In this document: positions 1 to 5,162 of the stretch, one piece after another
Layout: the number at the start of each line of letters is the position of its first letter
Numbering within the stretch: position 1 is the first letter of the stretch
IMG/VR virus record: IMGVR_UViG_2671180574_000017
DNA: 5,162 nt
Reading direction: 5' to 3' (one strand)
DNA from: a virus
Taxonomy: Duplodnaviria > Heunggongvirae > Uroviricota > Caudoviricetes
Program-made: the position numbers and the translations under genes
The notes under the pieces: model-generated
The model's database searches: none
Told to the model about the DNA's origin: nothing
Seen by the model: the letters and a program-made list of their open reading frames with translations, nothing else

Positions 1-39
1 AACAAATGGTAGTGTCCGCTATTGCCAGTACACCTCAGG
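1..39 (+). mobile_element. Right-terminal fragment of an IS3-family insertion sequence; the body of this copy lies upstream of the window
   Basis: Bases 1-39 are identical to 2098-2136, the sequence just after the transposase stop of the IS at 1214-2136; the two diverge after ...cctcagg. The end resembles an IS3-group terminal repeat (GTGTCC.CTATTGC...CA). Confidence 0.7.
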
Positions 40-164
40 GTATAAGGGGTTATGGCCACCGGACTACCAAACGGCTGCCAGCCCTCTTTCAGTTTATGTG
101 TCAGCTTTTCCGCAAGATCTGACGGCGGCGCCGCCCTGACAACATCATAGTGTTTAAATGCCAT
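40..164 (-). CDS. Small lambdoid-phage late-region protein (DUF1737-like, tentative), 3' end disrupted by IS insertion
   Basis: Minus-strand ATG at 164-162 preceded by GGTGGA Shine-Dalgarno; translation MAFKHYDVVRAAPSDLAEKLTHKLKEGWQPFGSPVAITPY, then the frame runs into the IS end at 39/40 and continues open to the window edge. Family assignment is from memory of the motif, not a search. Confidence 0.45.
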
Positions 165-357
165 GGTTCTTTCCACCATCTGAAAAATAATTCTTTAAAA
201 TACCTGACATGTAATACAGAAAAAACACAAAACCATACCTTAAATAAAAACCTGATTATCAAGCAGATATGCATGGATAAACTACAAGACGAGATATAAA
301 CCACCCTGCATTTAAATAAACAATAAACAACATCAGAAAAATAATTCTGCTCTATGG

Positions 358-384
358 TTTACATTCAAAAATATCATTTATACT
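358..384 (+). promoter_or_regulatory. Candidate sigma70 promoter for the plus-strand ORF starting at 425
   Basis: TTTACA at 358-363 and TATACT at 379-384 (15-bp spacer, short), followed by AAGGA RBS at 414-418 and ATG at 425. Confidence 0.3.
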
Positions 385-424
385 TTTCAGAACATCACCA
401 GCAAGGCATAAACAAGGAAACTAA

Positions 425-760
425 ATGAAGTGGATTGTGATTGATACAGTTATCCAGCCATCATGCGGAATATCTTTTTCAGTCATATGGAGTAAAATAA
501 AATTAATAATCTGGTATCAATCGGATGCTTTCTTACCTCCTGAAAGTATATTTACACTGACTCACACAGGCATCATGCTCAATAACAAAGTGCTACCTGT
601 AACCATTTACAACGTAGTACCATTCAATAAAACATTCTGGAATTCAATCAAAAATAGCCAGGAATGCCCTACAAATACAGATAACGTATTGAATGAATGC
701 TTTAATAACCGTTGCACTCTGCAAATATGTCCTTATGGACTAAAACAACAAAGTCCATAA
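425..760 (+). CDS. Hypothetical small AT-rich protein (111 aa, Cys-rich C-terminus); only the first 14 codons lie outside the duplicated module
   Basis: ORF-track ORF with a good RBS and candidate promoter; a stop-free 111-codon frame across a ~35% GC stretch is unlikely by chance; the stop codon sits inside a 12-bp perfect palindrome. No recognisable homology. Copy 2 (3636-3821) lacks the start. Confidence 0.35.
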
Positions 761-1213
761 GGAGTTTACTCACATCTGACAAAATCAATATAAACAGCCC
801 CTCCGGAGAGGGGCTGGAGAGTGGCGCTATGTGCCATTGCATGGTGCCGGGTGCCTCCCGGTGAATTCAGTACCAGCACCTGAATCCGCGATTATCCCAT
901 ATACCTACTCGCTGATTGCCCCTCCGCACAGGGGGATTCACCATGCCAGTTTCTTTTAACAAACTCCCCGCAAACCAGACAACAGTCAACCGCCTGAATT
1001 GTGAAGTATTTAAAAATTTCTCCCGCTAACTGATACCCGGCTAACAGTCTGGCGTTTTCTTTTTCAGCAACGGGAAAGCAACAACCACCACACCCGCCAC
1101 CAGCACACCGTCAGCCAGCACTGACATTATCCGGCTGCTGCAATGCCATTCACAAAAACAGTAAGCAATCACTTTTTACCGTAACAGGTGATAATCCAGA
1201 TATGTATCTACCC
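467..1213. repeat. 747-bp duplicated module, copy 1 (100% identical to 3528-4274)
   Basis: Line-by-line comparison shows identity across the full 747 bp at offset 3061; different flanks on both sides in each copy. Confidence 0.9.
796..815 (-). terminator. GC-rich hairpin (AGCCCCTC-CGGA-GAGGGGCT), possible minus-strand intrinsic terminator; also at 3857-3876
   Basis: Perfect 8-bp stem; on the minus strand it is followed by GTTTATATTGATTTTG (interrupted T-run). Confidence 0.3.
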
Positions 1214-2089
1214 ATCGCTGAAAAATACGCGTTAATCGAACAATGGCGACAACAATTTCCCATTGAAGCGATGTGTCAGGTATTTGGTGTATCCAGGAGC
1301 GGTTATTACAACTGGGTACAGCATGAACCCTCAGACAGAAAACAAAGTGATGAGCGGCTAAAACTGGAGATTAAGGTGGCACATATCCGCACTCGCGAAA
1401 CATATGGAACCCGGCGGCTCCAGACGGAGCTGGCAGAGAATGGCATCATCGTTGGTCGTGACCGACTGGCACGTCTTCGTAAGGAGCTAAGGCTACGCTG
1501 TAAGCAGAAACGCAAGTTCAGAGCGACTACGAACTCGAACCACAATCTGCCAGTTGCGCCAAATCTGCTGAACCAGACGTTCGCTCCTACAGCACCAAAT
1601 CAGGTCTGGGTGGCGGACCTGACGTATGTTGCCACACAGGAGGGATGGTTGTACCTCGCTGGCATCAAAGATGTTTATACGTGCGAAATTGTCGGCTACG
1701 CCATGGGAGAGCGCATGACAAAAGAGCTGACAGGTAAAGCCCTGTTTATGGCGCTCAGGAGCCAGCGCCCACCTGCCGGGCTAATCCACCACTCTGATCG
1801 AGGTTCACAGTACTGCGCATACGATTACCGGGTCATACAGGAGCAGTCTGGTCTGAAAACATCAATGTCGCGTAAAGGTAACTGTTACGACAACGCTCCG
1901 ATGGAAAGCTTCTGGGGAACGCTGAAAAATGAGAGCCTGAGCCACTATCGTTTTAATAACCGGGATGAAGCCATCTCAGTAATACGGGAATACATTGAGA
2001 TTTTCTACAATCGTCAGCGTCGTCACTCTCGTCTGGGGAATATCTCCCCGGCAGCCTTCAGGGAAAAATATCATCAGATGGCTGCTTAA
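1202..2089 (+). CDS. IS3-family transposase OrfB (DDE integrase-core domain) fragment; authentic IS sequence starts at 1214, and the first four codons (MYLP) come from the adjacent module
   Basis: Translation aligns with IS3 InsF-type OrfB (e.g. QFPIEAMCQVFGVSRSGYYNW ... DLTYV ... HSDRGSQY ... CYDNAPMESFWGTLKNE); recalled from memory, not searched. Confidence 0.85.
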   Translation: MYLPIAEKYALIEQWRQQFPIEAMCQVFGVSRSGYYNWVQHEPSDRKQSDERLKLEIKVAHIRTRETYGTRRLQTELAENGIIVGRDRLARLRKELRLRCKQKRKFRATTNSNHNLPVAPNLLNQTFAPTAPNQVWVADLTYVATQEGWLYLAGIKDVYTCEIVGYAMGERMTKELTGKALFMALRSQRPPAGLIHHSDRGSQYCAYDYRVIQEQSGLKTSMSRKGNCYDNAPMESFWGTLKNESLSHYRFNNRDEAISVIREYIEIFYNRQRRHSRLGNISPAAFREKYHQMAA

Positions 2090-2136
2090 AAAAAGAACAA
2101 ATGGTAGTGTCCGCTATTGCCAGTACACCTCAGGAT
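1214..2136 (+). mobile_element. IS3-family insertion sequence, 5'-truncated (orfA and left inverted repeat missing)
   Basis: Carries the transposase OrfB frame and an IS3-like right end; the left end abuts the 747-bp module directly at 1213/1214 with no OrfA and no left terminal repeat. Confidence 0.85.
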
Positions 2137-2321
2137 AGCGGTCATGTGATGCCGGTTTCCCGGTAACTCAGCACCGGTATCTGAGTCAACGTTTTCTCTA
2201 CTGGGTCATTTCCGATACGCCCTGCCTGCTGACAGGCTTTCATCACATCTGAAAATATAGCACCCTGACTGATACTGTAGTACCTAAGGTTCCAGAAACT
2301 GTGATGTATCCGGCACAGAAA

Positions 2322-2544
2322 AGCCCCTCCGGAGAGGGCTGGAGAGTGGCGCTATGTGCCATTGCATGATGCCGGGTGCCTCCCGGTGAATTCAGTACCA
2401 GCACCTGAATCCGCGATTATCCCATATACCTACTCGCTGATTGCCCCTCCGCACAGGGGGATTCACCATGCCAGTTTCTTTTAACAAACTCCCCGCAAAA
2501 CAGACAACTGTCAACCGTCTGAATTGTGAGACATTTAAAAAAAA
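2322..2544. repeat. Third, diverged copy (roughly 97% identity) of the 223-bp core of the module (matches 796-1018 and 3857-4079)
   Basis: Direct comparison shows a handful of substitutions and one 1-bp indel; homology ends sharply on both sides. Confidence 0.85.
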
Positions 2545-2562
2545 GGCCCGCAAAAGCGAGCC
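2537..2562 (-). terminator. Rho-independent terminator immediately downstream of the minus-strand tRNA-Arg
   Basis: Minus-strand RNA GGCUCGC-UUUU-GCGGGCC (one U-G wobble) followed by eight U residues. Confidence 0.7.
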
Positions 2563-2576
2563 AGGGAAAATAAGTG

Positions 2577-2653
2577 TGGCGCGTTGTACTGGATTCGAAC
2601 CAGTGACCGATTGCTTAGAAGGCAATTGCTCTGTCCGGCTGAGCTAACAACGC
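2577..2653 (-). tRNA. tRNA-Arg (anticodon UCU)
   Basis: Manual cloverleaf: acceptor GCGTTGT/ACAACGC, D-stem GCTC/GAGC, anticodon stem ATTGC/GCAAT with loop CTTCTAA, T-arm ACTGG-TTCGAAT-CCAGT, discriminator G, encoded CCA. Confidence 0.85.
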
Positions 2654-2666
2654 ATGATGCAGATAA

Positions 2667-2743
2667 TGGACCGCCATCGGGGACTTGAACCCCGCGCAGC
2701 CAGCTTCGAAGGCTGGCGCTCTTTCCTGATGAGCTAATGGCGG
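2667..2743 (-). tRNA. tRNA-Arg (anticodon UCG), phage-type
   Basis: Manual cloverleaf: acceptor CCGCCAT/ATGGCGG, D-stem GCTC/GAGC, anticodon stem CCAGC/GCTGG with loop CTTCGAA, T-arm CGGGG-TTCAAGT-CCCCG, encoded CCA. Confidence 0.75.
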
Positions 2744-2750
2744 TATGTGA

Positions 2751-2796
2751 TGGTGGCCCTTGCTGGATTTGAACCAGCGACCTGGCGATTATGAGT
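2751..2796 (-). tRNA. 3' partial tRNA-Ile (CAU): 46 nt from the anticodon loop to CCA, with the 5' half replaced by unrelated DNA (att-like remnant)
   Basis: Identical to the 3' 46 nt of the intact tRNA at 4910-4985; identity stops at the anticodon stem-loop boundary. Confidence 0.8.
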
Positions 2797-2905
2797 TGGT
2801 TGATAACCCTTTACTTACAGATACTTAGCGATACTTTTCAATACCTTAGCATTTTTTAAAACTACTGTATAAATACCTGTATATACCCCAAAATACTTCT
2901 TTACG

Positions 2906-2953
2906 GTATCCTATAGGTATCCTGGAGCAGAACAAGCGATTTTCCAGGATACC
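2906..2953. promoter_or_regulatory. Cluster of GGTATCCT repeats (two direct, one inverted) between the tRNA fragment and the integrase start; candidate integrase arm-type sites or int operator
   Basis: GGTATCCT at 2906-2913 and 2916-2923; perfect 11-bp inverted repeat GGTATCCTGGA (2916-2926) / TCCAGGATACC (2943-2953). Confidence 0.35.
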
Positions 2954-2976
2954 AGATCGCTTGGTGGGGTGTATGA

Positions 2977-3528
2977 GTGAAATTATTCAGATTCTCTAAA
3001 GTAAAAATTGCAGAACTGCCAACGCCGGAACATGGACAGGTCGAATATGGTGATACGGAGGTTAACGGGCTGCGTGTCCGTGTAGGTTCGTCTGGTGTGA
3101 AAAGTTTCTGCATTTCCCGTAAGCGTAACGGAAAATTTATTCGTGCAACGCTGGGGCGTTTTCCTGATCTGAGCGTGGATAATGCCAGGGCTAAAGCTAT
3201 GGAACTCCTTGGCGAAGTCGCCACAACGGGGATAAATCCGAACATAGCAAAGCGCACTAACAACAAGGCCATGATAACGCTGAGTGAGGCGATTGACGCC
3301 TACGTAAAAAATCGTGGCCACCGCCTGAAACCCGCCACAGAAAAACAGTACCGCAGCATATTACAGAATTATTCCGGTGACTGGATGGCCCATACCCTCG
3401 CCAGTATTTCCCGCGAACGGGTGGAACAACGGCATAAGGCCATCACTGATGGGGCTGTATGGTTCGGTGCTGATAAAACCACGTTACGGGCTGGGGTTGG
3501 TACAGGAAGCAAGGCACAGGCCGATTAG
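2977..3528 (+). CDS. Tyrosine recombinase / phage integrase, N-terminal fragment (arm-binding and SAM-like domains), 3'-truncated at the module boundary
   Basis: GTG start after a GGTGGGG RBS-like run; the N-terminal ~150 aa shows the typical arm-binding-domain pattern (GL.VRV...G.KSF......GK.....[15 protein letters not shown]...V..GINP) and then a linker ([11 protein letters not shown]...[13 protein letters not shown]); no catalytic domain; the stop codon overlaps the first base of the module. Confidence 0.75.
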
Positions 3529-4274
3529 GAATATCTTTTTCAGTCATATGGAGTAAAATAAAATTAATAATCTGGTATCAATCGGATGCTTTCTTACCTC
3601 CTGAAAGTATATTTACACTGACTCACACAGGCATCATGCTCAATAACAAAGTGCTACCTGTAACCATTTACAACGTAGTACCATTCAATAAAACATTCTG
3701 GAATTCAATCAAAAATAGCCAGGAATGCCCTACAAATACAGATAACGTATTGAATGAATGCTTTAATAACCGTTGCACTCTGCAAATATGTCCTTATGGA
3801 CTAAAACAACAAAGTCCATAAGGAGTTTACTCACATCTGACAAAATCAATATAAACAGCCCCTCCGGAGAGGGGCTGGAGAGTGGCGCTATGTGCCATTG
3901 CATGGTGCCGGGTGCCTCCCGGTGAATTCAGTACCAGCACCTGAATCCGCGATTATCCCATATACCTACTCGCTGATTGCCCCTCCGCACAGGGGGATTC
4001 ACCATGCCAGTTTCTTTTAACAAACTCCCCGCAAACCAGACAACAGTCAACCGCCTGAATTGTGAAGTATTTAAAAATTTCTCCCGCTAACTGATACCCG
4101 GCTAACAGTCTGGCGTTTTCTTTTTCAGCAACGGGAAAGCAACAACCACCACACCCGCCACCAGCACACCGTCAGCCAGCACTGACATTATCCGGCTGCT
4201 GCAATGCCATTCACAAAAACAGTAAGCAATCACTTTTTACCGTAACAGGTGATAATCCAGATATGTATCTACCC
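3528..4274. repeat. 747-bp duplicated module, copy 2 (100% identical to 467-1213)
   Basis: See copy 1; here it lies between the truncated integrase (plus) and a truncated minus-strand ORF. Confidence 0.9.
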
Positions 4275-4622
4275 CAGATGAGTAATCCGAAGTTCATCCA
4301 TACCACAGGTCCTGGCTATTCTGTTGTACTCCTGAACAAGAGCAAATAATTCTGAATTAGCAACCATGAACTCATCGCAAACCCTCTGTATAGCATCACT
4401 ATTCAGAATAATAACGTCTCTTCCCGAAAGACGATCAGGAGTACAGAACAAAACTGTCAAACGGCTGAAGGCCTTTGCTCGTGCTGCATTGACTATATCA
4501 ATACGCTGCCTAAGGATGAAACACCCCGACGCCTCATCAATATTCACTCTACCCACACCATATGAATGATAAATATTTAATGCTGAAAAAACCATTAGAC
4601 CGTATAACAAACACTCAATCAA
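4269..4622 (-). CDS. Hypothetical protein, probably a 3'-truncated fragment (last codon and stop are supplied by the module end)
   Basis: ORF-track ORF (TTG start; internal ATG at codon 10); AT-rich codon usage; no recognisable homology; the frame ends exactly at the module boundary. Confidence 0.3.
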   Translation of the reverse strand: MIECLLYGLMVFSALNIYHSYGVGRVNIDEASGCFILRQRIDIVNAARAKAFSRLTVLFCTPDRLSGRDVIILNSDAIQRVCDEFMVANSELFALVQEYNRIARTCGMDELRITHLG

Positions 4623-4732
4623 TACTTAACAGAACTTTTATTTTTGACAAACATAAAATATTTTCAACAATATCCTGAGCCAGGTATATTTCAGTATAAG
4701 GCTCTGCCGGAAGGAATCTGGAAGAATGAATA

Positions 4733-4809
4733 TGGCGCGCTGTACTGGATTCGAACCAGTGACCGATTGCTTAGAAGGCAATTGCTCTGTCCGGCTGAGC
4801 TAACAACGC
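4733..4809 (-). tRNA. tRNA-Arg (anticodon UCU)
   Basis: Same cloverleaf as 2577-2653, with one acceptor-stem change giving a G-U pair; encoded CCA. Confidence 0.85.
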
Positions 4810-4822
4810 TGAATACCGATAA

Positions 4823-4902
4823 TGGACCGCCATCGGGGACCCGCCCCCGCACCAACAACCCTGTTATCGTGTCGTCTGCTCTTCCTGATAAGCTAATGGC
4901 GG
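4823..4902 (-). pseudogene. Degenerate tRNA-like gene (homolog of the tRNA-Arg UCG at 2667-2743); acceptor and D-arm kept, anticodon arm and T-loop replaced
   Basis: Both termini match 2667-2743 (TGGACCGCCATCGGGGAC ... CTAATGGCGG); the interior is a GC-rich 45-nt segment with no canonical anticodon arm and no TTC T-loop. Confidence 0.55.
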
Positions 4903-4909
4903 TTTGTGA

Positions 4910-4985
4910 TGGTGGCCCTTGCTGGATTTGAACCAGCGACCTGGCGATTATGAGTCGCTCGCTCTCACCACTGAGCTAAAGGGCC
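4910..4985 (-). tRNA. tRNA-Ile2 (anticodon CAU, lysidine-type; ileX/ileZ-like)
   Basis: Manual cloverleaf: acceptor GGCCCTT/AAGGGCC, D-arm GCTC-AGTGGTGA-GAGC, anticodon loop CTCATAA, T-arm GCTGG-TTCAAAT-CCAGC, discriminator A, CCA; closely resembles E. coli ileX as recalled. Confidence 0.85.
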
Positions 4986-5028
4986 GGGAGCAGAATAATA
5001 ACGGTCCGTAATTAATTCCGCAATAAAA

Positions 5029-5048
5029 AACCCGCTCGGCGGCGGGTT
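5029..5048 (-). terminator. Intrinsic terminator upstream of the tRNA array (tR'-like position)
   Basis: Minus-strand hairpin AACCCGC-CGCCGA-GCGGGTT followed by TTTTTTATT. Confidence 0.5.
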
Positions 5049-5095
5049 GTAGAAACTCTTCTAACGTCAGGCATAAAACGCCCATAGTTATGACG

Positions 5096-5123
5096 AATTT
5101 ACCACAGATTCCGGAAAAATCAA
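5096..5123 (-). promoter_or_regulatory. Candidate lambdoid late promoter (PR'-like) reading leftward into the terminator and tRNA array
   Basis: On the minus strand: TTGATT, 16-bp spacer, TAAATT, then ...ATGGG; this resembles the lambda PR' -10 TAAATT and ATGGG transcript start as recalled from memory. Confidence 0.35.
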
Positions 5124-5162
5124 CCTAGTTACCTTTTTTAACTGCCGCTCAGCCCATGCTTC

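Follow-up and report, generated by a model that had tools for sequence, protein, structure and literature searches.

An AT-rich reading frame at positions 425-760 on the plus strand of the window (the whole 5,162-nt stretch of phage DNA analysed here) poses a double question: is it a gene, and if so, what does its product do? A preliminary description of the sequence had taken it for a protein-coding frame with its own promoter and ribosome-binding site, and had proposed a small membrane or secreted peptide as the product. We conclude that the ORF is almost certainly iraL, a horizontally acquired paralogue of K-12 iraM that a lambdoid prophage carries in its late region as a moron. It is an already known, published gene, and not a new one.

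The frame runs from ATG to TAA and specifies 111 amino acids, annotated here as the Shigella allele of an IraM-family anti-adaptor of RssB. GC content is 34.5% in the ORF, 29% in the 259-nt spacer upstream of it (166-424) and 45.9% in the whole window, which bears out the length and the roughly 35% GC first given for the frame. For a given frame of this composition, a stop-free run of 111 codons has a probability of ~3e-4, and dinucleotide shuffling of the AT-rich segment 166-795 produced an ORF of at least 111 aa 33 times in 5000. On these length statistics an origin by chance alone is unlikely; coding status is settled by homology (see below).

The ORF is preceded by signals for both transcription and translation. 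A predicted sigma-70 promoter occupies 358-384 (+), with a -10 hexamer, TATACT, at 379-384 and, separated from it by 15 nt, the sequence TTTACA at 358-363, which probably serves as the -35 hexamer. Both hexamers are unchanged in CFT073. A consensus promoter scanner found no match at this site because it allows spacers of 16-18 nt only, a range that the 15-nt spacer falls outside. [quoted passage not shown] The reported sequence, ACATCACCAGCAAGGCATAAACAAGGAAACCA, matches window positions 392-421 exactly and places the start at 392, 7 nt past TATACT. The -35/-10 pair initially assigned to the ORF is thus joined to a published transcription start, and the ribosome-binding site was also rightly recognised: the 33-nt 5’ UTR that extends from the mapped start (392-424, +) carries a Shine-Dalgarno element, AAGGA, at 414-418, 6 nt 5’ of the ATG. 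This leader is predicted to be unstructured (-3.3 kcal/mol, z = +1.1).

Identity and conservation of the reading frame

The encoded protein scores 162 bits against the NCBIfam model NF007393 (‘anti-adapter protein IraM’; cutoff 121 bits), the model of the IraM/IraL/RssC family, with residues 1-110 aligned to model positions 1-113/114. A phmmer search against PDB matched IraM, 8twd_A (E = 6e-31, residues 1-78), and alignment with K-12 IraM gave 61% identity with zero gaps over 107 residues. The match to IraL of CFT073 (WP_000871291.1) is far closer: 110 of 111 residues are identical, the sole change being L74S. At the DNA level, positions 35-1213 of the window, the promoter among them, share 99% identity with the CFT073 locus. 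The CFT073 gene is c1429 (PMC12890032) and sits on what its original report terms the ‘potB island’ (PMC4045071), a locus that we find to be a prophage adjoining potC/potD. The exact 111-aa sequence of the window is named in databases for Shigella sonnei and ‘MULTISPECIES Shigella’, and is present on at least 999 contigs.

The IraL subtype has been defined by at least 95% coding identity to CFT073 iraL and at least 96% identity in the promoter region (Hryckowian et al. 2014, mBio, PMC4045071). By comparison, the window differs from CFT073 at 2 of 336 coding nucleotides and at 4 of the upstream 390 nt, with none of these changes in the hexamers. We also considered the gene as an orthologue of K-12 iraM (b1160) and rejected this assignment: the K-12 gene occupies another locus, beside prophage e14 near ycgX/bluR, and its upstream sequence cannot be aligned with that of iraL. 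The database name ‘IraM’ is a family label and makes no claim of orthology. A local Pfam-A scan of IraL, K-12 IraM and two relatives gave zero family matches even at E = 10, and precomputed tables assign PF11183 (PmrD) to the IraM/IraL family; we treat this discrepancy as a difference of library versions and do not use Pfam as evidence.

The preliminary description had left the coding claim to homologues, among which indels of lengths not divisible by three would count against it. We aligned six loci spanning 99-61% identity: the window, phage vB_EcoS-640R1, an 88% variant, a 75% variant from a Stx prophage, a 69% variant and K-12 iraM. The sole indel in the coding region is one in-frame 3-nt deletion, in the 69% variant, an outcome that favours coding. 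Between iraL and K-12 iraM, the differences are distributed 27/18/55 over the three codon positions, and dN/dS comes to 0.146 (dS, at 1.8, is saturated). Together with membership in NF007393, the retention of the frame in relatives of 61-99% identity and this dN/dS uphold the call of a protein-coding gene; as judged from the alignments, the iraL frame is under purifying selection.

Fold, RssB contacts and the membrane reading

Published work assigns an activity to IraL. [quoted passage not shown]

The structure of the IraM-RssB complex (PDB 8TWD) provides a template on which these observations can be placed. Residues 1-78 of IraM form a PmrD-like beta-barrel; I4, I6, W22, K26 and I42 sit on the alpha4-beta5-alpha5 face of the RssB receiver domain, and two other clusters (T13, C14, F18, W30 and L75; I61, Y62, H63 and I64) touch the C-terminal domain and the linker (PMC10844676). 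In the gap-free alignment all five receiver-domain contacts are identical in IraL, and the changes T13S, L75I, H63N and I64V fall in the clusters that face the C-terminal domain and linker. This pattern is consistent with the published binding to the N-terminal domain alone, without proving it.

An AlphaFold (AF2) model built from 12 sequences has strands over residues 2-66 and a helix at 69-75, and in PDB it matches 8twd_A best (E = 3e-7), followed by PmrD, 4hn7 and 2jso. Confidence in the model is low (mean pLDDT 55, with the tail, residues 74-111, below 50, which makes it uninformative on the C-terminal cysteines), and the fold assignment therefore rests on the sequence match. By homology, IraL has a PmrD-like beta-barrel and helix over residues 1-78.

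These data suggest how the gene would act. As published for the CFT073 allele, iraL would be transcribed from its own sigma-70 promoter in exponential growth; the 111-aa cytoplasmic product would bind the N-terminal receiver domain of the adaptor RssB; and RssB so bound would be unable to deliver sigma-S (RpoS) to ClpXP, such that sigma-S would be stabilised in growing cells. The basis for this proposal is the literature on the CFT073 allele, which differs by one residue, and on the S. sonnei deletion mutant. The one difference merits attention: of the 13 aligned relatives, only the window allele has S at residue 74, a position adjacent to contact residue 75, and the remaining 12 have L or I. 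We infer that the S74 allele is active, and expression of iraL from the prophage presumably raises the basal stress resistance of the lysogen.

The proposal of a membrane or secreted product drew on the hydrophobic N-terminus. Residues 4-22 are the most hydrophobic stretch of the protein, with a 19-residue Kyte-Doolittle mean of 1.44, and to this extent the initial observation of a moderately hydrophobic N-terminus stands. The membrane span does not: the usual threshold for such a span is 1.6, no 19-residue stretch reaches it, and D7 and Q11 interrupt the segment. A membrane-inserted or secreted moron peptide, in which the N-terminus would be a signal or anchor and the cysteines would form extracytoplasmic disulfides, can also appeal to four invariant cysteines that could in principle make two disulfides, and to the report that overexpressed full-length IraM is insoluble and prone to proteolysis (PMC10844676). 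Yet IraM 1-78 crystallises as a soluble domain with cytoplasmic RssB, with I4, I6, W22 and K26 in the interface, and IraL itself copurifies with RssB and is positive in a cytoplasmic two-hybrid system. Given this hydropathy, the membership in the IraM family, and the fact that the homologous segment forms the first strands of a soluble barrel, we consider a membrane or secreted peptide extremely improbable. The hydrophobic N-terminus of IraL is therefore better read as core and RssB-contact surface of a soluble domain.

The moron cassette and its prophage

We compared the window with phi296, a phage of the Sepvirinae that lacks iraL. Homology ends at position 165, at the start of the DUF1737/NanS gene, and resumes at 796, in STnc100. 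The intervening cassette (166-795, +) consists of an AT-rich promoter region, the gene and its 3’ flank; ~630 bp are present here in place of ~230 bp in phi296, and the GC fraction of the cassette is 0.29-0.35, against 0.46 for the window. A moron, in the sense of Juhala and Hendrix, is a cassette that lies between genes adjacent in related phages, has a deviant composition and carries its own terminator and its own promoter, which works in the lysogen without phage late transcription. By sequence comparison, the iraL cassette is additional with respect to phi296, deviates in GC content, and has promoter and start sequences identical to those mapped by 5’ RACE in CFT073, all of which agrees with the original description of a moron with its own promoter.

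The gene occupies the same slot, on the opposite strand, in the chromosomes of E. coli 042, CFT073 and S. sonnei and in phage vB_EcoS-640R1. The slot is flanked on one side by the Q antiterminator/tRNA region and on the other by the DUF1737(nanS)-holin-lysozyme genes. In the window, the C-terminus of Q (5088-5162, assigned by homology), a computed tR’-like terminator (5048-5029), the tRNAs, STnc100, a DUF3927/TciB-like ORF and the DUF1737 start share the minus strand. The statement that the ORF is oriented against the late operon is therefore correct: iraL lies antisense to Q-dependent late transcription.

Members of the family are encoded in 46 phage records, 41 of them at 60-80% identity to IraL (~71-73% among the matches listed), and the majority of the 46 come from Stx2c, Stx2a and Stx2k phages. 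In phage 1717 the family gene (gp43) lies between stx2cB and a SASA esterase gene, and the 75% variant is arranged in the same way on two chromosomes. We found no functional study of the IraM-family genes of Stx phages.

A second, partial copy of iraL is present in the window. Positions 467-1213 are repeated at 3528-4274 (747 bp, 100% identical), and codon 15 begins at 467; the module boundary that had been placed at 467, inside the ORF, is thus accurate, as is the view of copy 2 as start-less. This 5’-truncated copy (codons 15-111, 3528-3821, +) is fused to a fragment of a P4-type integrase gene and is devoid of promoter, ribosome-binding site and codons 1-14. Its first in-frame start is M51, at 3636, and the M51-P111 piece scores 75 bits against NF007393, below the cutoff of 121. 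Copy 2 is presumably inert.

The window as a whole can be written as A (1-466), R (467-1213), X (1214-3527), R (3528-4274) and B (4275-5162). Segments 1-1213 and 4275-5162 are contiguous, at 100% identity, in S. sonnei chromosomes. The intervening X segment contains a 5’-truncated IS600 (1215-2134), a second lambdoid segment (STnc100, two tRNA-Arg genes and the 3’ 46 nt of a tRNA-Met/Ile gene) and the 5’ part of the P4-type integrase gene. Both repeat junctions fall inside genes and not at IS ends. Exact-match scans of genome_contigs and metagenome_contigs returned zero matches for junction 3527/3528, which no complete E. coli genome spans, and a scan of genome_contigs returned zero for junction 1213/1214. 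The arrangement in the window may be a strain-specific rearrangement or an assembly chimera.

The state of this prophage, together with the S74 substitution, bears on whether the gene still works. An intact sequence might nonetheless be an inactive relic, a non-working or unexpressed L74S allele in a decayed prophage: S74 stands where 12 of 13 relatives have L or I, next to contact residue 75, the prophage is broken by IS600 with the neighbouring DUF1737 gene truncated, and the window holds the truncated second copy of iraL. The ORF, promoter hexamers, transcription-start region and ribosome-binding site are all intact, however, and the exact allele is present on those 999 or more Shigella contigs. 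Moreover, deletion of iraL from an S. sonnei strain, which may carry the same allele, lowers log-phase sigma-S (PMC4045071). We regard a relic as very unlikely, and favour a working iraL.

Candidate control elements and known relatives

A perfect 12-bp inverted repeat ends the gene (730-763, +). Its arms (730-741 and 752-763) are 100% complementary, as initially described, and enclose a loop of 10 nt; the stop codon, 758-760, belongs to the right arm. The corresponding RNA hairpin is stable (-17.5 kcal/mol, z = -5.9), and no more than UUU comes after its stem. The left arm specifies the conserved C-P-Y-G-L, and the right arm the S-P-stop of a four-residue extension specific to IraL. In the 88% and 75% iraL variants, 3-5 of the 12 pairs are broken with no compensatory changes, and K-12 iraM has no comparable hairpin (z = -0.5) and has its own GC-rich terminator further downstream. 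A conserved RNA element at 730-763 is accordingly unproven, with pairs lost in the variants and the structure absent from K-12 iraM. The palindrome may be a weak terminator or a 3’-end stabiliser of this allele group, with no sign of selection on the structure. At 795-816 lies a stronger hairpin whose T-run is on the opposite strand, where it terminates the convergent sRNA STnc100.

K-12 IraM is the anti-adaptor of Mg2+ starvation, and its induction was reportedly found to be PhoP-dependent by Bougdour in 2008. A PhoP-like box near iraL is of interest because IraM is a PhoP-dependent member of the same family. One candidate, TGTTTA-TTGTT-TATTTA, lies in reverse orientation at 313-329 (-), 63-79 nt upstream of the iraL transcription start. 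It is the only match in the window at one mismatch or fewer (0.10 expected), and when the local AT-rich spacer is shuffled, 4.6% of the shuffles contain an equally good match. The Stx-prophage variant carries a perfect TGTTTA-N5-TGTTTA at the equivalent position, and the repeat in phage 1717 departs from it by 1 mismatch. Allowing 3 mismatches, a PhoP-box scan gave 26 matches against 18 expected, not above chance. We treat the candidate box only as a lead, suggested by weak evidence.

The box raises the question of whether IraL could be the functional equivalent of K-12 IraM, induced by PhoP/PhoQ on Mg starvation and binding both domains of RssB. Annotation pipelines do name the protein ‘IraM’, and the PhoP-box-like repeat is kept or even improved in the diverged variants from Stx phages. 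Against such equivalence, the upstream regions of iraL and iraM cannot be aligned and their loci differ, identity to K-12 IraM is 61%, a PhoP-like site has that 4.6% chance of arising in the AT-rich spacer, and the published data indicate binding to the RssB N-domain only and activity without added stress (PMC4045071). The probability that we attach to this equivalence is close to nil, and we retain the assignment to IraL.

The C-terminal cysteines are a further feature on which control might depend. IraL has five cysteines (C14, C81, C92, C97 and C102), of which the last four form the motif C81-x10-C92-x4-C97-x4-C102-P-Y-G (codons at 665-730, +), defined by family conservation. The four C-terminal cysteines were correctly noted at the outset; the span that holds them is the last 31 residues, and not the last 30. 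They are invariant in 13 of 13 family members (54-99% identity). Among 37 cluster representatives, extending down to 19% identity, only W72, C81, C97 and C102 are invariant, and C92 and P103 are retained in at least 90%. Across these alignments the C-terminal cysteines are the most conserved feature of the IraM/IraL family. The tail was omitted from the IraM crystal construct and described as less conserved and flexible, full-length IraM being unstable and insoluble (PMC10844676). Neither that paper nor PMC4428439 nor PMC3877760 mentions a cysteine or zinc of IraM, and a literature search on the cysteine motif returned unrelated papers only.

Our guess is that the Cys4 tail could be a metal, Fe-S or redox module that sets the stability or activity of IraL. 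That IraL is signal-responsive and not a simple constitutive anti-adaptor, by virtue of a Cys4 sensing module and the PhoP-box-like repeat in its promoter region, is an idea that we hold tentatively and consider rather unlikely. If true, the level of RpoS imposed by the prophage would be tied to metal or redox state and to PhoPQ.

The value of the present analysis lies in correct labelling: the protein is IraL, neither a membrane peptide nor the orthologue of K-12 IraM. Annotation of the family has gaps, in that PHROGs phrog_4407 still bears the label ‘unknown function’ and the copies in the majority of the Stx2c phage records listed are unannotated. Through the stability of RpoS, iraL clearly illustrates how a prophage moron rewires a core regulator of its host, and in related phages Shiga toxin genes occupy this slot. 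Testable hypotheses on how this anti-adaptor family is controlled come from the Cys4 tail, from the PhoP-like box and from the family member beside stx2.

Among known systems, the nearest is IraL of CFT073, which shares 110 of 111 residues, the promoter hexamers, the transcription-start sequence, the 3’ hairpin, and the prophage slot and orientation. It differs by L74S and by single-base changes at 391 (A/G) and 422 (T/C), and its locus differs in that the window has a DUF1737 gene cut by IS600 and a truncated second iraL copy 3 kb downstream. K-12 IraM (YcgW/ElbA) likewise belongs to NF007393 and has the PmrD-like fold region, all five contacts to the RssB N-domain and the four C-terminal cysteines. 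In contrast to IraL, it is four residues shorter, has no hairpin over the stop codon, lies beside e14 behind an unrelated upstream sequence, differs at residues that touch the RssB C-terminal domain and linker, and is published to bind through both RssB domains. The genes of Stx2c, Stx2a and Stx2k phages (phage 1717 gp43, phage 2851) are of the same family and length class and occupy the same moron slot, with the toxin or tRNA region on one side and nanS-p on the other, in an orientation antisense to the late operon, and the P0005 variant shares a KQxSP-type C-terminus; these genes are ~71-75% identical, lie directly downstream of stx2B and are unannotated in most of the listed records. The most distant comparison is with PmrD (PDB 4HN7, 2JSO), which has the same unusual small beta-barrel and is also a small protein that binds the receiver domain of a response regulator. 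PmrD shows ~15% identity, has no Cys4 tail, and targets PmrA, protecting phospho-PmrA, where the target of IraL is RssB.

Conserved residues and database entries of IraL

We compared the product of iraL (425-760, plus strand), the gene for an RssB anti-adaptor of the IraM family, with its relatives. Across 37 representatives, with identities down to 19%, the only invariant columns were W72, C81, C97 and C102. Three of these residues belong to a C-terminal Cys4 motif (C81, C92, C97 and C102; codons at window 665-730), which, judged by alignment, is the top conserved feature across the whole IraM/IraL-like family. In the published crystal structure of IraM with RssB, the C-terminal tail was removed, and the tail was termed less conserved (PMC10844676).

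Codon 74 (window 644-646) carries the Shigella allele, S74. This position is leucine or isoleucine in 12 of 13 aligned sequences, namely CFT073 IraL, K-12 IraM and 10 other relatives, and it lies in a helix beside the IraM contact residue L75.

Database entries for iraL have annotation gaps. In PHROGs v4, the product of window 425-757 is a full-length match to phrog_4407 (E = 3e-72), which is listed as 'unknown function'; our local Pfam-A scan of the product returned no match, and precomputed tables assign PF11183 (PmrD). RefSeq names the gene 'IraM'.

Sequences flanking iraL

Upstream of iraL, a candidate PhoP-box-like direct repeat lies on the minus strand at 313-329, 63-79 nt before the iraL transcription start. 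The Stx-prophage variant of the locus (L016) and phage 1717 (L021) carry the repeat at an equal distance from the ATG, and in the Stx-prophage variant it is a perfect TGTTTA-N5-TGTTTA. By a local estimate, an equally good match would arise by chance with a probability of 4.6%.

Downstream, iraL is convergent with the first of three minus-strand copies of the STnc100 prophage sRNA, at 786-975, 2311-2500 and 3847-4036 (Rfam RF02076; 132, 124 and 132 bits, respectively, where the gathering score is 47). The hairpin at 795-816, which lies 35 nt past the iraL stop codon, is the terminator of this first copy. Over the STnc100 stretch, RefSeq genomes label a short ORF as a partial 'hypothetical protein' pseudogene. 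Two further ORFs occupy the late (minus) strand between iraL and the tRNAs: a 117-aa ORF (4272-4622) matching phrog_2873, of unknown function, and a 43-aa DUF3927 ORF (1041-1172 and 4102-4233) matching phrog_1470, a TciB-like moron family.

The duplication and its insert

An exact duplication of 747 bp (467-1213 and 3528-4274) stands on either side of a 2.3-kb insert (1214-3527). The insert is built from a truncated IS600, another segment of the Q-downstream type and a fragment of a P4-type integrase. In S. sonnei chromosomes, the window without the insert and without one repeat is contiguous and 100% identical. Both junctions between duplication and insert fall within genes. Junction 3527/3528 had no match in genome_contigs, metagenome_contigs or complete E. 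coli genomes, and junction 1213/1214 had none in genome_contigs. The duplicated arrangement is either a true rearrangement or an assembly chimera.

IS600 ends and 5'-truncated IS600 sequence are found at 1-37, 1215-2134 and 2096-2132, with orfB, bearing rve domains, at 1202-2089. The first IS600 copy interrupts a minus-strand DUF1737/nanS-type gene that starts at 164.

The integrase fragment, within 2751-3527, consists of the 5' 183 codons, with an Arm-DNA-bind_3 domain; ahead of it lie 46 nt from the 3' end of a phage-type tRNA-Met/Ile gene. In E. coli L73, 776 bp of tRNA end and integrase fragment are likewise contiguous (99.5%), adjoining an island in which primase and Icd-like genes occur. 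The fragment looks like that of a P4-like satellite, with an attachment site resembling a prophage-borne tRNA. One tRNA set has tRNA-Arg(tcg) in its middle position (2667-2743); in the other, where the neighbours are tRNA-Arg(tct) and tRNA-Met(cat), no such middle tRNA was called within 4810-4909. The copy there seems disrupted, because two repeat families break off at 4840 and restart at 4882.

IraM-family genes in Stx phages

Besides IraL and IraM, the family has a third subtype, which shares about 71-75% identity with IraL. It is present in 41 phage records and at L016/L017 (3001-3336); in phage 1717 it is gp43 (L021, 3501-3824). It is unannotated in most among the phage records listed, and we found no functional study of it. 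In Stx2c, Stx2a and Stx2k converting phages, this subtype lies immediately between stx2B and nanS-p, antisense to the toxin genes.

Follow-up and report, generated by a model that had tools for sequence, protein, structure and literature searches.

The 223-bp core that occurs three times in the window, i.e., in the whole 5,162-nucleotide stretch of caudoviral DNA analysed here, is almost certainly a gene of the catalogued family STnc100 and not a new kind of element. An all-family Rfam scan assigned the three copies to RF02076 (STnc100), all on the minus strand, with scores of 132.4, 132.4 and 123.6 bits against a gathering score of 47, and the matches, all well above threshold, covered the full model (positions 1–206) at window positions 975–786, 4036–3847 and 2500–2311, respectively. 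The structured noncoding RNA suggested in the original prediction was thus borne out, on the minus strand, by the Rfam assignment together with compensatory changes in helices P1, P2 and P3b, a pseudoknot and the lack of a conserved reading frame. The repeat is real, its status as a structured RNA gene is well supported and its family was already catalogued; naming it gives a name, a strand and boundaries to a sequence that annotation pipelines label as "hypothetical protein". This is indeed its usual annotation in E. coli genomes, where megablast of the segment 780–1030 found it in 2860 of 5426 complete genomes, at up to 12 places per genome. STnc100 is among the most widespread E. coli prophage RNAs and adjoins Shiga toxin genes; students of the family may find useful both the covariation-supported pseudoknot and the placement, inferred here, of variants linked to HUS in the promoter and not in the RNA body.

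The window copies and their known counterparts

Repeat search and direct comparison placed the copies at 796–1018 (copy 1), 2322–2544 (copy 2) and 3857–4079 (copy 3), exactly as had been predicted. Copies 1 and 3 are identical and both lie inside a 747-bp exact duplication (467–1213 = 3528–4274, offset +3061), while copy 2 is identical to copy 1 at 213 of 223 positions, i.e., 95.5% and not the ≈97% originally given. Three copies of more than 200 bp with at least 95% identity cannot have arisen by chance. Within the folded core the sole difference of copy 2 from copy 1 is 844 G>A (plus strand), turning a G-C pair of P1 into a G-U pair on the minus strand; a single 1-nt deletion affects the terminator stem, and all the other differences lie upstream of P1. 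The description of the core as GC-rich within AT-rich surroundings held on the iraM side (GC 0.29–0.34, core 0.53) but not on the DUF3927 side (0.50).

The folded core of copy 1 spans nt 839–946 of the minus strand, as delimited by the Rfam match, a search with R1, a covariance model built in this analysis (91.9 bits over 945–840), the minimum free energy fold and the covariation among relatives. It is followed at 838–786 by a 22-nt linker (838–817), the terminator hairpin CAGCCCCUCUCCGGAGGGGCUG (816–795) and a U-rich tail (794–786), as read from the terminator scan, the Rfam alignment and the fold; the hairpin plus T-run proposed for the minus-strand end of the core was found by the same scan. 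Copy 3 is equal to copy 1, with the folded core at 4007–3900 (132.4 bits in Rfam; R1 91.9 bits over 4006–3901) and the linker, terminator hairpin (3877–3856) and U-rich tail at 3899–3847. In copy 2 the folded core lies at 2471–2364 (Rfam 123.6 bits; R1 88.3 bits over 2470–2365) and the 3' part at 2363–2311, where the terminator scan and the alignment showed the hairpin (2340–2322) with a bulge due to the 1-nt deletion and the tail UUUCUGUG. This copy sits directly downstream of the terminator of tRNA-Arg(tct) (2562–2545), as predicted.

STnc100 corresponds to EcOnc27 of O157 Sakai and sRNA103 of EDL933 (the overlap is reported in PMC12711010), which have helices in common with the window copies and occupy the same lambdoid prophage niche, after Q and tRNA genes (in the Stx2 phage, after stx2B) and before the lysis genes, on the strand of the late operon and with a terminator at the 3' end. 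In Stx2 phage II, stx2B ends at 4455 and STnc100 (4530–4735, 207.7 bits) begins 75 nt after its stop codon, abutting the convergent AsxR (4789–4737). The window variant differs from other STnc100 members in having its own middle segment and in its convergent neighbour, which is iraM and not AsxR or AgvB. In EDL933 eleven STnc100 copies are expressed, one of them confirmed by Northern blot, and family members are expressed in uninduced cultures (PMC5331693); discrete transcripts of family members were detected by Northern blot (PMC5331693, PMC7873438), and overexpression of sRNA103 raised fimZ and espA levels (PMC7873438). According to PMC4104026 and PMC7873438, the moron site 3' of pR' carries convergent pairs of Hfq-bound sRNAs in at least eight Sakai prophages, one such pair being AsxR (EcOnc02) and EcOnc27, downstream of stx2B; Hfq binding of family members comes from PMC4104026 in the form summarised in PMC7873438.

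The anti-sRNAs AsxR and AgvB (RF02703, RF02702) occupy the same moron site as convergent partners of STnc100-type genes (PMC4104026). They differ from STnc100 in length (51–60 nt), strand (opposite) and fold, and membership of their group includes a conserved 3' region of ≈42 nt as a criterion. Searches with RF02703 and RF02702 gave no match in the window at E ≤ 1, and did detect AsxR in Stx2 phage II and AgvB in another locus.

A fourth, diverged member of the family, which did not figure in the original prediction, was observed on the minus strand (2248–2144; 2262–2144 with its −10 element), directly downstream of copy 2. The R1 search scored it at 28.7 bits (E = 2e-4, over 2247–2145), and Rfam STnc100 at 21.8 bits (E = 0.12), below threshold. 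It has an extended −10 TGCTATATT (2262–2254), a P1 formed by 2248–2241 with 2151–2144, a P2 GCCUG/CAGGC, a P3b UGACUCAG/CUGAGUUA, a P4 CCGG-GAAA-CCGG closed by a GAAA tetraloop and a pseudoknot pairing GUAUCGG with CCGGUGC; the IS600 end at 2132 truncates its 3' tail to 11 nt. This core may be of the type of PasD1 and PasD2, Hfq-dependent prophage sRNAs of EPEC E2348/69 with RIL-seq partners (PMC8550237) that are reported as STnc100 structural homologues of common origin (bioRxiv 10.64898/2026.05.13.724894). The neighbours cited for PasD, Q together with LpxR, are absent from the window.

Fold, covariation and non-coding status

STnc100 RNA is shown to be a four-helix junction in which P1 closes the structure, P4 stacks on P1, and P2 and P3b project, with a pseudoknot between the P3b loop and the nucleotides that immediately follow P2. 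Along the family fold, P1 (6–9 bp) is followed by an AAU linker, P2 (5–6 bp, with a UNNGC loop), the 5' strand of the pseudoknot, a hypervariable insert, an invariant GCG, P3b, a CA linker and P4 (CCGGG-AGGCA-CCCGG), stacked on P1. In copy 1, P1 pairs 946–939 with 846–839, the AAU linker is at 938–936 and P2 at 935–920; AUCAGCG (916–910) then pairs with UGCUGGU (878–872) in the pseudoknot, the variable insert occupies 909–890 and the GCG 889–887. P3b pairs 886–880 with 870–864, its loop (879–871) containing the 3' strand of the pseudoknot, and after the CA linker (863–862) P4 (861–847) is stacked directly on P1. The minimum free energy fold of copy 1 reproduced P1, P2, P3b and P4. The four stem-loops listed in the original prediction are real, each being a helix of one fold: the terminator at 796–815, P4 at 847–861, P2 at 919–934 and P3b at 862–886.

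To gather relatives, the 19-mer CACCGGGAGGCACCCGGCA was searched in one genome per species, yielding 120 unique cores from Escherichia, Salmonella, Klebsiella, Enterobacter, Kosakonia, Citrobacter, Pantoea, Erwinia, Rahnella and others; most of the tested relatives in this sample were assigned to STnc100 by Rfam. Covariation was assessed by pair counts on 64 diverse Enterobacterales relatives, with shuffles and slid partners as controls, and gave a strong signal in P1, P2 and P3b. Pairing was found in 95.2% of the cells against 82.8% in the shuffles and 37–50% with slid partners, 17 of 26 pairs were changed on both sides, and the observed values were reached by none of 500 shuffles. The covariation is carried by these three of the four helices. 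Covariation is therefore present, and discrete transcripts are on record for family members (PMC5331693, PMC7873438), these being the two points whose absence would have spoken against a structured RNA.

As to the fourth helix, the relatives were gathered with exact-match patterns, so that the invariance of P4 in the 64-sequence sample is partly by construction. The sole independent check is the second sample, drawn from viral contigs by the 5' motif, in which the P4 sequence was again nearly invariant (ACCGGGAGGCACCCGGCA exact in ≈75 of 89 unique cores); among the diverged members retrieved by the R1 search a few compensatory changes of P4 occurred, e.g., CCGUG/CACGG and UCGGG/CCCGA. Conversely, in the sample drawn by the 3' block, the 5' block GGUGAAUCCCCCUnnGCGGnGGGGC was nearly invariant. 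The middle, by contrast with the blocks, varies in both sequence and length (91–136 nt).

The pseudoknot was assessed by a partner-swap test on 129 sequences with 106 distinct 5' strands. The duplex energy was −8.97 kcal/mol for cognate strands versus −6.04 ± 0.21 for swapped partners, and the longest complementary run averaged 6.43 versus 5.03 ± 0.10. The Rfam structure of RF02076 is drawn without this pseudoknot, which, like the assignment of the first 30 Rfam positions to promoter DNA proposed below, appears to be unreported in the literature searched. A literature search for the conserved sequence blocks returned nothing beyond one primer table. Primers for qPCR of "STnc_100" in STEC vesicles (PMC12370729) match the window variant exactly, at 945–926 and 853–872, in an assay without strand resolution. 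Inspection of 30 diverged members for tertiary covariation between the P2 and P4 loops gave no consistent signal.

Thermodynamic z-scores were −2.6 for the minus and −3.4 for the plus strand, so that energy alone cannot tell the strand; the assignment to the minus strand rests on the terminator, on Rfam and on G-U pairs, which work on this strand only, as in P1 of copy 2.

A small protein, of which the core would be the gene or a fragment, is extremely improbable and effectively refuted. ORFs of 37–42 aa do overlap the core on both strands, and the PGAP annotation shows a partial "hypothetical protein" over it on the plus strand and, in E. coli 042, a pseudogene fragment. Against this, the spacing between the conserved blocks is evenly spread modulo 3 (41/41/38 of the 120 cores), i.e., indels do not favour lengths divisible by three, at most 32 of the 120 cores keep any given frame open, Pfam gave no hit to the small ORFs overlapping the core, and the substitutions are compensatory for RNA helices. 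The codon-like conservation mentioned in the original prediction as evidence for a longer gene was hence not seen, no reading frame being conserved among the relatives.

Putative promoter, terminator and origin of the copies

Upstream of the core of copy 1, a putative promoter can be read at 982–953, based on its sequence and on the enrichment of −10-like elements among relatives: a −35-like TTGTCT (982–977), an 18-nt spacer, TGT (961–959) as extended −10 and a −10-like TAAAAG (958–953). The match is weak, the −10-like hexamer having G instead of T at position 6. The first base of P1, G946, would be the approximate start of transcription in copy 1. In 118 relatives, 84 −10-like hexamers were observed 12–19 nt upstream of the U of UGAAU versus ≈27 expected (≈3-fold), and this pile-up at a fixed distance points to a start at the first bases of P1. 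The candidate promoter of copy 3 (4043–4014), within the exact duplication, equals that of copy 1 and is proposed on the same basis; that of copy 2 (2507–2478) has the same hexamers and a single spacer change (975 C>A), and lies ≈35 nt downstream of the tRNA-Arg(tct) terminator at 2562–2545. Read in this way, the first ≈30 positions of the Rfam model would correspond to promoter DNA rather than to RNA. The Stx2-phage homologue carries TGTTAAAAAAAT where the window copies have the extended −10. According to PMC12711010, variants predictive of HUS occur 90 and 103 bp downstream of stx2B; these positions lie in TTTGTTAAAAAAATTTCG (4544–4558 of Stx2 phage II), just upstream of P1, and the variants probably affect the STnc100 promoter (extended −10/start region) and not the RNA body.

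A simple terminator was found within 120 nt behind P1 in about a third of the relatives, and the window copies have one as well. The hairpin at 795–816 is common to copy 1 and to the convergent, prophage-borne iraM (425–816; the gene ends at 760), an anti-adaptor for RssB according to the PGAP annotation. On the plus strand, that of iraM, no T-run follows the hairpin. Transcripts of iraM may run antisense into STnc100. At the position of iraM, the convergent partner in the Stx2 phage is AsxR.

The further suggestion that the core could be a regulatory leader riding on the phage late transcript was not supported in that form. A pR'/tR'-like unit (5128–5022, minus strand) lies right after the Q stop codon, with TTGATT-17-TAAATT and the hairpin AACCCGCCGCCGAGCGGGTT plus T-run (5048–5029); it is upstream of the tRNA genes, the STnc100 cores being downstream of them. 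This separate unit next to Q, i.e., the true leader, which would yield a short StxS-like RNA upstream of the tRNA genes, indicates that the cores are not a late-promoter leader, in line with their own −10 elements and terminators and with the published uninduced expression. All this favours an independent gene of ≈160 nt, counted from the inferred start, over a late-transcript leader. Given its late orientation within the late operon, the gene will also be traversed by Q-modified polymerase and thus be embedded in the read-through late RNA on induction.

Lambda 6S RNA and StxS resemble STnc100 as short terminated RNAs of the late strand that lie between Q and the lysis genes and are extended by read-through under the action of Q, but this pR'-to-tR' leader sits at Q and STnc100 downstream of tRNA genes. 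Identity with it was rejected, as R1 had no match in the whole lambda genome (E ≤ 5) and the window has its separate pR'/tR' unit. The put RNA of HK022 is likewise a folded phage RNA at or near the transcript start; it is a 70-nt RNA with two stems that binds RNA polymerase and suppresses terminators (PMC9378689). A put-like antiterminator was discarded too, R1 having no match in HK022 (E ≤ 5) and the architecture being different; moreover, an RNA of the STnc100 type stops at a terminator of its own, which speaks against a put-like role.

Phage contigs and E. coli 042 share a gene series on one strand, namely Q, (a methylase-like ORF), tRNAs, DUF3927, STnc100, DUF1737, holin and lysozyme, with a convergent iraM in a subset of these regions. 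The end of Q, pR'/tR', the tRNAs, DUF3927 and DUF1737 are all present in the window, which is a mosaic of lambdoid prophage late-region fragments joined by the 747-bp duplication, IS600 pieces and a truncated integrase. One fragment (5162–4275 and beyond) comprises the end of Q, pR'/tR', tRNA(cat), a decayed tRNA, tRNA-Arg(tct), a 117-aa ORF, DUF3927, STnc100 and part of iraM; at 3528 it is interrupted by a truncated P4-type integrase adjoining half a tRNA. The decayed tRNA, a copy of tRNA-Arg(tcg), lies at 4810–4909 between tRNA-Arg(tct) and tRNA(cat), and its intact version is at 2667–2743. The integrase fragment (2977–3528) retains the Arm DNA-binding domain only, and the half tRNA (2750–2796) matches the 3' 46 nt of tRNA(cat) (4910–4985). 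This looks like the insertion of an integrative element into a tRNA gene carried by the phage. A second fragment (2796–2133) holds two tRNA-Arg genes, STnc100 copy 2 and the fourth, diverged core. A third (1213–43), with IS600 pieces on its flanks, contains DUF3927, STnc100, an intact iraM and the start of DUF1737. The duplication comprises the 3' part of iraM, STnc100 and DUF3927; one of its copies abuts a 5'-truncated IS600 (orfB 1202–2089, end at ≈2132; a second IS600 end lies at 1–42) and the other (3528–4274) the truncated integrase. No complete E. coli genome holds the arrangement of the window, of which at most 63% was covered in one place, and an exact search for the truncated integrase gave no match; the IS600 content may point to a Shigella-like genome. 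The three intact copies and the diverged one are explained by this patchwork of late-region fragments, and the repetition stems from the history of the genome rather than from an array with a function.

Possible modes of action

We consider it probable that the window copies encode independent, Hfq-associated STnc100 sRNAs, each with its own promoter and terminator and acting in trans, whose number reflects the mosaic history. Transcription would start at the first base of P1 from a sigma-70 promoter with an extended −10 and would end ≈160 nt further on at the intrinsic terminator, making an independent small RNA in the lysogen. From the literature on family members, Hfq would be expected to bind and stabilise this RNA, which could then base-pair with mRNAs or other sRNAs and act on them in trans. 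Specificity would come from the hypervariable middle, the 3' linker or both, with the conserved scaffold serving stability or the recognition of a factor; for a trans-acting regulator that draws its specificity from these segments, we judge the case evenly balanced. To our knowledge, no direct target or phenotype has been shown by experiment for an STnc100-type RNA.

The blocks GGUGAAUCCCCCUnnGCGGnGGGGC and (U)CACCGGGAGGCACCCGGCACC are nearly invariant from Escherichia to Pantoea, Erwinia and Rahnella. Such near-invariant blocks around a hypervariable middle would not be needed by a simple base-pairing sRNA and hint at another partner. The invariant blocks, the hypervariable middle and the occurrence outside prophages together suggest, tentatively and with rather less confidence than the independent sRNA itself, that the ≈108-nt core is a conserved scaffold for a specific partner, presenting a variable guide-like segment. 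A more radical version, in which the pseudoknotted core is devoted to binding a small ligand or a factor of the cell or the phage (for example as an aptamer, a protein sponge or a processing signal resembling a tRNA) and base pairing is secondary or absent, seems to us unlikely. It would account for the junction with its pseudoknot, for two blocks that stay nearly invariant around a middle variable in sequence and length, for the continuous P1/P4 stack reminiscent of a tRNA acceptor/T arm, and for members outside prophages (next to KdgM-type porin genes, in arrays alternating with tRNAs, on a Pantoea plasmid). It meets, however, with the lack of a known partner and of a neighbouring protein family common to all contexts, with a P1 that varies between 6 and 9 bp, is followed by no CCA and is recognised neither by ARAGORN nor by the tRNA model, with P4 loops altered in distant members (GAAA, CCAGCAA, UAGCG), and with the failure to find either a conserved expression platform or loop-loop covariation.

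Action in cis on the Q-antiterminated late transcript, as a processing or stabilising structure or as a terminator shielding the lysis genes from upstream tRNA/moron transcription in the lysogen, would agree with an orientation that is always that of the late operon, with the location between Q/tRNAs and holin-lysozyme in phage contigs and with a terminator directly upstream of DUF1737-holin. We nevertheless hold it quite improbable, since the −10 elements lie at a fixed distance across the family, members occur in non-phage settings and in tandem arrays, and a covarying four-helix pseudoknotted domain would be superfluous for a plain terminator; discrete uninduced expression and Hfq binding are moreover reported (PMC5331693, PMC4104026). 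Very improbable, finally, is a repeat that matters as DNA and has no RNA role, be it a recombination boundary of mosaic lambdoid phages or a mobile miniature element: the multiple copies (up to 12 places per E. coli genome), the known mosaic/moron junction and the conserved ends around a variable middle would suit it, but helices and pseudoknot covary, G-U pairs fit one strand only, promoter and terminator are placed around the core, and neither terminal inverted repeats nor target duplications are present.

Two other identities were considered for the independent STnc100 RNA and rejected. The P1/P4 stack, with no linker on the 3' strand, resembles the acceptor/T arm of a tRNA. A tRNA mimic was dismissed, as ARAGORN and RF00005 called only the true tRNAs, P1 is 6–9 bp long with no CCA after it (only 36 of 206 cores have a CCA in the 6 nt that follow P1), and a tRNA gene on the same strand lies within 1.5 kb of only 19 of the 120 relatives. 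A terminator/antiterminator switch of the riboswitch kind was suggested by a resemblance between P2 and the terminator hairpin in the window variant, and was set aside because the terminators of other members are unrelated.

Some further observations concern the family at large. In Kosakonia, Enterobacter and Klebsiella, a variant with a 125-nt core lies 33–200 nt upstream of a KdgM-family porin gene (PF06178; the nearest ORF) at seven loci, in a setting outside any obvious prophage. Arrays of three to seven cores were seen in Citrobacter braakii, in Pantoea and on the Pantoea plasmid pAPP145_2, some of them alternating head-to-tail with tRNA genes, the tRNA starting 4–7 nt after P1. A subfamily of at least seven loci has a different P2 (GCGGCUCAGCGC), and in some members P1 is extended to ≈22 bp; the core is followed in some of its members by a Shine-Dalgarno sequence and an ORF within ≈30 nt, and in others by a conserved single-stranded GCUGUGUGUAGUCUU and a terminator.

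Follow-up and report, generated by a model that had tools for sequence, protein, structure and literature searches.

The window (the whole 5,162-nt stretch of viral DNA analysed here, IMG/VR record IMGVR_UViG_2671180574_000017) contains two copies of a prophage tRNA array, one of which is cut, and all of its tRNA genes lie on the minus strand. The first array, as identified by ARAGORN and Rfam, ends with an argO-like tRNA-Arg(UCU) gene (2577–2653; Rfam tRNA, 70.1 bits), which is matched by the arrays of Stx and lambdoid phages and represents the original downstream flank of the target. An argN-like tRNA-Arg(UCG) gene (2667–2743), also matched in phage arrays, lies directly downstream of the cut tRNA-Ile. 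The latter is retained only as nucleotides 31–76 of an ileZ-type tRNA-Ile2(CAU) at 2751–2796 (minus strand), where neither ARAGORN nor Rfam calls a tRNA, and it carries the ileZ-specific bases GGATTT and CCTGG, unlike the ileX, ileY or element versions. The second array comprises a tRNA-Arg(UCU) gene (4733–4809; ARAGORN, with Rfam tRNA matches) and an intact tRNA-Ile2(CAU) gene at 4910–4985 (ARAGORN and Rfam); ARAGORN labels the latter Met, while RefSeq and phage records annotate its homologues as tRNA-Ile/ileZ. Between these two genes, 4810–4909 holds a degenerate remnant of an Arg(UCG) gene, both ends of which align with 2667–2743 around a diverged middle; ARAGORN makes no call there.

The initial annotation read the two tRNA-Ile copies as identical up to the anticodon stem-loop. 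The identity is indeed 46/46 between 2751–2796 and 4910–4955 and ends at 2796/2797 in one copy and 4955/4956 in the other, at the border of the anticodon loop with the 5' strand of its stem, with foreign DNA abutting at 2796/2797. This abrupt boundary exists only on the right-hand side of the fragment. To the left, the similarity of the two copies (2564–2796 versus 4720–4955, 91–97%) spans the whole Arg-tRNA array, so that there is no 46-nt repeat around an insert. The candidate second att copy at 4910–4955 was rejected, given this array-wide similarity, its target-type 3' half and the absence of an element-type half. Likewise, 4910–4985 is not the partner junction that had been supposed: its 3' half is target-type and its 3' flank is array DNA rather than the P arm of an element, and it constitutes an unrecombined, unoccupied attB.

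Beyond the break, 2797–2976 (plus strand) is the P' arm of a satellite attachment site, i.e., the element DNA from the core to the start of the integrase gene (int). These 180 nt have ~97% identity to the spacer of one related element (L001; 6 mismatches) and differ by 1 mismatch in 180 from that of another (L002). The open reading frame at 2977–3528 begins 180 nt past the fragment, and its 183 residues are the first 183 of the 475-residue L002 integrase, in agreement with the integrase N-terminal fragment noted at first reading. The product belongs to PHROG 1 (integrase) and contains only the Pfam domain Arm-DNA-bind_3 (PF13356), while the full-length L002 protein also contains Phage_integrase; the arm-binding domain and the start of the core-binding region survive, and the catalytic domain is missing. 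Since the frame stops at codon 183 without the Phage_integrase domain, the window copy is a relic, an integrase pseudogene of codons 1–183 out of 475 (2977–3526, plus strand, by identity with the L002 integrase). A three-way comparison of the window, L002 int and window positions 379–519 locates the deletion or rearrangement junction at 3526–3528, where 3526 is the last integrase base, 3527 is an orphan A, and a perfect copy of 467–1213 starts at 3528, creating a TAG stop. This junction of int with IraM sequence occurs in 0 of 5,426 complete E. coli genomes and was not found in JGI metagenomes; no sigma-70-like promoter for int emerged from a consensus scan of 2500–3100. The element DNA that survives in the window amounts to 730 bp (2797–3526); the scar is inactive, and nothing functional remains.

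In the remaining window, late-region DNA of a lambdoid prophage and IS600 sequence form a mosaic. Pieces of IS600 occupy 1–38 and 1214–2133, the second being truncated at its left end; as a result of this truncation, the transposase frame is continuous with 12 nt of prophage DNA and forms a chimeric 295-aa reading frame (1202–2089). Exact look-ups of this frame and of the 183-aa integrase fragment returned no match. The presence of IS600 may hint at a Shigella-like source. Positions 467–1213 recur at 3528–4274 as a perfect 747-bp duplication of prophage DNA that includes part of IraM, STnc100 and a DUF3927 reading frame; the duplicate copy begins inside iraM, which is thus truncated there (61-aa reading frame at 3636–3821). 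The two segments 35–1213 and 4266–5162 form a single contiguous 2.07-kb segment in E. coli 042 and many other strains, encoding IraM, a DUF3927 protein and the tRNAs. Hence the proposal that 2797–4909 is the inserted element fails: element sequence is cut at 3526, 3528–4274 duplicates 467–1213, and 4266–5162 belongs to contiguous prophage DNA in strain 042. In lambdoid contexts the reading frame at 4269–4622 is located just downstream of Q antiterminator genes, and a look-up of 4272–4622 returned only contexts of this ordinary lambdoid kind. Three minus-strand copies of the STnc100-family small RNA (Rfam; 786–975, 2311–2500 and 3847–4036; 132, 124 and 132 bits against a gathering score of 47) sit in the prophage late-region segments, one of them downstream of and close to the Arg tRNAs. 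The left flank of the tRNA fragment, 2320–2796 with the fragment included, matches uninterrupted ileZ-argN-argO arrays of lambdoid and Stx phages (e.g., Nil3, 97.7%), which bears out the suggestion that the target tRNA was carried by a prophage.

Complete relatives at chromosomal and prophage tRNA-Ile genes

The integrase region is found in 85 of 5,426 complete E. coli genomes, and four complete loci were inspected (L001, L002, L004 and L005). Full-length relatives are 10–12 kb long and reside at chromosomal ileX or ileY and, in one O111:H8 strain, at the same prophage tRNA. In O111:H8 strain 7-15 45A (L005), the element occupies ileX between nfeF and mug, where a tRNA fragment is followed by int and, at the far end, by an intact tRNA-Ile; the gene order is int, hypothetical, HTH, Icd-like, DUF4222, primase, SSB and a ClpP-like protease/capsid fusion. 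L001 occupies ileY between ypjC and glaH. At ileX of E. coli A33 (L004), a tandem pair with an internal attP-like junction extends over 16041–32782 and encodes capsid, decoration, connector and small terminase proteins, many genes of this record being annotated as frameshifted. Both elements of the pair resemble capsid-forming PICIs and use the same int/att module, and the internal junction reads as a reconstituted attP. The fourth locus, in O111:H8 strain 7-58 72A (L002), lies inside a lambdoid prophage in the order lysis and terminase genes, Arg, Arg, tRNA fragment, element, intact tRNA-Ile and Q-side genes (Q/RusA), the element genes being int, HTH_17, Icd-like, P4-family primase, SSB and a ClpP/capsid fusion. 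Domain searches of this gene content, which falls short of a complete virion gene set, support the assignment of the relatives as probable PICI or capsid-forming PICI phage satellites. An intact recombinant tRNA with an element-derived 3' half is present at the far end of L001, L002 and L005; this partner junction, with its element-type 3' half, is absent from the window.

Occupation of the prophage gene is rare. Nested junctions, on either side, occur only in strain 7-58 72A (1 of the 85 genomes with the integrase region, 1 of 5,426 overall); none was found in JGI metagenomes, and the two junctions in IMG/VR are both ileY-type. Strain 7-58 72A has a single copy of the element and an unoccupied ileX. 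Its sibling O111 strains match its Q-side flank and have an uninterrupted ileZ, and in 7-15 45A, the sibling that was inspected, ileX is the site of the element. Empty target sites are thus observed at 4910–4985 of the window, in the ileZ-argN-argO arrays of Stx and lambdoid phages, in the sibling O111 prophages and at ileX of 7-58 72A. The nested copy of 7-58 72A and the ileX copy of 7-15 45A are 100% identical over the first 2.7 kb and 98.3% beyond. From these sequences, relocation from ileX within the O111 lineage is plausible, but the 98.3% over the remainder of the element means that a simple hop within the lineage is not proven. In the ~30-nt Arg-Ile spacer the window and L002 differ at 5 positions, with ~99.5% identity in the element part, which suggests a separate event or a later exchange in the flank. 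At the empty ileX of 7-58 72A (L032, 21076–21151), we also observe a base change in the 3' acceptor stem, GGCCTCTG versus GGCCCCTG; GGCCCCTG is the version in the displaced fragment of the sibling strain, and GGCCTCTG would make a C-A mismatch. Either a sequencing error or damage after excision, such as Williams and colleagues describe, could account for this change.

Crossover interval and arm-type repeats

The block GCGATTATGAGT (2785–2796) is the sole sequence common to all attL, attR, attP and attB examined, and within it 2789–2795 is the 7-nt anticodon loop. In the junction table and alignment, target-specific and element-specific variants lie to its left and divergence is complete to its right. 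The element's tRNA 3' half is constant, reading TGGTGGCCCCTGTTGGGTTTGAACCAACGACCAA and then GCGATTATGAGT at three integrase-distal junctions (ileX, ileY and prophage ileZ) and also where the two tandem elements meet. The fragment on the int side is always the target's own version, followed by GCGATTATGAGT and then by one and the same P' arm, and the bases that precede GCGATTATGAGT are ...CCCCTGCTGGACTTGAACCAGCGACCAA in the ileX version, ...CCCTTGCTGGACTTGAACCAGCGACCAA in the ileY version and ...CCCTTGCTGGATTTGAACCAGCGACCTG in the ileZ version, which is that of the window. As to the tRNA segment in related attP regions, a check suggested at first reading, the element's attP carries its own version of nucleotides 31–76. 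The base directly before GCGATTATGAGT differs between the ileZ target and the element (CCTG in ileZ versus CCAA in ileX, ileY and the element), which confines the crossover to the 12 bp at 2785–2796. We infer that strands are exchanged within this variant-bracketed interval, which consists of the anticodon loop and the 3' strand of the stem. The junction itself bounds complete 10–12 kb elements base for base as in the window, and the reading of the locus as a tyrosine-integrase att junction with a crossover at the anticodon loop is thereby upheld. These junctions, in which a single element family is seen at four site types (ileX, ileY, prophage ileZ and the tandem attP), form a natural dataset that narrows the crossover of the integrase family to 12 bp and identifies putative arm-type sites.

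The P' arm is present at the same junction in L004 and L005, and its architecture is kept in 11 sequences from 9 genera. It contains a tandem repeat, GGTATCCT-ATA-GGTATCCT (2905–2923, plus strand), a 19-mer that is found on both arms of complete elements, and a third, inverted copy (2946–2953, minus strand; AGGATACC on the plus strand). The window thus has direct copies of GGTATCCT at 2905 and 2916, an inverted copy at 2946 and no further copy, against a chance expectation of 0.17, and at least 3 copies arise in 0 of 200 shuffles. Complete elements contain exactly five copies each, all within ~170 bp of the core, three on P' and two on P, a clustering far above chance; the second tandem pair lies on the other arm, ~55 bp past the tRNA 3' end.

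In a scan of species-representative genomes, the 19-nt doublet GGTATCCTATAGGTATCCT occurs in 24 stretches, 20 of which, all from Enterobacterales, place it beside related integrases or tRNA-Ile genes; the genera are Leclercia, Pectobacterium, Enterobacter, Kosakonia, Rosenbergiella, Erwinia, Trabulsiella, Yersinia, Serratia, Kluyvera, Citrobacter, Moellerella, Superficieibacter and Photorhabdus. The doublet takes one of two positions, either 117 nt past the core, with the inverted copy and the integrase beyond it, or ~100 nt before the core of the CAU tRNA. Its spacing is fixed and its sequence invariant across ~15 Enterobacterales genera, while neighbouring bases vary. The inverted third copy follows 39–40 nt after the doublet in all 10 of the other-genus loci with an int-side doublet, and the integrase N-termini in other genera have 70–77% identity to that of the window. 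A search of the same species-representative genomes for the E. coli-type junction found none. The arm-like repeats pointed out initially behave as arm-type sites: every element has five, distributed over both arms, with constant distances to the core and no variation across genera. Given the arm-binding domain of the integrase, they are the expected signature of arm-type sites, to which the protein would bind.

Several further patterns accompany these repeats. The third arm site, just upstream of int, is bracketed by an inverted repeat, CAAGCGAT (2933–2940) and ATCGCTTG (2956–2963), whose columns are invariant or near-invariant and which all 11 aligned sequences retain; a role as an autoregulatory site or in int regulation is possible. 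There is also a resemblance between this repeat and CCAAGCGATT, the core sequence in the element and in ileX/ileY. ATACY motifs form two sets of three with exact 10-bp spacing in the P' arm (2821/2831/2841 and 2873/2883/2893; 2821–2845 and 2873–2897 in full) and match part of the GGTATCCT complement. The second set is largely kept in other genera (AAATAMC...AAATACT...AAATACT), and the sets may represent additional sites for the integrase or an excisionase. A hairpin, with a T run after it in the tRNA sense, separates the P-arm doublet from the element-borne tRNA 3' half (L002, 22354–22400; L001, 32018–32064; loci L006–L027), and its stem shows compensatory changes across genera (GGGG/CCCC, GGAG/CTCC, GGGC/GCCC and GGAC/GTCC). 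On this evidence the rebuilt tRNA seems to receive its terminator from the element itself. Two Photorhabdus loci (L009, 3573–3714; L017, 1636–1720) have the GGTATCCTATAGGTATCCT doublet and a terminator-like hairpin beside tRNA-Lys(CUU), not tRNA-Ile; ARAGORN calls this tRNA in L009 only, and L017 shows the same 3'-half sequence. This arrangement suggests related elements in which the arm-site specificity was kept and the core target switched.

Origin of the junction

The locus is best explained as the remnant junction of a PICI-type satellite that integrated into the ileZ gene of a lambdoid prophage, a reading to which we give a probability of about 0.85; our confidence in the anatomy is high, that in the history moderate. 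In the mechanism that we propose, the satellite's tyrosine integrase would target tRNA-Ile2(CAU) genes, and the attP of the circular element would consist of its own copy of tRNA nucleotides 31–76, a terminator hairpin, GGTATCCT on both arms and int 180 bp from the core. With the N-terminal Arm-DNA-bind_3 domain bound to the arm sites, strands would be exchanged within GCGATTATGAGT; integration would then produce a complete tRNA with the element's 3' half at the far end and leave the target's 3' half displaced beside int. In the present case the target would have been the prophage ileZ, near-identical to ileX and ileY and situated between the Q antiterminator and the late genes, so that the satellite would have become embedded in the prophage with its genes opposite to late transcription. 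A later rearrangement in this region, which bears IS600 and the duplication, would have removed everything past integrase codon 183, including the far junction. As the window keeps one junction only, integration into its own prophage is deduced from one side.

By sequence, 2751–2796 is the target-derived half of the integrase-proximal junction, and 2751–3526 as a whole very likely represents that junction, holding the displaced tRNA fragment (attR by the Islander/TIGER convention). For annotation, 2751–2796 would be described as a tRNA fragment left by integration and the 183-codon frame as an integrase pseudogene. The idea of one integrative element nested in another survives in part: an intact nested example exists in L002, while the window copy is a 730-bp fossil and not a live element.

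Among the alternatives, the one that fares best accepts the integration and differs on its significance. The prophage tRNA-Ile would be a regular alternative site at which the satellite rides, replicates and travels with its helper like the helper-embedded PICIs (HE-PICIs), 491 of which were mapped to prophage late genes (PMC10111431). The two occurrences (n = 2) with differing prophage flanks are consistent with repeated use of the site, and the satellites encode capsid proteins and would need helper tails. Against this stand the single nested genome among those with the integrase region, the lack of nested junctions in IMG/VR and JGI metagenomes, the decay of the window copy and the orientation of the element, which faces against late transcription, while HE-PICIs are co-oriented with it. 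We consider this alternative unlikely. That the prophage ileZ is at least a recurrent alternative site between the Q and lysis genes (in Stx phages also the toxin genes) of a potential helper is slightly less doubtful, two cases being too few to settle it. Were it true, satellite carriage would move together with the prophage, with possible effects on the expression of late genes or of the toxin, and the window would be a second occurrence with a prophage flank differing from the O111:H8 case. The simplest reading is integration at a secondary site in a phage-borne paralogue, which would be an incidental event rather than a selected strategy.

The junction could also have arisen by homologous recombination between a chromosomal ileX or ileY junction with the satellite and the prophage ileZ, with no integration at the latter. 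The 3' halves of ileX, ileY and ileZ are ~91–96% identical over 46 nt, and the region is recombinogenic, with its IS600 pieces and the 747-bp perfect duplication. However, ileZ-specific bases reach up to the 12-bp block, so that a homologous exchange would need to fall inside 12 bp, an interval so short that it disfavours ordinary homologous recombination as the origin and is itself the prediction of site-specific recombination. RecA-dependent recombination in E. coli normally needs homology longer than 12 bp. In the O111:H8 nested case, moreover, both junctions are clean inside the prophage and ileX is empty. We regard this origin as improbable. It is far less credible still that the lambdoid prophage itself used this integrase and tRNA fragment for integration, as its attP/attL region: tyrosine integrases are common in lambdoid phages, tRNA genes are often their targets and prophage DNA flanks the segment on both sides in the window, but in all complete relatives the integrase is followed by satellite genes (HTH_17, Icd-like, P4-family primase, SSB and capsid) in a unit that ends 10–12 kb away at an intact tRNA-Ile, and the L002 unit sits mid-prophage, between Q/RusA and the lysis and terminase genes, with a Q-side flank matching siblings that have an uninterrupted ileZ.

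With satellite integration into the prophage ileZ as the preferred reading, the mechanism is a textbook one and the satellite family is known; what is uncommon is a prophage-borne tRNA as the target. We found no description of a satellite in a prophage tRNA in the searchable literature, although it may be reported elsewhere. Prophage tRNA genes can serve as landing sites for other mobile elements, through which a satellite can enter a possible helper even if it has no integrase dedicated to late genes. In Stx phages the tRNA array lies just upstream of the toxin genes, and insertions at this array could in principle affect toxin or lysis expression.

Comparison with known integration systems

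PICIs that carry a CLP_protease gene and reside at tRNA-Ile2 are known (Tommasini, Mageeney and Williams 2023, PMC10111431), and L002 and L005 fit this group in target tRNA, ClpP-like protease/capsid gene and P4-family primase. In that paper, the integrase of these PICIs is described as phylogenetically distinctive and the elements are discussed as hosts for other satellites. The text consulted does not mention a prophage-borne tRNA target such as the ileZ gene used here, and the paper states that the group lacks alpA, whereas the relatives analysed here encode a 65-aa HTH_17 excisionase-like protein.

Like L002, the HE-PICIs are satellites located within the late region of a lambdoid prophage, downstream of Q. 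According to PMC10111431, they have a distinct integrase clade, late protein-coding targets, co-oriented genes and a doubled TGTATTGC in attP. Here, in contrast, the target is a tRNA gene and the element genes lie on the opposite strand from the late genes. The motif TGTATTGC is absent from the P' arm of the window, where the doubled motif is GGTATCCT.

We take the window junction to belong to the anticodon-loop tRNA class of P4-like tyrosine integrases. The likeness comprises the crossover at or next to the 7-nt loop, the replacement 3' half in attP, the displaced fragment at one end, the Arm-DNA-bind_3 N-terminal domain and the arm-type repeats on both arms. The arrangement of int differs: in islands of the P4/CP4-57 type int lies next to the intact tRNA, whereas here it adjoins the displaced fragment and is transcribed away from it. 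The class is that of Williams 2002, as cited in PMC10111431.

Finally, secondary-site integration, as for lambda and for off-target HE-PICIs, likewise combines a preferred site with a rare similar one. The preferred sites here are ileX, in both of the loci inspected there, and ileY, in one inspected locus and both IMG/VR junctions. In contrast to a partial match, the secondary site here is a functional paralogue carried by a phage, in which the identity of the core is complete (12/12).

Follow-up and report, generated by a model that had tools for sequence, protein, structure and literature searches.

A probable composite scar joining the stub of a tRNA-Ile2 satellite to DNA of a second lambdoid prophage

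Classical tRNA-flanked islands carry a P4-type integrase gene beside a tRNA gene, and a direct repeat of the tRNA 3′ end at their far border. Stx phages and other lambdoid phages possess tRNA genes of their own, in a cluster with the order ileZ-argN-argO just downstream of the antiterminator gene Q. Gram-negative PICIs that target tRNA-Ile2 and carry a CLP_protease gene, as well as helper-embedded PICIs (HE-PICIs), have been described (Tommasini, Mageeney & Williams 2023, PMC10111431). The tRNA-Ile2 group consists of elements of ~10 kb with integrase, primase and ClpP-protease/capsid genes, in which tail, lysis and terminase genes as well as alpA are absent. HE-PICIs have integrases of one clade, interrupt late protein-coding genes and are co-directional with late transcription; the att arms of this integrase clade carry a doubled TGTATTGC motif (PMC10111431). 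Papers on O145:H28 strains mention that ileX is occupied by an integrative element, which they describe as a duplicate of the one at serX, and a literature search found nothing relevant on ileZ, or on ileX in combination with a satellite.

We analysed a stretch of 5,162 nt of viral DNA (the window), in which a first-pass annotation had proposed a 2.1-kb decayed integrative element at 2797-4909, bounded by attR- and attL-type tRNA-Ile 3′ halves and carrying its own tRNA relics. Our results make it likely that this supposed mini-element is not a single unit but consists of two fused parts, i.e. the dead stub of a satellite island and ordinary DNA of a second, related prophage region. The window would then be a composite scar in an IS-rich genome with several lambdoid prophage remnants, a reading that we hold with good confidence. 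This explanation was weighed as a whole, including insertion of the satellite into ileZ, fusion to a prophage region of a second type (P2-type, as opposed to P1-type) and the join to a truncated IS600.

The satellite junction lies at 2796/2797. On its left, 2751-2796 (− strand) is the 3′ half of a prophage tRNA-Ile2 gene (ileZ), from the anticodon loop to CCA; its breakpoint and diagnostic bases mark it as an attR-type, target-derived remnant. Sequence comparison places the break at the exact nucleotide seen in satellite copies sited at the chromosomal tRNA-Ile2 gene ileX (L003) and in an intact satellite within a prophage (L005). The tRNA half has the ileZ-type bases CCAGG, AAATCC and GCAAGGG, where ileX has TTGG, AAGTCC and GCAGGGG instead. 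Identity to L005 changes abruptly at the junction, from 99.9% on the satellite side to 93.5% on the array side. Empty sites were found as well: contig L015 is 100% identical to the window over 2536-2796 and then continues into a full ileZ, and the prophage of E. coli ATCC 11775 (L018) has the order Q - methyltransferase - ileZ - argN - argO with a full tRNA-Ile. One tRNA-Ile2 breakpoint thus recurred at ileX (L003, L004 and L019) and at prophage ileZ (L005 and the window), with ACTCATAATCGC (12 nt), at the anticodon loop, as the att identity block. From these comparisons, we read 2751-3527 as a genuine att junction of an integrative element; the integration site that the first-pass annotation had placed at this tRNA half and a truncated integrase is a true junction, with the same breakpoint in L003 and L005.

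The same junction might have arisen by homologous recombination between a satellite at chromosomal ileX and prophage ileZ, with no integrase-mediated insertion. The two tRNA genes are ~91% identical over 46 nt, and rearrangements and IS elements abound in the genome lineage. However, the crossover would be confined to ACTCATAATCGC, because the bases directly 3′ of it are already ileZ-type, and 12 nt is far under the length required for RecA recombination. Moreover, L005 has both junctions of a clean insertion into prophage ileZ. We therefore regard recombination between ileX and ileZ as very improbable, and retain site-specific insertion as the preferred reading.

To the right of the junction, 2797-2976 (+ strand) is the integrase-proximal att arm of the satellite, with 99.9% identity to the satellite copies in L003-L007. 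Candidate arm-type sites are formed by the motif GGTATCC, which occurs twice in tandem at 2905-2922 and once in inverted orientation at 2947-2953; the tandem motif recurs in the far arm of L005 (30510-30527), and these repeats may bind the integrase. The arm is followed by an integrase stub of 183 codons (2977-3528, + strand), which ends in a stop codon created at the fusion point and is identical to residues 1-183 of the 475-aa tyrosine integrase of L005 at 183/183 positions. Its only Pfam domain match is the arm-binding domain Arm-DNA-bind_3 (PF13356), and the catalytic domain PF00589, at residues 266-403 of the full integrase, is not in the stub. The first-pass annotation was right to call this integrase truncated, as 183 of 475 residues are kept and the catalytic domain is missing. 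Integrase homology stops at 3526. Hence, satellite DNA in the window is limited to 2797-3526, or 730 bp (the arm plus 183 codons), of an original satellite of ~10.3 kb, which removes the 2.1-kb element supposed to lie between the repeats. Exact-protein look-ups of the stub, and of an ORF fusing prophage sequence to IS600 further left in the window, returned no match. A homologous-protein search with the stub retrieved other truncated integrases only, none of them fused to the interior of iraM as in the window, and a phage collection contained no match to 2797-3527.

The intact comparator L005 is E. coli O111:H8 strain 7-58 72A (NZ_CP077499), in which a 10.3-kb satellite (20235-30575) lies inside a complete lambdoid prophage, between ileZ and argN-argO, with an attR architecture identical to that of the window. 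This satellite is 99.9% identical to the window stub. Its genes encode Arm-DNA-bind_3 + Phage_integrase, HTH_17, a D5_N/Pox_D5 primase, SSB and CLP_protease + Phage_capsid_4. This gene content agrees with that of Gram-negative PICI-type satellites (10-20 kb; integrase, AlpA/HTH_17-type regulator and primase/replication genes; often a capsid gene; tail, lysis and terminase genes absent). We conclude, from gene content and the literature match, that the parent of the window stub is probably a ~10-kb PICI-type satellite. In this satellite family the integrase gene lies at the end of the displaced tRNA fragment and points inward. Among 5426 complete E. coli genomes, an intact satellite in prophage ileZ occurred once (L005), and the window holds a relic; all three inspected copies of the chromosomal kind were sited at ileX. 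The att-junction string also retrieved two further copies of the satellite's integrase end from viral contigs, and no argN/argO-type tRNAs were detected on these two contigs. Database matches starting 7 nt before the tRNA end were considered as candidates for additional prophage-sited satellites; the one inspected (L019) proved to be ileX-sited.

Judged by description, the parent satellite resembles the tRNA-Ile2 PICIs (PMC10111431) in target, size and genes, both present and absent. It differs from them in that the window keeps only 730 bp, in that the target is a prophage-borne ileZ rather than a chromosomal gene, and in that L005 has an HTH_17 protein whereas the published group lacks alpA. 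As in HE-PICIs (PMC10111431), the L005 satellite is nested in the late transcription unit of a lambdoid prophage, downstream of Q. Its position between ileZ and argN-argO is internal to the prophage, and the attR of the window is likewise flanked by prophage argN-argO and a late-leader fragment. Unlike HE-PICIs, however, the element enters and regenerates a tRNA gene rather than interrupting a late protein-coding gene, the repeated arm motif found is GGTATCC rather than a doubled TGTATTGC, and in L005 the element opposes late transcription. The usual home of the satellite is chromosomal, and its embedding in a prophage is consequently probably due to target mimicry. With classical tRNA islands, the locus shares an integrase with an N-terminal Arm-DNA-bind_3 domain and a tRNA 3′ segment as att repeat. 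In contrast to these islands, the satellite family has its integrase at the displaced-fragment end, and the second repeat in the window is no partner att site.

This second repeat belongs to a P2-type tRNA array at 4733-4985 (− strand), delineated by ARAGORN, Rfam and comparison, which comprises argO′ (4733-4809), a degenerate argN′ (~4823-4899) and an intact, unoccupied ileZ′ (4910-4985). The latter is a complete tRNA gene with anticodon CAT, whose homologue is named ileZ, next to argN and argO, in GenBank phage records; argO′ is a good tRNA-Arg(TCT). For argN′ there was no ARAGORN call and no Rfam match at E<=0.1. The array is shared with E. coli 042 (L001), where annotation and ARAGORN recover only one tRNA-Arg and the tRNA-Ile. 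Positions 2751-2796 and 4910-4955 are identical at 46/46 nt, exact identity extends 5 nt further left, and the full repeat measures 74 nt at 97% identity. The two 46-nt repeats that had been taken for a pair of att copies are therefore real and perfect, and the left one is a junction, but the right one is part of the intact ileZ′.

A 2.1-kb decayed element spanning 2797-4909 would explain why an integrase stub lies just inside one of two perfect direct repeats. Several findings contradict it. The repeat does not stop at the tRNA 3′ end but includes a further 28 nt that reach into the 5′ end of argN, and thus represents homology between two arrays rather than an att duplication. Insertion is expected to leave a displaced target 3′ half and a regenerated tRNA with the element's own 3′ half, and only the junction at 2796/2797 is present. 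The attL tRNA of L005 carries a third, satellite-type 3′ half (TTGGTCGTTGGTTCAAACCCAACAGGGGCC), whereas ileZ′ has a target-type 3′ half, is identical in sequence to empty sites, and does not differ from the integrase-less prophages L001, L002 and L008 in its 3′ half or in either flank. Because of this target-type half and these native flanks, ileZ′ is not attL; sequence identifies 4910-4985 as an unoccupied tRNA gene with a prophage-type 3′ half and no partner att site. Furthermore, prophages without the integrase have 3528-4909 in one contiguous stretch with ileZ′ and Q, and the intact 10.3-kb element has no tRNA-Arg genes inside. A single mini-element is accordingly extremely improbable, and we return to two fused parts.

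The second of these parts extends to the end of the window. Positions 3528-5162 form one block, 99% colinear with E. coli 042 (L001 4433-6075) and with many other integrase-less prophages. Its portion up to 4909 is present and colinear in the integrase-less L001 and L008, and is native prophage DNA, not cargo. The small ORF at 4269-4622 (− strand), previously considered truncated, is complete and native to the P2-type prophage: its residues 10-117 cover profile positions 1-108/108 of phrog_2873 (E=3.8e-70), and the gene calls for contigs L009, L011 and L013 include it with 108 aa. Similarly, the Arg tRNA copies attributed to the element do include a degenerate middle tRNA, but they belong to this prophage block. 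The colinearity with L001 continues through the region between Q and ileZ′ (4986-5162, − strand) as far as the CDS of the antitermination protein. This region includes a terminator-like hairpin at 5048-5029 and, at the window edge, the final ~14 codons of Q (Q coordinates are approximate).

To the left of the satellite junction is DNA of the P1-type prophage. It begins with a leader fragment (2133-2576) that has its own STnc100 copy (2311-2500, − strand) and an IS600 right end inserted at its left edge. The P1-type array (2577-2743, − strand), detected by ARAGORN and Rfam tRNA, consists of intact argO (tRNA-Arg TCT, 2577-2653) and argN (tRNA-Arg TCG, 2667-2743). The whole of 2132-2796 is colinear at 98% with the prophage of E. 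coli ATCC 11775, and 2133-2600 is contiguous in 672 genomes. The tRNA genes of the window share gene order and a position just downstream of Q with the ileZ-argN-argO cluster in Stx and other lambdoid phages. In contrast to these phages, the window has no stx genes, one of its arrays has a degenerate argN, and the other lost the 5′ half of ileZ to the insertion.

The common gene order, together with STnc100 in both leaders, might suggest that one tRNA array was simply copied by segmental duplication and that the integrase was a separate acquisition. The arrays are only ~87% identical to each other, however, and each reaches 99-100% identity with its orthologues in a different widespread prophage type; the undetected middle tRNA of the right-hand array is likewise unannotated and undetected in E. 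coli 042. We find such a duplication scarcely credible, and on sequence grounds assign the two tRNA arrays to two prophage lineages. The earlier statement that the arrays are no recent tandem duplication was correct, and its caveat, that recombination between two related prophages had produced the structure, comes close to what the data show.

The left end of the window repeats part of the P2-type region. Positions 1-37 (+ strand) belong to an IS600 copy, most of which falls beyond the window, and represent its right end (100% match to the IS600 end in L002). They are followed by segment A (38-466), a late-region leader of P2-type lambdoid prophage that comprises a DUF1737 remnant, the sequence upstream of iraM and the 5′ part of this gene; the junction of IS600 with this flank (37/38) also occurs in contig L008. 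The iraM gene (425-760, + strand) matched the NCBIfam IraM family (E=4.7e-48), and 35-1213 is 99.7% identical to positions 4001-5179 of the E. coli 042 prophage L001. Module B copy 1 (467-1213) holds the 3′ part of iraM, an STnc100 sRNA gene (786-975, − strand; Rfam RF02076, 132 bits) and a DUF3927 gene (1041-1172, − strand; E=1.7e-27). In copy 2 (3528-4274), the iraM 3′ portion (3528-3821), STnc100 (3847-4036, − strand) and DUF3927 (4102-4233, − strand) recur, and the two are perfect 747-bp copies. The 747-bp module that had been assigned to the mini-element is therefore real, but native to the prophage block at 3528-5162.

Copy 1 is followed by a 5′-truncated IS600 (1214-2132, + strand) with orfB only (rve/HTH_21 and transpos_IS3 matches); 1215-2132 is 99.9% identical to IS600 in L002. 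Neither IS600 (IS3 family) sequence in the window is complete: 1214-2132 is the 3′ ~918 bp, and 1-37 is a right end cut by the window edge. The truncated IS600 meets the end of module B at 1213/1214 without homology. The repeat-bounded unit is 1214-4274 (3061 bp), flanked by the perfect 747-bp repeats, and the net order can be written as A-B-X-B-C with a period of 3061 bp. In the draft assembly contig L008, IS600-A-B-C is contiguous, with 100% and 99.94% identity to the window, and the 3061-bp unit is absent. As L008 is a draft, its A-B-C path could in principle represent a collapsed repeat.

The two novel junctions, of B with the IS600 interior and of the integrase with the iraM interior, share no homology, and neither is at an IS end. 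Adjacent deletion mediated by an IS end was rejected as their source for the latter reason. An IS3-type transposition circle was also rejected, as the right end of the IS lies inside the unit, and so was integrase-mediated recombination at a secondary site, as the fusion lies 550 nt inside the integrase gene and not at att. Probes of 101 nt over 1213/1214, 3527/3528 and 2132/2133 gave no full-length match in 5426 E. coli genomes, and a 100-nt probe over 37/38 gave one two-piece match spread across ~400 bp. The junction strings were also absent from genome, viral and metagenome contig collections. Window strings suited to searching complete Shigella/EIEC genomes are GACCTGGCGATTATGAGTTGGTTGATAACCC, GGCACAGGCCGATTAGGAATATC and ATCTACCCATCGCTGAAAAATACG.

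Each of the two novel junctions coincides exactly with an end of the 747-bp repeat, whose copies are 100% identical, and such a structure is equivalent to an assembly-graph loop. The true chromosome might thus be A-B-C, as in the near-identical L008; [B-X] would then be a circle, a tandemly amplified segment or a repeat loop threaded wrongly in assembly. Against this, junctions without homology must be present in the reads and cannot be made by repeat collapse, a 3-kb circle would have no replication function, and given both junctions A-B-X-B-C is the simplest linear solution. We consider an artefact or amplicon improbable, and continue with a composite scar in the chromosome.

The following sequence of events is proposed. 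The comparisons show that a PICI-type satellite integrated site-specifically into ileZ of a P1-type lambdoid prophage with the order Q - methyltransferase - ileZ - argN - argO. Strand exchange within ACTCATAATCGC left the original ileZ 3′ half (2751-2796) adjoining the integrase-proximal arm. The present structure lacks attL, the Q side of the P1-type prophage and all of the satellite that followed integrase codon 183. By a presumed second step, the integrase became joined at 3526-3528, without homology, to the iraM interior of a P2-type region that is native from the fusion through ileZ′ to Q. In a third step, IS600 would have inserted beside the P1 fragment and then been truncated itself, its remainder being joined at 1213/1214 to where a further, identical copy of the P2-type segment ends. 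The order A-B-X-B-C may have originated from two illegitimate deletions between neighbouring prophages, from homologous integration of a [B-X] circle, or from a templated insertion with duplication. The IS600 and IS1 copies, truncated genes and mosaic remnants are as in the IS-driven prophage decay of Shigella and enteroinvasive E. coli. In contrast to that process, the two key junctions coincide with neither IS end, and hence are no standard IS-mediated deletions.

Site-specific mobility is gone, since the catalytic domain and attL are both absent. Removal is possible only via RecA-type recombination between repeats, and recombination between the two B copies would regenerate A-B-C. Overall, the finding is an ordinary decay product, and its modest interest is that a tRNA-Ile2 satellite landed in a prophage tRNA gene. 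The direct importance of the window is low, because it holds a non-functional remnant only. For annotation, a tRNA half beside an integrase stub within a prophage should be read as a satellite scar, and att repeats can be mimicked by duplicated prophage tRNA arrays. For biology, a prophage-borne tRNA gene can take up a satellite whose normal place is the chromosomal paralogue, as seen intact in one of 5426 complete E. coli genomes and as a relic in the window. Such capture is a possible route to helper-embedded satellites, and may be a cost of tRNA gene carriage for phages.

Tentatively, one may go further and propose that tRNA-Ile2-specific PICIs use ileZ of lambdoid or Stx-type prophages, just downstream of Q, as a second functional attB. 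Satellites would then become helper-embedded by way of tRNA genes, a route that differs from the published one through late protein genes. We consider this broader proposal unlikely on present sequences. The window and L005 would be two independent instances, as their array flanks are 93.5% identical and their satellite parts 99.9%. If the proposal is true, prophage tRNA genes serve as landing pads, and a satellite that lands there becomes nested in a potential helper. If such nesting is used biologically and is not accidental, satellite replication and excision would be coupled to helper induction, and the late promoter would be separated from the lysis and structural genes by 10 kb.

The arrangement of the window was absent from every complete E. 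coli genome and every phage record in whole-window searches, although each of its pieces individually matches familiar sequence. The right end of IS600 (1-37) is followed by the late-region leader of a lambdoid prophage (35-1213; 99.7% identical to E. coli 042), which contains a DUF1737 remnant, iraM, an STnc100-type sRNA and DUF3927. Next come the 3' ~918 bp of IS600 (1214-2132) and a segment of a second prophage type (2132-2796), 98% identical to and colinear with E. coli ATCC 11775, whose prophage has the order Q, hypothetical gene, DNA methyltransferase, ileZ, argN, argO and leader. The integrase end of an island present in 87 E. coli genomes (2797-3526; 99.9% identity) then precedes a block that is 99% identical to and colinear with E. 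coli 042 in one piece (3528-5162), comprising the interior of iraM, DUF3927, a small ORF, argO', a degenerate argN', ileZ' and the end of Q. STnc100 (RF02076) occurs three times on the minus strand (786-975, 2311-2500 and 3847-4036), once per prophage leader segment, with scores of 124-132 bits against an Rfam gathering score of 47. These copies account for the 219-nt three-copy repeat family of the window. Each ends in a strong terminator-like hairpin, located at 3877-3856 by hairpin scan for the 3847-4036 copy. Terminator-like hairpins with a T-run were also found on the minus strand between Q and ileZ', in a tR'-like position (5029-5048), and immediately after argO of the left array (2545-2562).

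ARAGORN detected four tRNA genes in the window, all on the minus strand and all recovered by the Rfam scan: tRNA-Arg(TCT) at 2577-2653, tRNA-Arg(TCG) at 2667-2743, another tRNA-Arg(TCT) at 4733-4809 and a CAT-anticodon tRNA at 4910-4985. Homologous genes are named argO, argN and ileZ in GenBank phage records, and form the tRNA cluster of lambdoid and Stx phages just downstream of the antiterminator gene Q. The direct repeats reported in the first-pass annotation are real: 2751-2796 matches the 3' half of the CAT tRNA (4910-4955) at 46/46 nt, and the repeat continues for 28 nt at 97% through the spacer into the 5' end of the next tRNA. The middle tRNA of the right array is indeed degenerate, with no Rfam match at E ≤ 0.1 and degeneracy visible in the alignment. 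This argN' (~4823-4899, minus strand) retains both tRNA ends around a replaced core of ~40 nt. E. coli 042 likewise has no annotated or detected tRNA at this position, and hence the degeneration is older than the rearrangement in the window. The two arrays are only ~87% identical to each other, whereas identity to their respective orthologues is 99-100%; they therefore stem from two prophage lineages (P1-type on the left, P2-type on the right) rather than from local duplication.

The integrase is truncated as proposed. ORF 2977-3528 corresponds to the first 183 residues of a 475-aa tyrosine recombinase (183/183 identical) and contains the Arm-DNA-bind_3 domain alone, as the catalytic domain (residues 266-403) is gone. 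Inspection of E. coli genomes L003, L004 and L019 placed the intact gene at the start of a ~10-kb island adjoining nfeF, a site that we take to be the ileX locus on the K-12 map. The ileX assignment is based on the tRNA-Ile2 3' half at this site, which departs from ileZ at diagnostic positions. The island encodes the integrase, an HTH_17 protein, an Icd-like protein, a D5-type primase, SSB and a ClpP-protease/major-capsid fusion, and contains no tail, lysis or terminase genes. This gene content is that of a Gram-negative PICI-type phage satellite. PICIs in tRNA-Ile2 genes, with a CLP_protease gene and distinctive integrases, have been described (Tommasini, Mageeney, Williams; PMC10111431), and the island is taken to belong to the same group, matched by description rather than by sequence.

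Only one of 5426 complete E. coli genomes, that of O111:H8 strain 7-58 72A (L005; NZ_CP077499.1), has a match spanning argO, argN, the half tRNA and the integrase. It carries an intact 10.3-kb PICI-type satellite (L005 20235-30651), oriented against late transcription, between ileZ and argN-argO of a complete lambdoid prophage. In Stx phages, this interval is occupied by stx. Beyond argO, L005 has an IS66-family element. The T-arm of the attL tRNA (L005 30576-30651) is unlike that of both ileX and ileZ (GTCGTTGGTTCAAACCCAAC versus GTCGCTGGTTCAAATCCAGC in ileZ). The substitutions affect both strands of the stem, and the satellite thus brings its own, apparently foldable, tRNA-Ile2 3' half. A GGTATCC-N4-GGTATCC tandem is present in the integrase-proximal arm of the window (2905-2922) and in the distal arm of the intact satellite (L005 30510-30527), with an inverted GGTATCC near the integrase start (2947-2953); these motifs are candidate arm-type integrase binding sites.

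We compared the att-site sequences on the tRNA sense strand. The block ACTCATAATCGC was common to all sites compared, i.e. the empty prophage sites, the left copy in the window, the ileX-sited copies, and attR and attL of L005. The empty prophage sites (L015, L018) read ...GAGCGAGCG-ACTCATAATCGC-CAGGTCGCTGGTTCAAATCCAGCAAGGGCCACCA. The left copy in the window reads ...GGGTTATCAACCA-ACTCATAATCGC-CAGG..., with the satellite arm followed by an ileZ-type 3' half, and L005 attR has the same build of arm, breakpoint and ileZ-type half. The ileX-sited copies share this arm and breakpoint and continue into an ileX-type half (TTGG...AAGTCC...GCAGGGG), while at L005 attL the tRNA is complete and has a third type of 3' half, borne by the satellite (TTGGTCGTTGGTTCAAACCCAACAGGGGCC). 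The target half lies at the integrase end and the element half in the regenerated tRNA, and the exchange between them is confined to the 12-nt block, which is the outcome expected when an element integrates site-specifically into a tRNA gene. Homologous recombination between an ileX-sited satellite and ileZ as the source of the left junction is implausible, because the crossover would have to fall within these 12 nt. Identity to L005 is 99.9% on the satellite side of the junction but drops to 93.5% on the array side, which instead matches the empty site L015 at 100%. The att pattern, the 12-nt exchange and the divergence step together identify 2751-3527 as a true attR and integrase stub left by a satellite that had inserted into a prophage-borne ileZ. 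Of the ~2.1-kb decayed integrative element previously proposed for 2797-4909, between two tRNA-Ile att copies, the left att site and the integrase stub thus hold, but the boundaries and the cargo do not.

The right-hand repeat is not the partner att site. The tRNA at 4910-4985 has an ileZ-type, not a satellite-type, 3' half, and is identical, including both flanks, to integrase-less prophages (L001, L002, L008). The supposed cargo, 3528-4909, is native prophage DNA, contiguous with ileZ' and Q in E. coli 042 and many other prophages. What had been read as the element's own tRNA relics is the ordinary array of this prophage type, for which 042 shows one tRNA-Arg and tRNA-Ile alone. ORF 4269-4622 (minus strand), between DUF3927 and argO', had been called truncated, but is a full-length member of phrog_2873 (unknown function), matching over the full profile; PGAP does not annotate it in E. 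coli 042; in Prodigal-type gene calls it is 108 aa long.

The 747-bp module was confirmed as perfectly identical 747-nt copies at 467-1213 and 3528-4274, with no extension on either side. Denoting the P2-type segments as A, B and C and the insert between the B copies as X, the order is A-B-X-B-C and the repeat period 3061 bp. The insert (1214-3527; 2314 bp) is made up of the truncated IS600, a P1-type fragment carrying argO, argN and attR, and the satellite stub. It is joined without homology at both edges: B is fused to the interior of IS600 on the left, and integrase codon 183 to the interior of iraM on the right, with one unmatched A at 3527. Neither fusion was found in 5426 complete E. coli genomes. 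The draft contig L008 (ADUU01000128.1, GCA_000188795.2) shares the IS600/A junction and has A-B-C contiguous at 1273-3373 without X, at 100% and 99.94% identity to the window. Hence, the empty form that was sought exists for the 3061-bp unit, not for a 2.1-kb element. The IS600 upstream of A in L008 is itself split by IS1 (1-1311), which suggests a Shigella- or EIEC-like lineage with a heavy IS load. The unit could have arisen by two illegitimate deletions between adjacent prophages, by integration of a [B-X] circle through homology, or by templated insertion with duplication. Less probably, the unit reflects an assembly loop or an amplicon; the two fusion junctions themselves must nevertheless be real sequence.

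The remnant no longer functions as a mobile element, because its integrase lacks the catalytic half and attL is lost, as is ~9.5 kb of the satellite. The intact ileZ' is a potential, unoccupied target. RecA-dependent deletion between direct repeats is the only foreseeable dynamics, with the B copies, the three STnc100-containing leaders and the tRNA arrays as candidate repeats; recombination between the B copies would restore A-B-C.

PICIs in tRNA-Ile2, helper-embedded PICIs, the ileZ-argN-argO cluster and IS-driven prophage decay are already known, and the window represents ordinary decay, with a single implication of modest interest. Prophage tRNA targets are not mentioned in PMC10111431, and no other report was found in the literature searched, of which coverage was incomplete. 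It seems improbable that satellites regularly use prophage ileZ as a second attB, becoming nested in their helpers in this way. In the described helper-embedded PICIs the target is a late protein gene, whereas here it is a prophage tRNA gene, and the L005 satellite further differs from them in its orientation against late transcription. These differences suggest that the satellite was captured in a prophage through target mimicry and that the embedding is not an evolved cis-regulatory arrangement.

Follow-up and report, generated by a model that had tools for sequence, protein, structure and literature searches.

On its minus strand the window, a 5,162-nt stretch of viral DNA (IMGVR_UViG_2671180574_000017), opens within a lambda-family Q antiterminator gene and carries its 3′ end (5162-5088). 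The first 75 nt of this strand code for ...EAWAERQLKKVTR, the C-terminus of a 273-aa Q, with the final 24 codons translating as EAWAERQLKKVTRLIFPESVVNSS ahead of a TAA stop at 5090-5088. These last 24 codons are the portion of the gene inside the window, the remainder lying outside it, and in alignment they match at 100% the end of the 273-aa Q in relatives that have the gene intact directly upstream (phage mEp460_ev081, E. coli 042 and many IMG/VR prophages). Indeed, the 903 nt from 5162 to 4260 are 98% identical to mEp460_ev081, whose annotated Q ends exactly at the start of the window, and the same Q is found at 94-100% identity on 80 IMG/VR prophage contigs. In the prophages of E. coli 042 and FDAARGOS_944 the gene order is DUF968-RusA-Q(273 aa)-tRNA-Ile-tRNA-Arg and, further along, IraM-DUF1737-holin-lysozyme. 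The full-length protein of these relatives belongs to Pfam family PF03589 (E=1.9e-54) and aligns with the Q-lambda structure PDB 7ubm (E=1e-39) over residues 1-113 and 182-273. When it is compared with the Q proteins of lambda, P22, phi80, ES18, mEp237, YeP2 and others, the N-terminal torus segment and a C-terminal VTR are conserved, and four zinc-ribbon cysteines are invariant across the aligned Q-lambda-family proteins. It also has an inserted stretch of about 68 aa, present in phi80 Q too, in which a second CxxC...CxxC motif lies. By homology, the upstream gene is thus a lambda-family Q of the phi80-like long form, as the prediction of a Q gene upstream on this strand in the initial annotation had anticipated.

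The allele of Q present here is one copy short in an 8-bp AGGTAACA repeat, and the protein consequently runs 11 aa beyond its usual ...KKVTR* end and into the promoter. This extension is found in only about 5 of the 84 related loci (37 distinct haplotypes) that were compared. In Q-lambda it is this terminus that makes contact with RNA polymerase, and the copy of Q encoded here may therefore be impaired.

The sequence signals at the 3′ end of Q are those of a sigma-70 promoter, PR′ (5123-5096), which overlaps the gene and reads TTGATT-16 nt-TGgTAAATT, with its -35 at 5123-5118 and an extended -10 at 5104-5096 (TGg 5104-5102; TAAATT 5101-5096). Each hexamer matches the consensus at 4/6 positions, and a generic promoter scan omits the site, whose score of 8/12 falls below the threshold of 9. 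The -35 is invariant in the 37 haplotypes and occupies the same position as the -35 of lambda, P22 and phi80, while the extended -10 is nearly invariant in relatives and its hexamer is exactly that of lambda PR′. In position the promoter as a whole corresponds to PR′ as annotated in phi80 and to the P22 late promoter. Within the spacer, TTCCGGA (5116-5110) is a candidate Q-binding element; this is a positional guess, as it begins at the offset from the -35 at which the phi80 record annotates its Q-binding site, TCGCGGA. The -35/-10 spacer of this promoter has the form TTTCC(G/C)GAA(T/A)CTG, as do those of mEp237 and Erwinia phage 49, which have Qs at 50-54% identity, and the lambda QBE sequence is absent from it.

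Six nucleotides past the -10, after a gap of cgtcat, begins AACTAT (5089-5084) followed by GGG (5083-5081), a putative sigma-dependent pause element with the spacing and class of the lambda/P22 AACGAT-GGG. The TTGATT/TAAATT promoter and the ATGGG (5085-5081) that the initial annotation had placed after it are both read in the sequence, the latter falling within this element. We infer that transcription starts at A5089, the P22 record giving the 5′ nucleotide of its late RNA as the first A of AACGAT, and a sigma-dependent pause is predicted around +16/+17 (5074-5073). The equivalent hexamer in E. coli 042 is AACGAT-GGG, exactly as in lambda. Among the 84 loci the hexamer takes the forms AACGAT (46), AATGAT (15), AACTAT (7), AATAAT (7), AAAGAT (4) and AACAAT (3); A2, A5, T6 and the GGG are kept throughout and variation is confined to positions 3-4, which is the pattern expected of a target for sigma region 2.

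An intrinsic terminator, tR′ (5048-5022), follows, as identified by terminator scan and in the MFE fold of the leader. Its hairpin, AACCCGC-cgccga-GCGGGTT at 5048-5029, has a 7-bp stem and a 6-nt loop, and its U-run extends down to about 5022. Counted from the inferred start it spans +42 to about +66, which agrees with the distance of about 45-65 nt noted in the initial annotation, and the PR′ leader RNA would accordingly be about 66 nt long (A5089 to about 5024). In the 84 loci the stem is conserved and differences occur only in the loop, and a Stx2k phage with a Q only 38% identical has a near-identical hairpin at the same place. Part of the 84 loci diverge directly after the U-run (column ~101), so that, judged by the alignment, a mosaic breakpoint lies right behind it. 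Three other candidates in this region were rejected. A Trp_leader at 5022-5128 scored 25.7 bits in Rfam against a gathering score of 41 (E=0.049) and is an artefact of the terminator hairpin; a 45-aa ORF (5085-4948) that starts at the ATG of the ATGGG crosses the terminator and enters ileZ; and for a 5′ inverted repeat in Q-lambda-family leaders the individual stems were not significant against shuffles (P = 0.02-0.8), a homologous stem being absent from the window's family.

Downstream of tR′ lie two tRNA genes that flank the remnant of a third. The first, ileZ (4985-4910; anticodon CAT), is called by ARAGORN and by Rfam (72.5 bits), is identical to the 933W ileZ at 76/76 positions and is annotated as tRNA-Ile (AUA) in relatives. 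The last, argO (4809-4733), is a tRNA-Arg(TCT) called by the same two methods (Rfam 68 bits) that matches the 933W argO at 75/77 positions. The element between them (4902-4823) received no tRNA call from ARAGORN or Rfam at E<=1. Alignment to intact argN and its fold identify it as an 80-nt tRNA-like remnant, pseudo-argN, which keeps the acceptor, D and T stems; a 7-bp stem closed by a loop of 3 nt stands in place of the anticodon arm, and a G-run in place of the T-loop. The poly-G varies from 4 to 14 in length among relatives, and together with the 3-nt loop in place of an anticodon loop and the lack of a covariance-model match at E<=1 this led us to reject an unusual but real tRNA; the middle element is a decayed argN pseudo-tRNA. 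The Stx-phage module ileZ-argN-argO is therefore represented here by ileZ and argO, without argN (TCG), and the only intact argN in the window (2667-2743) belongs to a second, unrelated array. In the 84 loci the arrangement ileZ-pseudo-argN-argO occurs about 60 times, an intact argN(TCG) 6 times and no tRNAs 12 times, with a few Lys/Thr/Gly forms. The initial annotation was thus right about the spacers, which at 7 and 13 nt fall in the predicted range of 7-13 nt, and wrong in counting three tRNA genes; its statement that the array had no room for a promoter of its own also fails. The 43-nt gap before ileZ holds a candidate promoter, pT (5023-4995), consisting of TTGCGG (5023-5018), 17 nt and TATTAT (5000-4995), that ends 9 nt from ileZ; the tail of the tR′ U-run reaches into its -35. 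It is homologous to the 'pT; putative tRNA promoter' of the 933W record (TTGCAG-17-TATTAT), which is directly ahead of ileZ there. As the module carries this candidate, the tRNAs need not rely on Q alone. Our literature searches on ileZ/argO with antitermination found no reports, and those on ileZ/argN/argO and qut stem-loops returned nothing relevant.

Beyond argO is orf117 (4622-4269, minus strand; probable start ATG 4595), an uncharacterised phage protein of PHROG 2873 (E=3.8e-70) that is called as a gene in 487 blocks of the collection. It is AT-rich, with AGA/AGG making up 6 of its 11 Arg codons and ATA 3 of its 10 Ile codons; its 6 synonymous and 10 non-synonymous variable sites are too few for a codon-position test to be informative. 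The rest of the contiguous late-region segment (4233-3528, colinear with intact prophages) comprises a DUF3927 gene (4233-4102, minus strand), an STnc100 sRNA with its own terminator (4036-3847, minus strand) and a truncated, convergent IraM (3636-3821, plus strand). Between argO and the STnc100-like sequence, orf117 and DUF3927 occupy the slot that holds stxAB in 933W and phiP27, and there are no stx ORFs downstream of the tRNAs in the window. The toxin-gene slot after argO in Stx phages is therefore filled here by an uncharacterised ORF. Furthermore, the tRNA and orf117 module follows a PF06323-family Q in L089, and so is exchanged between Q types.

In a BLAST map the entire stretch from 5162 to 3528 (Q′, PR′, tR′, tRNAs, orf117, DUF3927, STnc100 and truncated IraM) is colinear with intact prophages, and this colinearity stops at 3528, 1.6 kb downstream. 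Below that point come an integrase fragment (P4-type, N-terminal 183 aa); a second array, of the 933W type, made up of an ileZ 3′ fragment, argN, argO and a terminator, which is joined straight to post-stx sequence with its stx slot empty; a third STnc100-like copy; a partial IS600; and an exact 747-bp duplicate of 3528-4274. The proposal that everything downstream of the tRNAs occupies the cargo position thus holds from 4733 down to 3528 and does not extend below 3528, where the DNA is rearranged, derives from other elements and includes the duplicate. No lysis or structural genes lie downstream of the cassette within the window, whereas in intact relatives the holin, lysozyme and terminase genes are found at least 2.4 kb downstream. 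Since its operon breaks off at 3528, the cassette is probably a remnant, with lysis genes no longer under its control. The junction at 3528 has no exact counterpart in the species-representative genomes, the truncated integrase product has no entry on record, and the relatives retrieved with orf117 lack this arrangement. IS600 and the lack of any full-length match in E. coli suggest that the prophage remnant probably resides in a Shigella-like strain.

Comparison with known systems places the upstream half of this arrangement with lambda and phi80 and the downstream half with the Stx phages. Lambda and the window share the PF03589 Q family, the 273-aa protein aligning end to end with the solved Q-lambda structure, and the position of Q directly upstream of a promoter with a 6-nt gap to an AACNAT-class hexamer, GGG and a terminator thereafter. 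Set side by side, lambda TTGACT-17-TAAATT-tgactc-AACGAT-GGG and window TTGATT-16-TAAATT-cgtcat-AACTAT-GGG match at every functionally defined position of promoter and pause, and the likeness to known PR′/qut regions that had been predicted is in this respect borne out. The window differs from lambda in its longer Q (273 aa, with the insertion of about 68 aa), in a spacer that is unrelated to the 17-nt lambda spacer holding the QBE and that brings an extended -10 TG, and in the tRNAs and cargo that come between tR′ and the lysis genes. Its leader of about 66 nt is also shorter than the lambda 6S RNA, which is 194 nt long. Phi80 (gp17 Q; JX871397) is closer in its Q, a long form that is 41% identical with the same zinc-ribbon-like insertion; its annotated Q-binding site begins one base past the -35, where the window has TTCCGGA, its pause hexamer is AACGCT-GGG, and it too has a short terminator-ended leader, but its gap from -10 to hexamer is 7 nt rather than 6 and the downstream tRNA genes are absent. 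P22 likewise has a Q-lambda-family antiterminator (gene 23), an annotated promoter (P-late) and a qut-like site, and its t-late at +31 to +59 gives a leader of about 59 nt against the 66 nt or so predicted for the window; its Q is of the short form (207 aa, 28% identical), its spacer is of the lambda QBE type and it lacks the tRNA module.

The resemblance to 933W is of a different kind. Its tRNA module and the pT-like 40 nt upstream are the same as in the window, a hairpin at +27 is similar to tR′, and the order of Q, late promoter, terminator, tRNAs, cargo, STnc100-like region, DUF1737/esterase and holin is shared, whereas its Q is of the non-homologous family PF06530 and its PR′/qut sequence is unrelated. 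Apart from the terminator hairpin, the only part shared by the two leaders, no similarity was found between the window and the 933W PR′/qut region, as is to be expected since the Q families differ. In 933W, furthermore, about 370 nt and a second terminator separate PR′ from the tRNAs, stx genes stand where the window has orf117 and DUF3927, and argN is kept in the order ileZ-argN-argO where the array studied here has a pseudogene. In phiP27, where stx2e follows directly, ileZ and argO are set apart by a gap of about 100 nt without a call, which is akin to the middle element here. The reading of the locus as lambdoid, Q-antiterminated late control therefore stands for a system of the lambda/phi80 type and not of the 933W or 82 type, the tRNA module and the terminator hairpin being the only parts that resemble 933W.

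A cassette of this type has been defined by its Q gene, PR′, SDPE, terminator and downstream genes, with three Q families given by Pfam accession (PMC9388147). The Q gene, PR′, pause element and terminator of the Q-lambda type can all be recognised in the window, and late (lysis/morphogenesis) genes follow in intact relatives and not in the window itself; the cassette is a member by descent with a truncated operon. We propose that the segment from 5162 down to 4733 on the minus strand is, very probably, a Q-dependent lambdoid late cassette fused to an Stx-phage-type tRNA module, and we suggest the following model for its action. Sigma-70 RNA polymerase would initiate constitutively at PR′ (TTGATT-16-TGgTAAATT), around A5089, and re-binding of sigma region 2 to the non-template AACTAT-GGG would then cause a promoter-proximal pause near +16. 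In the absence of Q the polymerase would escape and terminate at tR′ (5048-5022), releasing the leader of about 66 nt. When present, Q would bind its site in the spacer (candidate TTCCGGA), load onto the paused complex and confer resistance to the terminator, so that antiterminated transcription could run through ileZ, pseudo-argN, argO and orf117/DUF3927. In intact relatives this read-through would continue into the holin, lysozyme and structural genes.

One could object that the match to PR′ and its pause element arose by chance in the 3′ end of a gene and that the hairpin merely terminates the Q transcript, as both hexamers are only 4/6 and promoter-like sites are no commoner in the window than in shuffles. 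This reading is effectively refuted by the comparative data, and we consider it extremely improbable. The composite TAAATT-N6-AACNAT-GGG is expected only 0.01 times per window by chance and is found once, at PR′. The same layout recurs, fixed relative to Q, in lambda, P22, phi80, mEp237, YeP2 and the Stx2k phage, whose Qs are 28-54% identical; a -10, 6-7 nt, AANNNT, GGG/GGA/AGA and a terminator come after Q in mEp237, the Stx2k phage, YeP2, phi80, ES18 and Erwinia phage 49, and 170 of 175 further diverse Q-lambda-family loci have the layout 3′ of Q. In the 84 related loci, moreover, the -35, spacer, -10, GGG and terminator stem hardly vary at all, a pattern of conservation that fits functional constraint. 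A more serious alternative is that the cassette is a non-functional relic, its signals intact in a scrambled prophage whose Q may be defective or absent. The integrase fragment, second tRNA array, IS600 and 747-bp duplicate past 3528, with neither holin nor lysozyme, favour this, as do the rare 11-aa extension of Q and the fact that no E. coli genome matches more than 63% of the window's length; on the other hand, apparently intact prophages and a sequenced phage (98% identity) have every one of the regulatory elements in identical or nearly identical form, and PR′ fires without Q, so the leader and, via read-through or pT, the tRNAs and orf117 could still be made. We regard such a relic as almost, if not quite, an even prospect.

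Two further alternatives concern the products of the cassette rather than its identity. The tRNAs of a lysogen might come mainly from pT, with tR′ insulating them from PR′ and Q-dependent read-through adding to their supply only in lytic growth, and if this were true the array would not be purely under Q control. In addition to the 933W annotation at the homologous site, the segment of about 40 nt before ileZ moves with the tRNA module regardless of what lies upstream: it accompanies ileZ in all contexts with TATTAT invariant, and in 933W, phiP27 and L089 the gene upstream of pT-ileZ is that of a methylase and not tR′. Against this, the -35 is weak, agreeing with the consensus at 3/6 positions, and occurs in several forms (TTGCAG, TTGAAG, TTGCGG or TTGCGA), the generic promoter scan does not report the site, the 933W record itself calls pT merely 'putative', and conservation of the segment may reflect no more than the boundary of a mobile module. 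We hold expression mainly from pT to be a tenable but tentative reading that falls somewhat below probable. Alternatively, the leader of about 66 nt might double as a constitutive, terminator-ended, trans-acting sRNA like StxS of the Stx phages. The PR′ of Stx phages and of lambda is constitutively active and the terminated leader can serve as an sRNA, as StxS does; antiterminated late promoters have indeed been suggested by the same authors as a source of sRNAs (PMC7547250). The leader here would end in a stem-loop and U-run and is highly conserved over the 84 loci, yet this conservation is already accounted for by the roles of promoter, pause and terminator, only the hairpin is common to 933W, and the leader folds no better than shuffles (z = -1.3). 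An sRNA function thus seems unlikely to us, and for the leader we retain the simpler reading of a terminated PR′ transcript.

As a Q-dependent late cassette, then, the locus is of an ordinary, textbook type, with near-identical copies in hundreds of sequenced E. coli prophages. Its value lies rather in giving explicit coordinates to the PR′, pause element, tR′ and candidate Q-binding site of the phi80-like long-form Q subfamily, for which the database records we examined annotate the Q gene only. The natural alleles at hexamer positions 3-4, moreover, could provide a panel for studies of pause strength against Q loading. Among near-identical prophages, +3 and +4, which lie in the pause hexamer, and +11 are the top multi-allelic, high-frequency polymorphic sites in 500 nt, and the variants at all three turn up repeatedly on the same flanking haplotypes. 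One possible cause is selection on the strength of the pause, which would in turn adjust how Q loads, the basal expression of late genes, tRNAs and cargo, or the time of lysis. Another is transcription-associated mutagenesis of the single-stranded non-template strand in the long-lived paused bubble of a constitutive promoter. That the initial transcribed region of the late promoter is more than a passive switch is a speculation to which we give little weight, and the recurrence of +3, +4 and +11 alleles is recorded here as an observation on natural variation at the pause site.

The pT-ileZ...orf117 module, headed on the minus strand by the candidate tRNA promoter pT (4995-5023), is common to the window and to the ENA contig L089, while the modules that lie upstream of it differ. 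In the window it is preceded by a Q gene of the Q-lambda family and the terminator tR' (5022-5048), whereas in L089 the upstream Q belongs to family PF06323 and has kinase, phosphatase and methylase genes after it. Hairpins resembling tR' recur elsewhere, as the first hairpin after the late promoter PR' in 933W (L005) resembles the tR' of the window's family and one hairpin of an Stx2k phage is nearly the same as it. This distribution of modules and hairpins illustrates mosaic exchange at the joint between terminator and pT.

The Q gene itself varies at its C-terminal end, where an 8-bp unit, AGGTAACA (5123-5132, minus strand), is present in one, two or three copies among relatives. Q proteins with two or three copies terminate in ...KKVTR*, while the single copy of the window results in a Q that is longer by 11 residues (LIFPESVVNSS) and whose stop codon overlaps the predicted PR' transcription start. 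Because the C-terminus of Q-lambda refolds and contacts RNA polymerase (PMC9388147), the window's allele, with its 11 additional C-terminal residues, may by analogy be impaired.

In the predicted PR' transcript, positions +3, +4 and +11 are the most multi-allelic of the high-frequency polymorphic sites within 500 nt when near-identical prophages are compared across 82 related loci. The first two are positions 3-4 of the pause hexamer (within 5081-5089, minus strand) and the third lies at 5079 on the same strand. Across these 82 loci, columns with at least three alleles number 8 of 100 in the regulatory region versus 1 of 380 in the Q-coding sequence, and a single flanking haplotype recurrently bears differing hexamer alleles. 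Variation at +3/+4/+11 could mean that these positions are free to change, that pause strength is being tuned, or that transcription itself promotes mutagenesis there.

A separate observation concerns the initial transcribed region of late promoters in the Q-lambda family, where bases around +17 to +25 tend to be complementary to the pause hexamer. The comparison comprised loci L004, L093-L099 and L103-L270 together with 5092-5060 of the window, and apparent covariation between subfamilies was seen in the pairs AACGA/TCGTT, AATGAT/GTCATT, TAACAG/TTGTTA and TAAGGAT/GTTCTTA. Single stems between the two segments were not significant against shuffled sequences, and a homologous stem is absent from the window's own family. 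We found no prior description of this complementarity in the searchable literature.

Within the first tRNA array, pseudo-argN (4823-4902, minus strand) still has its acceptor, D and T stems as well as a CCA end, although its anticodon arm has been replaced and the T-loop position is occupied by a poly-G tract of 4-14 G across relatives. This form is far commoner than intact argN (about 60 versus 6 loci), and phiP27, like the window, has an uncalled gap separating ileZ from argO. The toxin slot directly after argO is occupied by orf117 (4269-4622, minus strand; PHROG 2873, of unknown function), an AT-rich gene in which AGA, AGG and ATA codons are abundant. Hundreds of assemblies carry it as a called gene, in draft assemblies it lies mostly on 2-5 kb contigs, and its annotation is absent from the E. 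coli 042 RefSeq record and from mEp460_ev081.

A second tRNA array, of the 933W type and 95% identical to 933W (2539-2796, minus strand), comprises a 46-nt 3' fragment of ileZ, intact argN(TCG), argO(TCT) and the terminator found ahead of stx2A in 933W. Next after this array, with nothing in between, comes the STnc100-like sequence that in 933W lies beyond stxB, so that the array is an 'empty' stx slot. Abutting its truncated ileZ is a fragment of a 475-aa P4-type integrase (Arm-DNA-bind_3; 2797-3528, plus strand) made up of its 183 N-terminal residues. This integrase stands at the head of a P4-like satellite (Icd-like, primase) beside argN-argO in E. coli O111:H8, and in other strains occupies a chromosomal site by nfeF/aer; this placement suggests that an ileZ carried by a prophage served as the integration site of a satellite.

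In its overall layout, the window resembles a scramble mediated by IS elements. It carries partial IS600 copies (1-39 = 2096-2134; 1215-2134) and a 747-bp exact duplication (467-1213 = 3528-4274) that spans IraM', STnc100, DUF3927 and the 3' end of orf117. The prophage sRNA STnc100, tied in a recent preprint to Stx-phage late regions and PasD sRNAs, is present in three minus-strand copies, each with its own terminator, at 786-975 (132 bits), 2311-2500 (124 bits) and 3847-4036 (132 bits).

Follow-up and report, generated by a model that had tools for sequence, protein, structure and literature searches.

The 80 nucleotides at positions 4823-4902 of the window (the whole stretch of 5,162 nt of viral DNA analyzed here) form, on the minus strand of a prophage tRNA cluster, a real tRNA-shaped gene that is unable to read any codon; its place is the middle slot of an Ile2-X-Arg array, in the late region of lambdoid prophages. 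Alignment of its middle portion indicates that this part is inherited from an older non-decoding family and is not a scrambled version of argN, the tRNA-Arg UCG gene with the same body. The place of the element in this anticodon-less tRNA-Arg-body family, which has strongly conserved chromosomal members, appears to be new. As to the copy in the window, we favor, with a probability of roughly 0.55, the reading that it is a damaged and probably functionless non-decoding allele that would still be co-transcribed with its neighbors and excised by RNase P, and that would act at most as a processing spacer.

Architecture of the element and its tRNA array

Read on the minus strand (4902 to 4823), the element is CCGCCAU-UA-GCUU-AUCAGGAA-GAGC-AGACGACACGAUAACAGGGUUGUUGGUG-CGGGG-GCGGGU-CCCCG-AUGGCGG-U-CCA (Table 1). 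An earlier sequence-only reading had proposed at this position a tRNA-like gene with a canonical acceptor stem and D-arm in which the anticodon arm and the T-loop were replaced. Its boundaries proved to be exact. The acceptor stem pairs at 7/7 positions and is the same as in argN and in every member of the anticodon-less family; the D-stem pairs at 4/4 positions, and the D-arm carries G18G19 in a loop of 8 nt, one less than the 9-nt loop of argN. The replacement was also as described. Two hairpins are possible in the middle, CGAUAAC/GUUGUUG (7 bp with a 3-nt loop) or GACGA/UUGUU (5 bp with a 13-nt loop), and no 5-bp stem with a 7-nt loop containing U33 and a readable anticodon can be drawn. 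The T-loop, GCGGGU, has 6 nt instead of the canonical 7 and lacks U54, U55 and C56. Two other details fared less well. The middle had been called GC-rich, but the segment replacing the anticodon arm has a counted G+C content of 50%, below that of argN's own middle, and only the T-loop region is G-rich. The CGGGG/CCCCG stem with a non-TTC loop does exist; the stem, however, is the retained T-stem, homologous to that of argN, and not part of the replacement. The RNA folds into a cloverleaf-like structure of ordinary stability (-28.9 kcal/mol, z=-1.29, versus z=-2.85 for argN). A plus-strand feature was ruled out (plus-strand fold z=-0.75), and the 95-aa ORF that overlaps the element (4644-4931) is merely antisense to three tRNA-type genes.

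Table 1. Features of the element and of the tRNA genes around it.
Feature	Position	Strand	Basis and remarks
Non-decoding tRNA-like element, T-loop-damaged allele	4823..4902	minus	Sequence and fold; 'slot X' of the Ile2-X-Arg array, 80 nt
Acceptor stem 5' strand, CCGCCAU	4896..4902	minus	Pairs 7/7 with AUGGCGG at 4827-4833
D-arm, GCUU-AUCAGGAA-GAGC, with G18G19	4878..4893	minus	4/4 stem pairs, one U.G
Middle, AGACGACACGAUAACAGGGUUGUUGGUG, non-anticodon hairpin	4850..4877	minus	Fold and alignment
T-arm, intact 5-bp stem CGGGG/CCCCG, 6-nt loop GCGGGU replacing UUCGAGU	4834..4849	minus	Allele-specific lesion
Discriminator U and encoded CCA 3' end	4823..4826	minus	Sequence
ileZ, tRNA with CAT anticodon (annotated tRNA-Ile2)	4910..4985	minus	ARAGORN, Rfam; 7 nt 5' of the element
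argO, tRNA-Arg UCU	4733..4809	minus	ARAGORN, Rfam; 13 nt 3' of the element
Intrinsic-terminator-like hairpin and U-run	5029..5048	minus	Upstream of the tRNA array
argN, tRNA-Arg UCG, same body	2667..2743	minus	ARAGORN, Rfam; in the second, partial array copy

Alignment and repeat finding revealed two blocks of identity between the surroundings of the element and those of argN, 4720-4840 with 2564-2684 (91%) and 4882-4955 with 2723-2796 (97%), and these flank a stretch that does not align (4841-4881 versus 2685-2722). The earlier statement that the termini are conserved and the middle is not was therefore right and, judged from these blocks, the resemblance is one of homology rather than chance. 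The two genes share the slot between ileZ and argO, the acceptor stem, the 5' strand of the T-stem, the discriminator and the CCA, and their D-arms are near-identical, whereas argN has the anticodon arm CCAGC-CUUCGAA-GCUGG, the longer D-loop and a 7-nt T-loop.

The hairpin upstream of the array may correspond to the late-operon terminator tR' of lambdoid phages, an assignment that its position fits. In L001 and L003 the array has the Q antiterminator upstream and the lysis genes downstream. The matching records show it with the Q antiterminator (or a DNA methylase) on one side and the lysis genes on the other, and leave the stretch from tRNA-Ile to tRNA-Arg unannotated. The window also contains a second, partial copy of the array, made up of an ileZ 3' fragment (about 2796-2752), argN (2743-2667) and argO (2653-2577).

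The window as a whole is a mosaic. On the right, from 3528 to 5162, it consists of ordinary DNA of a lambdoid late region, with a partial iraM, STnc100, a DUF3927 gene, argO, the element, ileZ and the terminator, and positions 467-1210 are a repeat of 3528-4270. An IS3-family element, IS600-like according to the annotation of the matching records, occupies approximately 1200-2137, and its terminal 42 nt recur at 1-42. The ileZ fragment (about 2752-2796) starts at the anticodon loop and adjoins a truncated integrase that has the Arm-binding domain only (2977-3528). PICI satellites target tRNA-Ile2 for integration (PMC10111431), and the fragment and the integrase remnant would fit a relic of a satellite or island integrated into this gene. 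Among complete E. coli genomes none has the whole arrangement of the window, and no record covers at least 80% of it.

As had been anticipated, ARAGORN made no call for the element, while it detected the four neighboring or paralogous tRNAs of the window. Rfam was likewise silent: RF00005 gave no match to the element even at E<=10 in a 94-nt search space. General tRNA models reject the element because its T-loop is destroyed. With the same model argN scores 58 bits, and the closest allele with an intact T-loop, the phiP27 type, scores 26.4 bits against a gathering score of 29, its middle being aligned as the GACGA/UUGUU 5-bp stem with a 13-nt loop. In the PGAP annotation of strain ETEC4067, this nearest allele with an intact T-loop appears as 'tRNA-OTHER', and another family type, L146, reaches 38.4 bits with Rfam. 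The identities that ARAGORN assigns to family members clash with each other (Ser-GGA, Leu-UAA, Leu-UAG, Arg-ACG, and '???' with 2- or 4-nt anticodons), as expected where the arm does not decode. An Rfam search at permissive thresholds of the window and the K-12 locus returned only noise beyond known tRNAs and STnc100, so that none of the described families fits the element. A covariance model of the tRNA-Arg body (R1), built from a MAFFT alignment, matched the element over its full length with 68.2 bits; since this model is dominated by the common body and also gives 72 bits to argN, the match tests the body and not the subtype. The MAFFT alignment staggered the variable middles of the members, and the arms were parsed with a script of our own instead.

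An anticodon-less family on a tRNA-Arg body

Family members were collected by scanning public collections with the 5' body and then with the 3' body, the latter scan being added to remove ascertainment bias, and the architecture was defined from 29 distinct sequences. On this one tRNA body, centres of three types occur: Arg-UCG arms, as in argN, Arg-UCU arms, and non-decoding centres. The last follow a plan of their own, consisting of a linker of 1-3 nt, a hairpin of 4-10 bp with a loop of 3-11 nt, a second linker of 3-7 nt and the T-arm CGGGG-UUCGAG[G/U]-CCUCG. The hairpin is kept in every non-decoding member; its 3' strand is almost always GUUGU, and its loops include GUAC, CAUUAA, CGUAAGC, CUCGCU and CCAGGA. 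Almost all of these members have an 8-nt D-loop, whereas proper tRNA-Arg copies have GGA[A/U/C]AGAGC. The only clear compensatory change, from G10-C25 to A10-U25, was found in the D-stem of L364. The acceptor and T stems of the family are essentially invariant, so covariation is uninformative there.

The element has the family body (acceptor CCGCCAU/AUGGCGG, D-loop AUCAGGAA of 8 nt and encoded CCA) and the family middle (AG-ACGAC...GUUGUUG). Its T-arm departs from that of the family, reading CGGGG-GCGGGU-CCCCG, and since this arm is non-canonical the element was filed as a damaged allele and not as an intact member. All exact copies of the element (36/36) follow the 3' end of Ile2. Nearly all the other members found in a phage context lie within a few nucleotides after an Ile2 tRNA gene, usually with another tRNA next.

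Concerning the origin of the middle, its alignment score is 46.5 with the K-12-type middle and 16.5 with that of argN. Compared by eye with the K-12 type, it can be described as a 5-nt tandem duplication (ACGAC-ACGAU) together with a 4-nt deletion in the 3' linker. The sequence-only reading had suggested looking at the variant middle across related prophages, where it turned out to be conserved. Because the middle is conserved in prophages and is far closer to the chromosomal middle than to that of argN, the lineage is best described as a tRNA-derived structured RNA family. On this reconstruction the common ancestor of the window, phiP27-type and chromosomal copies already had a non-decoding anticodon arm, and the T-loop lesion is specific to the lineage of the window. 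Within the literature searched, we found no Rfam family or paper describing the anticodon-less tRNA-Arg-body family.

The window allele is widespread. Many E. coli chromosomes, and phage mEp460 as well, carry the 285-bp array (4716-5000) at 100% identity. The best match reaches 99% or more in about 1000 records, and 2578 of the 5426 genomes have a match over 80% or more of the query. The damaged allele is the commonest form, with exact copies in over 1000 E. coli genomes. In phiP27 and related Stx2e prophages the same gene has the same middle with the canonical T-loop UUCGAGU; the phiP27 allele has one T-stem mismatch, and the annotation of this phage lists ileZ and argO only. For stx2i prophages a 2026 paper noted a 'tRNA-pseudo-tRNA-Arg' at the position of the element (PMC13641118). 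The middle gene of these P27-like Stx2e and stx2i prophages is the same gene, with a middle identical to that of the element, but it differs in keeping the UUCGAGU loop, and with it a score of 26.4 bits, whereas the element has GCGGGU and no Rfam score. In the literature searched there was no study of the element, and a broader look gave annotation-level mentions only.

A sensitive search with 103 nt around the element matched the yahM locus in 5210/5426 E. coli genomes, with about 80% identity over the element. The paralog in K-12 lies between yahL and yahN, on the strand of yahM, and shares with the element the body and the GAGC-AG-ACGAC...GUUGU architecture. It differs from the element in its length of 81 nt, in its canonical T-arm, in its location outside any tRNA array and in having a conserved promoter-like block of its own (TTGACA...AUAAU), about 100 nt upstream. 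The annotated ATG of yahM is the AUG within the 3' strand of the paralog's acceptor stem. The yahM promoter is reported to be active and IHF-repressed in a preprint (bioRxiv 10.1101/2025.05.13.653802), which is an indirect hint that the K-12 paralog may be expressed. The literature searched contained nothing on a tRNA-like RNA at yahM, and this K-12 gene has apparently not been described before.

Against K-12, the chromosomal copies of four further Escherichia species and of a second E. coli strain are each identical over the element (81/81), with 77-85% identity in the upstream 150 nt and about 40-47% in the downstream 100 nt (78% in the E. coli strain). The divergent Klebsiella-type copies L264 and L309 agree at 73/75 positions, with 61-67% identity in the upstream 150 nt and about 40% in the downstream 100 nt. 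If the gene evolved at the rate of the upstream flank, the probability of 81/81 with any one other species would be at most 4e-7, and the equivalent probability for the Klebsiella-type pair is about 1e-10. The yahM ORF is not conserved: E. whittamii, E. ruysiae and Escherichia sp. E1V33 lack it, and in another E. coli strain it is broken. These comparisons indicate that the chromosomal paralogs are under strong purifying selection; the intact ones are very likely genuine RNA genes maintained by selection.

Probable decay of the window allele and competing readings

The rare type-B alleles (L024, L037, L097 and L250) retain the canonical arm CGGGG-UUCGAGU-CCUCG, from which the window type differs by UUCGAGU to GCGGGU and CCUCG to CCCCG. 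Since these related alleles keep the canonical T-arm, the window form is derived, and by this comparison it is the most derived form of all. Within the window-type lineage we found G-runs of 5, 6, 10 and 12 in the T-loop, attributable to slippage, a G>C substitution in this loop, a T-stem shortened by 1 nt, two distinct G>A changes that break the acceptor stem, a deletion that removes the CCA and trailer, another that removes the 3' half via CAACAACC microhomology, and an insertion of IS421. Variation was compared in 31 array haplotypes, a young and recombining sample in which rate comparisons are low-powered. Variant columns are concentrated in the T-arm (8/16 versus 5/64 elsewhere in the element, p=3e-4). 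Outside this arm the element varies no more than ileZ and argO do (5/64 versus 19/153), and less than the spacers (5/64 versus 9/20, p=4e-4); over the whole element the count is indistinct from that of the real tRNAs (13/80 versus 19/153, p=0.43). The T-stem variation of argO is compensatory (C-G to G-C), and shows how constraint manifests itself in that gene.

The sequence-only reading had offered two alternatives, pseudogene decay and a structured RNA derived from a tRNA. Each is right in part, at its own level, the structured RNA for the lineage and the signature of decay for this allele. Random independent decay at the locus, which it had also considered, is not seen in the middle, but the T-arm and acceptor stem of relatives do carry independent lesions.

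If the window copy is a damaged allele, its likely behavior can be outlined. It would be transcribed as part of one polycistronic RNA, ileZ-X-argO, with the late promoter and terminator lying upstream. In E. coli, tRNAs packed closely in one transcript are separated by RNase P (PMC2190699). This enzyme would probably still cut at the 5' end of the element, as it does in such operons, because the acceptor/T-stem minihelix and the CCA are intact. The same cut would also free the 3' end of ileZ, leaving a short trailer that could be trimmed. The excised 80-nt RNA would be non-decoding and, lacking the U54-U55 elbow contacts, probably under-modified and unstable. The allele is most likely past the loss of the family function and would persist as a spacer hitch-hiking between two useful tRNAs. 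Such a spacer role could account for the clean stems outside the T-loop; it does not account for the conserved middle hairpin. A point on the other side is that the damaged allele, being the commonest form and present in phage mEp460, is clearly not strongly deleterious.

The quiet part outside the T-arm could reflect residual constraint rather than a dead gene, and this would also count against a damaged allele. In another reading the allele keeps the family function in its acceptor stem, D-arm and middle hairpin, the canonical T-loop being dispensable or even counter-selected; the RNA might then mimic the top half of a tRNA, or serve as a decoy, for an enzyme that binds tRNAs or for a defence toxin, or else be a base-pairing hairpin displayed on a tRNA scaffold. 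The strong purifying selection on the chromosomal paralogs (81/81; 73/75), the compensatory D-stem change of L364, the hairpin in every member, the conservation of the window-type non-T-arm part at the level of real tRNAs, and the high frequency of an allele that mEp460 carries all speak for such a function. However, a canonical T-arm is present throughout the intact family, although the search pattern forced part of it, and the window lineage shows unconstrained G-run lengths in the loop, acceptor-breaking variants and deletions. We regard this reading as unlikely, and the damaged allele as the better one.

The element could instead be a plain argN pseudogene, that is, a tRNA-Arg UCG gene whose centre was scrambled in a prophage lineage by random mutation or local replacement. 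Its termini are near-identical to those of the window's argN, and it occupies argN's slot between ileZ and argO. Yet the middle recurs essentially unaltered in many viral contigs, in phiP27 and in mEp460, and its alignment is with the chromosomal paralog of K-12 and not with argN; the 8-nt D-loop is a character of the family and not of argN, and other phage arrays have other anticodon-less members in the same slot. The family data thus largely refute this origin, which we consider very improbable. A role at the DNA level seems scarcely credible either. Here the element would be an attachment site or identity block for satellites or phages, its middle being made of recombination scars at an anticodon-loop crossover. 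The tRNA genes of the array are integration targets, the ileZ 3' fragment adjoins the integrase Arm-binding fragment (2752-3528), and satellites that target tRNA-Ile2 are documented (PMC10111431). Nevertheless, neither an integrase nor a duplicated fragment of the element was present at the loci examined, the interruptions found are the IS insertion and the microhomology deletions and not att-type junctions, and the differences lie on both sides of the arm and not at one crossover. Finally, the idea that an alternative fold was missed and that the element decodes like any normal tRNA can be virtually dismissed: ARAGORN does call some members with a canonical T-arm and L146 has its 38.4 bits in Rfam, but the element offers no 5-bp stem and 7-nt loop with U33, its 6-nt T-loop lacks U54, U55 and C56, neither ARAGORN nor Rfam matches it, and its fold (z=-1.29) is unremarkable next to that of argN (-2.85).

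Wider meaning and comparable RNAs

The window allele alone is of little weight, as it is common and probably inert, and annotation pipelines skip it or label it pseudo or OTHER. The family is another matter. Its members keep the features for tRNA processing and for recognition of the acceptor/T-arm half, but not those for decoding; they are present both in phage arrays and in enterobacterial chromosomes, and the chromosomal copies are as tightly conserved as real tRNAs. That anticodon-less RNAs of this tRNA-Arg body, as 'top-half' mimics with a variable hairpin on a tRNA scaffold, have a real cellular or phage function is a tentative proposal, to which we give somewhat less than an even chance. 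If it is true, the chromosomal members in Escherichia (under yahM) and in Klebsiella-like genomes would be selected RNA genes, and lambdoid phages would hold members of the same family in the slot after tRNA-Ile2. The yahM locus would be a mis-annotated non-coding RNA locus, K-12 would gain a non-coding RNA gene, and the transcriptome signals attributed to yahM would need a different explanation. The phage alleles, possibly including the T-loop variant, might then act on a partner that binds tRNA, for example ArgRS, RNase P, an enzyme of tRNA modification or a defence toxin directed at tRNAs, which would raise the question of what purpose an anticodon-less tRNA body serves in phage-host conflict or in the processing of tRNA operons. 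A more practical consequence would be that the spurious ARAGORN identities (Ser-GGA, Leu-UAA, Arg-ACG) contaminate counts of tRNA genes.

Other tRNA-like RNAs that do not decode include the module of the Y RNA YrlA, the tRNA-Other of Bacillus cereus and the stable RNAs C and D of phage T4. Such RNAs are tRNA-shaped, undergo tRNA-like processing and are sometimes encoded in tRNA clusters, as T4 RNAs C and D are in that of T4. YrlA has a Ro-binding stem and its gene adjoins rsr, and the tRNA-Other of Bacillus cereus has an anticodon arm. We know of no sequence relationship between the element and any of these RNAs; the element is like the YrlA module, tRNA-Other and T4 RNAs C and D in concept only.

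Chromosomal tRNA-like genes in Escherichia and Klebsiella

The 81-nt tRNA-like gene between yahL and yahN (Table) lacks an anticodon arm and has a canonical T-arm. All of its positions (81/81) agree among E. coli, E. albertii, E. whittamii, E. ruysiae and Escherichia sp. E1V33, against 77-85% and about 40-47% identity for its two flanks in the same comparison. About 100 nt upstream of the gene there is a conserved block that resembles a promoter. ARAGORN calls the gene tRNA-Ser(GGA); an Rfam search of it returned no match and RefSeq carries no annotation for it. The annotated start codon of yahM is the AUG in the acceptor 3' strand of this gene (AUGGCGGUCCA), and other Escherichia species, as well as some E. 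coli, have no yahM ORF or a broken one. Based on these two observations, yahM may be a mis-annotated non-coding locus, and expression signals assigned to "yahM" may stem from the tRNA-like RNA.

The Klebsiella oxytoca gene and the members at L264, L309, L336, L360 and L370 constitute a second chromosomal lineage of the anticodon-less family. These members are 75-84 nt long, with an ACGAC/GUUGU stem, a GUAC or AUAC tetraloop and a C discriminator. The K. oxytoca member lies between a dsbD-like gene and a lysR-like gene. Conservation of the Klebsiella-type tRNA-like sequence reaches 73/75 positions versus about 61-67% and about 40% in the flanks.

Coordinates of the features described in the window and at related loci
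Feature	Location	Strand	Remarks
IS3-family element, orfB with rve domains	window 1202-2137		matching records annotate IS600
STnc100 (Rfam sRNA family), three copies	window 786-975, 2311-2500, 3847-4036	minus	124-132 bits
ileZ 3' fragment	window about 2752-2796	minus	begins at anticodon loop
Truncated tyrosine-integrase gene	window 2977-3528	plus	Arm DNA-binding domain only
Terminator-like hairpin and U-run with about 110 nt before it	window 5029-5162	minus	at window edge
tRNA-like gene, 81 nt, E. coli K-12	L004 3001-3081; NZ_CP011342.2 about 344,428-344,508	minus	between yahL and yahN
yahM	L004 2766-3011		annotated ORF; start overlaps tRNA-like gene
Family member, Klebsiella oxytoca	L131 5584-5658		same lineage also at L264, L309, L336, L360, L370
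tRNA with internal deletion, Kluyvera	L139 3260-3325		immediately upstream of Kluyvera family member

Prophage remnants in the window and in Kluyvera

The window itself is apparently a heavily rearranged, Shigella-like prophage remnant, as shown by the terminal 42 nt of its IS3-family element, which occur again at positions 1-42, and by the duplication of 467-1210 at 3528-4270. None of the complete E. coli genomes carries the whole arrangement. STnc100 is present once per copy of the duplicated late-region segment, and STnc100-related motifs accompany family members in other prophages too (L135, L139). The truncated integrase gene begins about 180 bp from the 3' fragment of ileZ, the tRNA-Ile2 (CAT) gene, and ends exactly at the 3528 repeat junction; judged from this layout, window 2752-3528 looks like what is left of a satellite or island that had inserted into the prophage tRNA-Ile2 gene.

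The Kluyvera locus L139 is a decayed prophage tRNA array, with a histidine-kinase gene on one side and an isochorismatase gene on the other. Its internally deleted tRNA, in which the 5' half is fused to the 3' acceptor end, is preceded by the STnc100-like motif.

Variation in the array slot and the terminator-like hairpin

The commonest allele of argN (tRNA-Arg UCG) in Stx-type phage contigs (viral loci such as L017, L010 and L011) has imperfect stems: A6.A67 is mismatched in the acceptor stem (…GAAGGCGG), as is A.C in the T-stem (CGGAG/CCCCG). UCA replaces CCA in some of the copies. The "good" gene of this array slot, argN, may itself often be impaired. Concerning the 80-nt element between ileZ and argO (tRNA-Arg UCU), a recurrent deletion in L044, L066 and L103 takes out its 3' half together with argO, joining ...GGGUUGUUG to the DUF3927-gene region through CAACAACC microhomology. 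Window 1078-1090 is the comparison site for this deletion.

Upstream of the tRNA array, the terminator-like segment corresponds in position to the lambdoid pR'/tR' short late transcript, which gives rise to 6S-like and StxS-like sRNAs.
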